The position numbers were made by a program, and so were the translations under genes. The notes beneath the pieces were generated by a model. The model ran no database searches and was not told the origin of the DNA. It saw only the letters and a program-made list of their open reading frames with translations. Shown in pieces: positions 1-64,000 of a DNA stretch of 64,000 nt; position 1 is the stretch's first letter; each line of letters opens with the position of its first letter. Source of the DNA: an uncultured Alphaproteobacteria bacterium (GTDB lineage Bacteria; Pseudomonadota; Alphaproteobacteria; Acetobacterales; Acetobacteraceae). The stretch spans positions 2,829,101-2,893,100 of the forward strand of contig OY968826.1 in assembly GCA_963696195.1 (NCBI GenBank). Reading direction: 5' to 3'.

Positions 1-2
1 TT

Positions 3-3000
3 ATCGTCCCGGACGCCTTGGCCGATCCGCGCTTCCAAAACATCCCCCTGGTGGCGCGCCCCAACGGCGTCCGTTTTTACGCCGCCGCCCCGCTGGTCAC
101 GCCAGATGGCTTCCGCATCGGCGTGGTCTGCATTGCCGACCATTGCCTGCGCCCGGATTTCGGCCCGTCCGAGGCAGACACCCTGCTCCAGATCGCCGGC
201 GCGGTGATGCGCGAGCTGGAATCGCGCCGCGTGGTCTCCAACCTGATTTTCCAGCAGGAGCTGAACACCGCCATCGCCGGAACCCTCAATTTTCAAACCG
301 CGCTGGAAATCGTGCTGCGGCGCGCGGGGGAGCGCCTGGGCGCCAGCTACTGCCTGGTGCCGCAGCAGCACGAAGACGCAACAAAATTCAACGTCATCGC
401 GGGTGTCGCAATTGCGCCGGAATTCCAGCCGATCATTGATCGGGCGCTCAGCATCCCGGCGCAAGACATCGAGATGTTCCGCGCCCAGCCGGTGCTGACC
501 GAACCCAGCGTCATTGATACCGGCGTACTGACAGCGGAAACCATCGCGTCGTACACTGAATATGGCGAGGAGTTATTCGCCTTGGGCATGCGCCGGCAAA
601 TCGGCATCCCGCTTGATCTGGGAACCCGCCGCGCGGCCATCCTGGTGGGCTTCAATCACGGCTATCTCGCCGCCATCGATCGGGATTTCCTGACCGGCCT
701 CGCAACAAAACTGGTGCCGCTGCTACTCGGCCGCCTGCGCGAGGAAGAATTGCAGCGCGGCCGCAAACTCATGAACTACGCCAACCGGGCCATGCGCACG
801 CTCATAGGCGTCAATCAAGCACTGGTCAGTGCCAGCACGGAACTTGGCCTGATCCAGACCATCTGCCAGGTGGCGGTGATGCAAGGCGGCTACAGCGCGG
901 CCTGGGTCGGCTTTGCCGAAACCGACGCGCGGCAAAGCATCCGCGTCGTGGCAAGATGGGGCCAGCACGTTGAACAGCTGGAGGAAATGCCGCTAACCTG
1001 GGCAGACAACCACTTTGGCCAGGGCGTCTCGAGCACCGCGATAAGGGAAAACCGCGTCGTGGCCATTCATAGCATCGCGCGTGACCCGCGGGTGGACCCA
1101 TTCCGCAAGTATCCAGCCCTGTCGTTGTTCGGCTCCTGCATCGCCATCCCCCTGCGCACCGCCGGAGGCGGCGTGCTCGGGGTTTTCACACTGTACAATA
1201 CAGTCCGCGCGGAAGGTGAAACAGCCGGCCAGCTCTCCTTCGACCACAAGGAAGAGGGACTGCTGACAGAACTCGCCCGCGACATCGTCAATGGCATCAA
1301 CCTGATGAGAATTCGCACCGAACGGAGCGAAGCGCTGAAAAAGCAACAGGCCAGCGACGCGCGCTTCGCCGATCTGCTGGCCTCCAGCCCCACCGTTCTC
1401 TTCGCCCTGGAACACCAGCGGCAAGGCTGGCGCTGCATCGAAATCACACCGAATTTCGAGCGCGTGTTCGGTCATCCCAATGAAGACGCCAAGACCGACG
1501 GCTGGTGGGAGGCGCACCTGCACCCGGGCGACCTGGCCGTGACGCAGGCCACGCTGCGACGGGTCGCGGAGGACAAACCCGAGGTTGCCCAGTTCCGCCT
1601 AGCCGATAAAAGCGGCGGCTACCGCTGGGTCCGTGCCGAACTGGCATACCGCCCGGCCAACGGTGAGGCCGCGCCCCAAATCATCGGCTCCTGGTTCGAT
1701 ATTACCGAAAAACAGGAAGCCCAGAGCGAAATCCACCGGCTGGCCTTCTACGACCAGCTCACCGGCCTCGCCAACCGCCAGCTATTACAGGATCAGATCG
1801 AAAAAACCGTGCTCAGCGCACGCCGCCACGACTTCCACAGCGCACTGCTGTTCATCGACCTGGACCGCTTCAAAGCCATCAACGACGCCTACGGCCACGC
1901 CACCGGCGACGAGGTGTTGGTGACCGTGGCCAAACGGCTCCGCCTCGGCCTGCGCGCCAGCGACACGGTCGCCCGCCTCGGCGGCGATGAATTCGTCGTG
2001 CTACTGCCAAAACTTGGGCTGGACAACCCTGAGGCCACCACGCGCGCACGCGCGCTGGCGGAAAAAATCATCGCCGCCATAGACCGGCCAATAACGCAGG
2101 GCGAACTGACCCTGCGGGTAACCGCCAGCGTCGGCATCTACGTATTCTCCGGCCAGGACCACAATATGGAAAAAATTCTCCGTTGCGCCGACATGGCCAT
2201 GTACACCGCCAAGTCAACTACAAAAAAACAAGCCTGGTCCTGGGGACATTCTAACATCTCGGTGTTCGAATCCGCCATGCAGGACATGGTCGCGCAGTAC
2301 CACGCCGTCCAGAACGAGGTGAAACGCGCCCTCGCCGAAGACCGCCTCGAACTCTGGCTGCAGCCGCAGGTGGACGGCAATGGTGCCACCATCGGCGCCG
2401 AAGGCCTGATCCGCCTGCGCCGGACCGACGGCGTGCTGATCCAGCCAAACAACTTCATCACCGCCGCCGAGGAAACCGGCCTGATCGTGCCGATCGGCCA
2501 ATGGGTCCGCGCGCAAGCCTGCCGCCTGCTGGCAGAATTCCCGCCCACGCAACTGCCGCGCCTCTCGGTCAACGTCAGCGCCGCGGAATTCCACCAGCCG
2601 CACATCGTCGCGGACATCGGCGACTTGCTACGCCGCTCGGAAACCAATCCATCACGCCTGGTGCTGGAAATAACCGAAAACCTGCTAATCGACCGGCTCG
2701 ACGAAACCATCGAAAAACTGGAAAAACTCGCCGCCATGGGCGTCGGCATCTCCATCGACGACTTCGGCACGGGATACTCCAGCCTCGCCTACCTGCAACG
2801 CCTGCCCATCACCGAAATCAAAATCGACAAACGCTTCATCCACGACATGCTCATCGACCGCCGCAGCGCCGACCTCACCCAATCACTCATCATGCTGGGC
2901 CAAAACTTCGGTTTCTCCGTCGTCGCCGAAGGCGTGGAAACCCAGGCCCAAGCAAACTTCCTGCGCCACCACGGCTGCCAATACATGCAAGGCTACCTCT

Positions 3001-3062
3001 TCGGCGCCCCCACCCCCACCTTCACCGCCATGACAACCGTAAACCATGGGGCTGGGGGTTAA
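3..3062 (+). CDS. GAF(x3)-PAS-GGDEF-EAL diguanylate cyclase/phosphodiesterase, 5'-truncated by window edge
   Basis: Frame open from base 3 (IVPDALADPRF, a GAF motif); RLGGDEF with upstream RASD I-site; EGL variant of EAL plus DDFGTGYSS. Confidence 0.92.
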   Translation: MVPDALADPRFQNIPLVARPNGVRFYAAAPLVTPDGFRIGVVCIADHCLRPDFGPSEADTLLQIAGAVMRELESRRVVSNLIFQQELNTAIAGTLNFQTALEIVLRRAGERLGASYCLVPQQHEDATKFNVIAGVAIAPEFQPIIDRALSIPAQDIEMFRAQPVLTEPSVIDTGVLTAETIASYTEYGEELFALGMRRQIGIPLDLGTRRAAILVGFNHGYLAAIDRDFLTGLATKLVPLLLGRLREEELQRGRKLMNYANRAMRTLIGVNQALVSASTELGLIQTICQVAVMQGGYSAAWVGFAETDARQSIRVVARWGQHVEQLEEMPLTWADNHFGQGVSSTAIRENRVVAIHSIARDPRVDPFRKYPALSLFGSCIAIPLRTAGGGVLGVFTLYNTVRAEGETAGQLSFDHKEEGLLTELARDIVNGINLMRIRTERSEALKKQQASDARFADLLASSPTVLFALEHQRQGWRCIEITPNFERVFGHPNEDAKTDGWWEAHLHPGDLAVTQATLRRVAEDKPEVAQFRLADKSGGYRWVRAELAYRPANGEAAPQIIGSWFDITEKQEAQSEIHRLAFYDQLTGLANRQLLQDQIEKTVLSARRHDFHSALLFIDLDRFKAINDAYGHATGDEVLVTVAKRLRLGLRASDTVARLGGDEFVVLLPKLGLDNPEATTRARALAEKIIAAIDRPITQGELTLRVTASVGIYVFSGQDHNMEKILRCADMAMYTAKSTTKKQAWSWGHSNISVFESAMQDMVAQYHAVQNEVKRALAEDRLELWLQPQVDGNGATIGAEGLIRLRRTDGVLIQPNNFITAAEETGLIVPIGQWVRAQACRLLAEFPPTQLPRLSVNVSAAEFHQPHIVADIGDLLRRSETNPSRLVLEITENLLIDRLDETIEKLEKLAAMGVGISIDDFGTGYSSLAYLQRLPITEIKIDKRFIHDMLIDRRSADLTQSLIMLGQNFGFSVVAEGVETQAQANFLRHHGCQYMQGYLFGAPTPTFTAMTTVNHGAGG

Positions 3063-3637
3063 GGCTTGGCCGCGTAGGTGAGGTCGGAGGCGATGCCGGG
3101 GATGTCGGGGGTTCCGCCTTCCAGTCCGGCGATAATGAACTGGGGTTTGCCTTGGGCGTTGAACACGTACACGGCGGAGGAGTGGGTAACCGCGTAGGTG
3201 GGGGCTTTGGTAACGGAGAACACCACGCGGTAGCGGCGGGCCAGCGCGTATAACTGGTCAGCGTTTCCGCGCAGGCCGGTCACGTTGGTCCCGAACAGGC
3301 TGGTGTATCGTGCCAGTGTGGCCGGGGTATCGCGATCCGGATCCACGGTCACGAACAGCACCTGCACCTGGGTGGCCGCGCTGCCCATTTGCTTGAAGAT
3401 ACGGTCGAGGTTGTACAGCGTCGCGGGGCACACATCCGGGCAGTTGGTGTAGCCAAAGTACAGCAGCGTGACCTTGCCTTTAAAGTCCGCTTCGCTCACC
3501 GTTTTGCCGGTATTCACATCGGTCATGGTAAACGCCAAATCCGGCACCAGCCCGGCGATGTTCACATCCTGCGGCGAGAGGTCATGGTGGCACCCAGCGA
3601 GCGCCAGGCACGCCAGCAAAAAAACACGGCGGATCAT
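3059..3637 (-). CDS. SCO1/SenC family copper chaperone (lipoprotein)
   Basis: YFGYTNCPDVCP (CxxxC), VTVDPDRDT, distal His (VTHSS); LAGC lipobox. Confidence 0.92.
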   Translation of the reverse strand: MIRRVFLLACLALAGCHHDLSPQDVNIAGLVPDLAFTMTDVNTGKTVSEADFKGKVTLLYFGYTNCPDVCPATLYNLDRIFKQMGSAATQVQVLFVTVDPDRDTPATLARYTSLFGTNVTGLRGNADQLYALARRYRVVFSVTKAPTYAVTHSSAVYVFNAQGKPQFIIAGLEGGTPDIPGIASDLTYAAKP

Positions 3638-4887
3638 GCTGTTTCCTCTTCCTCAGGCTCGGCTTCCAGCCCCAGCATCACCTGCGCGGCATCGGCCTCC
3701 ACCATTTCCACGGTGCGCAACACCCGGCCCACGGCCCGCGTCCGCACCCGGGCTTTTTCAATATTGCTGGACATCGCCGAGGCATTCGCCGCCAGTTTGC
3801 CTAGCACATCGTCCATCTTGGTCATTTCCGCCCGCGTGGCGCCCAGCAGCTTGCCGATTTCACCCGCCCGCTTCTCCAAATCCAACGTAATATGCCCCAG
3901 ATGAATCGTCTGCAGCATCGCCGGCAGCAGCGTCGGCCCCAGTATAATCACCTTCTCGCGCACCCGTATTTCATCAATCAAATTAGGAATCCGCGCGACT
4001 TCCGCAAACAGCCCGTCGCTCGGCAAATACATCACGCCAAACTCCACCGTCTCCGGCGGGCAAATGTATTTTTCCCGGATTTTTTTAGCTTCCAGCCGCA
4101 CCCGCGCCGCGATGCCATCACGCGCCGCCCGTTCACCCTCCAGATCCGCCACTTCCGCCGCATTCAGCAGCCGCTCGTAATCCTCGGTCGGAAACTTGCT
4201 ATCCACCGCCAGCCACAACGTGCTGCGCGATGGCATCCGCACGGCAAAATCCACCCGCTCCCTTGAATCCGCCCGCAGCGCGAAATTCCGCTCAAACGCC
4301 CCCGGCGGCAGCACCTGTTCCAGCATCGCGCCCAGCTGCGCCTCACCCCAGCCGCCGCGCGTCTTCACGTTGGAGAATATCCGCTTCAAATCCCCAATTT
4401 GCGCCGCCGCCGACTGCACTTCCCCCATCGCCTGCTGCACGCTGGCAAACTGCTCCAGCACGCGGGCAAAGCTATTGGTCATCTGCAGTTCCACCGCCTC
4501 GTGCAGCTTCTCGTTCACCGAGGTCTGGATCGCCGTCAGCCGCACCTCCAGCAGCGCCAGCGTCTTCTGTGAATCCTCCGCCGCCGTCCGCCGCAACGCA
4601 TCCACCGCGGTAGCCATATTCTGTGTCGCCCCGCCGATCTGCGCGAACGCCTTCGAAAGCGCATCCGTCGTCCCGGTCTGGATCGCCGTGGTCAGCCGCC
4701 CCTCCACCGCCGCCAGGCTGGAGCGCAAAAACTCCGCCTCCGCCCGGTTGCCGGCCAGCACCTTCTCCAGCCCCAGTTGCAGCCGCGCCGGGGCTTCCCG
4801 CGCCGCGCGCCAGGCCAGCCAGCCAAATACCATGGCCGCCACGCCAATAAGCCCAACCAAAGCCAGGAGCGGAAATTCAGTGTTCAT
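3634..4887 (-). CDS. rmuC: DNA recombination protein RmuC
   Basis: N-terminal TM, coiled coil, KTRGGWGE, VDSKFPTEDYERL, FGVMYLPSDGLFAE motifs. Confidence 0.92.
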   Translation of the reverse strand: MNTEFPLLALVGLIGVAAMVFGWLAWRAAREAPARLQLGLEKVLAGNRAEAEFLRSSLAAVEGRLTTAIQTGTTDALSKAFAQIGGATQNMATAVDALRRTAAEDSQKTLALLEVRLTAIQTSVNEKLHEAVELQMTNSFARVLEQFASVQQAMGEVQSAAAQIGDLKRIFSNVKTRGGWGEAQLGAMLEQVLPPGAFERNFALRADSRERVDFAVRMPSRSTLWLAVDSKFPTEDYERLLNAAEVADLEGERAARDGIAARVRLEAKKIREKYICPPETVEFGVMYLPSDGLFAEVARIPNLIDEIRVREKVIILGPTLLPAMLQTIHLGHITLDLEKRAGEIGKLLGATRAEMTKMDDVLGKLAANASAMSSNIEKARVRTRAVGRVLRTVEMVEADAAQVMLGLEAEPEEEETA

Positions 4888-4931
4888 GCTAGCAGCCTAG
4901 CAAGATTAAACGAGTCGCGGGAGACACCGGC

Positions 4932-5381
4932 ATGGACTACCATTACCTAGAAGATTTCCACCCCGGCCAAGTGTACGAGAGCCCCCCAGTCACGGTCACC
5001 GAGGCGGAAATCATTGAATTTGCTTCCAAATACGACCCACAGCCGATGCACGTGGACCCGGTGGCCGCGCAAACCATCACCGGCGGCCTCATCGCCAGCG
5101 GCTGGCACACGGCGGCCCTGACCATGAACCGCTTCGTCACCGCCGGCTTCTACAACCCCGCCCCCGGCGCGCTCGGCCTCGGCTGCGAGTCCCTGAAATG
5201 GCCAAAACCCGTCCGCCCCGGTGACTCCCTCCGCCTGCGCCTTGAAGTCCTCACCGTCCGCCCCAGCGCCACCCGGCATGGCTACGGCGTCATCACCAAC
5301 CGCTTCACCACCCTCAACCAGCATAATGAAACCGTGCAGGAAATGGTCACTTCTGTTATGATCGCCAGGCGACAAGCCTGA
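4932..5381 (+). CDS. MaoC family dehydratase (hot-dog fold)
   Basis: YDPQPMHVD, GLIASGWHT, LKWPKPVRPGD. Confidence 0.9.
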   Translation: MDYHYLEDFHPGQVYESPPVTVTEAEIIEFASKYDPQPMHVDPVAAQTITGGLIASGWHTAALTMNRFVTAGFYNPAPGALGLGCESLKWPKPVRPGDSLRLRLEVLTVRPSATRHGYGVITNRFTTLNQHNETVQEMVTSVMIARRQA

Positions 5382-5398
5382 ACAGAGGAACACCCACA

Positions 5399-6295
5399 AT
5401 GAACAGCGCCGTCACCCTCATCGCCTTCCTCGTCATCATCGCGGGAGCCGCCCTCGGCTACCTCACGCAAAACCCCGTCATCGGCGGCCCCATCATCCTC
5501 ATCGGCGTCATCCTCGCCCTCACCCTGCGTACCTGCGCCGAGTGGGAACGCGCCGTCGTCCTGCGCCTCGGCCGCTTCGCCGGCGTGCGCGGCCCCGGCC
5601 TCTACTTCCTCGTCCCGGCGTTCGAGCTGGTCTACACAGTGGTTGACACCCGCCGCCAAAGCACGCGCATCTCGGCCGAGGACACCCTGACCGCCGACGC
5701 CGTCTCCGTCACCATGGACAGCATCATGTTCTGGCGCGTCTCCGACGTTAAACGCGCCGCCACCGAGCTCACCGACTACCGCAACATGATCGCCCAGATC
5801 GCCCAGACTTCATTGCGTGAAGTCATCAGCGCCACCACGCTGAATGACATCCTCGCCAACCGCGAGGCGATGGACGAGAAACTGCGCGCCTACATCACCA
5901 AAAAATCCGACGGCTGGGGCATCGGCGATATTTCCGTCGAAATCCGCGACGTCAAAATCCCCCCCGAACTCAACGACGCCATGAGCCGCAACGCCCAGGC
6001 CGAGAAAGAAAAGCAAGCCCGCGTCACCCTCGCCAGCGCCGAAGTCGCCATCGCCGAACAAATCGCCTCCGCCTCGCACATCTACCAGAACAACCCCGTC
6101 GCCCTGCAAATCCGCCAGATGGGCCTGATCTACGACATGAACAAAGACCGCGGTGTCACCATTTTGGTTCCCACCGACATGGCCAATGCCCTGGGCGCCA
6201 GCATCGCGCTCAACGTCAACAACCCCGACCGCCCCAAACCCCTCCCTGCGACGGTGTTTTCTGCGCCGTCGAGTGGGTCGGTGCCGAAGGCTTAA
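5399..6295 (+). CDS. SPFH/stomatin (slipin) family protein
   Basis: N-terminal hairpin TM, WERAVVLRLGRF, GPGLYFLVP, AQTSLREVI, ALQIR. Confidence 0.9.
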   Translation: MNSAVTLIAFLVIIAGAALGYLTQNPVIGGPIILIGVILALTLRTCAEWERAVVLRLGRFAGVRGPGLYFLVPAFELVYTVVDTRRQSTRISAEDTLTADAVSVTMDSIMFWRVSDVKRAATELTDYRNMIAQIAQTSLREVISATTLNDILANREAMDEKLRAYITKKSDGWGIGDISVEIRDVKIPPELNDAMSRNAQAEKEKQARVTLASAEVAIAEQIASASHIYQNNPVALQIRQMGLIYDMNKDRGVTILVPTDMANALGASIALNVNNPDRPKPLPATVFSAPSSGSVPKA

Positions 6296-6309
6296 CAGGC
6301 TGCGGAAAT

Positions 6310-6633
6310 TCACCACCGTTTGGCGGTGAAAGAGCTTTCGTCTCCGTTGTCAAAGCGGATTTCACCGACGATGGTGCGGTTTTTTTCGAGTTCGGCATCA
6401 CCGTCTCCGGCGACCTCTTCCATTTCGTCTGACCCGTGGAATTTGAACCGGATACTGGTTTTGCCATACTCGCATTGCAGGCCGATCTGGACGGCGCCGA
6501 ATGCCATTTGGCCACCGGCATCGTCGATTTGTATGTAGGCTGGGCCTAGCATATCGATGTACTCGGTATCCCAGCTCTCCATGCTGATGATCCGCCACTT
6601 GCCAAGAAGGAATTTGCCGCTGAAGGTTGTCAT
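6310..6633 (-). CDS. 107-aa conserved hypothetical passenger protein inside the IS5-family element
   Basis: ATG overlaps transposase TGA (ATGA 6633-6630); stop lies inside the terminal repeat; motif GKWRIISMESWD as recalled from ORFs that follow this transposase type. Confidence 0.65.
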   Translation of the reverse strand: MTTFSGKFLLGKWRIISMESWDTEYIDMLGPAYIQIDDAGGQMAFGAVQIGLQCEYGKTSIRFKFHGSDEMEEVAGDGDAELEKNRTIVGEIRFDNGDESSFTAKRW

Positions 6634-7290
6634 GCCGCGGCGGCGACCAACTTGGGCAGCCGGACCAAGTTGCATGCGGCGACTGTGAGGGTCACCATCC
6701 AGCCAACCCGTTTGAGGCCCCGATGGCGAGTTTTGCGCAAGCCAGCCGCGGCTTTGATCCAGCCGAAGGGCTCCTCGATGCGCTTGCGCTGCCGCTGGCT
6801 GATGGCATAGCCCGGATGACGGGTGGTCCGCGCATCGATAGCGGAGCGCCGGCCGGTGGTATTTTGCGCGACATGCGGAGTTACGCCGCGGGCGCGTAGC
6901 CGGGCCACATGCTCGGCGGTATCATAGGCTTTGTCGGCGCCCAGACTACATCGCCGGCCTCGCGGTTTGGCCGCGATCATATCCTCCGCTGCCTCGCGTT
7001 CCGCCCTGCCGGTTGCATGCGTGGTGCGGGCATCGACGATCAGGCCATGGCGGTTCTCAATGAGCAGATGCCCCATATAGCAAAGTCGTGCCGGCTGGCC
7101 TTTGGATTTGCGATATAGCCGGGCGTCCGGGCCGGTGGTCGAGGCATGGGTATCGTTGCTACGCGTCTCGCCATGAAAATTGCGCTCCGCGTTGCGCCCG
7201 GGTCCCGTCGGCGGCTCATCCGCGCCGTTCTTGCGCCGAAAACTCTTCATCGAGGCCCCGGCATCGATCAGCGTACCGTCAACCACCAAG
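6630..7290 (-). pseudogene. IS5-family DDE transposase, C-terminal two-thirds (N-terminus missing)
   Basis: VDGTLIDAGASMKSF, RSNDTHASTT-PDARLYRK, LGADKAYD, SQRQRKRIEEPFGWIK. Confidence 0.85.
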
Positions 7291-7753
7291 TGCACGGGCC
7301 TTTTGCGGCCCCGCATCATTTTCTTCAGCAGAGTTATGAAAAGTTCGGCCGTGAGGCCACCCTGATAAGTGCAATACCAGAAGGCGCCACGATCATTGAC
7401 CGCGGATGCAGCACTGACTGATTGGCGTTGACCTAGCCGCTCAACGACCTCGCGTCCACAGACCGAAATCCAAACCGTATTGGCGTGGATCTGCCGTTAA
7501 CCCAACGAAAAACCTGCTGCTCCTGCTTCGGCGTCAAGCTGCGCGGGCGCCCAGGCAACGGCTTTGCTTGCAGCGCCCTTAACCCAACGCCCGGCTGAGA
7601 GGCCGCCTTGATCCATCTGTAGATTGCAGTGCGACAGAAGCCGTACGAAGCGATAACCACAGATGGAGACTCACCATCTCGTACCCGCTCAACCGCCATT
7701 AAACGGATGACCTCCAACGTATGATGATCAAGACTTCGTCCGTCGCGCTTCAT
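7280..7753 (-). pseudogene. IS630-family transposase, frameshifted and internally deleted
   Basis: HTH part MKRDGRSLDHHTLEVIRLMAVERVR; frameshift at NGR/DPRQYGLDFGLWTR; jump to ERLGQRQSVSAASAVN..ELFITLLKKMMRGRKRPVHLVVDG. Confidence 0.82.
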
Positions 7754-7821
7754 GTGAAAACATACCAAATCAAGCCAACAAAAACCACAAAGATGTGGCC
7801 TTATTTACCAGCCTGTGAGTA

Positions 7822-7853
7822 AGTGGGCCCATGCCTCCTGGCCTTCCTTACTC
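7822..7853 (-). repeat. Truncated, degenerate copy of the ~65-bp palindromic intergenic repeat
   Basis: Minus strand AGTAAGGAAGGCCAGGAGGC matches left arm of copies at 47973 and 53445; cut by IS630 end. Confidence 0.55.
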
Positions 7854-7855
7854 TC

Positions 7856-8869
7856 TCACCCGCGCGTGAGATCGACTGTGGCGGCGAAGCCGGATTCGGT
7901 GCCGATGGCCAGGTGGGAGCCGGATGGGTTCCAGGTTAGGGCGGTGATGGCGCCGCGGCCTGGGCCGCAGACGGGGAGGACTTGTTCTTTATTGATGTCG
8001 AGGATGAGGACGAGGCCGGTGTCGAAACCGGCGGCGATGACGTCGTGTTCCGGGTGGCAGGCGACGCGTTTGACGATGCCGTCTCCGGGTCCGAGTTCCA
8101 GCGGGGCTTTGCCCATGGGGCCGCCGCCGAAGAAGGGCCATAGCACGGTGGATTCCGCTCCGCCGGTGGCGAGCCAGCGGCCGGAGTGGGTAAAGCCGAA
8201 GGATTCAGTTTTTGCGGGGTATCCGGCCATGCGCATATGTTTGCCTTCCGGCAGGGTCCAGCCGTGCAGGGCGTTTTCCTGCATGGAGGTAACGAGTGCG
8301 TCCCCCTGCGGGTGGATGGCGATGCCGGTATGGCTACCTTTCCATTCCAGGAAGCGGGGCGTGGCCGAGGCGGTGAACCACAGCGAGGCGCCGTTATAAT
8401 GCGATGCGGCGATGCGTTTGCCTTTGGTATCAAAAGCGATGCCGGTGACGGTGGACGGGTGGGGCAGGGCGCGGATGGTCTCGCCTTTGCCGTTGAACAA
8501 ATGCAGGTTTTTGCCCACGGCGGCGGCGAGCAGCGGGGTTTTCCCGGCGTAGCTGGCCACGTGCTCCACCCATTTGGAGCCGAAGCGGGCGATTTCGGTG
8601 ACGTTGCCGTCCACGCCGATGCTTAAGAATTTGCCGTCATCGCCGCCGGTGATGAAGCCGGGGGCTACCGGGTGCCGCGCCAGGGAGAGCACGGCGCCGT
8701 TATGCGCGGCGATGCTGGTCCAGCCCAAAACATTTTGCAGGCGCAGGGTGCCATCCCCGAGCGCAAAGGCGGCGTGGGTGCCAGTGGCGTCGAAACAGGC
8801 GGCGATGGCATGGGCGCCGAGTTCAGCGGTGTTGCCGCGGGCTTTGATAAGCTGGTCGAGATCTGACAT
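7856..8869 (-). CDS. WD40/beta-propeller repeat protein
   Basis: Repeated blades (FITGGDDG, WLATGGAE, VIAAGFDTG, LTWNPSGSHLAIG). Confidence 0.85.
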   Translation of the reverse strand: MSDLDQLIKARGNTAELGAHAIAACFDATGTHAAFALGDGTLRLQNVLGWTSIAAHNGAVLSLARHPVAPGFITGGDDGKFLSIGVDGNVTEIARFGSKWVEHVASYAGKTPLLAAAVGKNLHLFNGKGETIRALPHPSTVTGIAFDTKGKRIAASHYNGASLWFTASATPRFLEWKGSHTGIAIHPQGDALVTSMQENALHGWTLPEGKHMRMAGYPAKTESFGFTHSGRWLATGGAESTVLWPFFGGGPMGKAPLELGPGDGIVKRVACHPEHDVIAAGFDTGLVLILDINKEQVLPVCGPGRGAITALTWNPSGSHLAIGTESGFAATVDLTRG

Positions 8870-9003
8870 GCCTGACTAACTGCCGAACTCGGGCGCCGGG
8901 GGCAAGGCCGTGGCCTGAAGCGTGGTAAATTTGCCGCATGATTTAGGGAAAAGCCCATCGCCGGGTGATATACGCGGGTTGTGTTGTGCGGTGCGGTATG
9001 TTC

Positions 9004-9017
9004 TTGAGCTAGATCAA
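9004..9017. promoter_or_regulatory. FNR/FixK-like box
   Basis: TTGAG-CTAG-ATCAA, one mismatch to TTGAT-N4-ATCAA, 55 bp upstream of the ATG at 9073. Confidence 0.5.
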
Positions 9018-9072
9018 GGTAGCGGATTTTTCTGGCTGCCAGAAATGCGCTTGTTATCAGCAGGAGTGCGCA

Positions 9073-10437
9073 ATGAAGCGGAATAAATTTAACTGGGCAG
9101 GCGCCGCTGGCGCAGCGGCCGGATTGGTGGCGATGACGGCGATGCCTCATACGGCCCAGGCGATTCCTGCCTTCGCGGCTCAAACGGGTATGCCTTGTTC
9201 GGCTTGTCACATTGGTTTCCCTCAGCTTACCCCCTTTGGCCGCGCGTTTAAGCTTGATGGCTACGTCCAGGGCGGCACTTTCCCCGATGTGAAGAATTTC
9301 GCCGCCATGGTGGAAGGTGGCTTCACCCAGTTGCACGATAAGGTGCCGGGCGGCATGGCGCCTGACTTTCCCAGCAACAATGCTTGGTCGATCCAGCAGA
9401 CCAGTCTGTTCTATGGCGGTGCGCTTGATGGCAACATCGGCCTGGGCGGCTTTGTCCAAGGCACGTATGATGGTGTCGCGCACCAGTTCCACTGGGATAA
9501 CCTCGATATCCGTCTGGCGCAGATGACCACTGTCGCCAACAAGCGGCTGGTTTATGGTTTTACCTTCAACAATGCGCCGGGCCTGACGGATTTGTGGAAC
9601 ACACTGCCTGCCTGGGGTTATCCTTTTGTGCCGCCGGCGCTGGCGGTTGGGCCAACGGCCGGCATCCAGATCAGCGCGCTGGCGCAGGCCGTAGCGGGCG
9701 TGGGCGGGTATACCTCGCTTAACGTAACGCCGAGTGATTTGCTGTATACCGAAGTTGACCTCTACAAATCCGTGCCAAACCACACCGCCTATGCGCTTGG
9801 CGCTGGACCAGAAGTGCCGATCTCCGGGCCGATCCCCTATTGGCGCGTGGCGGTGCAGCACAGCACGTGGAAGCAATCCATTGAGCTTGGCACCTCCGGG
9901 ATGGTGGATCACCCCTATCCGGCCGGCTTCACCCACGGGCCGACGGATACCCTAACGGATCTCGGCGTGGACGCGCAGTACCAATACATTACGGTGAAGC
10001 AGGCCTTCTCCGTGCAGGCGTCTTATTTCCATGAGGCGCAGCATTGGGGTGCGAGCTATGCGCAGGGCATGACCGCGAATTTGAACGACTATCTGGATAT
10101 GGAGACGTTGACGGGCTCTTATTTGTGGCACCAGATGTTCGGCGTGACGGAATCCTTCAATGCCATCTCCGGCAATGGAGATTCGGGATTGTATGCGGCA
10201 AGCCCGGTTACCGGCAACGCCAACGGCAAGCCGAACACGGACAGCTACACCACCGAGTTGGATTACTATCCGTTCAATACCGACGGCCCGAAAATCTTCC
10301 CTTGGGCCAACGCGAAGTTCTTCGTGGAAAACACAATCTATCCCACATTCAATGGGTTAGCGCATAATTACGACGGCAACGGCCGCTCGGCGCAGGGGAA
10401 CGACGTGTGGTTTACGGGCATCTGGCTGGTCTTCTGA
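9073..10437 (+). CDS. Cyc2-like outer-membrane monoheme cytochrome c-porin fusion
   Basis: Signal peptide ending AQA, then IPAFAAQTGMP-CSACH-IGFPQLTPFGRAFKLDGY (Cyc2 N-terminal signature; CxxCH at 9196-9210), ~390-aa aromatic beta-strand-rich region, terminal Phe (GIWLVF). Confidence 0.85.
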   Translation: MKRNKFNWAGAAGAAAGLVAMTAMPHTAQAIPAFAAQTGMPCSACHIGFPQLTPFGRAFKLDGYVQGGTFPDVKNFAAMVEGGFTQLHDKVPGGMAPDFPSNNAWSIQQTSLFYGGALDGNIGLGGFVQGTYDGVAHQFHWDNLDIRLAQMTTVANKRLVYGFTFNNAPGLTDLWNTLPAWGYPFVPPALAVGPTAGIQISALAQAVAGVGGYTSLNVTPSDLLYTEVDLYKSVPNHTAYALGAGPEVPISGPIPYWRVAVQHSTWKQSIELGTSGMVDHPYPAGFTHGPTDTLTDLGVDAQYQYITVKQAFSVQASYFHEAQHWGASYAQGMTANLNDYLDMETLTGSYLWHQMFGVTESFNAISGNGDSGLYAASPVTGNANGKPNTDSYTTELDYYPFNTDGPKIFPWANAKFFVENTIYPTFNGLAHNYDGNGRSAQGNDVWFTGIWLVF

Positions 10438-10463
10438 ACGCCGGATATGCGTAAGATTACGGC

Positions 10464-10496
10464 AAAGGCGGCTGGGACATCCCAGCCGCCTTTTTG
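10464..10496 (+). terminator. Rho-independent terminator of the cyc2-like gene
   Basis: GGCGGCTGGG-ACAT-CCCAGCCGCC-TTTTT. Confidence 0.88.
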
Positions 10497-10708
10497 TAAT
10501 CAAATTATAATTGTCTTGAACTTGCAAGGCGGCCATGCAAAGCTTGACAATGGTTTTTGCAACGGCTCCAGTTGGACTGAGCTTCAAGGAAGAATTGCTT
10601 CTTCTTTGCGCACGCATAGGTTTCAGCCCGCCCCGCGCTTAAGGTTTTGGCTTGCCCGCGCCAATGGCGTGCGGGTGCGTTCATTAATCTATGGGGAAGA
10701 ATCAAATT

Positions 10709-12088
10709 ATGTTGGATAAAGCTGGTGCCGCCGTTAACTGGCAGAGCATCGATAATGCACATCATTTACACCCGTTCACGGACCATAAGGCGCTGCATGC
10801 CGGTCACGTGCGGGTTATCACCAGGGCAGACGGGGTGTTTCTGCATGACTCAGAGGGTAATCGCATTCTGGACGGCATGGCTGGGCTTTGGTGCGTGAAC
10901 GCAGGTTATAGCCGGCCCGAGCTGGTGGAAGCCGCGTCCACCCAGATGAACAAGCTGCCGTACTACAACACCTTCTTTAAAACCACGAACCCGCCGGCCG
11001 CCGCTTTGGCGGAGCGCCTGGCGAACATCGCGCCCGAGGGCGTCAACCACGTGTTTTTCGCCTGTTCCGGCTCGGAAGCCGTGGACACCGCCTTGCGCAC
11101 CGCGCGCGTGTACTGGCAAACCCTGGGCAAGCCGGAAAAGAAGATCATCATCGGCCGCGAATACGGCTACCACGGCTCCACCACGCTCGGCGCTTCCGCC
11201 GGCGGCATGGTGGACATGCACCGCCAGGCAGGCGACATGCCGAACTTCGTGCAGGTGCTACCGCCCTATTGGTACGGCTACGGCGGCCAGATGAGCCCGG
11301 CCGAATTTGGGCTTTATGCAGCCAAGCAGCTGGAAGACAAGATCAAGGAACTCGGGGCCGGCAACATCGCCGCCTTTATCGGCGAGCCGCTGCAAGGATC
11401 CGGCGGCGTTATCATTCCACCCGAAACCTACTGGCCCGAGATCAACCGCATCTGCAAGGAAAACAACATCCTGCTGATCGCCGATGAAGTGATCTGCGGT
11501 TTTGGCCGCACCGGCAAAATGTTCGGTTCTGATTATTTTGGTATTAAACCGGATATGATGACGGTCGCCAAGGGCCTCACGTCAGGCTACATTCCGCTCT
11601 CCGCGGTGCTGATCCACGACCGCGTGGCGGAGGTGCTGATTAACCAGACCGGCGAGTATTTTCACGGCTTCACCTATTCTGGGCATCCAGTTGCTTGCGC
11701 CGTGGCGCTAAAGAATCTCGATATCATCGAGAGCGAGGGACTGGTTGAGCGGGCCAATGTGGTGGGCCAAATGCTGCGTGAAAAACTGCAAGCGATGTTC
11801 GCTGACCATCCGCTCGTCGGCGAAGTGCGCGGCATCGGCATGATCGGCGGCATTGAGCTGGTTGCCGACAAGCGCACGCGCCGCTTCTTTGAGCCACGCG
11901 GCCGCGTCGGCCAGATCTGCCGCGACTTCTGTGTTGGCAACGGGCTGATCATGCGTGCCGTGCGCGACACCATGGTGTTCTCGCCACCGTTGATTATTTC
12001 GCACGATGAAATCGACACCATGGTCGCGCTGGCGAAGAAATCCATAGACCAGACCTATGAGAAAGTGAAGCACGAGGTGGCATCATGA
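10709..12088 (+). CDS. spuC: Class III omega-aminotransferase (putrescine-pyruvate transaminase, SpuC-like)
   Basis: HHLHPFTD, LDGMAGLWCVN, GYHGST, ADEVICGFGRTG, VAKGLTSGY; RBS favours ATG 10709 over 10691. Confidence 0.85.
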   Translation: MLDKAGAAVNWQSIDNAHHLHPFTDHKALHAGHVRVITRADGVFLHDSEGNRILDGMAGLWCVNAGYSRPELVEAASTQMNKLPYYNTFFKTTNPPAAALAERLANIAPEGVNHVFFACSGSEAVDTALRTARVYWQTLGKPEKKIIIGREYGYHGSTTLGASAGGMVDMHRQAGDMPNFVQVLPPYWYGYGGQMSPAEFGLYAAKQLEDKIKELGAGNIAAFIGEPLQGSGGVIIPPETYWPEINRICKENNILLIADEVICGFGRTGKMFGSDYFGIKPDMMTVAKGLTSGYIPLSAVLIHDRVAEVLINQTGEYFHGFTYSGHPVACAVALKNLDIIESEGLVERANVVGQMLREKLQAMFADHPLVGEVRGIGMIGGIELVADKRTRRFFEPRGRVGQICRDFCVGNGLIMRAVRDTMVFSPPLIISHDEIDTMVALAKKSIDQTYEKVKHEVAS

Positions 12089-13455
12089 ATATGCTGCCGC
12101 TCGCCGCCGACCGCGATGCCAGACTGGCGCTGATGGCGCAGGCTGAATATATCGAGGCCTTCATCATCGATGTGAATGGCGTGCCGCGCGGCAAATGGAT
12201 GCAGCCGGACAAGGCAAAATCCTTGCTCGGCGCCGGCGTCGCCATGCCGCGCTCGGCTTTTCTGCTGGACATCTGGGGCCGCGACGTGGTCGAGGGCGGA
12301 ATCGCGCTCGACACCGGCGACCCCGACGGGTTGTGTACCGCCGTGCCGCATTCCATCACCCGCATGAGCTGGGCTGAAGGCACGGCGTGCCAAGCCATGC
12401 TGACCATGCTTGAGGCTGACGGCAGCCATTTCTTCCTCGACCCGCGCGGTGTGCTGGCGCGCGTGCTGGAGCGCTACACCGCCGCCGGCCTTAGCCCGGC
12501 ACTTGGCGTGGAGTTGGAATTTTACCTGGTCGATGAAGGCCAGACCGGCGGCTTGAAAATTGCCCCGCGCGGCGCGGATTACTCCGGCTGGCGCGGCTGG
12601 CATATCGATGCGGTGGGTCTGGGCGAAATCCATGACTACCAGGTGATTCTGCGCGAAATGATGTCGATCGCAAAATCGCAGGGAATCACGCTGGAAACAC
12701 TGATCAGCGAGAACGGGCCGGGGCAGTTCGAGGTGACGCTGAAATACTCGACCGACGCATTGCGCGTCGCCGATTCCGCGACGCTGTTCAAGCGCACCAT
12801 TAAGCAAGTGGCGCGCAAGCATGGGCTCACCGCCACCTTCATGGCCAAGCCTTATGGGCAATGGGCGGGCAGCGGCATGCATGTGCATATGTCCGTGCTG
12901 GACACCAAGGGCAACAATATTTTTGTCGGCACGCCCGAACGCGCCGCACCCGTGCTGTACAACGCGCTGGGTGGAATCATCCAGGCCATGCCTGATACGA
13001 TGCTCACCCTGGCACCGCACGCCAACTCCTACCGCCGTTTTGCCCCTGGTGTGCATGCGCCCACCTTTGGTGACTGGGGGCATGACAACCGTTTGGCCGC
13101 GGTGCGCGTCATCACCGCCGACCCGCCGGCCTCGCGCATCGAACACCGCGTTGCCGGGGCGGACTGCAACCCATATCTTGCCTTCGCCTCGCTGCTCGGC
13201 TCGGCACTGCACGGCATTGAAACCAAAGCCGGCCCCGGCCCGGAAACATTTGGCGACAGACGCACTGGCCAAGCCCCGCCGCTGCCCATCGCCTGGTCCA
13301 CCGCGCTCGATAAATTTGCTGACTCCGCCTACATTAAAAGCATTTTTGGCGCTGATTTCCAGCGGCTTTTCACAGCCTGTAAACGTCAGGAAATCAACGA
13401 AATGCGGCGGCGAATCTCGGATGTGGAGTATGACGCTTATCTGGAGACAGCATGA
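12085..13455 (+). CDS. Glutamine synthetase-like gamma-glutamyl-polyamine ligase (PuuA/SpuB-like)
   Basis: DVNGVPRGKW, ELEFYL, ENGPGQFE, FMAKPY, GSGMHVH, NSYRRF, RIEHRVAGADCNPY. Confidence 0.85.
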   Translation: MNMLPLAADRDARLALMAQAEYIEAFIIDVNGVPRGKWMQPDKAKSLLGAGVAMPRSAFLLDIWGRDVVEGGIALDTGDPDGLCTAVPHSITRMSWAEGTACQAMLTMLEADGSHFFLDPRGVLARVLERYTAAGLSPALGVELEFYLVDEGQTGGLKIAPRGADYSGWRGWHIDAVGLGEIHDYQVILREMMSIAKSQGITLETLISENGPGQFEVTLKYSTDALRVADSATLFKRTIKQVARKHGLTATFMAKPYGQWAGSGMHVHMSVLDTKGNNIFVGTPERAAPVLYNALGGIIQAMPDTMLTLAPHANSYRRFAPGVHAPTFGDWGHDNRLAAVRVITADPPASRIEHRVAGADCNPYLAFASLLGSALHGIETKAGPGPETFGDRRTGQAPPLPIAWSTALDKFADSAYIKSIFGADFQRLFTACKRQEINEMRRRISDVEYDAYLETA

Positions 13456-14339
13456 GGAACGTTACCATCGCCGCAACGCAAATGGCATGCGGACCAGATG
13501 CCGCGGCAAACATCGCCAGGGTGGAAAAACTGGTCCGCGCGGCGGCGGCGCAGGGTGCGCAGATCATTCTGATACAAGAACTTTTTGAGAGCCTGTATTT
13601 CTGCCAGGACCAGGTTCACGCCTTCTTCGGCCTGGCCAAACCGCTGGCGGAAAACGCCGCGGTCAAGCACTTCGCTCCCATTGCGAAGGAACTCGGTGTT
13701 GTGCTGCCGATCTCGGTGTTCGAGCGCGCCGGGCAGAGCTTTTTCAACACCATCGTGATTCTTGATGCTGATGGCACCAACCTCGGCTACTACCGAAAAT
13801 CACACATCCCCGACGGCCCCGGTTATTCCGAGAAGTTTTACTTCTCCCCCGGCGATACCGGCTTCAAAGTGTGGGACACTAAATACGCGCGCATCGGTGT
13901 TGGCATCTGCTGGGACCAATGGTTTCCCGAAACCGCGCGCGCCATGGCCCTGATGGGCGCGGAACTGCTGTTCTTCCCCACCGCCATCGGCTCCGAACCG
14001 CAGGACCCCACGCTGGACTCCAGCGGTCATTGGCAGCGCACCATGCAAGGCCACGCCGCCGCCAACCTCATGCCGCTCGTTGCCTCCAACCGTATCGGCA
14101 CGGAACCAGGCGTGCACGGCACCTCCATCACCTTCTACGGCTCCTCCTTCATCGCCGATAATACGGGCGCCAAAATCGCCGAGGCCAACCGGACGGATGA
14201 GGCCATCCTCACCGCCACCTTCGACCTCGATGCACTGGCCCATATCCGCGCCTCTTGGGGCGTATTCCGAGACCGCCGCCCGGAACTCTACACCCCGCTG
14301 CTCACCCTGGACGGCAAACACGCTAGCAGGGCGCGATAA
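13452..14339 (+). CDS. aguB: N-carbamoylputrescine amidase
   Basis: Nitrilase E-K-C triad: QELF, YRKSHIPDGPGYSEKFYF, GICWDQWFPE. Confidence 0.93.
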   Translation: MRNVTIAATQMACGPDAAANIARVEKLVRAAAAQGAQIILIQELFESLYFCQDQVHAFFGLAKPLAENAAVKHFAPIAKELGVVLPISVFERAGQSFFNTIVILDADGTNLGYYRKSHIPDGPGYSEKFYFSPGDTGFKVWDTKYARIGVGICWDQWFPETARAMALMGAELLFFPTAIGSEPQDPTLDSSGHWQRTMQGHAAANLMPLVASNRIGTEPGVHGTSITFYGSSFIADNTGAKIAEANRTDEAILTATFDLDALAHIRASWGVFRDRRPELYTPLLTLDGKHASRAR

Positions 14340-15421
14340 TGGGGACGGTGCCCCGCCAACTTGGTTTTGCCATGCCCGCGGAGTGGGCGCCGCACGCGGG
14401 GTGCTGGATGATTTGGCCCGAGCGGCCGGACAACTGGCGGCTGGGGGCTAAGCCGGCGCAAGCTGCGTTCACGGCCGTGGCCTCGGCGATTGCGCGGTTC
14501 GAGCCGGTGACGATGCTGGTGAGTGCAAGGCAATTCACCAATGCGCGGGCGATGCTGCCGGAGGCCGTGCGCGTCGTGGAGGTCAGCACGAATGACGCCT
14601 GGGCGCGCGATGTGGGGCCGAGTTTTCTGCTGAACGCGGCAGGGGAACTGGCCGGTGTGGACTGGCCGTTCAATGCCTGGGGCGGTTTGCAGAACGGCTT
14701 GTATTTTCCGTGGGATTTGGACGACCAGGTGGCCGCGAAAATGCTGCAGATCGAACGCGCACGAAAATTCCGCGCGCCGAAAATTGTCGAGGGCGGGGCG
14801 ATTCATGTCGATGGCGAGGGCACCGTGCTTGTTACCGAGGCATGTCTGCTCGCTGAGGACCGCAACCCCGGCGCCACCCGCCAGGAGATGGAGCGGGTTT
14901 TGAAAGATTATCTCGGCGTCAGCCATGTCATCTGGCTGGGTGCCGGGGTGCCGGGTGATGAGACCGGCGGGCATATCGACAACCTCGCCTGCTTCGTGCG
15001 CCCCGGCGTGGTGCTGCTTACCTGGTGCGACGACCCTGCCGACCCGCATTACGAAGTCTCCCGAGCGGCGCAGGAGCGTTTGCAAGGTGCGCATGATGCT
15101 AAGGGGCGTGCGATCAGGGTCGAGCACATTCCCATGCCTACGCCGATGTTCATCTCCGCGGACGAGGCTGCCGGCATTGACCATGCGGAAAACGGCATGA
15201 ACCGCGCGGCGGGCGAGCGGCTCGCGGCGTCCTACGTGAATTTTTATATTGCGAACGGCGCGATAATTGCACCATGCTTTGGGGTAGCAACGGATGCCCC
15301 CGCGCGGGCCGTATTGGCGCGGCTGTTGCCGGAGCGGGAGATTGTGATGGTGCCGGCGCGCGAGATTCTACTGGGAGGCGGCAATATTCATTGCATCACC
15401 CAGCAACAACCAAAGGCTTAA
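14339..15421 (+). CDS. aguA: Agmatine deiminase
   Basis: MPAEWAPH, NDAWARD, EGGAIHVDGEG, ETGGHIDN, GGGNIHCITQQQP. Confidence 0.95.
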   Translation: MGTVPRQLGFAMPAEWAPHAGCWMIWPERPDNWRLGAKPAQAAFTAVASAIARFEPVTMLVSARQFTNARAMLPEAVRVVEVSTNDAWARDVGPSFLLNAAGELAGVDWPFNAWGGLQNGLYFPWDLDDQVAAKMLQIERARKFRAPKIVEGGAIHVDGEGTVLVTEACLLAEDRNPGATRQEMERVLKDYLGVSHVIWLGAGVPGDETGGHIDNLACFVRPGVVLLTWCDDPADPHYEVSRAAQERLQGAHDAKGRAIRVEHIPMPTPMFISADEAAGIDHAENGMNRAAGERLAASYVNFYIANGAIIAPCFGVATDAPARAVLARLLPEREIVMVPAREILLGGGNIHCITQQQPKA

Positions 15422-15443
15422 GGATAAACATAAGGGGGCTAGA

Positions 15444-16823
15444 ATGGCTACGGAGTTAAAGGCGAACGCGTTATCGTTCTTCGAATCGATCATTATGGGT
15501 ATAGCGGGTTCCGCGCCGGGATTCTCCATCGCGGTGGCGATTGCGGGACTGTTGGCAACAGCGGGGCATGTGTCGCCCAATGCGTTGCTGCTCTTTGCCG
15601 TGCCGATGCTGGGCATTGCGGTGGCCTATAAAGGGCTAAGCCAGAAAATGACGAACGCCGGGGCCGCTTACGAGTGGACCAAATCCGTATTCGGCGGATT
15701 TTTTGGCTATTTCTCGGGCTGGGCGCTGCTGATCGCCGCCATGGTGTTCATGGTCACCGGCAGCGTGCCGCTGGGCACCGCGACCATTGATCTGTTCGAC
15801 CCGTCCCTGGCCGCCAATGTTTGGCTGACCACCTTCATCGGCGCGGTCTGGTTCCTGGCCATCGGCGCCGTGCTGATCGCCGGTATTGAACTCACCAGTA
15901 AAATCCAGGTGGTGATGAGTTCGATCGAGCTGCTGATCCTGTTCGGTATTTCCATCGCGGCATTTCTGCATACCGGCGTGGGCGGCGCGGTGTCACCTTT
16001 TTCCTGGTCCTGGTTCAGCTTCAATTATCCCGCCGGCACGTTTGCCACTTCCGCGCTCGCGGTGGTGTTTCTGTACTGGGGTTGGGATGTCACCGCCAAC
16101 CTCGGCGAGGAAACCAAGGAGCACCCGCCCAATGCAGCCGGCCATGGCGGTTTCCTGAGCATCTTCGTCACCATCGCCTCGTTCGTGGCGTTCACGGCCG
16201 CGGCGCTCATGATGTTCACGCTGGCGGATGCGACCAGCTTCTCCGATAATCTGATCTACCACGTCGCGATTGCGGCGGGCCTGGGCAAGACGGGCGGTTA
16301 CGCTGCCTCGCTGGCGCTGATCCTTTCCAGCGTCGCGACGCTGGAAACCACCATGCTGCAATTCTCCCGCACCCTGTTCGCCATGGGACGGGACCGTGCG
16401 CTGCCGGTGTTTTTTGCCCTGGTGCACGAAAAGACGGTGACGCCGGTACGCACCATGTACCTGCTGCTGGCCGTCGGGCTGGTGATGATTTTTGTTTCCA
16501 GCTTCTTGCCGTCGATCGCGACAATCCTGGGTGATTCAGTCGCCGCGATTGCGGTGCAGGTTTGCTATTATTACGGTCTGGCTGGGCTGGTCTGCGCCTG
16601 GGTGTACCGCGATAGTTTCAAGCAATCCACGTGGACTTTCGTGCAGTACGTGATTTACCCGCTGCTGAGCGCGCTCTCCCTGTTCGCGCTCGGCATCTAC
16701 GCGTTCATGGGCTACAATATGACCGTGAAAATCGTCGGCCTTGGCGGGCTGCTGATCGGCATCATCTTCTACCGTCCCTCCGGCTACGGCAAGCTGGTCG
16801 CGGATATCGTCGCCGAAGAGTAA
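15444..16823 (+). CDS. APC family amino acid/polyamine permease
   Basis: About 12 hydrophobic segments, GSAPGFS, AGAAYEW, YWGWD, EETK. Confidence 0.88.
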   Translation: MATELKANALSFFESIIMGIAGSAPGFSIAVAIAGLLATAGHVSPNALLLFAVPMLGIAVAYKGLSQKMTNAGAAYEWTKSVFGGFFGYFSGWALLIAAMVFMVTGSVPLGTATIDLFDPSLAANVWLTTFIGAVWFLAIGAVLIAGIELTSKIQVVMSSIELLILFGISIAAFLHTGVGGAVSPFSWSWFSFNYPAGTFATSALAVVFLYWGWDVTANLGEETKEHPPNAAGHGGFLSIFVTIASFVAFTAAALMMFTLADATSFSDNLIYHVAIAAGLGKTGGYAASLALILSSVATLETTMLQFSRTLFAMGRDRALPVFFALVHEKTVTPVRTMYLLLAVGLVMIFVSSFLPSIATILGDSVAAIAVQVCYYYGLAGLVCAWVYRDSFKQSTWTFVQYVIYPLLSALSLFALGIYAFMGYNMTVKIVGLGGLLIGIIFYRPSGYGKLVADIVAEE

Positions 16824-16837
16824 GCGGCTTTAAACGG

Positions 16838-16862
16838 ACCGGGGCGTTGCCGCCCCGGTTTT
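16838..16862 (+). terminator. Terminator hairpin between convergent genes
   Basis: ACCGGGGCG-TTGC-CGCCCCGGT-TTT. Confidence 0.7.
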
Positions 16863-17277
16863 AGAAATCGGCGAGCGGGTCAGGACCAAAACGGTTCTGG
16901 CCCGTTGTGCCGCGGGTGCAGAACCACACGAGCAGAAGAATCGGCCCCACCAGCGGCACCAGCCCGATGAAGTACCACCAGCCGGATCTGCCGACGTCAT
17001 GCAGGCGGCGGACGATCACTGAAATTGACGGCAGCAGGATTGCCAGATTCAAGACGGCAAGGGCGATGCCGTAGAGCGCTTTCTCGTGCACGATGACGGC
17101 GAGAAAGCCGGAAACAAATCCAACCACCAGGCCGAGCAGTATGCAGAACAGGGCCCAGTACCAGTATTCCGAGCGCGGTGCCCGCCCGGCAAACCCCACG
17201 TAGTTTTGCAGGCAAATGTCGATGGCCTGGGCAAAGCTGCGGCCCCGGCCAGATGAGCGGTTAACGTAACCAGACAT
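16861..17277 (-). CDS. DUF805 family inner-membrane protein
   Basis: FAGRAPRSEYWYW, VRRLHDVGRSGWW, NRFGPDP; ATG at 17277. Confidence 0.88.
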   Translation of the reverse strand: MSGYVNRSSGRGRSFAQAIDICLQNYVGFAGRAPRSEYWYWALFCILLGLVVGFVSGFLAVIVHEKALYGIALAVLNLAILLPSISVIVRRLHDVGRSGWWYFIGLVPLVGPILLLVWFCTRGTTGQNRFGPDPLADF

Positions 17278-17333
17278 GCGCTTCTCCTGTTTTGCCGCGA
17301 TGGTAGGCCGGAACCGATTGTTCCGGCAAGGCA

Positions 17334-17957
17334 CTACAACGCTTTGCGGAACGTCAGGTTGATGCGGCGGGAGCCCGCCAGTTGATGCACCCCGTCGCGC
17401 AACGGCATCACGCCGTGGAAATTCAGCCGCGCCACGCCACCCCACACCACCACATCGCCGCTCACCAGTTCAATTCGTGCCGCCTTGTCGGCGCGCGCCG
17501 CACCACCCCACAAAAACACCGCCGGCAGGCCGAGCGAGACGGAGACGATGGGGGCGGTGAAATCCGCCTCGTCGCGGTCCTGGTGCAGGCTCATGCGCGC
17601 GCCGGGGCGGTACAGGTTCACCAGGCAGGCATCCGGCGCAAACCCAGCATACCCCGCAGCCTGGGCCGCGCGCGCCGCCAGTTCACGGAAAATCTCCGGC
17701 ATCGCGGGCCAGTTTTGCCCGGTCCGCGGGTCCACCGCGCTGTAGCGGTAACCAAGCCGGTCAGAAATCCAGCCCAGCGCGCCGCAATTGCTCATATGCA
17801 CGGACATCGGCTTGCCGCCTGGCGTGACCACTTGCCGGAATGGCGCAGCGGCGGCCACATCCTCCATCGCGGCCAGCAGCCCCGTCTCGTCGTCCCGCGC
17901 GAACCCCGGCAGCAGCGTCAGCCCCGGATAGCTTGGCGCAAACAGGCCGGAGGTCAT
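17334..17957 (-). CDS. alkB: Alpha-ketoglutarate-dependent dioxygenase AlkB
   Basis: PDACLVNLY, SLHQD-DE, FHGV, RINLTFRKA. Confidence 0.93.
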   Translation of the reverse strand: MTSGLFAPSYPGLTLLPGFARDDETGLLAAMEDVAAAAPFRQVVTPGGKPMSVHMSNCGALGWISDRLGYRYSAVDPRTGQNWPAMPEIFRELAARAAQAAGYAGFAPDACLVNLYRPGARMSLHQDRDEADFTAPIVSVSLGLPAVFLWGGAARADKAARIELVSGDVVVWGGVARLNFHGVMPLRDGVHQLAGSRRINLTFRKAL

Positions 17958-18301
17958 TTTTCGGGCAGCATCAGCTCCGGCACGCGCCCGCCCGCTTGGA
18001 TATGCCGGTCCAGCACTTCATCCACCGCCGCGAAGGAGTCCAGCCGGTACCATACGCCCTCTGGGTACAGCACGGCGCAGGGGCCAAGCTCGCAGCGGTC
18101 CAGGCAACCCGCCTGGTTCACCCGCACGCCGGGGATTTTCAGCTCTTTCACGCGCGCCTTCATATAGTCGCGGATTTTCTCGGAGCCTTTGGACGCGCAG
18201 CAGCCCCGCTCATGGCCTTCCGGCCGGCGGTTGCCGCACACAAACACATGGGTCTCAAAATACGGGGCGGGGTCGGTCGGCAGTCTTGTACCCAAAATCA
18301 A
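17954..18301 (-). CDS. Thioredoxin-like [2Fe-2S] ferredoxin
   Basis: HVFVC-N-R...GCC...RVNQAGCLDRCELGP...YPEGVWY. Confidence 0.88.
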   Translation of the reverse strand: MILGTRLPTDPAPYFETHVFVCGNRRPEGHERGCCASKGSEKIRDYMKARVKELKIPGVRVNQAGCLDRCELGPCAVLYPEGVWYRLDSFAAVDEVLDRHIQAGGRVPELMLPEK

Positions 18302-18325
18302 ACTCCTGGAACGCGCGGCAGAGGT

Positions 18326-19117
18326 TTATACCAGCAGCGCCCCGCGCACCGCGTCAAGCTCGGCATCGCTCAGGCCGATCGCCTCGTGCAAAAACCCTTT
18401 CACCGAGCCGTGCTTGGCCTCGATGGTGGCGAACATGGTCTCGATATAGTCCCGCTCCGCATGCATCATCGGCGCCCAGATGGCTTGCTCGACGCCGTTC
18501 AGCGCATGCGAGTCGAAATCCGTCATCACGATGGCGATGTTATGCTCGAAGAAATGCTCGGTAAGCAGATAGTCCTGCACCACGGTCTCGCGCGGCACGC
18601 CCAATACGTCCAGCAGCAGCGCCGCCGCCACGCCGGTGCGGTCCTTGCCGGCGGCGCAGTGGAACAGCAGCGGCAAATCGCCCTTGGCGATGCGGCGGAA
18701 CAGTTCGGTGTAGGATTCCGCCTGCTCGTAGGCGAGGTGCTTATAGATATCGACCATCTTCTGGTGCGACGTCTCGGCGGTGGCGCCGGCGGCGGAGAGT
18801 GCCGCGATCAGATCGGCGGTGCTGCCCGTATGGTCACGTTCCCACACCTCATACCTGGCGTTTTTGGCATGGCGGGAGGGGCGGCGCTTGCGTTCGCGGT
18901 TGTCGCGCAGATCAAAGATCACGCGGATGTTCAGCGCCGCGATGAGATCATGGTCTTCATCGGTCAGGCGGGCCAAATTGGCTGAACGGAACACCTTGCC
19001 CGAGGCGACCCGCTGGCCATCGGCGGTGACGTAACCACCGATATCGCGGAAATTATGCCCCCCGGCGAGGTGCAGGATGCGTGGATCTTGAAGCGGAGAT
19101 GTCATCGTATTGGTCAT
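18326..19117 (-). CDS. Protein tyrosine/serine phosphatase (Y_phosphatase3 type)
   Basis: NFRDIGGY, FHCAAGKDRTG P-loop. Confidence 0.9.
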   Translation of the reverse strand: MTNTMTSPLQDPRILHLAGGHNFRDIGGYVTADGQRVASGKVFRSANLARLTDEDHDLIAALNIRVIFDLRDNRERKRRPSRHAKNARYEVWERDHTGSTADLIAALSAAGATAETSHQKMVDIYKHLAYEQAESYTELFRRIAKGDLPLLFHCAAGKDRTGVAAALLLDVLGVPRETVVQDYLLTEHFFEHNIAIVMTDFDSHALNGVEQAIWAPMMHAERDYIETMFATIEAKHGSVKGFLHEAIGLSDAELDAVRGALLV

Positions 19118-19433
19118 GCCATCTCCATATAGGGAACATTCGGGTTGGTTGCCATGACACGGCCCGAAGTTATGTGATGTTTTCGATATCCACGGAGGCG
19201 CCTTTCCTGGTTCGGCAAAAATGTTGCCGTGGTTTTGTCAGCGGCCGCGGTGAACCGCAATGGTGGTTGATTTCCCATGCCGCGCCGGGGGGCGGCGGGT
19301 GTTTCTGGTTCACCAGCACACAATATACTTGCACGTGGAACGGTAAGCACACCCGCCATTGCGCGCATTGACGTGGCTTCACCCCGGTCCATATTGGCGG
19401 CAGTATCGCGATCTGCTGGCAGGGAAGACTGAA

Positions 19434-20507
19434 ATGAAACAGATTATTGCCGCCGGGCTGCTCGCCTGCCTGGCGGGCGGCTTTGCCAGTGCGCAGGAAG
19501 CGCCGCCCGTCGTCGGGGTCATTACCGCCGCCAGCCAGCCGGTTTACGCGCAGCAGGACTATGTCGGGCACATCCAGTCACCGCGGATCGTCAACATACA
19601 GGCCCGCGTCACCGGCTTTCTGGAGACGCAGAATTTCACCGACGGCCAGGCGGTGAAGGCGGGCGACCTGCTCTATATTATCGAGCAACCGCCCTATCAG
19701 GCGCTGGTGGCGCAGGCGCAGGCGGCGGTCGCGCAGGCGCAGGCGCAGGCGCATGTGGCGCAGCTCACGCTGCAACGCGCGCAGGCGCTGCTGCACACCC
19801 CGGCCGGCCAGCAATCCAATGTCGACCTCGCGCTGGCCACCTATCTCTCCGACCAGGCGATGGTGCAGACCGCGCAGGCGCAGTTGCAGACCGCGCAGAT
19901 CAACCTCGGCTACACGCAAATCCGCGCGCCGATCAGCGGTGTCATCGGCGCCACCACGGTGAACGTGGGCAACGTCGTTGGCCCGCAGAGCGGCGTGCTG
20001 GCGACCATAGTAGCCGAGGACCCGATGTATGTGGATTTCTCCCTGCCCATGGCCGACGCGCTGAAATTCCGCGCTCAGGCGTCGCGGATGGACCTGCTGC
20101 TGCAACTGCCTGACGGCTCCACCTACGCGCAGACCGGCAAAGTCGATTTTATCAACAATCAGGTGACGCAGAATACCGACACGCTGGCCTGGCGCGCCAC
20201 CATCGCCAACCCCGGCCACGCGCTCACCGATGGCGAGTTCGTCACCGTCACCTTGCGCGCGCAACAGGCGCAGTCCCGGGTGGTCATCCCGCTTGCCGCC
20301 ATCATTGCCGACCAGCTTGGCGACTACGTGCTGGAAGTGGGGCCGGGCAACATTGTGACCCGCCATGACGTCACCCTGGGGCCGGAGTCCGACACCACCG
20401 CCCCCGTGCTGGCCGGCATCGCACCAGGGGATAGAATCATCACCGAGGGCATCCAGATGGTGCATCCTGGCATGAAGGTGAATCCACAGCCGGCGGCGCG
20501 GAATTAA
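19434..20507 (+). CDS. RND efflux periplasmic adaptor subunit
   Basis: IQARVTGFL, coiled hairpin, [12 protein letters not shown]; signal peptide from ATG 19434. Confidence 0.9.
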
Positions 20508-23500
20508 TGTTCTCCGCCTTTTTCATCGACCGCCCGCGCTTTGCCATCGTCATCGCGATTATCATCACCCTTGCGGGGATGATCGCCATTACGCGCATCC
20601 CCGTCGCGCAGTTTCCCAACATCGTGCCGCCGCAGGTGCAGGTTACGGTCAACTATCCCGGCGCCTCGGCGAAAGTGGTGGAGCAGACAGTGGCCGAGCC
20701 GATCGAGGAGGCCGTTAACGGCCTCAACGACGAAATCTACATGGCCTCGACCAGCGCCAACGACGGCAGCTACGCCCTCACGGTCAGCTTCGCCGTCGGT
20801 TCGGACCCGAATATCGACACGGTGAACGTCACCAACGCGGTGCAGCAGGCGACCTCGCAACTGCCCACGCTGGTGCAGCAGGAGGGCATCACCGTGCGCA
20901 AGCGCTCCTCCGCGGTGCTGGACTTTATTTTTGTCTCTAGCCCCGGCAATCAGCTCAGCCAGCTACAGGTCTCCAACTATGTCACCCTCAACATGCTGGA
21001 CCCGCTCTCGCGCGTGCCCGGCGTCGGGCAGGCGCTGCTGTTCGGGCCGCAGAACTACTCCATGCGGGTGTATTACGACACCAACCGTCTCACCCAGCTC
21101 GGCCTCACCCCGCAGGACATCATCAACGCGCTCAACGGCCAGAACGTGCAGGCGCCGGTGGGGGCCATCGGCGTGCCGCCCAACGCCGGCACGCAGCAGT
21201 TGCAGATGACCGTGGAGGCGCAAGGCCGGCTCACCACCGCCAAGCAGTTCGGCGATATCGTGCTGCGCGCCAACCCGGACGGTTCGCTGCTACGGATAAA
21301 GGACGTGGCGCAGGTCGTGCTCGGCGCGCAGGTGCAGACGCGCATCAACAAGATCGACAATAATCTCGGTCAGTCGATCGCCATCTACCTCGCCCCCGGC
21401 GCCAACGCGCTTGCCACCTCGACGGCGGTGAACCAGGAGCTGGCCCTGCTGGCGCGGCATTTCCCGGCCTCGCTCACGGCCACGCCGGTGTTCGACACCT
21501 CCAGCTTCGTGCGCGAGACCATCCAGGAGGTTGAGCGCACCCTGGTGGCGGCGTTCCTGCTGGTGGTGCTGGTGGTGTTCCTGTTTCTCGGTGACTGGCG
21601 CGCGGCGGTCGTGCCCACGGTGGTGCTGCCCATCGCCCTCACCGGCACCTTCGCCGCTTTGCTGGCGTTCGGCTTTTCCGCCAACACCGTCACCTTGCTG
21701 GCCCTGGTGGTCGCCACCGGCATTGTGGTGGACGACGCCATTGTGGTGGTGGAAAACGTCGAGCGTGTGATGACCGAGCGGCCGGACCTCTCGCCGCGTG
21801 ATGCCACCAAGCTGGCGATGACGCAGATCACCGCGCCGATCATCGCCATCTCGCTGGTGCTGCTCTCGGTGTTCGTACCCATCGCCTTCATCCCCGGTCT
21901 TTCCGGCCTGCTGTTCCAGCAATTTGCCGTCACGGTGAGCGTCGCGATGCTGATCTCGGCCTTCAACGCGCTCACCCTATCGCCGGCGCTGTGTGCCATC
22001 CTCATCCGCCCCGGCCACCGGCCGCATGGCGTGCTGGGGCGGGTTTTGCGCGGCATCGACCTGGCGCGCGACGGCTACACCAGCGTTGTCACCCGCGGCC
22101 TGCGCAAAGCCTGGATCGGCCTGGCGGTCATCGCCGCCTTCGCGGTGGCCGCAGGTGTCATGGCGATTATCACCCCAAGCGGGTTCCTGCCCAACGAAGA
22201 CCAGGGCGCCATTTTCGCGCAGATCACTTTGCCGCCCGGCGCCTCGGTCAACCGTACCGAGGCGGTGGCCGACGGCGTGGTGAAGCAGCTGGAGGCGCTG
22301 CCGCAGGTCAGCCACGTGATGTCGGTGATAGGCATTTCCATCCTCGACGCCGCCACTGAATCCAACTCCGCGTTTTTCCTGATCCGCCTCAAACCCTTCG
22401 CCGACCGGCCGGGCGTGGCCAATAACGCCGACACCGCGATCAAACACGCCTTTGGCATCGGCAGCCAGCTGCGCGACGCCAAACTTGTCGCCTTTAACTT
22501 CCCGCCAATCTCCGGCCTCTCCATCAACGGCGGGCTGCAATACGAGCTGGAAAACACCGAAGGCGCGCCGCAGTCACAGACGCAGGCGGTCCTCAACGGC
22601 CTGCTGGTGGCCGCCGGCCAGGACAAGCGCCTGGGCCAGGTATTCTCCACTTATGACGCGCGAACGCCGGCGTTGTTCCTCAACATCGACCGCGACAAGG
22701 CAGGCGCCCTGGGCGTCAACCTCAACGACATCTACACCACCCTGCAGTCGACGCTGGGCGGCTATTACGTCAACCAGTTCAACCTGTACGGCCGCATCTG
22801 GCAGGTGAATATCCAAGGCATCGCCGCTGACCGCGTCACCCCGGAGTCGATCTACCAAAGCTACGTGCGCAGCAGCTCCGGCGCCATGGTGCCGCTGCGC
22901 GCTTTGGCCACCACCACCACTATCCTCGAACCGCCGGTTATCTCCCGCTATAACGACACCGAAGCCATCCCCGTCATAGCCAACCCGGCACCCGGCTATT
23001 CATCGGCCACCGGCATCCAGGCCATGGCTGATGTTTCCAACAAGACCCTGCCGCCAGGCTACACCTATGAATGGACCAGCACCGCCTATCTGGAAAATGC
23101 CGCCTCCGGCCAGACCGGGCCTATTTTGCTGCTCTCGGTCCTCTTCGCCTATTTGTTTCTCGTCGCGCTGTACGAAAGCTGGGTGATCCCGGTGCCGGTG
23201 CTACTCTCCATCACCATCGGCGCGTTCGGCGCGTTGTTCGGCATCTGGTCCTGCGGCCTCAACATCAACCTTTATGCCCAGATCGGCATGGTCACGCTGA
23301 TCGCCATGGCCGCGAAAAACGGCATCCTCATCGTGGAGTTCGCCAAGGAGCGCCGCGCCGAGGGCATGCCGATCGAACAAGCCGCCGCCATGGGGGCGCG
23401 CATGCGGTTCCGCGCGGTGATGATGACCTCCATCGCCTTCATCGCCGGGTTGGTCCCGCTGGTCATCGCCACCGGCGCCGCGCAGATCAGCCGCCGCTCG

Positions 23501-23638
23501 GTCGGCACCCCGGTGTTCGCGGGCATGATAGCGGCTTCACTGGTCGGGATTTTCATCATTCCGCTGCTTTATGCGGTGTTTCAGCGCCTGCGCGAGGCCA
23601 CGGCGACGCGGCGGGCCAACCGGAAAAACCGGCACTAA
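20507..23638 (+). CDS. RND efflux permease (HAE1, AcrB-like)
   Basis: [38 protein letters not shown]; 1043 aa. Confidence 0.95.
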
Positions 23639-23763
23639 CAAGGGTCTCCACGCGATAATTACCTAAAATACGAATTTTACGTAATATCATTGCGCCAAAT
23701 AGACCTCTGTCATGCTTTTCTGTCCGGCCCGGCAAGGGTGACAGGTGCAAAAAAACGTAATAG

Positions 23764-25238
<1,475 letters not shown>

Positions 25239-25312
25239 TGGAATTTAACGAAAAATTTTGACTCGCGCCGCGCTCATGCTAGGTGCGCCGCAGTTATATG
25301 GAGACCCAAGAC

Positions 25313-26269
25313 ATGGCGGTTCACGCCTTTATTTTCCCCGGACAAGGCAGCCAGGCAGTCGGCATGGGCCGCGATCTGGCGGCGGCTTTTGCTCCGGCGC
25401 GCGCGGTTTTCGAGGAAGTTGACGAGGTTTTGAAGCAGAAGCTTTCGAATCTGATGTTCGAAGGGCCGATCGAGGAACTGACCCTCACCGAGAACGCGCA
25501 GCCCGCGCTGATGGCCGTCTCGCTCGCAGTGCTGCGGGTGTTGCAGGCCGAAGGCGGCATCGCGATCAAGGAAAAAATCGCTCTGGTCGCCGGGCATTCG
25601 CTGGGTGAATACAGCGCCCTGGCGGCCGCCGAGTCGTTTTCCATTGCTGACACCGCCCGGCTTCTGAAGCTGCGCGGCCAGGCCATGCAGCGCGCCGTGC
25701 CGGCGGGGCAGGGGGCGATGGCCGCCCTGCTCGGCGTGGAAATGGACGTGGCGCGCGAAATCTGCGCCGAAGCTGAGTTAGGCCCGAACGGCCGTGAAAT
25801 CATCGCCTGCGCCAACGATAACGGCGGCGGCCAGGTGGTCATCTCCGGCCACAAGGGCGCGGTCGAACGCGCCATCGAAATCGCCAAAACCAAGGGCGTG
25901 AAGCGAGCCATGCTGCTGCCGGTCTCCGCCCCGTTCCATTGCGCGCTGATGGCCCCGGCCGCCGACGCCATGGCCGAAGCCTTCGCCAACACCCCGCCGC
26001 GCGCCCCGCTGGTGCCGCTGGTGGCCAATGTGAGTGCCGCCAAAGCCACCGACCCCAACCTGATCCGCGACCTGCTGGTGCAACAGGTGACCGCCACCGT
26101 GCGCTGGCGCGAAAGCGTGCAGGAAATGGCGGCCCTGGGCGTGGACAGCTTCATCGAGCTTGGCACCGGCAAGGTCCTGGCCGGGCTGGTCAAGCGCATC
26201 GCCCCGGACGCCGCCACCGCCTCCGCCGGTTCGCCGGCCGACATCGAAGCCCTGCTGAAAGTTCTGTGA
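25313..26269 (+). CDS. fabD: Malonyl-CoA:ACP transacylase
   Basis: FPGQGSQ, GHSLGEY, LPVSAPFH. Confidence 0.96.
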   Translation: MAVHAFIFPGQGSQAVGMGRDLAAAFAPARAVFEEVDEVLKQKLSNLMFEGPIEELTLTENAQPALMAVSLAVLRVLQAEGGIAIKEKIALVAGHSLGEYSALAAAESFSIADTARLLKLRGQAMQRAVPAGQGAMAALLGVEMDVAREICAEAELGPNGREIIACANDNGGGQVVISGHKGAVERAIEIAKTKGVKRAMLLPVSAPFHCALMAPAADAMAEAFANTPPRAPLVPLVANVSAAKATDPNLIRDLLVQQVTATVRWRESVQEMAALGVDSFIELGTGKVLAGLVKRIAPDAATASAGSPADIEALLKVL

Positions 26270-27006
26270 TGTTTGATTTGACGGGAAAAACCGCGCTGGT
26301 AACCGGCGCTTCCGGTGGCATCGGCGCTGAAATCGCCCGCGCCTTGCATAAACAAGGCGCCGTCGTCGCCCTCTCCGGCACGCGGCGCGAGGCGCTGGAC
26401 ACGCTGGCGGCGGAACTCGCCGAACGCGTGCATGTGCTTCCCGCCGATCTGTCGCAGCCGGAAGCCGCGTTGGAACTGATCAATGCCGCCGAGGCCGCGA
26501 TGGGCAAGGTGGATATCCTGGTCAACAACGCCGGGCTGACCAAGGACGGTCTGGCCATGCGCATGTCCGACGCCGACTGGGAAAAAGTGCTCAACGTCGA
26601 CTTGGCGGCGCCGTTCCGCTTAATTCGCGCGTCGTTAAAGTTCATGCTCCGCCGCAAGGCCGGGCGCATTATCAACATTGGCTCCGTGGTCGGCAGCACC
26701 GGCAATGCCGGTCAGGCTAACTACGCCTCGGCCAAGGCTGGCCTCATCGGTCTGACCAAGGCCCTGGCGCAGGAAGTCGCCTCGCGCGGCATCACGGTGA
26801 ACCTCGTCGCCCCCGGCTTCATCGCCACGCCGATGACCGATGTGCTCAGCAACTCGCAGCGCGCCGACCTCGCCACCAAAATTCCGCTTGGCCGCCTCGG
26901 CGCTCCCGGTGACATCGCGGCCGCCGTGGTCTATCTGGCGGCCGATGAGGCCGGCTGGGTCACCGGCGCCACCCTGCATGTAAACGGCGGGATGGCCATG
27001 CTCTGA
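26269..27006 (+). CDS. fabG: 3-oxoacyl-ACP reductase
   Basis: TGASGGIG, VNNAG, YASAK; ATG overlaps fabD stop. Confidence 0.95.
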   Translation: MFDLTGKTALVTGASGGIGAEIARALHKQGAVVALSGTRREALDTLAAELAERVHVLPADLSQPEAALELINAAEAAMGKVDILVNNAGLTKDGLAMRMSDADWEKVLNVDLAAPFRLIRASLKFMLRRKAGRIINIGSVVGSTGNAGQANYASAKAGLIGLTKALAQEVASRGITVNLVAPGFIATPMTDVLSNSQRADLATKIPLGRLGAPGDIAAAVVYLAADEAGWVTGATLHVNGGMAML

Positions 27007-27200
27007 ACGATTCAGGGAGGCGGATTCACGTTTGCGATTCCCGCCCAAAAGGCGGTAACCGCAAACGATCCGGCTCCAGTTGGCGCGGCGCAATAAACCG
27101 TGCTAAGCGCCGCGACGTCTAAAGATTACCTAAATTGTCTCCCGCGGCGCCGGCTAGCGCCAAAGGTCTCCACGAAACCAGATGTAGGAAAGTGAATTAC

Positions 27201-27440
27201 ATGAGCGAAATCGCCGACAAGGTTAAGAAAATTGTTGTCGAGCATCTCGGCGTTGACGAGGGCAAAGTGACAACGGAAGCCTCTTTCATCGATGACCTTG
27301 GCGCTGACTCGCTGGACACCGTGGAGCTGGTGATGGCGTTCGAAGAGGCTTTTGGCGTGGAAATCCCGGAAGACGCCGCTGAAAAGATCACCACGGTCAA
27401 AGACGCGATCGAATACATCGAAAAGCAGAAAGCCGAATAA
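27201..27440 (+). CDS. acpP: Acyl carrier protein
   Basis: [12 protein letters not shown] phosphopantetheine site. Confidence 0.97.
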
Positions 27441-27477
27441 TCAGGCTGACTGAACGATAGCCGTTCGAGGAGTTCGC

Positions 27478-28740
27478 ATGCGCCGTGTTGTCGTAACAGG
27501 GATGGGTATCGCCAGCCCGCTTGGGGTTGGCGTTGAACATGTTTGGAAAAGACTGATCAACGGGGAATCCGGGATCAGTGTCATCCAATCGTTCGACACC
27601 ACGGAGCTGACGGCTAAAATCGCCGGCCAGGTTCCGGCGGGAACATCCGCCGAGGGCGGTTTGGACCTGTCGGAATGGATTGCCATCAAAGAGCTGAAAA
27701 AGATGGATCGTTTCATCCATCTCGGCATCGCGGCGGCGAGCATGGCCATCGAGGATTCCGGCTGGATTCCGCGGACCGAGGAAGAAAAATACGTCAGCGG
27801 CGTCATGATCGGCTCGGGGATCGGCGGCTTGCAGGCGATTTATGAGGCCGCGGTTCTGGTGCACGAGGGCAAGGCCCGGCGCCTGTCGCCGTTCTTCATC
27901 CCCTCGGCGCTCATCAATCTGGTCTCGGGCCAGGTCTCCATCAAATACGGCCTCAAAGGCCCGAACCATTCAGTCGTCACGGCCTGCGCCACCGGCGTGC
28001 ATGCCATTGGCGACGCGGCACGGCTGATCGTCTTCGGCGACGCCGATGTCATGGTCGCCGGTGGCGCGGAATCCACGGTTAACCCGCTCGGTATTGCCGG
28101 GTTCTGCGCGGCTCGTGCGCTCTCCACCGGTTTTAACGACCGCCCCACCGAAGCCTCCCGCGCCTGGGACAAAGACCGTGACGGCTTCGTCATGGGCGAA
28201 GGCTCCGGCGTGGTCGTGCTCGAGGAATACGAGCATGCCAAAGCCCGCGGCGCGAAAATCTACGCCGAAGTCGCAGGCTACGGCATGTCCGGCGACGCGC
28301 ACCACATTACCGCCCCGGCGGAACACCACGACGGCGCCTTCCGCGCCATGAAAGCCGCGTTCAAAAACAGCGGCCTCTCGCCCGAGGACGTGCAATACGT
28401 CAACGCGCACGGCACTTCCACGCCGATGGGCGACGATCTGGAGCTGGAAGCCGTGGAAAACATGTTCGGCGACGCCGCTAAAGGCCTCGCCATGTCCTCG
28501 ACCAAAACCGCCACCGGGCATCTGCTCGGCGCCGCGGGCGCCATCGAGGCGATTTTCAGCATCCTCGCCATCCGCGACGGCATCGTGCCGCCGACGCTGA
28601 ACCTGCATGAGCCAAGCCGCGCGAGCATCATCGACCGCGTGGCGTTGAAGGCGCAGGAACGCAAGGTCAACGTCGCGCTGTCCAACAGCTTCGGTTTCGG
28701 CGGCACCAACGCCTCTATCCTGTTCAAACGGGCGCCCTGA
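27478..28740 (+). CDS. fabF: Beta-ketoacyl-ACP synthase II
   Basis: VTACATG, NAHGTST, GHLLGAAG, SNSFGFGG. Confidence 0.96.
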   Translation: MRRVVVTGMGIASPLGVGVEHVWKRLINGESGISVIQSFDTTELTAKIAGQVPAGTSAEGGLDLSEWIAIKELKKMDRFIHLGIAAASMAIEDSGWIPRTEEEKYVSGVMIGSGIGGLQAIYEAAVLVHEGKARRLSPFFIPSALINLVSGQVSIKYGLKGPNHSVVTACATGVHAIGDAARLIVFGDADVMVAGGAESTVNPLGIAGFCAARALSTGFNDRPTEASRAWDKDRDGFVMGEGSGVVVLEEYEHAKARGAKIYAEVAGYGMSGDAHHITAPAEHHDGAFRAMKAAFKNSGLSPEDVQYVNAHGTSTPMGDDLELEAVENMFGDAAKGLAMSSTKTATGHLLGAAGAIEAIFSILAIRDGIVPPTLNLHEPSRASIIDRVALKAQERKVNVALSNSFGFGGTNASILFKRAP

Positions 28741-28771
28741 CGCAGTTTCGGCGCCTTAACGCGGTGCAGCC

Positions 28772-29749
28772 ATGGATGTAAAAAAGCTTAGCGCCGGGGA
28801 TAAGATCGGCATCGCGCTGCTTGCGTTGCTGGTGCTGTTTCGCCTTGCCGTCATGCTGGCCGAGCGTATTGTCCAGGCCCCCGGCCCCCTGCCAGTCTCC
28901 GCCGCCCTGGTCATCCCCGAGGGTGATTCGATCGCCGTCATGGAAGTGCTGCGCCGGGACGGCGTCATCGACCACCCTGGCGTCTTCCTCGCGGCGGCTT
29001 ACTTCACGCGCGGCCAAGGCCCGCTCCACGCCGCCGAGCTGTTTTTTCCAGCCTACGCCAGCATCGCGGATATTCTGGGCATCCTGCGCTACGGCGTTCC
29101 CGTGCAGCACCATGTCACCATCCCCGAAGGCCTGACCGGGACGGAAATTGCGAAAATTCTCAACGCAGCCCCGGCCGCCAGCGGCAGCGTGCCCGCGCCG
29201 GCCGAAGGCTCCGTGCTGCCGCAAACTTATGACTTCACATTGGGCACCAAACGCGAAGCCATCCTGCAGCGGGCGCAAAAAGCCATGCAGACGGGCCTGG
29301 ATGCTGCCTGGGCGCAACGTGCCCCCGCAGTGCCGCTGCAATCGGAGCAACAGGCGCTCGTCCTCGCTTCCATCGTGCAGCAGGAAACCCCTTTACCGGC
29401 GGAACTACCGCAAATTGCCGCCGTGTACGAAAACCGGCTGGCCATCGGCATGAAACTCCAGGCCGACCCAACCGTCATCTATGCCGCCAGCAATGGTGCA
29501 ACCTCCGGCGGCCAGCCAATCAGCCGCGCCGACCTTGCCAACCCCTCAGCCTATAACACCTATGCCCACCCGGGCCTGCCGCCCGGCCCGATCTGCGCGC
29601 CTGGGTTGGCGGCCATCCAGGCCGTGCTGCACCCAGCCCCCATCAAAGCCATCTACTTCGTCGCCACTGGCACCGGCGGGCATGTGTTCGCGGATAATTT
29701 TACGGCCCAACTGCGCAATATTGCTGCCTACCGGGACGCAAAAAAATAA
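28772..29749 (+). CDS. mltG: Endolytic transglycosylase MltG (YceG)
   Basis: TIPEG, LASIVQQE, LQADPT, YNTY..GLPPGPI. Confidence 0.92.
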   Translation: MDVKKLSAGDKIGIALLALLVLFRLAVMLAERIVQAPGPLPVSAALVIPEGDSIAVMEVLRRDGVIDHPGVFLAAAYFTRGQGPLHAAELFFPAYASIADILGILRYGVPVQHHVTIPEGLTGTEIAKILNAAPAASGSVPAPAEGSVLPQTYDFTLGTKREAILQRAQKAMQTGLDAAWAQRAPAVPLQSEQQALVLASIVQQETPLPAELPQIAAVYENRLAIGMKLQADPTVIYAASNGATSGGQPISRADLANPSAYNTYAHPGLPPGPICAPGLAAIQAVLHPAPIKAIYFVATGTGGHVFADNFTAQLRNIAAYRDAKK

Positions 29750-29837
29750 CTCCAAAGCGCAGCGCGCCTTGGAGTTACCTTGAAAATCGTAGCCGGGAAA
29801 ACCGTATCCAACCGCCCGGCTGCCGCCGGGCCGCCGG

Positions 29838-30065
29838 CTAGCCCTTGCGGGTGCCGATGCTGGCGAAGCGCTTGTTGAACTTGGCGACCTGGCCGCCGGT
29901 GTCCATCACGCGCTGCACACCGGTCCACGCCGGGTGGGATTTCGGGTCGATATCCAGGCGCAGCGTATCGCCGGCCTTGCCCATGCAGGACATGGTCTTG
30001 AATTCCGTACCATCGGTCATGATGATGTTGATCTCGTGGTATTCCGGATGAATATTGGCTTTCAC
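29838..30065 (-). CDS. rpmE: 50S ribosomal protein L31 (non-zinc type)
   Basis: [32 protein letters not shown]; GTG start. Confidence 0.95.
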
Positions 30066-30437
30066 CGTGTGCGCTCCATGGGTATTGCGCCGCCGATCCC
30101 GACCGGCAGCATTGAATTGAAGCGCCGCCTTTACGCGCCAGCAGCCCCGGACGCAAGGGCAGCCTTGCCAAAAGCCGCGGCCTGATCGAGCGCCTGGCGG
30201 GCTTCGGGCGCAACACGCCTTGAAGCCGCGCACGGCATAAGCCCCCGTGTGGCACCGGCGGGTGGTGGTTGAAGGCCTTGCGTGCGTAATGCGCGGTGGC
30301 GGCAGGCCAGATGCGCCAGTGCATCGGTTGCGCGGGTTAAGTAAATATTTGATGTGGGCGGGGGTAATAGAGTAGCGGCGGGTTTTGGTAATTGGCCTAA
30401 CGATAGGGTGGCCTGACCGTAATTAAGGAGATGGGCA

Positions 30438-30794
30438 GTGCTGATTCGGGGATTGGTCATACTGCTGCTGTGCCAGCTGGCCGGCACGGTGATAGCGGCG
30501 GCAACTGGCCTGCCGGTGCCTGGCCCCGTGCTCGGGCTGGTGATGCTGCTCGCCTACCTGGTCAAAACCGGCGGCCCCTCGGCGCATGTGCGGGATACCT
30601 CGCAGGGCCTGCTTAAGTATTTCGGCGTGCTGTTTGTCCCCGCCGGGGTGGGCGTGGTGACCGAGTTGCAGGATCTGCGGCAGAACGCGCTGGCCATCGC
30701 CATTGCCATTCCGGTGTCCACGTTGCTCGGGCTGGTGGTCACGGGCATGCTGATGCAGTGGTTTGTCAGCCGCCGGAGTGCCGCTGATGCATAG
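30438..30794 (+). CDS. CidA/LrgA family holin-like protein
   Basis: LPVPGPVLGL, LFVPAGVGV. Confidence 0.9.
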   Translation: MLIRGLVILLLCQLAGTVIAAATGLPVPGPVLGLVMLLAYLVKTGGPSAHVRDTSQGLLKYFGVLFVPAGVGVVTELQDLRQNALAIAIAIPVSTLLGLVVTGMLMQWFVSRRSAADA

Positions 30795-31518
30795 TATTCT
30801 GCCGCTCCCGTTGTTCCATGTCTGGGCGTATTTGCAGACCCAGCCGCTGCTGGGCCTCACCGCCACGCTCTGCGTGTGGGAAATTGCCAATTTCATCGAT
30901 GAGCGGGCGGGGCGCACGGCGCTGACCAACCCGACCGTGGTTTCCATCGTCATCCTGGCGGTGCTGCTGCTTACCCGCACCAGCTACCAGAGCTATTTCG
31001 CCGGCGCGGTGTATATCCACTTTTTGCTGGGGCCGGCCACCGTCGCGCTGGCGGTGCCGATGTACGCCAACTGGCCGGCGATCCGTGAGAATTTTCTCGC
31101 CATTTTTGTCTCGCTCACCACCGGCTCCATCATCACGGCGGCTTCGGCGATGCTGATTGCCCGTGCGCTTGGCGCGCCGAAAGTGGTGGTGATTTCGCTC
31201 GGCCCCAAATCGGTGACAACGCCGATCGCCATGGGCATCGCGCAGAACCTCGGCGGGCAGCCCTCGTTGACGGCGGTGTTTGTCATGGTCACGGCGATGT
31301 TCGGCACTTTGGTTTGTTCCGGCATGTTCCGCCTGACGCGGGTGCGCGACTGGCGCGCGCGCGGGCTGGCGGCGGGCACGGTGGCGCACGGGCTGGCAAC
31401 CTCGCGCATGCTGCTGCTCAATGAGACGGCGGGGGCTTTCGGCGGGCTGGCGATCGGGCTGAACGGCATCGTCACCTCGCTGGCGCTGCCGTTGCTGGTG
31501 TCGATTTTCGGGTTTTAG
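30787..31518 (+). CDS. LrgB/CidB family protein
   Basis: LLGPATVALAVP, PKSVTTPIAM, AHGLAT. Confidence 0.9.
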   Translation: MHSILPLPLFHVWAYLQTQPLLGLTATLCVWEIANFIDERAGRTALTNPTVVSIVILAVLLLTRTSYQSYFAGAVYIHFLLGPATVALAVPMYANWPAIRENFLAIFVSLTTGSIITAASAMLIARALGAPKVVVISLGPKSVTTPIAMGIAQNLGGQPSLTAVFVMVTAMFGTLVCSGMFRLTRVRDWRARGLAAGTVAHGLATSRMLLLNETAGAFGGLAIGLNGIVTSLALPLLVSIFGF

Positions 31519-31525
31519 AGGGGGG

Positions 31526-32596
31526 TCACCAGACCAGGATCTTCGCCACCCGCGCGCGGCGGATCACGTACAGTGTCCAGACCAGTTGCACCGCCAGCGG
31601 CAGCAGCAAAAACGGCGGTTTCCACACCGGCGGCAGATTCAGGAACACCAGCGCGCATACGCCGCCCAGCACGGTGAATGCCCAGTGCAGCAGCGCCACA
31701 TTGCGCGCATCCATCCCGGCGCGGCGCACGACCTGGTACAAATGCCCGTTATGCGCCTGGGCGATATTCTCCCCGGCGGCTAAGCGGCGGACCAGGGTGA
31801 AGCTGACATCATACAGCACGCCCGAGAGCAGCAGCGGCACCAGCAGGAAGGATAGCGGCGCGCCTTCGAACCGAGTCGCGGCGATGCCGAACAGCGCCAG
31901 CATGAAGCCGCAGAACTGGCTGCCGACATCGCCCATGAAGATTTTCGCGGATGGGAAGTTGAACGGCAAAAACCCCAGCACGCCGCCGGCCAGCAGCAGC
32001 GAGGCGGTGTAGACGAAAAACCCGCCATAGCTGCCGGCGATGCCCGCCAGGAACAGGCACGCGAGCAGCGTCACCCCGGCGGCCAGCCCGTTCAGCCCGT
32101 CGATGAAGTTCATCGCATTGGTGACGAACAACAGAAAAAAAATGGTCAGCGGCAGGCCGATCCAGCCGATGTCAACAGTTCCGTAATACGGCAGCGCGAC
32201 AACATGCATCCACAGCCCGCAGGCCACGGCGGCCAGTGCCGCGACCAACTGGGTGGCGAGTTTTATCAGGAAGGAAAGGTCGAGCAGGTCATCGAGCAGG
32301 GAAATCGCGGCCATGAGGAAGGCGGCGGCGATGACACCGAGGAAATACCCCTCGGCAAGGCGCGAGACCTGGCCGTAGCGGTGCAGCAGCAGCACGCCGA
32401 GCATGAAGGCCGCGACAATGCCCACCCCGCCGGATTTGGGTGTTACGCGGCTGTGCGCCTTGCGCGCGTCGGGCCGGTCCGGCACGCCGATGGCGATCAT
32501 TATCCGCACGATGATGCCTGAGAAAATGGCCAGTCCGGCCATAAGGGCGAGGTGCCGGGGGAGTGCGAGCAGGCCAAGGGAGATTGCGGGGTTCAT
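31526..32596 (-). CDS. MraY/WecA-family undecaprenyl-phosphate sugar-1-phosphate transferase
   Basis: RKAHSRVTPKSGG, LLDD, NAMNFIDGLNG, IFMGDVGS, AHNGHLYQ. Confidence 0.9.
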   Translation of the reverse strand: MNPAISLGLLALPRHLALMAGLAIFSGIIVRIMIAIGVPDRPDARKAHSRVTPKSGGVGIVAAFMLGVLLLHRYGQVSRLAEGYFLGVIAAAFLMAAISLLDDLLDLSFLIKLATQLVAALAAVACGLWMHVVALPYYGTVDIGWIGLPLTIFFLLFVTNAMNFIDGLNGLAAGVTLLACLFLAGIAGSYGGFFVYTASLLLAGGVLGFLPFNFPSAKIFMGDVGSQFCGFMLALFGIAATRFEGAPLSFLLVPLLLSGVLYDVSFTLVRRLAAGENIAQAHNGHLYQVVRRAGMDARNVALLHWAFTVLGGVCALVFLNLPPVWKPPFLLLPLAVQLVWTLYVIRRARVAKILVW

Positions 32597-32739
32597 CTGG
32601 CGTGGACCATGGCTGAAAGTGCTGCAAATTTGAAGATGCGGGGAGGAATTGATGACAAGCCCTGGCGGCCGGGGCTTGTCTGCGGCATACGGCCAAGCCA
32701 GAACCACTGCGCGGGATTCGTACTGCTGGAGGCACGGGC

Positions 32740-34089
32740 GTGAAGATTGCGATCATTGGCGGCGGCTATGTTGGCTTGGTGTCGGGCGCTTGTTTTGCGG
32801 AGTTCGGCGTCTCGGTCGCGGTGGTGGAAGCCGACGAGACCAAGCGGCGCATGCTGCTGGAGGGCAAAATCCCCATCTACGAGCCAGGGCTGGACCGGCT
32901 GGTGGCGGAAAATGCCACGGCGGGGCGGCTGACTTTTCCCGCCACCCTGGAGGAAGGCATTGCCGAGGCAGAGGCTATTTTTATTGCCGTCGGCACCCCA
33001 ACCCGCCGCGGCGACGGCCATGCTGATCTCACCTATGTATTCGCCGCCGTGGAACAGGTGCTGATGGCGCTGGACCATCCGGCGGTCATCGTCACCAAAT
33101 CCACCGTGCCGGTTGGCACCGGGCGTAAAATCGCCGCCATGGCGCAAAAACTGCGGCCGGACCTGGGCATCGAAGTGGCCGCGAACCCGGAGTTTCTGCG
33201 CGAGGGCAGTGCCATCACCGACTTCATGCGGCCGGACCGCGTGGTGGTGGGGGCGGAGAGCGAACACGCGCGCGAGGTGCTGCGCCGGCTGTACCGGCCG
33301 CTTTATCTCATTGAGGCGCCGATCGTCTTTACCGGGCTGGAGACCGCCGAGCTGATTAAATATGCCGCCAACGGGTTTCTCGCGATGAAGATCACCTTCA
33401 TCAATGAAATGGCTGATTTGTGCGAAAAACTTGGTGCGGATATTCAGGACGTCGCGCGCGGCATTGGCCTGGACGGGCGCATCGGCCGCAAATTCCTGCA
33501 CGCCGGGCCGGGGTTTGGCGGTTCGTGCTTCCCGAAAGATACGTTGGCGCTGATGCGCATTGCCGAGGAAGCCGGGGCGCCGAGCCGGCTGATCCAGTCG
33601 GTGGTGAGCGTGAACGACGCGCGCAAGGAGTCCATGGCGGCGCGGGTGGTGGCGGCTTGCGGCGGCAGTGTGCGGGGCCTGCGCATCGCCGTGCTCGGCC
33701 TGGCCTTCAAGCCGGAGACCGACGACATGCGCGAGGCGCCCTCGCTGCCGCTGATCCAGGGGCTGGTTTCGCGCGGCGCCGCCGTCACGGCCTTCGATCC
33801 CGAGGCGATGCAAGGGGCGAAAGCCTTGCTGCCTGGCAGTGTCAGCTTCGCCAAGGATGCCGTCGAGGCCCTGAGCGGCGCCGATGCGCTGGTGCTGGTT
33901 ACCGAATGGAACGAATTCCGCGCCCTGGCGCCGGTAAAATTAAAGCAGTTGATGCGCGGCAATGTCGTGGTCGACCTGCGCAATGTGTTTGACCCCAAAG
34001 CCCTGCGCGAGGCGGGATTTGCCTACCATGGCATTGGTCGGGCAAAACAGGATTATGCCGCCCCTACAACCGTCAGTTCTCAAGGATAG
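32740..34089 (+). CDS. ugd: UDP-glucose 6-dehydrogenase
   Basis: GGGYVG, KSTVPVG, NPEFLREG, GFGGSCFPKD. Confidence 0.95.
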   Translation: MKIAIIGGGYVGLVSGACFAEFGVSVAVVEADETKRRMLLEGKIPIYEPGLDRLVAENATAGRLTFPATLEEGIAEAEAIFIAVGTPTRRGDGHADLTYVFAAVEQVLMALDHPAVIVTKSTVPVGTGRKIAAMAQKLRPDLGIEVAANPEFLREGSAITDFMRPDRVVVGAESEHAREVLRRLYRPLYLIEAPIVFTGLETAELIKYAANGFLAMKITFINEMADLCEKLGADIQDVARGIGLDGRIGRKFLHAGPGFGGSCFPKDTLALMRIAEEAGAPSRLIQSVVSVNDARKESMAARVVAACGGSVRGLRIAVLGLAFKPETDDMREAPSLPLIQGLVSRGAAVTAFDPEAMQGAKALLPGSVSFAKDAVEALSGADALVLVTEWNEFRALAPVKLKQLMRGNVVVDLRNVFDPKALREAGFAYHGIGRAKQDYAAPTTVSSQG

Positions 34090-34095
34090 CGCCAA

Positions 34096-35796
34096 TTGAC
34101 CGCTGCTCACACGCATTATCCAGATTTCGCCAATCCCGAACTGCTTGAAAAAATTCCGCTTTCGGCCCGTACAATTCTCGACGTTGGCTGCGCTCAAGGC
34201 GCGCTGGGCGCGGATTACCTGCGCCGCAATCCCAGTGCGCGGGTGCTCGGCATTGATGTCGATGATGAGGCGATTACCCACGCCAGGGAACGGATATCGG
34301 AGGTGTTCTGCGGCGATGTCGAGAAGACGCCGATGCCCTTCAACGTGCCGGAAGGGATCGACTGTATTATTTACGGCGATGTGCTGGAGCATCTCGTCGA
34401 CCCCTGGGCGCTGCTGGCCGAACACGCCAAATACCTGTCGCCGCAGGGCACCGTGCTGGTCTGCATGCCCAATGTGGAACACTGGTCCTTTGCCGCCAAG
34501 CTGCTGACCGGGAGTTTCGACTACGACGAGCAAGGGCTGTTCGACCACACGCATTTGCGCTGGTTCACGCCGCGCATGATGGGCAATGCCCTGGCGGACG
34601 CCGGGCTGGAACTCTCCGATGTCGCGCCCCGTCCGATTGCGCGTGAGCAGGCGGAGCAGTTCATCACCCTGTTGGCCCCGGGGTTGCAGGCAATAGGCGT
34701 CAACCCGGCGGAATATCTCAACCGCGCGGTGCCGCTGCAATTCATCTGGCGCGCCCGTAAATCCTCGCCGGAGCGGCTGGAGCTGAACGCCACCATGCTG
34801 ACGCCGCAGGGCGGGGTGAGCGATGTGCGCGTAATCGAGCCGATTCGCGCCCTGCGCACCGACAGCGCGTTGCTGGGCTTGATCGCCAGCGAGGTGGACC
34901 TCGACCCCCGTTTGCAGGATTCGCCGCGTATCGCCGTGCTGCACCGGCCGCTGCTGCTGGGCGACTCCGGCCTGGCGCGGCTGCGCACCCTGCTGGACAA
35001 GGGCTATGTGGTGGTGAGCGAGTTCGACGACCATCCGCAGTTCATGGAAGACCGTGGCGTGAACCTGGATGAGCTGCTGACGTTCCGCGGCGTGCATGCG
35101 ATTCAGACCAGCACCGAGGCGCTGGCGGATGCCCTGCGGCCGCAGAACCCGGAAATTCGCGTGTTCCGGAACGGCATTTTCTCGCTGCCGCTGGTCAATA
35201 ATTTTCAAGCCCCTGAACGCCTGACGCTGTTTTTCGGCGCGCTCAACCGCGGGGCGGACTGGGCGCCGCTGATGCCGGTGCTCAACGAGGTGGCGCGTGC
35301 CGTTGGCGGCCGCCTGCATTTCCATGTCCTGCTCGATGAGAATTTCTACAACGCGCTGGACACGCCGCATAAGCGCTTCGACCCGATGGCCGATTACGCG
35401 ACCTATATGCGCATGCTGGGCGAGGCGGATATCGCCTTCATGCCGCTGGGCGACACGCCATTCAACCGGGCCAAATCGGACCTCAAATTCATTGAGGCCG
35501 GGGCGGCGCGCGTGGCGGCGCTGGCCAGCAACGTGGTTTATGCCGGCACCATCCAGGACGGCAAAACCGGCGTGCTGTTCAGCAATCCGGGGGAGTTGCG
35601 CGCGTGCCTGCTGCGGCTGCTTGCCTACCCGGAAGCGACGCGCAAAATGGCCGACGCGGCGCGCGCCTATGTCGCCGGGGAACGGATGCTGGCGTACCAG
35701 GTGGAAGCCCGCACGCAATGGTACCGCGGCCTGTGGGAGCGCCGCGCGGAACTGACCGAGGCCCTTAAAGCGCGGGTGCCGGAACTCTTTGCCTGA
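34096..35796 (+). CDS. SAM-methyltransferase fused to GT-B (GT4-like) glycosyltransferase
   Basis: ILDVGCAQGALG, DVLEHLVDP, DHTHLRWFT; C-terminal PLGDTPFNRAKSDLKFIE. Confidence 0.82.
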   Translation: MTAAHTHYPDFANPELLEKIPLSARTILDVGCAQGALGADYLRRNPSARVLGIDVDDEAITHARERISEVFCGDVEKTPMPFNVPEGIDCIIYGDVLEHLVDPWALLAEHAKYLSPQGTVLVCMPNVEHWSFAAKLLTGSFDYDEQGLFDHTHLRWFTPRMMGNALADAGLELSDVAPRPIAREQAEQFITLLAPGLQAIGVNPAEYLNRAVPLQFIWRARKSSPERLELNATMLTPQGGVSDVRVIEPIRALRTDSALLGLIASEVDLDPRLQDSPRIAVLHRPLLLGDSGLARLRTLLDKGYVVVSEFDDHPQFMEDRGVNLDELLTFRGVHAIQTSTEALADALRPQNPEIRVFRNGIFSLPLVNNFQAPERLTLFFGALNRGADWAPLMPVLNEVARAVGGRLHFHVLLDENFYNALDTPHKRFDPMADYATYMRMLGEADIAFMPLGDTPFNRAKSDLKFIEAGAARVAALASNVVYAGTIQDGKTGVLFSNPGELRACLLRLLAYPEATRKMADAARAYVAGERMLAYQVEARTQWYRGLWERRAELTEALKARVPELFA

Positions 35797-38243
35797 TGCC
35801 AGCAGCAGCCCGCAAAATACGGATTGCCGAGCATATTGAGGTTGACTGGCTGGACCCGCGCACCGCGCCCGCAGTGTGCCCCAACTGCGGCGCCAGCGTG
35901 CAGGCTGAGCAGATTCTCGACATCGACTACCGCCCGCCGAAAGCGATGCACCGCTTTATCTTACAAATCTGTCCGGCATGCACGGCGCGCTTCGTCGATA
36001 ACATGCACACCATGGACTACAGCACCGATGAGCTGATCGAGATCGGCTGGAACGTGTATCAGGTGCAGCTGGGGGCCGGGGTATGGCCGATTTCAGCGCC
36101 GTTAACGCGGGTGGAAAAGCCGCCCGGCGCGAGGGTGCTGGAGATTGGCGGCGCGTATGGTTTCGGCCTGGATTTCTGCATCCGCGCGCGCGGCTGGCAG
36201 GGGGTGGGGTACGATCCCTCGCCGCTGGCCGCCTTTGGCGCGCGCGAGCTGGGGCTGGATATCAAACAGGCCTATTTCACCGATGCGGAGTTGACCTGCG
36301 GCCCGTGGGATGTGGCGATCGCCACCGAGGTGCTGGAGCATTTGGAGCATCCGCCGGAATTTTTGGCGCTAATGCGCAAGGCGATGACGGACGGCGGCAT
36401 ACTGGTGCTCACCACGCCGGACGCTGAACACATTACCCCCGCGCTGGATGCCGGGTCGCTGATGCCGCTGCTCTCACCGGGCGCGCATCTGGTGTTGCAG
36501 ACCGCCGCCAGCCTGGAGCTGGCGCTGCGCGCCGCCGGGTTCGCGCATGTGGTGGTGCTGCGCGGTTCGCTCTCGCTGGTGGCCTATGCCTCCCCGGCGC
36601 CGTTTACACTGATTGAGGATACCGCCGCCGGGCGGGCGATGTACCGGCATTATCTGGTGGAGCGGAGCAAGATCACCGCGCCGGGGAGCGATCTGTGCTT
36701 TGGTTTTGCCGGGCGCGGCCTGTTCGAGGCGGCGAATGACGGTGACGCCAAGGCGGTGGAAGCGGCCTGGAACGTGCTGCTGCCGGCGGCCAAACAGCGT
36801 TTCGGGCTGGATCTGGCCGCCATGCGGGAGTTGCCCGCCGGGGCGCAAGCCGCCAGCCTGGCGGAGCTGGCGCGGTTGATGCCGCTGGGGCTGGGTATGA
36901 TTTTATTCGGCCGGATCAATTACCTGCTCGGCCTGGGCACCAGCCGCGCGCAACTGCTGCCGCTGCTGCGCCTGGCGGGTGAGGCGGTGAACGCTTTGCA
37001 GGCCGCGCTGGCGAAACGCTCGCTGACGGATGGGTTGTCGGCCAGCATCGGCAACATCGTCGAGGGCGAGATACTGCTGTGCCAGGCGGAGGCGGGCGAT
37101 GCGGCCAGCGTCGCGGGGCTGATCGCGCGCGGCAACGTGGTTGACGGCTGGCGCGGCTTTGTCGCGCTGGTGAATGCGGATGCTTTGGAACTGGCGCGGG
37201 AATTGAAGGAAGCCATGCTGGCGGACATGCCGGATAAAACGCTGCCCGCTGACCTGCGCCGCAACGCGTTGTTGAGTCTGGCGAATTTCACACTGACGCC
37301 GGGTGGCGAGACGCTGCGGGCACTGGATTACGCGCGCGCGCTTGAGCAACTTGGCACGCCGGAAGCGGGAGTTATTCTGGCTGCTTTCACGCGCCTGGTA
37401 AACGATGCGCGCTATGATGAGGCCGAGGCGCTGGCCAATGCGGAGGTATGTTTTGCTCACCTCGACGCGACACCGGGAAAGGCGGCGCAAGATGCCAGGA
37501 TCGCCGCCGTGCTGCTGGATTTTGCGCGCGGCAGGACGGAGCTGGCGATCGGCCGGATCGCCTCGCTGGAGCAGGACGGCGGGGATCTCGCGGTTCTGGC
37601 CAAACTATATGTCGACGGCTTTGTGCGTCTGGTGAACCAACAAAAATTCGCTGCCGCATGGGAGTTTTCGCAAGGCCGGGCCGTGGAGCGCCGGCTGGCC
37701 GGTTGTCCGCTGGCGTTGCGGCATGATGCGCTGGCGGCGCTGCTGATGCTGGAACTACGGCCGGGCGGCAGTGCGGCGCGCATACCGCAAAGGCTGGAAG
37801 AGGCGATGCAGGGTGGGTTGGGTGCGGAGCGCGTGCAGGTACTTGCCCTGGTCGCCTTCGTGACCCTGGTGAACGCGGCGGATTTTGCCACGGCGCGGCT
37901 GCTGCTGCATATGGTGGAGCCGGTGCTGCTGAAACTGTGCCCGCCCCATGACGAGACTTCGCGCAATGCGCTGTTCGCGGCAGGTGTGCTGTACTTACAG
38001 GAGCGCGACGACTGGCGCCGTAGTGCTGCCACGTTTGCCCGGCTGCGCGACGGGCTGGTAAAAATGACGCCAGCGGGCAGCGAGCCCGATCCGCTGTTCT
38101 GGCCGGCGCTGCGTGGCGAGTTGGTGGCACTGAACCATTTGAAGCGTGGCGAGGATGCGGCGGCTCTGCTGACCGCCTTTGCCGGCTATTACCCCGGTGC
38201 CCCCGATGATCTGTTGCAACAGATGGAAAGCCTGAAAGCATGA
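35796..38243 (+). CDS. Zn-ribbon + class I SAM-methyltransferase with long helical C-terminal extension
   Basis: CPNC..CPAC, VLEIGGAYGFG, EVLEHL, LVLTTPD; ~560 aa Ala/Leu-rich remainder unassigned. Confidence 0.72.
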   Translation: MPAAARKIRIAEHIEVDWLDPRTAPAVCPNCGASVQAEQILDIDYRPPKAMHRFILQICPACTARFVDNMHTMDYSTDELIEIGWNVYQVQLGAGVWPISAPLTRVEKPPGARVLEIGGAYGFGLDFCIRARGWQGVGYDPSPLAAFGARELGLDIKQAYFTDAELTCGPWDVAIATEVLEHLEHPPEFLALMRKAMTDGGILVLTTPDAEHITPALDAGSLMPLLSPGAHLVLQTAASLELALRAAGFAHVVVLRGSLSLVAYASPAPFTLIEDTAAGRAMYRHYLVERSKITAPGSDLCFGFAGRGLFEAANDGDAKAVEAAWNVLLPAAKQRFGLDLAAMRELPAGAQAASLAELARLMPLGLGMILFGRINYLLGLGTSRAQLLPLLRLAGEAVNALQAALAKRSLTDGLSASIGNIVEGEILLCQAEAGDAASVAGLIARGNVVDGWRGFVALVNADALELARELKEAMLADMPDKTLPADLRRNALLSLANFTLTPGGETLRALDYARALEQLGTPEAGVILAAFTRLVNDARYDEAEALANAEVCFAHLDATPGKAAQDARIAAVLLDFARGRTELAIGRIASLEQDGGDLAVLAKLYVDGFVRLVNQQKFAAAWEFSQGRAVERRLAGCPLALRHDALAALLMLELRPGGSAARIPQRLEEAMQGGLGAERVQVLALVAFVTLVNAADFATARLLLHMVEPVLLKLCPPHDETSRNALFAAGVLYLQERDDWRRSAATFARLRDGLVKMTPAGSEPDPLFWPALRGELVALNHLKRGEDAAALLTAFAGYYPGAPDDLLQQMESLKA

Positions 38244-39289
38244 GACATGCTCTGATTGAAAAAATCCGCCGGTTGCTGTTCCTGGCAAAATGGTGGCTGT
38301 GGATTCCCTTGGCCCGCGTTGTCGGGCAGCTCCGCAGCACGCGGCAGATCGTGCGCGTCTGGCCGGAGGGCAAGATCGAACTGGGGCCGCAGGTCGTGCT
38401 GTTCATGCATTTCGATGGCCGTGGCCTGGTCCGCCCGCAGTTGCTCGACTACATGCGCGAGCTGAAGGACAATGGCCGCAGCGTCGTGTTTGTGAGCAAC
38501 GCGCGCCGGTTGAAGCCCTTGGCCATGGCGGCCTTGCAGGAGGTTTGCGCGGCGGTGATCGTGCGCAAAAACATCGGCTACGATTTTGGCGCCTGGCGCG
38601 ATGCGGTTGATTTTCTCGAACTGCCGCGCGCGGAAACGCAAGAAGTGATTCTGGCCAACGACAGCGTATTCGGCCCGTTGCTGCCGCTGGGCGATACGCT
38701 GCGCCGGTTGAACTATGCGAAAGCCGATGTCTGGGGCCTGACGGAAAGCTGGCAGTTGCGCTACCATCTGCAATCTTTTTTCCTGGCGTTTGGCCCGGCG
38801 GCGTTGCGCGCCGAGGCGTGGGGCAAATTCTGGAAGAGCGTGCGCCCGGTACCGGTGAAATCCTACATCGTGCATACCTACGAAGTGGGCGTGACACAGG
38901 CGATGGTGAAAGGCGGGCTGCGTTGCGCCGCCGTATGGCCGTATGAAAACCTGATCAAACTGGTGAACCGCGCGGAGCTGGCCAAGCTGCTGGAGGACGA
39001 GGAGACCGAACTGGGCAAGGCCGACCCGATTGCGATTACGCGCAAAATGCAGGTCTTGCGCATTCGTGATGGCGTGGCGCGGCGTGTGGCGCTCAACCCG
39101 ACCTCGGATTTGTGGCGGCAGCTGCTGACCTCGGGTTTTCCGTTCATCAAGCGCGAATTGTTGCGCGATAATCCGACCAGGGTTGAGGATGTGGGCGACT
39201 GGATGGAGGTGGTGCGCGACATTCTGGCCGCTGATCCAGAGCCGATTCTTCAGGATCTGCGCACCATGCTGAAAGGCGGCGCGCCCTGA
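38240..39289 (+). CDS. Rhamnan synthesis protein F (RgpF) family
   Basis: RKNIGYDFGAW, ILANDSVFGP, DVWGLT, HLQSFFL, FPFIKRELL. Confidence 0.85.
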   Translation: MRHALIEKIRRLLFLAKWWLWIPLARVVGQLRSTRQIVRVWPEGKIELGPQVVLFMHFDGRGLVRPQLLDYMRELKDNGRSVVFVSNARRLKPLAMAALQEVCAAVIVRKNIGYDFGAWRDAVDFLELPRAETQEVILANDSVFGPLLPLGDTLRRLNYAKADVWGLTESWQLRYHLQSFFLAFGPAALRAEAWGKFWKSVRPVPVKSYIVHTYEVGVTQAMVKGGLRCAAVWPYENLIKLVNRAELAKLLEDEETELGKADPIAITRKMQVLRIRDGVARRVALNPTSDLWRQLLTSGFPFIKRELLRDNPTRVEDVGDWMEVVRDILAADPEPILQDLRTMLKGGAP

Positions 39290-39294
39290 TACGT

Positions 39295-40065
39295 TTGGTG
39301 CTGCGGCTGGTGGCGATCCTGCTGTGGACGCTGCTTTGCATGCCCATTCAGGCGGTGATGCTGGCGTTGCCGGGGCGTGGCAAGGAATGGTTCGCGCGCG
39401 TGTACTGGCGCGGCGTGGCGCTTGCGCTGGGGTTGCGGGTGCGGGTTTCCGGCACGCTTTCTCCGCACCGGCCGACCTTGTTTGTCGCCAATCATTGCTC
39501 CTGGATGGATGTGGTGGCGCTGGGCAGTGTGCTGCCGGGGTGTTTTGTCGCCAAGGTGGAAATCGGGGGGTGGCCGTTGATAAGCTGGGTGGCGCGGCTG
39601 GGGCGCACGGTGTTTGTCTCGCGCAACCGCACCAACGTGGCGCGGGAGCAGGGCGGCCTAGCGGCGCGGCTGGACGCGGGGGATAATATTATTTTGTTCC
39701 CGGAAGGCACGACCTCCGACGGCAACCGGATTTTGCCGTTTGCCTCTTCGTTTTTTGTGGTGGCGGATGCGGACGCCAGACCCTATGTGCAGCCGGTGAC
39801 GATTGTGTACGACGGGTTGGACGGGCTGCCGGTATTGCGGGCAGACCGGCCGGAGATCGCCTGGTATGGCGACATGGAGATGGCCCCGCATTTTAGCCGG
39901 CTTGGCCGGCGGCGCAGCGTGCATGCGACGATATTGCTGGATGCGCCGATTGCGCCGGGGACTTTCCCGAATCGAAAAGTACTCGCGGCGGCGCTGGAAG
40001 CGCGGATTGCGCATAATGCCGCGGCATTGAGACAGGGACTTACGGGACAAGGACTTACGGTATGA
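39295..40065 (+). CDS. 1-acyl-sn-glycerol-3-phosphate / lyso-ornithine lipid acyltransferase (PlsC/OlsA family)
   Basis: NHCSWMD (HX4D), FVAK, FPEGTTSDG. Confidence 0.88.
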   Translation: MVLRLVAILLWTLLCMPIQAVMLALPGRGKEWFARVYWRGVALALGLRVRVSGTLSPHRPTLFVANHCSWMDVVALGSVLPGCFVAKVEIGGWPLISWVARLGRTVFVSRNRTNVAREQGGLAARLDAGDNIILFPEGTTSDGNRILPFASSFFVVADADARPYVQPVTIVYDGLDGLPVLRADRPEIAWYGDMEMAPHFSRLGRRRSVHATILLDAPIAPGTFPNRKVLAAALEARIAHNAAALRQGLTGQGLTV

Positions 40066-40841
40066 CGAACAAGGTAGCCGCGCTGTATCAGTTTTTGCGG
40101 CTGGAACACCCGCAGGCGGTGCGGGAAGAGTTTTTGGCGGCCTGCGCTGATTTAAGGATTTTTGGCACCATTTTGGTCAGCCCGGAGGGGATTAACGGCA
40201 CCATCGCCGGGGCGCCGGAGGCGATTGATGCGTTTGTCGGGAAGCTGCGCGTGGCGACCGGTGACCGCCCGGCGTTCGAGCGGCTGGAGGTAAAATTTTC
40301 CACGGCTGGGGCGGCGCATTTTGACCGGTTGAAGATTAAGCTGAAGCGCGAGGTTATTACATTTGGCCAATTGCTGGATGAGAGCACGAAGCTTGGCCAG
40401 TACGTGGCGCCGCGGGAATGGAACGCGCTGCTGGAAGACCCCGATGTGGTGCTGGTGGACACGCGCAACGGATTCGAAGTTGGTTACGGCACGTTCGAGG
40501 GGGCGATTGACCCTGGGCTGACCAGTTTTACCGGGTTCAAGGATTTTGTGCGCGAGCGGCTTGGCGATGCGAAGCTCAAGAAAATCGCGATGTTCTGCAC
40601 CGGCGGGATACGTTGCGAGAAGGCCAGCGCGTTTATGCTGGAGGCGGGATTTGAACAGGTTTTCCAGCTCCAGGGGGGGATTCTGCGCTATCTGGAGGAG
40701 GTTCCGGAGGCGGAAAGCAAGTGGCGGGGCGAGTGTTTTGTGTTCGACCAAAGGGTGGCGCTGGGGCATGGGCTGGCGATCAAGTCACCGGATGGTCACG
40801 CAAATTTTCTTGACACGGCGCGTGGAAACATAGCGGAGTAG
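40062..40841 (+). CDS. trhO: Oxygen-dependent tRNA U34 hydroxylase (rhodanese, UPF0176)
   Basis: GTILVSPEGINGT, LKIKLKREVIT, DTRN-FE, MFCTGGIRCEKAS, CFVFDQRV. Confidence 0.88.
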   Translation: MTNKVAALYQFLRLEHPQAVREEFLAACADLRIFGTILVSPEGINGTIAGAPEAIDAFVGKLRVATGDRPAFERLEVKFSTAGAAHFDRLKIKLKREVITFGQLLDESTKLGQYVAPREWNALLEDPDVVLVDTRNGFEVGYGTFEGAIDPGLTSFTGFKDFVRERLGDAKLKKIAMFCTGGIRCEKASAFMLEAGFEQVFQLQGGILRYLEEVPEAESKWRGECFVFDQRVALGHGLAIKSPDGHANFLDTARGNIAE

Positions 40842-41033
40842 CGGGACGCTCAGGAGGATTCTTAAGGAATTGACCTTGACCAGTTTGCCTTACACGCGCT
40901 TTTCCGTCCGGGAAAACCGGATGAGTTTTGAGCGCGACCTGCGGCCGCACTCAAACTTTTTGATCAGAGACCGATTCACGTTAAAGGCTGCGTCAGAAGC
41001 TGACGCAACCTTTAACGATCGGGCTCTAGACGT

Positions 41034-42389
41034 ATGACCGCGACGGAAACAAAAACCCGTAGACTGCATATAGTGACTCATGGCTGCCAGATGAACGTGT
41101 ACGATAGTGCGCGGATGGCGGATGTGCTGGCGCCCTTGGGCTACACCACCGTGGACACCCCCGAGGGGGCGGACATGGTGATTATGAATACCTGCCACAT
41201 CCGCGAGCGGGCGGCGGAGAAAGTGTTTTCCGCGCTGGGGCGGTTGCGCGATTTGAAGGAAGCTGGCGGCGGCAAGATGATGATCGCCGTGACGGGCTGC
41301 GTGGCGCAGGCGGAGGGCGATATTCTGCTGAAGCGGGCACCCTATGTGGACATGGTGGTGGGACCGCAGGCGTATCACCGGTTGCCCGAGCTGATCGCGC
41401 AGGTGCACCGGAGCAAGGGCTCGGTGATTGATACCGATTTCCCGGCGGAGAAAAAATTTGATTTTCTGCCGGATGCGGCGGCGGCGCAGGGGGTGATTGC
41501 GAACCTGACCATCCAGGAAGGCTGCGACAAGTTCTGCTCGTTCTGCGTGGTGCCATATACGCGCGGGGCTGAAGCCTCCCGCCCGGTGGCGAGCATTGTG
41601 GCCGAGGCCAGGCGGATGGTGGCGCAGGGGACGCGCGAGATTGCGCTGCTGGGGCAGAATGTGAATGCCTACCACGGCGAGGGGCCGGATGGGCGGATTT
41701 GGAGCCTGACGCGGCTGCTGAGCGAGTTGGCGGAGGTCGAGGGGCTGAGCCGGTTGCGCTATACGACCTCGCACCCGTCGGACATGACCGAGGAGCTGAT
41801 TTTGGCGCACCGGGATAATCCGGCGCTGATGCCGTTTTTGCATCTGCCGGTGCAGTCGGGCTCGGACAAGATTTTGACCGCGATGAACCGCAAGCATAAG
41901 GCGGATGATTTCCGGCGGATTGTGGCCCGGTTGCGTGAAGTGCGGCCGGATATGGCATTTACGTCTGATTTCATCATCGGCCACCCCGGCGAGACGGATG
42001 CGGATTTTGCCGCGACCATGGCGCTGGTGCGCGAGACGGGGTTTGCGCTGGCGTATAGCTTTAACTATTCCCCGCGCCCCGGCACGCCGGCGGCGGGGCT
42101 GCCGCAGCTCTCCGACGAAGTGAAGAACGCCCGGCTGTATGAGTTGCAGGCGGAATTGCGGCGCCAGCAGGATGCGTTCAATGCCTCGACCGTGGGGCTG
42201 ACGACGCCGGTGCTGTTTACAGGTTTTGGCCGCCACCCAGGCCAGATTGCCGGACGCTCGCTTTATGCGCAGCCGGTTGTTGTGGAGTCTCCGGTAGAGC
42301 TGACCGGCGAAATTCACGAGGTGAAAATCACGCACGCCAATCCCAACTCACTCTTAGGAAGTTTGAAAAAGGAGGTTCTTGCCGCTTGA
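41034..42389 (+). CDS. miaB: tRNA-2-methylthio-N6-dimethylallyladenosine synthase
   Basis: [24 protein letters not shown] (radical SAM), TRAM-like C-terminus. Confidence 0.96.
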
Positions 42390-43408
42390 GCCAGATCATC
42401 GCATCTACGGCTACCCAACCCGTCCCGCCCCCGCGGTCCCTCACCCTCACTTTTGGCGATAACGCGCTGCTTTCGTTGTTGCTGGGGGATCATGACAGGC
42501 ATCTGTCGCGAATCGAGCAGCGGCTCGGGGTGCGGCTGGCGTGCCGGGGGAATCGCGTATCCATTACCGGCTCGGTGGAGCAGGTTGCCGCCGCGGAAGC
42601 GACACTGGCGGCGCTTTACCGGCAGTTGGAACGCGGCGAGATGATTGACGGGCCGAAGGTGGATGCGGCGATGCGGATGACGGACCCGGCGATGGAGCCG
42701 CGGCTGCCGCTCTCGGACTTGCCAGCGATACGGACGCGCAAGGGCGCTGTTGGCCCGCGCAGTGCTGCGCAGGCGGCGTATATTGACCAGCTGGCGCGCC
42801 ATGAGATGGTGTTTGCGCTCGGGCCGGCAGGGACGGGCAAGACGTATTTGGCGGTGGCGCAGGCGGTGGCGATGCTGACTTCCGGGAGGGTGGACAGGAT
42901 CGTGCTCTCCCGCCCGGCGGTGGAAGCGGGTGAACGGCTGGGGTTTTTGCCGGGCGATATGAAGGAGAAGGTGGACCCTTATCTGCGCCCGCTTTATGAT
43001 GCGCTGAACGACATGCTGCCCGGCGACCAGCTGACCAAGCGGATGACGACCGGCGAGATCGAGATTGCGCCGCTGGCGTTCATGCGCGGGCGGACGCTGG
43101 CGCATGCGTTTGTGATTTTGGATGAGGCGCAGAACACCACGGCCGTACAGATGAAAATGTTTTTGACCCGCATGGGCGAGGGCACGCGCATGGTGGTGAC
43201 CGGGGATTTGACGCAGGTGGATTTGCCGACCGGTACGCGCTCAGGGCTCGCGGATGCGCTGGATACGCTGGAAGGGATTTCCGGCATTGGCGTCGCGCGG
43301 TTTAATAATTCCGATGTGGTGCGTCACCCGCTGGTGGGACGGATTGTGGAGGCGTATGACCAGCGCCAGGCCGCGGCGAAGGAAGTTTCGCGCGAGCGGC
43401 GCGGATAA
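42386..43408 (+). CDS. phoH: PhoH family ATPase
   Basis: [36 protein letters not shown]. Confidence 0.93.
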
Positions 43409-43418
43409 ATGGATACAA

Positions 43419-43853
43419 ATGGAACCCGGAAGTAGTTACCCCTTCGGGGGCGAAGTGGTTGTTACGGATAGACGCTGGAATTTTTATGTGCGGGATGTGG
43501 TGCGCGTGGCGGCCCGCGCACTGCGGGCGGCGGGGTGCGAGGCCGGCGTGGTACTCACCGACGACCGCACCGTGCAGCGCCTGAATTACCGGGACCGGGG
43601 CAAGAATAAGCCGACCAATGTGCTCACCTATGAGACCCCGCCGGAGATTATGCTGGCGCTGGGCGTGGTGCGGCGTGAGGCGGCGCGGGAAGGTAAATCG
43701 GTGACGGCGCACCTGGTGCATTTGTTGGTGCATGGGGCGTTGCATTTGCGGGGATATGACCATCACCACGTTGGGCAGGCGCGGGAGATGGAGAGCGAGG
43801 AGGCTAAAATTTTGGCGCGGTTGAAGGTGGCGAACCCATGGAAAAACCGATGA
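43419..43853 (+). CDS. ybeY: rRNA maturation RNase YbeY
   Basis: RGKNKPTNVL, HGALHLRGYDH zinc motif. Confidence 0.9.
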   Translation: MEPGSSYPFGGEVVVTDRRWNFYVRDVVRVAARALRAAGCEAGVVLTDDRTVQRLNYRDRGKNKPTNVLTYETPPEIMLALGVVRREAAREGKSVTAHLVHLLVHGALHLRGYDHHHVGQAREMESEEAKILARLKVANPWKNR

Positions 43854-44734
43854 GCTCGGCATTTGGACGGATATTGAACCGGCTGCGCAGCAGTGAGCAA
43901 TCAGTGCGCGATTCCATTGCGGAACTGGTGCAGGAGGCGGGGGCCACGGGGCTGGATGCGGCCGGCGAGGGCGTGGGGTTGAATTTGCAGGAGCGGGCGT
44001 TGATCGCCAACGTGCTGCGGCTGCGCGGGATTAGTGCTGACGACGTGATGGTGCCGCGGCCCGATATTATCGCCATGCGAGCGGATGTTAGTTTGGCGCA
44101 GGCGATTGAGTTGCTGCGGCAGGAAGGACATTCGCGGTTGCCGGTGTTCCGCGAGCATCTGGATGATCTGGTGGGCATGGTGCACATTAAGGATGTGTTT
44201 GCTTATAGCGGCGAGCCGGAAAATTTTTCGGTGGAAAAGATTTTGCGCAAGCCGCTGCTGGTGGCGCCCCAGATTGGGGTGTTGGATTTATTGTTGCAGA
44301 TGCGCCAGACGCGGACGCATCTGGCGCTGGTGGTGGATGAGTACGGCGGGATCGACGGGCTGGTGACCATCGAGGATTTGGTGGAGACGATTGTCGGCGA
44401 TATTTCCGACGAACATGACGAAATTGAAGGCCCGATGGTGGTGGAACGCCCCGATGGGGCGCTGGATTTGAATGCGCTGCTGCCGGTGGAAGAGTTTGAG
44501 ACGAAGATGGGGCCGGTGCTCTCGGAAGATGAGCGCGATGCGGATATTGAGACCGTGGGTGGGCTGGTGTTTAACCTGGCGGGACGGGTGCCGGCGAAGG
44601 GGGAGATTATCGCGCATCCCTCGGGCGTGGAGTTTTTGGTGCTGGAGGCGGATGCGCGGCGGATACGCAGGCTGCGGGCGAGGCGGACGCTGACGCCGGA
44701 GGCCGAGGAGGCGGCGGCGAAGGATGAAAGCTGA
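43838..44734 (+). CDS. corC: HlyC/CorC family CBS-domain protein
   Basis: DVMVPR, GHSRLPV, VVDEYGGIDGLVTIEDLVE, ETVGG. Confidence 0.9.
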   Translation: MEKPMSSAFGRILNRLRSSEQSVRDSIAELVQEAGATGLDAAGEGVGLNLQERALIANVLRLRGISADDVMVPRPDIIAMRADVSLAQAIELLRQEGHSRLPVFREHLDDLVGMVHIKDVFAYSGEPENFSVEKILRKPLLVAPQIGVLDLLLQMRQTRTHLALVVDEYGGIDGLVTIEDLVETIVGDISDEHDEIEGPMVVERPDGALDLNALLPVEEFETKMGPVLSEDERDADIETVGGLVFNLAGRVPAKGEIIAHPSGVEFLVLEADARRIRRLRARRTLTPEAEEAAAKDES

Positions 44735-44939
44735 AGGGGGGGCGCCGGGGGTGCTCCACGTGAAGCTATTGTGAGGGTTGTGGTGTAACGTGTTGTTAGT
44801 GTGGCTTAATTTTTTGCTTGCACCCCAATTTGTGCGGGTTTGTGCCGGAAAAGGAATGAGTTGGGGGTGGGATGGTGGTTTTAGAGCCTTGTTGGACGGT
44901 GATGGCCAACGGTGGAATGGCAGGATGGGGCCGGGAGCA

Positions 44940-45430
44940 GAATGGCGGGTTTGGAGTTACGGCTATCAGGTCGTCCGCCGCCTAGCCGATACCGGCGAGC
45001 CAGAATGCGGCCTGCGGAGTGGCAAAACATCACCGGGGAAGTCGCCGAGGCGCGCCGCCGCGAGTTGGCCACGATCCAGCGCAAGATCGACCATATCGTC
45101 GAGGCCATTGCCGATGGCGGACGCAATGCCGCCCTTCGGGCCAAGCTCGATACGCTGACCTCAACGTACGAGGCGTTGCAGGCAGAAGCTGGAGAGGGAG
45201 ATGCTCATCTGCCACCGCTGGAAGCAGACCTGGCCGAAATCTACCACCGCCGGATCAATGACCTGCAGCAGGCTCTCGCTAGTGATGATGCAATCGAGAG
45301 CCGTGAACGCGTGCGGGACTTGATTGACCAGATCGCCGTGCGTCCGCCGGAAGACGAAGGCGAGCCGGTAGTGGAGTTCAGCGGCAATCTGGCGAGCATG
45401 CTTGCTCTTGGCGGTTTAGCACTAGCGAAG
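44940..45430 (+). pseudogene. Remnant of a large serine recombinase (internally deleted)
   Basis: SYGYQVVRRLADTGEP (start of recombinase domain) joined in another frame to the C-terminal coil RRELATIQRKIDHIVEAIADG..LAEIYHRRINDL..RDLIDQI; no catalytic domain. Confidence 0.7.
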
Positions 45431-45447
45431 GAGCCGTCTATAAAAGA

Positions 45448-45487
45448 GGGGCCAGGGGACAGCGTCCCCTGGCCTTACTTACTTCCT
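45448..45487 (-). repeat. Truncated copy of the ~65-bp palindromic intergenic repeat
   Basis: Minus strand GAGGAAGTAAGTAAGGCCAGGGGACGCTGTCCCCTGGCCCC; second hairpin missing. Confidence 0.7.
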
Positions 45488-46239
45488 CAACCCGCGCGTA
45501 AAAACAGGCCGATGGTGAGGAGGATGCCGATGGTTGTGATGGCGATGCGCAGGGCGGTTTCGTTGATGCGGCGGAGCATATAGACGCCGAGTTGGCCGCC
45601 GAGGATGGCGCAGATGGCGACGAGCAGGACGATGTGCCAGTGCACGTGGGTTCGGACGGTGAAGATGACGACGGCAGCGACGTTGATGACGCCGGCGAGC
45701 ATGTTTTTGGTGGCACCTGCGTGGCGGACGGAGAGTCCGGCGGCGGTGAGGGCGGCGAGCATGAGGATGCCGATGCCGCCGCCGAAGTAGCCGCCGTAGA
45801 TGGCGATGAGCATTTGCGCGGCCATGGCGGCGCGCGGGGTGATGTGGGCGGGTTCGTCCTCGGCGCGTTTTTTGGCGACGAAGCTGCCCCAGGCGAAGAC
45901 GGCGGTGGCGAACAGCACCAGGAAGGGCACGAGGTGGGTGAAGATGCTGACGGGCGTTGCCAGCAGCAGGCAGGCGCCGATGGCGCCGCCGATGAGGCTG
46001 ATGCCTAAAAGCATGCGGATGGAGAGGCCCGCCGCACCTTCCACCATGTTGCGGCCGGAGAGCGAGGTGGTGACCTGGCCGGGGAACAGGGCGATGGTGG
46101 AGGTGATGTTCGCGGTGAGCGGGTTAAGCCCGGCGAAGAGCATGGCCGGGAACACCAGGAATGAACCGCCCCCAGCCAGCGCGTTTTGCGCGCCGGCGAT
46201 GAATGCCGCGAGGAGGAGCAGGATGATCGGCAGGGTCAT
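45487..46239 (-). CDS. Sulfite exporter TauE/SafE (TSUP) family protein
   Basis: NALAGGGS, ANITST, YGGYFGGGIG, TKN; multi-TM. Confidence 0.9.
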   Translation of the reverse strand: MTLPIILLLLAAFIAGAQNALAGGGSFLVFPAMLFAGLNPLTANITSTIALFPGQVTTSLSGRNMVEGAAGLSIRMLLGISLIGGAIGACLLLATPVSIFTHLVPFLVLFATAVFAWGSFVAKKRAEDEPAHITPRAAMAAQMLIAIYGGYFGGGIGILMLAALTAAGLSVRHAGATKNMLAGVINVAAVVIFTVRTHVHWHIVLLVAICAILGGQLGVYMLRRINETALRIAITTIGILLTIGLFLRAG

Positions 46240-46244
46240 GCCGC

Positions 46245-47222
46245 TTAGGCCAGGGCTTTCAGTTCAGCCGCGGGCGGGCGGGCGCCGATACGGCTGATGG
46301 CCAGGGCCGCCGCTTTGGCGCCGAGCATACCGGCGGCATGCAGCGTTTCACCTTTTGTGTAGGCGGTGAGGAAGCCGGCGGCGTAGGCATCGCCAGCACC
46401 TGTGGTGTCCACCACCTCGGTTGGCGCCGCCGCGACATGGGTTTGCGTGCCTTCATGCAAAATGATGCTGCCGGCTTCGCTGCGGGTGAGGATTGCAAGC
46501 TTGATGTCGCGCGCGGCGTCGGCGGCGGCGGCGGCGAAGTCGTTGCGCTGATACAGGCTACATATTTCAGCCTCGTTGGCGAAGAGAATGTCCACACCCT
46601 CGGCGATGAGGCGGCGGAAGCCGTCGCGGTGGCGATCCACACAAAAAGCGTCAGAGAGGGAGAGAGCGGTTTTCTGCCCCGCCGCGCGGGCGGCTTTCGC
46701 GGCTTCGGCGAAGGCGGCCTGGGCAGCCGGTGGGTCAAACAAATAGCCTTCCAGGTAGGTGACGGCGGAGGCGGCGATCACGGTCTCGTCCAGGTCGGAG
46801 AGCGCGAACTCGCCGCCGGCGCCGAGGTAGGTGTTCATGGTGCGCTGGCCGTCCGGCGTGACCAGGATGAGGCAGCGCGCGGTGGGGATTTGCGCATGCA
46901 AGGGGGCGGTGGGGTAGTGCACGCCATGCGCGGCGATCTCGCGGCGGAAAACATCGCCCATCTCATCGCCCGCGACCTTGCCTAGGAAAGCAACGCGTGC
47001 GCCGAGTGCTGCGGCCACGGCGCAGGTGTTGGCAACCGAGCCGCCGGAAGCCGTCAGCCCGCCCTGCATGGCGGCGGTGAGTCGGGTCGCGGTATCCGCG
47101 TCAATGAGCGACATGCTGCCCTTGGGCATATTATGGTGGCTTAAAAATGCGTCATTCGTTGGTAACAGGAGATCGACGATGGCATTGCCGATGCCGGTAA
47201 TATCGAAGCGGGTGACGGCCAT
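46245..47222 (-). CDS. PfkB family sugar/adenosine kinase
   Basis: GIGNAIVD, GGSVANT, YLEGYL, FANEAE, DTTGAGDAYAAG. Confidence 0.9.
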   Translation of the reverse strand: MAVTRFDITGIGNAIVDLLLPTNDAFLSHHNMPKGSMSLIDADTATRLTAAMQGGLTASGGSVANTCAVAAALGARVAFLGKVAGDEMGDVFRREIAAHGVHYPTAPLHAQIPTARCLILVTPDGQRTMNTYLGAGGEFALSDLDETVIAASAVTYLEGYLFDPPAAQAAFAEAAKAARAAGQKTALSLSDAFCVDRHRDGFRRLIAEGVDILFANEAEICSLYQRNDFAAAAADAARDIKLAILTRSEAGSIILHEGTQTHVAAAPTEVVDTTGAGDAYAAGFLTAYTKGETLHAAGMLGAKAAALAISRIGARPPAAELKALA

Positions 47223-47366
47223 GCTGCTCTCTCCAAGGGGTTTTCAGCCCGGCCGATACCACCCCTGCCGCCGTGCGGGCAAATGTTGGCGCCGCATGGC
47301 TGAGGTTGTCCCGGGGCGGCGGGCCGTGCTAGCCCACGGGTACAATTATTGTGTCACGGAGGATTC

Positions 47367-47966
47367 GTGTTCAACAAACGTAAGCCTGAAGAGCCGAAGC
47401 TGACCGCCGTAATTCCACCGGCCGCCGAAACCCCGGCCCCGGAAACCGACACCGCTGCCGAGCCCGAGAGCACCCCGGCCGCACCCGCTCAATCTAGTTT
47501 CAAGGAGACTTTCATGGTCCGTTCCCCCTTTACGCCGCATGTGCCCACGCCACCCCCCGGCGTTCCCGCCCGCTCCACCGTGACCAGCACCGCCGCCTCC
47601 GCCCCGCGCGAAGACGGCCAGCGCCGCACCCTGGTGGTCGGCCGCGGCATTAGCGTGCAAGGCACCGTGCAGGACGCCGAACGCCTGGTGGTTGAAGGCA
47701 CCGTGGAAGCAGCCATGATCAACGGCCTGGTGGAACTCTCCATCGCCCAGGGCGGCCTGTTCAAAGGCGAAGTCGAAGTCGACGAAGCCGAAGTCGCCGG
47801 AACCATCGACGGAACGCTCGTCGCCCGCCACGCCCTCATCGTCCGCTCCTCCGGCCGCGTGCTCGGCACCGCACGCTGCCGCCGCCTGCAGGTGGAAGAC
47901 GGCGGCCAAATCACCGGCCGCATCGAAATGCTCACCGATGCCCAAGCCGCCGGGCACGAAGACTAA
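47367..47966 (+). CDS. Bactofilin (polymer-forming cytoskeletal protein)
   Basis: MFNKRK N-terminus, Pro/Ala linker, LVVGRGISVQGTV..LVVEGTVE..GEVEV..GTIDG beta-helix. Confidence 0.88.
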   Translation: MFNKRKPEEPKLTAVIPPAAETPAPETDTAAEPESTPAAPAQSSFKETFMVRSPFTPHVPTPPPGVPARSTVTSTAASAPREDGQRRTLVVGRGISVQGTVQDAERLVVEGTVEAAMINGLVELSIAQGGLFKGEVEVDEAEVAGTIDGTLVARHALIVRSSGRVLGTARCRRLQVEDGGQITGRIEMLTDAQAAGHED

Positions 47967-47972
47967 GCGGAG

Positions 47973-48035
47973 GAAGTAAGGCCAGGGGGTGCTACCCCCT
48001 GCCCCCCCGCCAAAGGCTCGCCTTTGGAATCCATT
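47973..48035 (+). repeat. Full copy of the ~65-bp two-hairpin intergenic repeat
   Basis: GAAGTAAGGCCAGGGGGTGCTACCCCCTG-CCCCCCCG-CCAAAGGCTCGCCTTTGG-AATCCATT. Confidence 0.8.
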
Positions 48036-48258
48036 CTCCAGCAGGGCGCCCAAGGAATATGACGATGCGATTGTGCGGCTGCGGCTGCGGCAGGCGTTTG
48101 GGCGGCTCATTCGCCGGGCCGATGACCGGGGCGTGTTCGTGCTGCTGGACCGGCAGATACCCTCACGGCTGCTGAGCGCGTTCCCCGAGCGGGCGCCGAT
48201 CATCCGCTCCGGGCTGGCCGAGGCGGTGGTGGGGATACGGCGGTTTTTGGAGGGGTGA
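48036..48258 (+). pseudogene. Orphan 3' fragment (~73 codons) of a DinG-family helicase
   Basis: YDDAIVRLRLRQAFGRLIRRADDRGVFVLLD (helicase motif VI region, QxxGRxIR) with native-looking stop; no 5' part. Confidence 0.75.
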
Positions 48259-48280
48259 GGTGGTGGTGAGGGTGGCTTAA

Positions 48281-48323
48281 CGGACGCAAAGGTGGCGGAA
48301 TGCGCTTCGCTTTTCCGCCCTAC
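48281..48323 (-). repeat. GTAG-class REP, copy 1
   Basis: Minus strand GTAG-GGCGGAAAAGCGAAGCGCATTCCGCC followed by ACCTTTGCGTCCG. Confidence 0.75.
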
Positions 48324-48332
48324 ATTGCTGTA

Positions 48333-48734
48333 TTAATTGGCGGCTTCGGCCAGAATTTTCTCGCGGGCCGCGCTGGCGATGAAACCGGAGCGGGTTAAAC
48401 CGCGCTGTTGCGCGGCACGGTCGATCTCCGCCAACAAGGCGGCATCCAGGGACAGATTGGCCCGCACGGGGCGCCCGCTGTCGAGCAGAACGGGGATATT
48501 GACGATAACCTCGTTCGCCTGAACCTCCTCGCGCATAATGCGGTCGAGGGGGGTCGGCGCGGGAAGAGCAAAGCCCTTGCCCGCCCGATGTTCGGCCCAT
48601 TCCCGCGCCGCGGAGATGGCATCGGCAAGCGCCTCATCAGGATTGCCGCCGCCACCGTGGCAACCGGGAAGATCGGGAACCCGAACCCCCCAGCTGTCTC
48701 CGCTGCCATCCAAAATCCCATAAAACTGCGCCAT
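48333..48734 (-). CDS. hicB: HicB family antitoxin with C-terminal RHH
   Basis: WGVRVPDLPGC, DEALADA, RANLSLDAALLAEIDRAA..TRSGFI. Confidence 0.9.
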   Translation of the reverse strand: MAQFYGILDGSGDSWGVRVPDLPGCHGGGGNPDEALADAISAAREWAEHRAGKGFALPAPTPLDRIMREEVQANEVIVNIPVLLDSGRPVRANLSLDAALLAEIDRAAQQRGLTRSGFIASAAREKILAEAAN

Positions 48735-48748
48735 CTTGCTTTACCTTT

Positions 48749-48955
48749 TTAAATCCACCCGGCTTGCTTTGCGATCAAGCGCGCAACGCCTGGGGATAAT
48801 ACCTTGTGCCGGGGCACAACAATCAACATTTCTGGCCGGGCGGGGTGTTCGTACTTGTCGTGTTTTCCACCTCCCACACTCACCCAGCCATCAGCCTTTA
48901 AGCGGTCGGTAACCTTGCGGGTGTTTGTCTCGGTCACGTTTAACCATTCCTGCAA
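48749..48955 (-). CDS. hicA: HicA family mRNA interferase toxin (start may be GTG 48937)
   Basis: LKADGW..GGGKHDKYEHP..IVVPRH..LSPGVARLIAKQAG; directly upstream of hicB. Confidence 0.88.
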   Translation of the reverse strand: MQEWLNVTETNTRKVTDRLKADGWVSVGGGKHDKYEHPARPEMLIVVPRHKVLSPGVARLIAKQAGWI

Positions 48956-49022
48956 AAAACATCGTCATTTGTCCTCGCCTAATCTAAACTGGTAAATTCC
49001 AGTCCGGTCCCCTCAGGCATAT

Positions 49023-49085
49023 GCGCAAATAATTCGCAATTCCGTTGTGACATACAAGCGCTAAATGCGCAAGTATTTGCGCAAC
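49023..49085. promoter_or_regulatory. Inverted repeats upstream of hicA, probable HicB operator
   Basis: TGCGCAAATA near 49023 inverted at TATTTGCGCA; the distal site is itself TGCGCAA-GTAT-TTGCGCA. Confidence 0.5.
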
Positions 49086-49121
49086 GCCAGTCTTGTGGCC
49101 CAGCTATTTAATGTGGCGTAG

Positions 49122-49156
49122 CGGACGCAAAGATGGCGGAATACGCTTTTCCGCCC
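49122..49156 (-). repeat. REP copy 2 (direct repeat of copy 1, 5-bp deletion, GTAG tail lost)
   Basis: CGGACGCAAAGATGGCGGAATACGCTTTTCCGCCC vs CGGACGCAAAGGTGGCGGAATGCGCTTCGCTTTTCCGCCC. Confidence 0.75.
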
Positions 49157-49159
49157 GGC

Positions 49160-49600
49160 TCAAACGAACCGGAGAATACCCTTATCCGCCCAGTATATCA
49201 GGGCAAGGCAAAAACATGCTGTGTATAGCGCCGCCATACCACTCACATAGCCTGACTGATCCAAGAGATACATCACGGATGCTGCGGTAGCAGCTGCAAG
49301 AGTTATAAATTTCTTTGCGCTCCATCCCACCATTTTATATTCTTGGAGAGTAGGCTTTTCATCCACCACCTCCGCCTCGTCGCCCGATCCAGCAGCTAAC
49401 TGCTTGAAGGTTTTTTCCCGGTTTTTATGCAGGCCTCGTCCGATCACACCATTCAGGAGAAGGGCAAGAATGCACACCCCCAGCAGTTTCCAATCAAACC
49501 GGAACAGAGCAACTAGCGTCAACCCGGTCATGATAGCTTGGAACATATAGAGCGCCCGCAGCTCAAATCGGCGCTCCAGAGCAAAGAGGGCTTGGCTCAT
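49160..49600 (-). CDS. Hypothetical 4-TM membrane protein, AT-richer than host genes
   Basis: 146-aa ORF with two pairs of hydrophobic helices; no family recognised. Confidence 0.6.
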   Translation of the reverse strand: MSQALFALERRFELRALYMFQAIMTGLTLVALFRFDWKLLGVCILALLLNGVIGRGLHKNREKTFKQLAAGSGDEAEVVDEKPTLQEYKMVGWSAKKFITLAAATAASVMYLLDQSGYVSGMAALYTACFCLALIYWADKGILRFV

Positions 49601-50023
49601 GATTATTTTCTATATTGGTCGAGCGTTCAGGGCGGAGGCTATGTGCTAACGAGAGGAGTTCCGCTTACTTTTGCGGGAATACTTGCGGCTAAAGTGTATC
49701 AGCCTTCGGTTCCGCGACGGGTCTACGTCAGGCTGACTTGGCGTGCGGCCATAGCTACCGTCTTTGCCCGGGGCATTAGCCACGGTCTTGTCATTGCCCG
49801 GAAACTCATCATCATTCATATCGGTCACCAGCATTATGCTACTATTTAATTATACTACGATTGTGACATACCCAGCCAGAAAATTCGCAAATCTTAATGG
49901 TTGCTACGCTATGCCCCCGCCTTGACTCTCCCACCCCCCGGTTCTAGGGGGGGGCAGAATATCGTCCGCCGTGCTGCGAGGGTTCGCACCACGGCGTGTT
50001 TTGCGTTGTGAGGGTGGTAGAGC

Positions 50024-51397
50024 ATGTTCGACACGCTGTCGGGCAAATTAGGTGAGGTTTTTGACCGGCTCCGCCGCAGGGGGAGCTTGTCCGAGGCGGA
50101 TGTGGCCGAGGCGCTGCGGGAAATCCGCCTGGCGTTGCTGGATGCTGACGTCGCGTTGCCGGTGGTGAAAGACTTTATCGCCACGGTGAAGGAAAAATCC
50201 GTGGGCGCGGAAGTGCTGCGCTCGGTCTCGCCGGGGCAGATGGTTGTCAAAATCGTCAACGATGCGCTGGTTGAGGCGCTCGGCGGCACGGTGGTGCCGA
50301 TCAACCTGCTGGCCCCCTCGCCTATTCCCATCCTCATGGTTGGTTTGCAGGGTTCGGGTAAGACCACGACCTCGGGCAAGCTGGCGCTGCGGCTGCGCAC
50401 GCGCGAGCGCAAAAAAGTGCTGCTGGCGAGTTTGGATACGCAGCGGCCGGCGGCGCAGTTGCAGTTGGAGCAGTTGGCGCAGCGCGCCGAGGTAGCCAGC
50501 CTGCCGATTATCGCCGGGCAGACGCCGATGCAGATTGCGCAGCGGGCCATGGATGTGGCGCGGCGCGAAGTTTTTGACGTGGTGATTTTGGATACCGCGG
50601 GGCGGCTGTCCATCGACGCGGCGCTGATGGAGGAGGTGAAATCCATCCGGTTTGCCGTGAACCCGGTGGAAACGCTGCTGGTGGTCGACGCCATGACCGG
50701 CCAGGACGCGGTGACCACCGCCACCGCCTTTAACCAGGCGCTGGGGATTACCGGCATTGTGATGACCCGCCTCGACGGCGATGCCCGTGGGGGTGCGGCG
50801 CTCTCGATGCGCGCGGTGACCGGCGCGCCGATCAAGCTGGCGGGTACGGGCGAGAAGCTGGATGCGCTGGATGAGTTCAACCCGGAGCGGATTGCCGGGC
50901 GGATTCTCGGCATGGGCGACATTGTCGGCCTGGTGGAGCGGGCGGCGCAGAATATCGACCAGGTGGAAGCCGAGAAGCTCGCCAAGCGCATGGCGAAGGG
51001 CAAGTTCGACCTGGACGATTATGCCTCGCAGTTGAAGCAGATTTCCAAAATGGGGTCGCTGTCGGGGATTCTGGGCATGTTGCCCGGCGTCGGCAAGATC
51101 AAGAAGCAGATCGAGGATGCGAACCTCGATACCACCATGTTCAAGCGTCAGGCCGCGATCATCAGCTCGATGACCAAGGCCGAACGCCGCAATCCGGATT
51201 TGTTGAAGGCCAGCCGCAAGAAGCGGGTGGCGGCGGGGTCCGGGACATCCGTGCAGGAGGTCAACAAGCTGCTGAAACAGTTTGATGACATGTCCACCAT
51301 GATGAAACGCATGAATAAAGCCGGCGGCCAGGAGGCGATGATGCGCCAGATGCAGGCCGCGATGGGGGGCGCCAAAGGAGGGCGCCGGCCGTTTTAA
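50024..51397 (+). CDS. ffh: Signal recognition particle protein
   Basis: GLQGSGKTT, DTAGR, TRLDGDARGG, M-domain. Confidence 0.97.
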   Translation: MFDTLSGKLGEVFDRLRRRGSLSEADVAEALREIRLALLDADVALPVVKDFIATVKEKSVGAEVLRSVSPGQMVVKIVNDALVEALGGTVVPINLLAPSPIPILMVGLQGSGKTTTSGKLALRLRTRERKKVLLASLDTQRPAAQLQLEQLAQRAEVASLPIIAGQTPMQIAQRAMDVARREVFDVVILDTAGRLSIDAALMEEVKSIRFAVNPVETLLVVDAMTGQDAVTTATAFNQALGITGIVMTRLDGDARGGAALSMRAVTGAPIKLAGTGEKLDALDEFNPERIAGRILGMGDIVGLVERAAQNIDQVEAEKLAKRMAKGKFDLDDYASQLKQISKMGSLSGILGMLPGVGKIKKQIEDANLDTTMFKRQAAIISSMTKAERRNPDLLKASRKKRVAAGSGTSVQEVNKLLKQFDDMSTMMKRMNKAGGQEAMMRQMQAAMGGAKGGRRPF

Positions 51398-51428
51398 GTT
51401 TTTTACTGTTTAACCTTGAGGAGTTACC

Positions 51429-51770
51429 ATGTCCGTTAAAATTCGTCTGTCGCGCGGCGGCGCCAAGAAGCGCCCGTTCTACCATATCGTCATCTCCGAT
51501 GCGAACAGCCCGCGCGATGGCAAGTTCATTGAGCGCGTTGGCACCTATAACCCAATGCTGCCGGCTGACCATGCCGACCGCGTGAAGCTGGTGACCGAGC
51601 GCCTGGCGCATTGGATCGCCAACGGCGCGCAGCCGACCGATCGCGTTGCCAAGTTCCTCGGCAAGGCCGGGCTGATCCCGATGCCGGTGTATCCGGAACA
51701 GCCGAAGCAGTCCCTGCCGAAGAAGAAGGCGCAGGAACGTGCCGCCGAGCGCGCGAAAGCCGCCGCTTAA
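51429..51770 (+). CDS. rpsP: 30S ribosomal protein S16
   Basis: [31 protein letters not shown]. Confidence 0.97.
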
Positions 51771-51786
51771 AGCATAAGGCAGTTAG

Positions 51787-52296
51787 GTGAACGAGCAGTT
51801 GATCCTGATGGGCGTGATCGGCAAGCCACATGGCGTGCGGGGACTCCTGCGCGTCAACTGCTTTGCCGGGGACCCAGAGGCGCTGGCGGAATACCCGCTG
51901 AGCGACCGCACCGGCCGCCGGTTCTCGCTGGAATGGATGCACGACAATGTCGCGCAGCTGAGCGAGGTCACGGCCACGGGGAAACGCGCGATCACCGACC
52001 GCAACGAGGCGGAAAAGCTTACCAATACCGAGCTTTTTGCGCCGCGCGCGGCACTGCCAGCACCTGATGCGGAAGAATTCTACCTCGCCGACCTTATTGG
52101 CATGAAAGCCCGTAACGAGGCCGGAGTGGAGATCGGCAGCATCACCGCCGTGCATGACTACGGCGCCGGCACCAGCCTGGAGATTTCTCCGGGCGCGCTG
52201 CTGGTGCCCTTTACCCGCGCCGCCGTGCCGGTGGTGGATATCGCCGCCGGATATGCCGTCGTGGTGCCGCCGGTTGAAGTGGTGGTGCCGTCATGA
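51787..52296 (+). CDS. rimM: Ribosome maturation factor RimM
   Basis: [32 protein letters not shown]. Confidence 0.93.
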
Positions 52297-52994
52297 CCTG
52301 GCGCGCCGATGTGCTGACCATTTTCCCCTCCATGTTTCCGGGGCCGCTGGGTGAGTCCCTGGCGGGCAAGGCGCTGGAGGCTGGAACCTGGGCGCTGAAA
52401 GTCACGGATATCCGCGACTTTGGCTTAGGCCGCCACCGCAGCGTGGACGACACGCCGTTCGGCGGCGGGGCCGGAATGGTCATGCGGCCGGATGTGCTGG
52501 ACGCCGCCATTGGGTCGGTCGCGGATGAGCGCCCGCTCATCGTACTCACCCCGCGCGGCAAGCCGCTGACGCAAAAGCGGGTGCGGGAACTGGCCGAAGG
52601 GCCGGGGGTTATCCTGCTCTGCGGACGCTTTGAAGGTATCGACCAGCGGGTGATCGAAGCCCGCCAGGCGGAGGAAATTTCCATCGGGGACTATGTGCTC
52701 TCCGGCGGGGAAATTGCTTCCCTGGTGCTGCTCGATGCCGCCATCCGCCTGCTGCCGGGCGTTATGGGTGCTGCCGATAGCGCCGTGGAGGAAAGCTTCT
52801 CCTCGCCGCTGCTGGAATACCCGCATTATACCCGCCCTGCCGTTTGGGCGGATCGCGCCGTGCCGGAAACACTCGCCTCCGGCAACCACGCCGCCATCGC
52901 CGCCTGGCGGTTGGAGGCAGCGCGGCAAACCACCAAAACCCGCAGACCGGACCTGTACAACCAATACATTGCATCTGGTGCCCAGGCACCCTAA
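52293..52994 (+). CDS. trmD: tRNA (guanine-N1)-methyltransferase
   Basis: [40 protein letters not shown]. Confidence 0.96.
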
Positions 52995-53021
52995 ACACCG
53001 CTTTCGAAAAGGACCTCGACC

Positions 53022-53405
53022 ATGAACATTATCCAGACCATCGACGCCGAACAGATCGCCAAGCTCACCGCCGGCAAACCTATCCCGCCGTTCGCCCCCG
53101 GTGATACCGTGCGCGTCAGCGTCAACGTTAAGGAAGGCGAACGCTCGCGCGTCCAGGCCTTCGAAGGCGTCTGCATCGCCCGCTCCAACCGCGGCATCAA
53201 CTCCTCCTTCACCGTGCGGAAAATCTCCTACGGCGAAGGCGTGGAACGTATCTTCCAGCTCTACGCGCCCACCATCTCGGAAATCCACGTGATGCGCCGG
53301 GGCGACGTGCGCCGCGCTAAACTCTACTACCTGCGCGGCCGCCGCGGCAAATCCGCCCGTATCGCCGAAAAAGCCCGCGAAGTTGAAGCCGCTCCGGCTG
53401 AGTAA
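53022..53405 (+). CDS. rplS: 50S ribosomal protein L19
   Basis: [26 protein letters not shown]. Confidence 0.97.
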
Positions 53406-53510
53406 GCAAGGTTAGGGGGTCTCTGCCTCCCAAAACTCGTAACTAATGGATTCCAAAGGCTAGCCTTTGGCGGGGGTCCAGGGGGGCAGAGCCCCTTGGC
53501 CTTCCTTACT
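53401..53510. repeat. Inverted pair of the ~65-bp repeat: degenerate forward half-copy (53401-53431) plus full reverse copy (53445-53510)
   Basis: Reverse complement AGTAAGGAAGGCCAAGGGGCTCTGCCCCCCTGGACCCCCGCCAAAGGCTAGCCTTTGGAATCCATT closely matches 47973-48035. Confidence 0.8.
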
Positions 53511-53527
53511 CAGGAGGACCAGCTTCG

Positions 53528-54931
53528 ATGTCACGGACTTTGTTTGACAAGATTTGGGATGCGCATGTGGTGGAGCGCATGGGTGATGGCACTTGTGTGC
53601 TGTATATTGACCGGCATCTTGTGCATGAAGTGACCTCGCCGCAGGCGTTTGAGGGGTTAAAGCTGGCGGGGCGCAAGGTTCGGCGCGTGGATGAGACGAT
53701 TGCGGTGGTGGACCATAATATTCCCACTGATGCGGACCGGCTGAACGGCATTAACGAGCCGGAGAGCAAGCTGCAGATTGAGACGCTGGAGGCGAATGTC
53801 GCGGCGTTTGGGGTGCCGTATTTTCCGGTGAGCGACGCGCGGCAGGGCATTGTGCATGTCATTGGGCCGGAGCAGGGAATTTCGCTGCCGGGGTTCACCA
53901 TTGTTTGCGGGGATTCGCACACCAGCACGCATGGCGCGCTGGGGGCGCTGGCGTTTGGCATTGGCACCTCCGAGGTTGAGCATGTGCTGGCGACGCAGAC
54001 GCTGTTGCAGAAGCCGGCGAAGAACATGCTGGTGCGGGTGGATGGCGTGTTGCCGCCCGGCTGCACTGGCAAGGATATTGTGCTGGCGATTATCGGCAAG
54101 ATCGGCACCGCTGGCGGCACCGGGCATGTGATTGAGTTTGGCGGCGAGGCGATAAGGGCGCTGGACATGGCCGGGCGGCTGACGGTTTGCAACATGAGCA
54201 TCGAGGCGGGCGCGCGGGCTGGGCTGATTGCGCCGGATGAGACGACTTTTGAGTACATCAAAGGCCGGCCGTATGCGCCGAAGGGGGCGGATTTTGAGGC
54301 CGCCGTGGCGTATTGGAAGACGCTGCCGAGCGATGCGGACGCGCATTACGACAAGGTTGTGGTGCTGGATGCGGCGGCGATTGCGCCGCAGGTGACGTGG
54401 GGCACCAGCCCCGAGACCGTGGTGCCAATTACCGGCGTGGTGCCGGACCCGGCCAACGAGCCGGATGAGGGCCGCCGCGCGCAGTTGCAGCAGATGCTGC
54501 GTTATATGGATTTGGCGCCGGGGCAGAAATTGGCGGGGACCAAGGTGGATGTGGTGTTCATCGGCTCCTGCACCAACTCCCGCATTGAGGACTTGCGCGC
54601 CGCCGCAGCCGTGGCCAAGGGCCGCCATGTGGCGCCAAACGTGCGCGCCCTGGTGGTGCCAGGCTCTGGGTTGGTGAAGGCGCAGGCCGAAGCTGAAGGT
54701 CTGGCGCGGATATTTCTGGATGCCGGGTTTGAATGGCGCGAGGCGGGATGCTCGATGTGCCTGGGCATGAACCCGGACAGACTGACGCCGGGGCAGCGTT
54801 GCGCCAGCACGTCCAACCGCAACTTTGAGGGCCGCCAGGGGCCGGGTGGGCGCACGCATTTGCTCTCCCCCGCCATGGCCGCCGCCGCCGCCGTGACCGG
54901 CGTGCTCACCGATGTTAGGGAGCTTGTGTAA
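53528..54931 (+). CDS. leuC: 3-isopropylmalate dehydratase large subunit
   Basis: [41 protein letters not shown]. Confidence 0.97.
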
Positions 54932-55545
54932 TGGATAAATTCACCCTCCTCACCGCCACGGTGGCGCCATTGAATTTGGCGAATGTGGATACGGATAAAA
55001 TTATTCCGGCGCGGTTCTTGAAAACCATCAAGCGCAGCGGGCTGGGCGTGAGCTTGTTTTCGGACCTGCGGTATAATGCGGATGGTTCAGAGAAGCCGGA
55101 GTTTGTGCTGAATCAGCCGAAATATCGTAAGGCGGAAATTCTGGTGGCGGGCGAGAATTTTGGTTGTGGCTCCTCGCGCGAGCATGCGCCCTGGGCGCTG
55201 CGGGATTTTGGCATCCGTTGCGTGATCGCGCCGAGCTTTGCCGATATTTTCCACGGTAATTGCTTAAAGAATGGCATTTTGCCGATTGTGCTGCCTGCGG
55301 CGGTTTGCGAGCAGTTGATGGAAGATGCGGCGAAGGGCACCAATGCGCGGCTAACCATTGATCTGGAAAAGCAGGTTGTGGTGCGGCCAGATGGCGAGGA
55401 AATTCGTTTTGAAGTCGATGCTTTTAGAAAGCATTGCCTGCTCAACGGGCTGGACGATATTGGCCTGACGCTGGAACATGCCGCCGCGATTGATGCCTAT
55501 GAAGCCAAAACCCCAAGCTGGAAGCCGGCGATTAACGGAGTCTGA
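54931..55545 (+). CDS. leuD: 3-isopropylmalate dehydratase small subunit
   Basis: [24 protein letters not shown]. Confidence 0.97.
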
Positions 55546-55550
55546 AAATT

Positions 55551-56657
55551 ATGAGTGCTAGGAAAAATCTGCTGCTGATGGCTGGTGACGGCATCGGCCC
55601 GGAAGTGATGGCGCAGGCGAAGCGCGTGCTGGAATGGCTGCAGAAAACGGGCCGGGTGAATTTTGAAATCACCGAGGATCTGGTGGGTGGTGCTTCCATC
55701 GACGCGCATGGCGTGCCGCTGACTGACGAAGCCCTGGCGCATGCGCTGGCGGCGGATGCGGTGTTGTTTGGCTCCGTCGGCGGGCCGAAGTGGGATACCA
55801 TGCCGTTTGATATCCGCCCCGAGGTGGCGCTACTGAAACTGCGCAAGGAAATGGGCGTGTTCGCTAATTTGCGCCCGGTGAAAGTGTTCGATGCGCTGGT
55901 GGAAGCCAGCTCGCTGAAGCCGGAGTTGGTGCGCGGGCTGGATATTCTGATTGTGCGTGAACTGATCGGCGGCATTTACTTCGGCGAACCGCGCGGGATC
56001 GAGACCCTGCCCGACGGCAGCAAGCGCGGCGTGAACACCGAGGTTTATACCACGGGTGAGATAGAGCGCGTCGGCCGGGTGGCCTTCGACCTCGCGCGCA
56101 AGCGGCAAAACCATGTGTGCAGCGTGGAAAAAGCCAATGTGATGGAGAGCGGGCTGCTCTGGCGCCAAGTGATGACGGCGCTGCACGCGGCCGAATACCC
56201 GGACGTGAAGCTGACCCACATGTACGCCGACAACTGCGCCATGCAACTGGCGAAAAACCCGCGGCAGTTTGACGTGATTGTCACCGGCAATCTGTTCGGC
56301 GATATTCTCTCCGACCTCGCGTCCATGCTCACCGGCTCGCTGGGGCTGCTGCCCTCCGCCACGCTGGGTGCCGTGGACGCGTCTGGCCGCCGCGCGGGGT
56401 TTTATGAGCCGATCCACGGCTCGGCGCCTGATATCGCAGGCAAGGGGCTTGCCAACCCGCTGGCGCAGATCCTCAGCCTGGCGCTGATGCTGCGTTATTC
56501 CTTCGACCAGGAGGCGGAGGCAGCGTTGATCGAACGGGCCGTGGAGAACGTGCTGGCCAAGGGCGGGCGCACGCCGGACATCGCGGCACCCGGCCGGGCG
56601 CGGATTTCCACAGCGGAAATGGGGGATGCGCTGCTCGCAGAGCTGGCCGCGATTTAA
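55551..56657 (+). CDS. leuB: 3-isopropylmalate dehydrogenase
   Basis: [36 protein letters not shown]. Confidence 0.97.
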
Positions 56658-56711
56658 ACACTTAATCGGGGTTGCCGGACGATGCCAGTTCGGTTACACC
56701 CCGCCCACCAA

Positions 56712-56788
56712 GCACCCGTAGCTCAACTGGATAGAGCACCAGACTACGAATCTGGGGGTTAGGGGTTCGACTCCCTTCGGGTGCGCCA
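56712..56788 (+). tRNA. tRNA-Arg (ACG)
   Basis: GCACCCG acceptor stem / CGGGTGC-G-CCA, anticodon arm CCAGA-CT-ACG-AA-TCTGG, GTTCGA T-loop. Confidence 0.96.
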
Positions 56789-57012
56789 TTATCTCCTTCA
56801 AACATAAGAGTTTTTTGGACGGGCGCAGAGCGCGCCACGCGGTGCCGCCGCTTCTGCCCACCACAATCCCCTCGACGGCCCCATTTCGCCGCCGGTCGCC
56901 CGGTGGGACGTGTGCGCGACCGCTGGAGACGTCGCCACGCCCCGTCGTCGCTCACCACTTGACCGCGGCCAGAACTGTTGCCCTCATGGGGTGGATTCCC
57001 GAGGTCCTCCCC

Positions 57013-57870
57013 ATGCTCCCACCCACGTCGATCTTCCGCCGGATGCCCGGCACCCTGGTCCTCTCCCAACGGCGGTTTCTTGGCGCCCTGGCCTACGCGA
57101 GCGACTGCACGGAACTCTCGTTCGAGAGGCTGAAGCAGGCCGCGCGTGCCTACCGCTTGCCCACCTCCGCCGACGGTTACGAAGAGGCTGGGTGGACGCC
57201 GGTGAACCGGCTCAGCATCATCACCGATGCTTGGGCCTGCGTCGATCACCTCAACCGCGCGCGGCAACTTGTGAAGAGGTCCCCGTATGGCAACCCGCGA
57301 CCGCTAGAGGTTGATCCGTTCCTCGCCGCGACGAAGCCCGCCTTGGACATCAGGAACCGGATTCAGCACCTCGACGAGGACATCTTCACCGGCGCGAATT
57401 GCGCCGAAGGGAATCCGGTGCTGGGCGCAGTGTCTTGGGCGGACGCCCGCATCCTTGGGGGTCACCTTCGGTACTCAATTTCATCTGGCCCATCAATCGA
57501 CGGCGGACGCATGGCCGGTACGCAGCTCGCCGATGTGGACGGTGCCGGTGACGTCCTGGACTTCGCGCTCAAGGCGGCGGATCAGACCATACATCTGGAC
57601 GAGACCGTGAAAGCTCTGGCCGCCTTCATGGCCGCGTTCGAGGTGACTGTGGCGCGCGCGGTCACTTCGGGTCTTCGCGAAGCCGCGACACGGCAGGGGG
57701 TGTCGCTCCAAGAACCCCGCCCCCATGGAATCACGGACATGACGATGGCAATGAGGATGAGGCGGAAAGCAGAGGGTGGCTGGGAGTGCGGCAACGGCGA
57801 TGGCTTCGCCTTGGTCGAGGTACCACCCGGTTCTTTCGACATCAGCGAAGCGACCGATGAAGTAGCCTGA
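57013..57870 (+). CDS. Hypothetical protein with HEPN-like Rx4H motif (start uncertain: 56815/56986/57013)
   Basis: Helical N-half with RNRIQH at 57352-57369; GAGGT RBS before ATG 57013. Confidence 0.6.
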   Translation: MLPPTSIFRRMPGTLVLSQRRFLGALAYASDCTELSFERLKQAARAYRLPTSADGYEEAGWTPVNRLSIITDAWACVDHLNRARQLVKRSPYGNPRPLEVDPFLAATKPALDIRNRIQHLDEDIFTGANCAEGNPVLGAVSWADARILGGHLRYSISSGPSIDGGRMAGTQLADVDGAGDVLDFALKAADQTIHLDETVKALAAFMAAFEVTVARAVTSGLREAATRQGVSLQEPRPHGITDMTMAMRMRRKAEGGWECGNGDGFALVEVPPGSFDISEATDEVA

Positions 57871-57882
57871 TGGCTCGGCAGG

Positions 57883-58764
57883 TCAGGTAGTAGGGTTCTC
57901 CTGCAACGCAGCCGAAGCGGAGATCGCCGCAAGCACCCTGGCGAGCGCTTCCGCGAAAGGCCTCGGTGCACCTCCGGGCTCTTCGTCTTCCCAACCGCCC
58001 CGCGCCAGATTCCGGGCGCTCGCGACGGTATGCCGGAGTTGGGCCAATTTCAGGCGGAGATCGAGGAAAGGGTCCCACGCTGCTTCCCGGGTCACCGCCT
58101 CCGGGAATGCCTCCTCTCCGAACGGGTCGTCGGGGTCGTAGGGGTCTTCTTCGAGCCGCTCGGAATTCCGCGCGGTGTAGTCGGTGCGCAAGGCTCTGTG
58201 AGAGGACAGTTGCGCTGCGGCCTCAAGAACTGCATCTGCGCGCAACGCCAGTTGGGTCCCGAACTCTCTTCTCGCCGAGAGCGCCTCGACATGGGCGCCG
58301 ATCACGGTTTCCACTTCGGCCTTCCGGTACATGATCTCCGCACCACTGAAGCGAAGAACCGGGAGACCAGTCTGCACGCGGATCGTTCGTTCGCGCTCAC
58401 GATCTGCTCTGATCTGCTCTGCGTTCTCGGCGTGCCCAATTCGACCGTCACACTCCACGAAGAATGCGAAGCCGGAGAGCTGTGTTACCCCACGAACAGC
58501 GCCAGGGTCGGCACAGACCACCATGAAATCGATTCGGTACTGGCCCACCCAGACTTGTGGGAAGACGATCAACTGGCTGCGAAGGATTACAGCAGGCTCC
58601 TCGGCCATGCCGGTGAGCGCCTCCCGCCAGCCAGGAGCGCGGGCGAACAGCGCGCGGGTGTTCGTACCTGGGCCTCCTTCCAGAATCCGGGCCAAGAGGT
58701 CTTCGGCGGGCGATTCCAGAAGGAGACCTACTGGTGACCATCTTGAGAGAAGTTCGAGACCCAT
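57883..58764 (-). CDS. DUF559/Vsr-like PD-(D/E)xK endonuclease-domain protein with helical C-terminal extension
   Basis: ESPAE, PQVWVGQYRIDF, FVECDG..H, DRERER, VLRFSGAEI. Confidence 0.78.
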   Translation of the reverse strand: MGLELLSRWSPVGLLLESPAEDLLARILEGGPGTNTRALFARAPGWREALTGMAEEPAVILRSQLIVFPQVWVGQYRIDFMVVCADPGAVRGVTQLSGFAFFVECDGRIGHAENAEQIRADRERERTIRVQTGLPVLRFSGAEIMYRKAEVETVIGAHVEALSARREFGTQLALRADAVLEAAAQLSSHRALRTDYTARNSERLEEDPYDPDDPFGEEAFPEAVTREAAWDPFLDLRLKLAQLRHTVASARNLARGGWEDEEPGGAPRPFAEALARVLAAISASAALQENPTT

Positions 58765-58899
58765 TGGAATCCTTGTCGACGCGAGGAAAATCAGAAGCGG
58801 GTGAGTGTCGAACCTAGAGCCGAACCTTCGAGTCGCCTATTCCTCTTTCTGGTTGGTCACTTCCGGACCGAAGACGGCTTGTGGAATTCTTCTCGTTGC

Positions 58900-59169
58900 T
58901 CAACCGGGCTTCCGCCGCTTCCGCCCCGCCGGCAGCGACGGCGGGGCATCGCCCTCCGGCCCGGGGTCGGCGAACAGCGCCGCGATCTCCACGCCCAGCG
59001 CCGCCGCTATCCGCTCCAGCACAGTGACGGTGGGGTTCTCCAGCTTCCTCTCGATCCGGCTCATGTAGGTCCGGTCAACCCCGGCGTCGACGGCGAACGT
59101 CTCCTGCGAGACGCCGCGCGCGACGCGCAGCCGCCTGATGTTCACCGCAACTTTTTCCCGCGCGTCCAT
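58900..59169 (-). CDS. XRE-family HTH transcriptional regulator
   Basis: NIRRLRVARGVSQETFA..VDRTYMSRIER..NPTVTVLERIAAAL. Confidence 0.92.
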   Translation of the reverse strand: MDAREKVAVNIRRLRVARGVSQETFAVDAGVDRTYMSRIERKLENPTVTVLERIAAALGVEIAALFADPGPEGDAPPSLPAGRKRRKPG

Positions 59170-59179
59170 GACGGAGCGA

Positions 59180-59217
59180 GCACATATTGTGCAGGCCTAT
59201 TATTCCACGCATAATAG
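59180..59217. promoter_or_regulatory. Two palindromes in the 52-bp divergent intergenic region
   Basis: GCACA-TAT-TGTGC (59180-59192) and CTATTAT-N7-ATAATAG (59197-59217). Confidence 0.55.
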
Positions 59218-59221
59218 ACCC

Positions 59222-59542
59222 ATGATTACGTGGAACGGCACAGAAATCGGAACCTGGCACTGGTGGATGGCGGTATTGGCCGCGGCATGCACCACGATTC
59301 CGCCGGCCGCCCGCCTCGCGGGGCTGGCAGCGCTCGGCGTCCTGCTGGGGCTCCTCCCCGCGAACCGGCTGCTCACGCGCCTGGGACTGCGGCGCTGGCG
59401 GCTGGCTGCGCTGTTCCTGCCCGGCATCGGGCCGCTCGTCTTCATGTGGCTGGTCGCGTTCTCCGGCGCCCACGACCAAGACGCTCCCGATACCGAACGC
59501 GATGGAAGCGACCTCGGCATGTTGCCCCAGCAGCAGGGCTGA
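59222..59542 (+). CDS. Small hypothetical membrane protein
   Basis: 106 aa, three hydrophobic segments, LFLPGIGPLVFMWLVAF, acidic tail. Confidence 0.55.
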   Translation: MITWNGTEIGTWHWWMAVLAAACTTIPPAARLAGLAALGVLLGLLPANRLLTRLGLRRWRLAALFLPGIGPLVFMWLVAFSGAHDQDAPDTERDGSDLGMLPQQQG

Positions 59543-59610
59543 CGCGGCGAGGAAAAAACGAGGGCGCCCCAACGGCGCACCGGGCGGAGATGCCCAGCGC
59601 GCCGCTTCGA

Positions 59611-59871
59611 TTACATTGCCGGCAATGGCCCGCCGGCCAGCCACGCCCACATGGCCCAGACGCCGGCGGCGGTGAGGATGACGTCGAGTTGGGGGGCAAG
59701 ATGCAGCTCGATCTCGGCGCCGAGCAGCGCCATGGCCGGCGGCAGCATCAGGACGATTTTCACGATGGTCGGCAGGCGGCGCCAGAGGCGCGAGGTCACT
59801 GACCCGGCGGGCGCTGGTACGCCACTCCGCGGACGCACCTCGGTGGCAGCAGACTTTTTCTCTTTCTTCAT
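59611..59871 (-). CDS. Small hypothetical two-TM protein
   Basis: Basic N-terminus MKKEKK then two hydrophobic helices. Confidence 0.45.
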   Translation of the reverse strand: MKKEKKSAATEVRPRSGVPAPAGSVTSRLWRRLPTIVKIVLMLPPAMALLGAEIELHLAPQLDVILTAAGVWAMWAWLAGGPLPAM

Positions 59872-59993
59872 AGTGGTTCCTTTCAAAATAGAGCGTCAGA
59901 ATGTCACTGGAGATCAGAATCAAGCATCCACAGGTCGATTCTTTCTTGACCCGCGGGGACGGGAGCTGTACGTAATTTTGACCTCAAGATCAC

Positions 59994-60374
59994 ATGGAGG
60001 ATCTTGAGAAGAAATTTCTGAGATTTTTTATGGCAGCAGTCACTGATGAGAAAATTCACGAAGTCGCACGAACACTCTGGATGGACGTCTATGAGGACGA
60101 GTTCCGCGGCAAGGAGCGAGGGCGATTTTGTCTCACCCGCCGACAACTCATGGACGCGCTGGGCACGACGCGCCTGCACGCGAGCGCCATCCAGCGCTTG
60201 CAGGATGAGGCGCTGGGGCTGGGTCTCGTGATCATCGATCTCGACGATCTCTTCCCGTGCGTCGAGGTCCGAGTTGCGCGCAGATACCGTAGGCCACCAG
60301 CCGAGGTGTTTTTGAGGCACTTTCCAGGACCGGCGGAGGAGCACGCCGGCGAAGGTGACGACGACGAGCCGTGA
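59994..60374 (+). CDS. Hypothetical protein (possible DNA-binding), acidic tail
   Basis: 126-aa ORF with realistic composition, GKERGRFCLTRRQL, LVIIDLDD; convergent on int. Confidence 0.6.
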   Translation: MEDLEKKFLRFFMAAVTDEKIHEVARTLWMDVYEDEFRGKERGRFCLTRRQLMDALGTTRLHASAIQRLQDEALGLGLVIIDLDDLFPCVEVRVARRYRRPPAEVFLRHFPGPAEEHAGEGDDDEP

Positions 60375-60414
60375 CGCAGGCTCTCCGCGTGCCGTAGCCC
60401 GAGCATCTTTGCTA

Positions 60415-60446
60415 GGTGGGGAAGGCGCTTTGGCGCCTTCCCCACC
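60415..60446. terminator. Perfect 14-bp hairpin between convergent ORF and integrase
   Basis: GGTGGGGAAGGCGC-TTTG-GCGCCTTCCCCACC; no clear U-tract. Confidence 0.6.
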
Positions 60447-60477
60447 TTCGTGCTGGCGGCGCTTCCGACCGCCCTCT

Positions 60478-61761
60478 TCACGCCGCGTTCTGCACCTGCA
60501 CCTCCACCACCTCGGGCTCGGGTAGCAGGTTCCATGCCCGCAGCGCGATCGTTGCGGTATCGATCAGCCGCTGCGGGGCATGGTGCGCGTACCTCTGGGT
60601 CGTCGAGAGCTGGCTGTGACCCAGAACCGTTCCGATCTCGTTCAGCGGCGTGCCGGCGTTGGCCAGCGCGGACGCGAACGAGTGCCTCAAATCGTGGATG
60701 CGCAGGTCCTCGGGCAGTCCCGCCGCCTCCCTCGCCCGCCGCCACGCGCCGCGTATCCCCTCCACCGCCCTGTCCGGCCGGCGGGCGCTGGGGAAGACGT
60801 ACGGGTTGCCCGGGTGGAGCTGACGCTTGGCGAGCTGGCGCTGGAGGATCGTCACGGCCAGGGCCGAGAGCGGTACGTGCCGCGTGCGGCCGGACTTGGA
60901 CCGGGGCACGGTGAGCAGCCCGCGCTCCAGGTCCACGTTCTCCCACTTCGCCTTCAGCGCCTCGCCCCGGCGGGCGCCGGTGACGGCGAGCAGCATCAGC
61001 ACCGACGCGGCGGTCTCGTCCGGGTCGGCGGCCAGCGCGCGGAAGAGCGCCTGGGTCTCAGGCGCGCTCAGGTACTTGTCCCGGTGGACCTCGCGCAGCA
61101 TCCCGGGCGAGCTCGCCGGGTTCTTGCCCGCGTACAACTCCCATTTCGTTGCGAGATTGAACATCGCCCGCAACGTCGCCAAGTGCCGGTTGACCGTGCC
61201 GTTCGCCAAGCCCTCCGCCACCATCCTGCGCCGCAGCTCAGCGACATCTTGCGGTGTCACCTCGTCCAACGCCTTCTTGCCCAGGGCGGGCAGGATGCGC
61301 TTGCGCAGGTAGGCCTCGACGTTGTGCGCGGCGCGCTGAGTCTCGCGCGCGTGCGGCAGATATCGATCCTTGGCGAATTCATTGAGCGTAGGCACGGCCT
61401 TGAGCTTTGCCTTCTCCGCCGCCGGGTCGCCGCCCAGGCTGACCTCGGCCTTGAGCTGCTCGGCGCGCTTGCGGGCCTGGTCGACGGTGACGTCGCCCAG
61501 CCGGCCGAGCCGGACTTCGTGCTGGCGGCCGCGGGCATCCTTGTACCGGAAGTAGAACGTTACGGTGGTCCGGCGCTGCTCGGCGATGAAGCCGACCAGC
61601 CGGTCGTCGAAGAGACGGTGCTTGGCTGCGCCCGCCGACAGCGGGGGCAGCTTCTGCAATAGCGTGCGGGTGAGTGTGATGGCGGCCATTTGGCTCCTCT
61701 GCTGGGTGGTGCTGGTTGGATTGGAATTGGGCGTGGGGGTCATAGGGGGCATCGGCCGCAC
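60478..61761 (-). CDS. int: Tyrosine integrase with N-terminal arm-binding domain (true start may be 61682)
   Basis: LFDDRLVGF..FYFRY..VRLG (arm-binding), TGARRGE, HDLRHS, LGHSQLSTTQRY. Confidence 0.95.
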   Translation of the reverse strand: MRPMPPMTPTPNSNPTSTTQQRSQMAAITLTRTLLQKLPPLSAGAAKHRLFDDRLVGFIAEQRRTTVTFYFRYKDARGRQHEVRLGRLGDVTVDQARKRAEQLKAEVSLGGDPAAEKAKLKAVPTLNEFAKDRYLPHARETQRAAHNVEAYLRKRILPALGKKALDEVTPQDVAELRRRMVAEGLANGTVNRHLATLRAMFNLATKWELYAGKNPASSPGMLREVHRDKYLSAPETQALFRALAADPDETAASVLMLLAVTGARRGEALKAKWENVDLERGLLTVPRSKSGRTRHVPLSALAVTILQRQLAKRQLHPGNPYVFPSARRPDRAVEGIRGAWRRAREAAGLPEDLRIHDLRHSFASALANAGTPLNEIGTVLGHSQLSTTQRYAHHAPQRLIDTATIALRAWNLLPEPEVVEVQVQNAA

Positions 61762-61775
61762 CCGGGGCGCGGCGC

Positions 61776-62012
61776 CTACCCCGCCGTGCTGTGGCGGCGG
61801 TTCATCAGGATGAATGCGTCCAAGTCCTCGTTCCGGTACCGGACGTACTTTTCGGAGAGCTTGACGTAGGCTGGCCCTTCGCCCGTGCCGCGCCAGCGCT
61901 CCAGGAAGCTGGGCGGGACGTTCAAGCGCTCGGCGGCTTGCTGCGCGGTCAGCAGCGGCTGACGCTCTTGGGTTTCGGCGGTGGTGTCATCGGCATTGCT
62001 TTGCTGGGTCAT
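61776..62012 (-). CDS. Excisionase/AlpA-like HTH (HTH_17 type)
   Basis: LLTAQQAAERLNV..LERWR..GEGPAYVKL..VRY..DLDAF; directly upstream of int. Confidence 0.85.
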   Translation of the reverse strand: MTQQSNADDTTAETQERQPLLTAQQAAERLNVPPSFLERWRGTGEGPAYVKLSEKYVRYRNEDLDAFILMNRRHSTAG

Positions 62013-62177
62013 GCTGGGTCTCCACGTTCGGGCGCCGGTGGCGGTCATGCCCCGGCTTCGCCCATGGAAATGTTCGGTGGCCGTCCTTGGCCGTCGAAGG
62101 TCGTGCTTCGCCCGCCGTCGCCGGCACCACGCGGACAGCCGGACGGGCCAAAGCCCATCCGGCGCGTTGGCGATTCT

Positions 62178-62828
62178 TCAGCTTGGCTCCTCGGAGTTTG
62201 CCGAATCAGGCTCGCCAGAGGATTCCGCGACGACGCGCGCGATCCGCACGCGGCGAATCTCGGCGGCGAGGGCCTCGCGCACGGCGTTGCGGCAGGACCA
62301 GAGCCGGGAGATGTACGGCGCCCGCTCCGCCCAGTCCCGCAGCGCCTCGTCCGCAACGATGATGATCTGCTCAGGCACGATACCTTCCTGGCGACTCTCG
62401 GGATCGGGGCAGAGCTCGATCGCCAGATCGCCGCACCGCGCCACCGTCCAGCGGTAGGGAGAGGGCTGGCCGCCGGGGCAGAACTCCACCCCGGCGCCGA
62501 GAGGCTCGCCCGCCTGCAACTGCCGGACCGCCCGGCCGAGCGCCTCCAGCACGGCGAGGGCGCCGCCATCCGGCATCCGCGCGTGTTCCAGGGCCATGCG
62601 CGCCTGCGCCACGAGGATCAACTGGCGCAAGGTCCAGCCCGCCGGCGCGGTGCAGACAGTGCCGTATCGCACCGGCAGGCCGAAGCCGTCGCCGCCGGTG
62701 TCCAGCATCGCCACCCAGAATTTCTGCTCCCAGAACGGCAGTACATCGGCGTTGGTGAACAGCACGAACCGCTCGCCGTCTCCGGTGCGGCGCACGGCGA
62801 CGATGGATTTCTCATCGAAGTCGATCAT
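62178..62828 (-). CDS. Hypothetical protein, internally duplicated, paralog of 63401-63985
   Basis: ATGA overlap with upstream stop; internal repeat GWTLRQLILVA / GIVPEQIIIVA. Confidence 0.7.
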   Translation of the reverse strand: MIDFDEKSIVAVRRTGDGERFVLFTNADVLPFWEQKFWVAMLDTGGDGFGLPVRYGTVCTAPAGWTLRQLILVAQARMALEHARMPDGGALAVLEALGRAVRQLQAGEPLGAGVEFCPGGQPSPYRWTVARCGDLAIELCPDPESRQEGIVPEQIIIVADEALRDWAERAPYISRLWSCRNAVREALAAEIRRVRIARVVAESSGEPDSANSEEPS

Positions 62829-63202
62829 CGGCGTGCCTCTCCTTTGGAGCTCGAAGCAGGCGACGCGGTGTCGGCGGCCGGGACCGTTTCGGTTCCGTCC
62901 GCCTCGGCTTGATCGATCTCGAACACCAGCCACAAATCGTCGCTTTCGATGGATACAGCCACGCCCTCAGGAATTCGGAAGGCGTTGATCTCCTCCTCGT
63001 CGGGATCGTCGTTGAGGCGGAACAGGTCGGCCGGCTCGCGCACCGCGATGCCGAGCGTGCCGAAATACTTGACGATGCTGAGCGGGTCTTCGCCGGTGCG
63101 GACGGCATCGTCGAATTTGATCCGCTGCACGTCTTGCAATTTCTCGACGCTGGAGAAGCGCCGCAGCAACTCCTCCAGCGTCTGGGTTTCGTATTGGTCC
63201 AT
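62825..63202 (-). CDS. Small highly acidic hypothetical protein
   Basis: 125 aa; by hand count 29 D/E vs 13 K/R; GGAG RBS before ATG 63202. Confidence 0.65.
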   Translation of the reverse strand: MDQYETQTLEELLRRFSSVEKLQDVQRIKFDDAVRTGEDPLSIVKYFGTLGIAVREPADLFRLNDDPDEEEINAFRIPEGVAVSIESDDLWLVFEIDQAEADGTETVPAADTASPASSSKGEARR

Positions 63203-63220
63203 GTGATGGGGCTCCAGACG

Positions 63221-63254
63221 CAGGAAGCCCCGCCTTTGCGGGCGGGGCTTCCTG
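63221..63254. other. Perfect 14-bp hairpin just upstream of the RBS of the acidic-protein gene
   Basis: CAGGAAGCCCCGCC-TTTGCG-GGCGGGGCTTCCTG. Confidence 0.75.
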
Positions 63255-63400
63255 CTCGTTCGGGGTGGGTGGAACGCCCTGGCCTGTAGTGGCCTGGGCG
63301 AGAGCATCACATGCGGCCGTGTGGCGGCGCCGATGCGCCACGGGACACCGGGCACACCCCTTCATCCATGATGAAAGAAGTAACCAGGCGGTCGGCCGGT

Positions 63401-63985
63401 TCAGCCCAGCTCCGGCTCCCCGTCGCAGTCGGCGACATGCGCCGCCCACCGCGCCTTCGCCCTCGCGGCTTCCAGGGCCAGCGCCGCGCGAACCTCGCGC
63501 CGTGCTTCCCAACTACTCCGCCGCCAGGGCGTGACCGGCAGCCAACTGGTCAGCGCCATTTCGATCACGACCAAAAGTTGCTCAGGCACCACGCCACGCT
63601 GCCGCGCCTCCGCATCCGGGCACAAGACAATCGAGAACGGCCCCGCCCTGGCCACGGTCCAAGGGAAGGGTGACGACACCCCGCCCGGCGGCGCCGGCTC
63701 GAAGGCGACCGGCGGCACCGCCCAACCCGCCTGGGGCTCTCGGTGCACGGCGGCGGCGCTGTCCAGATGGCGCACGATCTCGGCCAGGATGGGCTCGCCG
63801 GAATGCGCCAGCTCGGCCTCGAACCTGGCCAGCGTCACGCTAAGAAGCTGGCCGACGGCCCAGCCATCGTACGGGCCGAGGATGGCGAGGCGGATGAACA
63901 CGCCGCCGTCAGGAATCTCGACCGCCGCGCCCCACAGGCGCGGCGGCCTGCCCGGGATCAGGTCGGTGGTGATAAGCGCGACCAT
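63401..63985 (-). CDS. Hypothetical protein, internally duplicated, paralog of 62178-62828
   Basis: SPFPWTVARAG..IVLCPDAEARQRGVVPEQLLVV matches SPYRWTVARCG..IELCPDPESRQEGIVPEQIIIV. Confidence 0.7.
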   Translation of the reverse strand: MVALITTDLIPGRPPRLWGAAVEIPDGGVFIRLAILGPYDGWAVGQLLSVTLARFEAELAHSGEPILAEIVRHLDSAAAVHREPQAGWAVPPVAFEPAPPGGVSSPFPWTVARAGPFSIVLCPDAEARQRGVVPEQLLVVIEMALTSWLPVTPWRRSSWEARREVRAALALEAARAKARWAAHVADCDGEPELG

Positions 63986-64000
63986 GCGCCCGGCGCTGGT

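What the first reader, a model, noticed from the sequence alone, without database searches (positions are those of the whole stretch)
62178..63985. Two paralogous, internally duplicated proteins resembling Tad1-type immune-signal sponges
Seen: the 216-aa and 194-aa ORFs are paralogs (SPYRWTVARCG..IELCPDPESRQEGIVPEQIIIV vs SPFPWTVARAG..IVLCPDAEARQRGVVPEQLLVV). Each holds two copies of a G-x4-Q-[LI][LI]-x-V helix start, so each is a tandem duplication. From memory of the Tad1 (Thoeris anti-defence 1) sequence, its core [46 protein letters not shown] aligns without gaps to QRGVVPEQLLVVIEMALTSW and with one gap to PYISRLWSCRNAVREALAAEIRRV. Established: Tad1 is an oligomeric sponge binding gcADPR and cyclic oligonucleotides at subunit interfaces. 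Inference: single-chain pseudo-dimeric sponges, duplicated and diverged (RENA and W not kept), perhaps binding other signals, carried by a non-phage-looking element upstream of xis-int. The comparison is recalled, not computed.
Basis: partly seen in the sequence, partly recalled or inferred. Interest (0 to 1): 0.8.

Follow-up and report, generated by a model that had tools for sequence, protein, structure and literature searches.

The report
Tad1-like two-lobed island proteins
Two paralogous orphan proteins at the head of the excisionase-integrase operon of an Acidocella genomic island are each built from two beta-sheet-plus-helical-hairpin lobes whose closest known fold is the phage immune-signal sponge Tad1, but the match is below significance thresholds and no function is shown.

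Summary
The two ORFs are paralogues (35% identity, E 1e-21). The "194-aa" ORF is cut by the window end and is really about 216 aa.

The Tad1 idea is partly supported:
- Pfam, PHROGs, NCBIfam, PADLOC and PDB sequence and profile searches find nothing, and PF24729 (Acb2_Tad1_hairpin) does not hit.
- The full-length AlphaFold model is confident (pLDDT 92.5). It shows two lobes, each a beta-meander plus helical hairpin, and has no significant PDB or viral neighbour.
- The isolated C-terminal lobe gives Tad1 as rank 1 of 350,542 PDB chains. The scores are sub-threshold (E 0.15, TM 0.47).
- Both lobes align to the Tad1 hairpin in the same register (hhalign P 0.002-0.003; controls 0.2-0.6).
- The ligand-contacting Asn92 is not kept.

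New finding: each paralogue is translationally coupled (ATGA overlap) to a small acidic orphan partner. The unit M-A is duplicated, giving M2-B-M1-A-alpA-int. This block is conserved in related tRNA-integrating, self-replicating islands, and divergent relatives carry a single pair. The family is absent from the phage and plasmid collections searched.

Most likely these are Tad1-like small-ligand binders serving the island, as sponge or sensor. A nucleotide-independent role in excision control is nearly as likely.

The parts
62178..62828 (-). Paralogue A (P0001, 216 aa, pI 4.85). It has two lobes, each a beta-meander plus a helical hairpin. The C-terminal hairpin (residues 147-194) is the part that aligns to the Tad1 core.
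   Evidence: (AlphaFold pLDDT 92.5, pTM 0.89).
62825..63202 (-). M1, a 125-aa very acidic (pI 4.17) orphan partner protein. Its TGA stop overlaps A's ATG (ATGA), and an AAGGAG-like Shine-Dalgarno sequence lies upstream of A's start.
   Evidence: No Pfam, PHROGs, NCBIfam, PADLOC or PDB match.
63401..64000 (-). Paralogue B, cut by the window end. The ORF continues to about 64051-64069 in window-equivalent coordinates (L004:7401-8051/8069) and is about 216-222 aa. Its own partner M2 (about 104 aa, 36-46% identical to M1) lies just outside the window at L004:8048-8362 (minus strand) and also overlaps B's start by ATGA.
61776..62048 (-). AlpA/Xis-type HTH_17 protein, immediately downstream of A on the same strand.
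   Evidence: PF12728, E 2e-9. The same position is conserved in relatives.
60478..61761 (-). Tyrosine integrase (Arm-DNA-bind_3 plus Phage_integrase), the last gene of the M2-B-M1-A-alpA-int block.
   Evidence: (PF00589, E 7e-36).
56712..56908 (+). tRNA-Arg(ACG) (56712-56788) and the attL-type repeat (56743-56908). A second copy, 88% identical, lies at L004:15707-15872, outside the window. This delimits an island of about 15 kb.

Best explanation
A and B are single-chain, internally duplicated proteins. Each lobe is an antiparallel beta-meander followed by a two-helix hairpin, the same topology as one protomer of the phage sponge Tad1, so one chain imitates a Tad1 dimer.

Each paralogue is made together with a small acidic partner (M1 or M2) from a translationally coupled gene pair. 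The two pairs are the first genes of the island's M2-B-M1-A-alpA-int operon, which is transcribed divergently from the island's replication gene.

The most likely mechanism is inferred, not shown. The hairpin bundle and sheet of A and B form a pocket for a small, probably nucleotide-derived ligand. The proteins would act for the island in one of two ways: by sequestering a host immune signal (anti-defence sponge), or by sensing such a signal and coupling it to the excision operon. The partner M would modulate or cap the complex.

Shown: the paralogy, the two-lobed fold prediction, the gene-pair duplication, the coupling, the conserved synteny with xis-int, and the accessory and mobile distribution. 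Inferred: homology to Tad1, ligand binding, and every functional step.
For: Fold: the AlphaFold model built on 46 family sequences has pLDDT 92.5 and pTM 0.89, with E9-14, E21-25, E39-43, E48-54, H67-84, H90-103, then E115-117, E129-132, E135-139, H152-169, H174-204. The published Tad1 fold is an N-terminal antiparallel beta-sheet plus C-terminal helices alpha1 and alpha2 (10.1101/2023.11.15.567273).

Structure search: the C-lobe model (pLDDT 79) searched against the whole PDB gives rank 1 = 7uav_C Tad1 (E 0.15, probability 0.77, TMq 0.47, 110 columns, 18% identity). 20 of the top 50 chains are Tad1. The other hits cover only about 60 hairpin columns.

Sequence:
- BLASTP of A against the Tad1 core: E 0.003. 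Smith-Waterman z is about 5.
- hhalign of the family against 9 phage Tad1 homologues: P 0.0047.
- N lobe P 0.0028 and C lobe P 0.002 in the same register; reversed controls 0.2-0.6; unrelated M family 0.35.
- Tad1 HMM above 0 bits in 65 of 115 members, against 1 of 115 reversed.

Residues: the family's invariant or near-invariant G64/G149, A100/A186 and R193 fall on the Tad1-family invariants G65, A102 and R109 (CbTad1 numbering). W166 aligns with F82.

Context:
- ATGA-coupled pairs.
- The M-A unit is duplicated.
- The block is conserved next to xis-int in 9 double-pair loci, 2 single-pair loci and 1 locus lacking an intact B/M2.
- The islands carry defence cargo: Type IIG R-M here and Type I R-M in L008 and L030.
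- CD-NTase (SMODS) genes occur in 6 of 41 species of the genus, including this genome.
Against: - No search reaches a database-level significance threshold. Pfam including PF24729, PHROGs, NCBIfam and PADLOC give 0 hits. phmmer and profile searches of PDB sequences find no Tad1 at E<=10.
- hhalign probabilities are only 7-14%.
- Foldseek E 0.15 and TM 0.47 are below the usual cut-offs, and they come from a lobe cut out of its context.
- The full-length model finds no Tad1 in the PDB top 50. It finds only a rank-43 Acb2/Tad1 hairpin protein (E 1.3) in BFVD.
- Asn92 of the gcADPR/CDN pocket is replaced by L176 or W177, and R113 has no aligned equivalent.
- Known sponges are short homo-oligomers without partner proteins (10.1101/2025.07.12.664507). 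These proteins are 216 aa, acidic, and paired with M.
- The family is absent from phages, plasmids and IMG/VR.
- Carriage of A and B does not track SMODS carriage in the genus; the overlap is 1 genome.
- The tight linkage to xis-int fits an excision-related role equally well.
Confidence: 0.35

Rival explanations
1. M-A and M2-B are protein-protein regulators or accessory factors of the island's excision and integration, or of the switch between the integrated and replicating states. Examples would be anti-repressor-like or Int/Xis-modulating complexes. On this reading they bind no nucleotide signal, and the Tad1 likeness is only a shared simple fold (sheet plus hairpin).
For: - The pair always sits directly upstream of the xis/alpA-int genes on the same strand. 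Meanwhile the neighbouring replication or partition module changes: AAA_25 here and in L007, DNA_pol_A in L008 and L030, ParA plus DUF5906 in the single-pair loci. The cargo changes too.
- The identity of A in the 9 close loci (70-89%) tracks that of Int (67-84%).
- Translational coupling suggests stoichiometric complexes.
- All Tad1 scores are sub-threshold.
Against: - No DNA-binding or known regulator domain is present. A, B and M are acidic (pI 4.2-5.8), so direct DNA binding is unlikely.
- It does not explain why Tad1, out of 350,542 chains, is the best structural match.
- It does not explain why the family's most conserved positions coincide with Tad1 invariants.
Confidence: 0.3
2. Each M-A pair is an addiction or abortive-infection module of toxin-antitoxin type. 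The small acidic first gene would be the antitoxin and the larger second gene the toxin. The module would stabilise the island or defend the host.
For: - Two-gene architecture with a small acidic upstream protein and ATGA-coupled translation.
- Location on a mobile island rich in defence genes.
- Two diverged, non-identical pairs are retained.
Against: - No toxin, antitoxin or defence family match in Pfam, NCBIfam or PADLOC.
- A has no catalytic-looking motif, and its invariant residues are mostly structural Gly, Ala and Trp.
- A is itself acidic.
- M has no DNA-binding domain of the kind typical antitoxins use for autoregulation.
- The position inside the xis-int operon is unusual for toxin-antitoxin systems.
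Confidence: 0.1
3. The resemblance to Tad1 is coincidental, and the proteins belong to a lineage-restricted orphan family. Their role would be unrelated to signalling, excision control or addiction, for example a structural or transfer-related function of the island.
For: - The family is tiny and confined to Acidocella-like genomes and acidic-habitat metagenomes: 89 and 42 clusters at 90% identity, and 37 representatives among 1.84 billion proteins.
- There is no significant structural neighbour for the full-length model.
- A beta-hairpin plus helical-hairpin fold is simple enough to arise convergently.
Against: Independent weak signals converge on the same family and the same register: pairwise, profile-profile, HMM and Foldseek rank 1.
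Confidence: 0.2

Closest known systems
Tad1 (Thoeris anti-defence 1; Pfam PF24729 Acb2_Tad1_hairpin; PDB 7UAV, 7UAW, 8SMD, 8KBB-8KBH)
   Same: - Each lobe has the Tad1 protomer topology: an antiparallel beta-sheet followed by a two-helix hairpin.
- Tad1 is the best PDB fold match of the C lobe.
- The hairpin aligns end to end with the loop in register.
- Conserved Gly at the start of helix 1, LL in helix 1, Ala in helix 2 and the Arg equivalent to R109 are shared. An aromatic residue sits at the F82 position.
   Different: - 216 aa with two fused lobes, instead of about 125 aa forming homo-hexamers.
- No PF24729 hit.
- Asn92 is not kept, R113 is not aligned, and the CTN residues R90 and T97 are only partly matched.
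- Always encoded with an acidic partner protein.
- Sits in a chromosomal tRNA-integrating island at the head of the xis-int operon, not in a phage.
- No binding or anti-defence data.
Acb2 and other phage signal sponges (Tad2, Acb4, Sequestin)
   Same: - Acb2 shares the hairpin domain with Tad1. An Acb2/Tad1-hairpin protein appears among the weak BFVD hits (rank 43).
- Fusions of sponge domains, and sponge genes on non-phage mobile elements, have been reported (10.1101/2025.07.12.664507).
   Different: - There is no sequence or significant structural match.
- Published sponges are short homo-oligomers with positively charged interface pockets. Here the pseudo-oligomer is within one chain and the protein is net acidic.
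AlpA/Xis-integrase modules of tRNA-integrating genomic islands and satellite-like elements with plasmid-type replication (AAA_25 RepA-like, primase, ParA)
   Same: - HTH_17 AlpA plus a tyrosine integrase with an Arm-binding domain.
- Integration into the tRNA-Arg 3' end with a direct repeat.
- A divergent replication gene.
- Defence cargo.
   Different: As far as these libraries show, known modules do not carry the M-A gene pairs upstream of alpA. No Pfam, NCBIfam or PHROG family covers them.

Membership tests
Tad1 / Acb2_Tad1_hairpin (PF24729) | Significant match to the family profile | tested here: not met
   Pfam scans of A, B and their C halves give 0 families at E<=1 and E<=10. PF24729 searched over the whole genome at E<=10 hits only 5 unrelated places, none at this locus. 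The Tad1 core itself scores 35.8 bits. The family profile against PDB sequences finds no Tad1 at E<=10.
Tad1 / Acb2_Tad1_hairpin (PF24729) | Fold: N-terminal antiparallel beta-sheet plus C-terminal two-helix hairpin | tested here: inconclusive
   The predicted topology matches in both lobes. In Foldseek of the C lobe, Tad1 is rank 1 and takes 20 of the top 50 places, but with E 0.15-2, TM 0.46-0.50 and rmsd 4.5-9.7 A. The full-length model does not retrieve Tad1.
Tad1 / Acb2_Tad1_hairpin (PF24729) | gcADPR/cyclic-dinucleotide pocket residues F82, N92, R109, R113 (CbTad1) | tested here: not met
   From the alignments, with residue roles:
- F82 aligns with W166. This is aromatic in A and B but not in divergent members.
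- R109 aligns with R193, which is invariant.
- N92 aligns with L176 or W177 and is not kept.
- R113 has no aligned equivalent.
The N lobe lacks the Arg pair.
Tad1 / Acb2_Tad1_hairpin (PF24729) | Short protomer (about 120-140 aa) assembling into a homo-hexamer with interface pockets | tested here: not met
   A and B are about 216 aa, with two lobes in one chain.
Tad1 / Acb2_Tad1_hairpin (PF24729) | Encoded by phages or prophages | tested here: not met
   tblastn finds no match in 50,697 phage records or 72,556 plasmids, and none in IMG/VR. All 11 loci read as DNA, and the one locus seen only as gene calls, are integrase islands without virion genes.
Tad1 / Acb2_Tad1_hairpin (PF24729) | Binds and sequesters immune signals; relieves Thoeris or CBASS defence | not testable with these tools
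   Needs biochemistry and phage assays.
Type II toxin-antitoxin pair | Recognisable toxin and DNA-binding antitoxin families; toxin activity | tested here: not met
   No Pfam, NCBIfam or PADLOC family matches A, B, M1 or M2. Only the two-gene coupled layout resembles a toxin-antitoxin pair.
tRNA-integrating genomic island with AlpA-integrase module | Tyrosine integrase, HTH_17 AlpA/Xis, tRNA 3'-end direct repeat | tested here: met
   PF00589 E 7e-36 and Arm-DNA-bind_3. PF12728 E 2e-9. tRNA-Arg(ACG). A 166-nt direct repeat, 88% identical, with copies about 15 kb apart.

The most novel reading that the evidence does not exclude
A and B are the first single-chain, pseudo-dimeric descendants of the Tad1 sponge fold, recruited by a non-phage integrative island. 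Together with their dedicated acidic partners they would bind host immune second messengers (cyclic oligonucleotides or ADPR-derived signals). The point would not be only to blunt defence. They would read the signal and couple it to the xis-int operon they head, so that the island excises and replicates when its host is under phage attack. The two diverged pairs would recognise two different signals.
Probability: 0.12. Interest if true: 0.85.

Novelty: new variant of a known kind. Interest (0 to 1): 0.55.

Why it matters
Signal sponges (Tad1, Tad2, Acb2, Acb4, Sequestin) are so far known mainly as short homo-oligomeric phage proteins.

If this family is confirmed, it would show three things:
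- The Tad1 fold can be fused into a single-chain pseudo-dimer.
- It can acquire a partner protein.
- It can be used by chromosomal integrative islands, which widens where anti-defence or signal-sensing genes should be sought.

Its fixed position at the head of xis-int operons offers a testable link between immune signalling and island mobility.

Even if the Tad1 link fails, M-A is a conserved, confidently folded, unannotated two-gene module of an island family, and defining it would fill an annotation gap.

Tried and rejected
**Library and database searches**
- Library scans of A, B and M1 gave nothing: Pfam, PHROGs, NCBIfam and PADLOC.
- PDB sequence searches with single proteins and with profiles gave only noise: lectin, AcrIIC1, VP24 and nitroreductase, all at E>0.05.
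- Foldseek of the full-length model against PDB and BFVD gave no hit at E<=0.001, only generic helical bundles such as Dps, ferritin and copper storage proteins. I do not read these as relatives.

**Comparisons and context**
- M is not related to A or to Tad1 (hhalign P 0.35). This rejects the idea that M is a third lobe.
- A search for the family in phages, plasmids and IMG/VR found nothing.
- The search for related loci with the alignment failed because there was no conserved word. The single protein gave 7 loci.
- SMODS carriage and A/B carriage in 41 species show no association; one genome has both.
- The sigma-70 promoter scan found nothing in this 69% GC region.
- Public runs holding the locus are DNA metagenomes only, so there is no transcription evidence.

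**Not possible**
I could not superpose the lobes or compute a pocket.
Full report
**1. What is there**

The window is G000:C1:2829101-2893100 of a single-contig 2.91-Mb genome. Every named homologue comes from Acidocella or from acidic-habitat metagenomes.

On the minus strand, read 5' to 3', the end of the window encodes:
- B: 63401 to beyond 64000.
- M1: 62825-63202, 125 aa.
- A: 62178-62828, 216 aa.
- An HTH_17 AlpA/Xis protein: 61776-62048.
- A tyrosine integrase: 60478-61761.

A and B are paralogues: 35% identity over 168 aa, E 1e-21. The frame continues (222-aa ORF; 212 aa in a database record). The ATGA overlap with the upstream gene points to a B of about 216 aa, the same length as A.

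**2. The unit that was duplicated is a gene pair**

tblastn of the locus proteins against nine related loci shows that the gene upstream of B, here called M2 (L004:8048-8362, outside the window), is a paralogue of M1 at 36-46% identity. The block is therefore M2-B-M1-A-alpA-int, a tandem duplication of a two-gene unit.

Both junctions are ATGA stop/start overlaps, and A's start has an AAGGAG-like ribosome-binding site. M1 is very acidic (pI 4.17, 29 Asp+Glu in 125 aa) and has an invariant DPL...EEE...G.A...D..W..F signature. It has no match in any library or in the PDB.

The double pair is conserved in L007, L008, L023-L026, L028-L029 and L030. L027 has M1, A, alpA and int but only a fragment of B and no M2. 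More divergent relatives (42-48% identity to A) carry a single pair followed by a small gene and the integrase, divergent from a ParA operon. One pair is therefore likely the ancestral state.

**3. The element**

tRNA-Arg(ACG) lies at 56712-56788. A 166-nt repeat that starts inside its 3' part recurs about 15 kb away at 88% identity. Together these delimit an island with the following content:
- Two orphan or nuclease-like genes.
- An XRE repressor.
- The int block described above.
- A divergent AAA_25 RepA-like gene.
- A 1127-aa Type IIG/ISP restriction-modification enzyme.

Relatives swap the replication module (DNA_pol_A; ParA plus DUF5906) and the cargo (Type I R-M, WYL/BrxR-like), but keep M-A next to xis-int. 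None of the loci has virion genes.

The family is accessory: 9 of 41 species of the genus carry it; where the match is full-length, an A-type and a B-type copy lie side by side. It is absent from 50,697 phage records, 72,556 plasmids and IMG/VR.

**4. Testing the Tad1 idea: negative results**

- There are no Pfam, PHROGs, NCBIfam or PADLOC hits.
- PF24729 (Acb2_Tad1_hairpin) misses the C halves at E<=10 and misses the locus in a whole-genome search.
- phmmer and profile searches of all PDB sequences do not find Tad1 at E<=10.
- The full-length AlphaFold model is confident (pLDDT 92.5, pTM 0.89) but has no significant neighbour in the PDB (best E 0.38) or in BFVD (best E 0.006, TM 0.23). An Acb2/Tad1-hairpin protein sits only at rank 43, E 1.3.

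**5. Testing the Tad1 idea: positive results**

BLASTP aligns it end to end with A residues 147-194 (29% identity, E 0.003 for the single comparison). Smith-Waterman gives 44 against 24.1 +/- 4.0 for shuffles, with 0 of 2000 reaching it. B reaches only p 0.035.

I built a Tad1 alignment from nine phage homologues and ran several comparisons:

| Comparison | Result |
|---|---|
| Family vs Tad1 alignment (hhalign) | P 0.0047, 62 columns, probability 7% |
| N lobe vs Tad1 hairpin | P 0.0028 |
| C lobe vs Tad1 hairpin | P 0.002, same register as N lobe |
| Reversed Tad1 (control) | P 0.2-0.6 |
| Unrelated M family (control) | P 0.35 |
| Tad1 HMM on 115 family members | 65 score above 0 bits, maximum 8.9 |
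| Tad1 HMM on reversed sequences (control) | 1 of 115 above 0 bits |

The predicted architecture is two successive beta-meander plus helical-hairpin lobes. This matches the published Tad1 protomer: an N-terminal antiparallel beta-sheet and two C-terminal helices.

The most direct test was to model the C lobe alone (residues 106-204, pLDDT 79) and search the whole PDB with it. Rank 1 of 350,542 chains is Tad1 (7uav_C: E 0.15, probability 0.77, TMq 0.47, 110 columns, 18% identity). 20 of the top 50 are CbTad1 or CmTad1 chains aligned over about 65-110 columns, many of them about 100. The remaining hits are 59-60-column helical hairpins of ribosomal proteins.

Each individual score is below the usual thresholds. 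But a blind database-wide search landed on the pre-specified family, and sequence and structure agree on the register.

**6. Residues**

Ligand residues of CbTad1:
- gcADPR/CDN pocket: F82, N92, R109, R113.
- Cyclic-trinucleotide pocket: R90, T97.

In A, the alignments give:

| CbTad1 residue | Equivalent in A | Status |
|---|---|---|
| F82 | W166 | Aromatic, aligned |
| R109 | R193 | Invariant in the family |
| G65 | G149 (and G64 in the N lobe) | Matches a Tad1-family invariant |
| A102 | A186 (and A100 in the N lobe) | Matches a Tad1-family invariant |
| N92 | L176 or W177 | Not kept |
| R113 | None | No aligned partner |

The scaffold-defining positions are shared. The ligand-specific ones are only partly shared.

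**7. Reading**

I consider a Tad1-like fold for each lobe more likely than not, at about 0.6. True homology is about even. A sponge function is unproven.

Points against a classical sponge:
- The proteins are twice the size of known sponges.
- They are net acidic.
- They always come with a partner.
- They are not in phages.
- They sit at a fixed place in the xis-int operon.

Points in favour:
- Sponge pockets form at protomer interfaces, which a fused pseudo-dimer would recreate.
- Mobile elements other than phages do carry sponge genes.
- The islands move defence cargo between hosts.
- The genus has CD-NTase genes in 6 of 41 species.

The strict linkage to xis-int across elements with different replication modules makes an excision-control role, with or without a ligand, a serious rival. 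A toxin-antitoxin reading rests only on gene layout.

**8. Verdict**

The find is a conserved, confidently folded, unannotated four-gene module. I rate it a new variant of a known kind if the Tad1 link holds. Interest is 0.55.

Noticed in passing
L004:11415-14798 (minus strand; outside the window, about 67415-70798 in window-equivalent coordinates): The island's main cargo is a 1127-aa single-chain Type IIG/ISP restriction-modification enzyme (Type_ISP_C E 4e-66; PADLOC REase_MTase_IIG, 1282 bits). Related islands carry Type I R-M or a WYL/BrxR-like gene instead.
   Followed up: partly
L004:15707-18100, compared with window 56743-59900: The DNA beyond the distal att repeat again holds an XRE gene (77% identical over 272 nt) and pieces of the small membrane-protein gene (about 81%). 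This looks like the remnant of a second, related island in tandem at the same tRNA-Arg site.
   Followed up: partly
L004:14941-15192: Two tandem copies of a 126-nt unit (74% identical) lie between the R-M gene and the distal att repeat. They are unexplained.
   Followed up: no
window 56815-58764: The first two island genes converge on each other: a 351-aa orphan and a 293-aa protein with a weak REase_MTES_1575 (DUF559-like nuclease) match (E 1e-5, below the cut-off). The 351-aa gene recurs in L023 at 73% identity.
   Followed up: partly
G000:C1:2138554-2138904: The same genome has a SMODS (CD-NTase) match just over the Pfam cut-off (36.7 bits, 224-aa frame), so a CBASS-type signalling enzyme may be present. 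I did not examine it further.
   Followed up: no
L022:197-886 (Pseudomonas phage phiKZ gp184; PDB 8y6v): phiKZ gp184 and its jumbo-phage relatives are annotated as structural or hypothetical proteins. They carry a C-terminal domain with the Tad1 core (34% identity to the CbTad1 core; phmmer E 7e-4 to the 48-mer) behind an extra N-terminal region of about 100 aa.
   Followed up: no
Contigs (L031 and an ENA contig without DNA): Divergent elements carry one M-A pair, a 58-61-aa gene and the integrase, placed divergently from a ParA plus 76-aa operon and near a DUF5906 primase-like gene. L031 also holds a group II intron reverse transcriptase and an IS91 transposase.
   Followed up: partly
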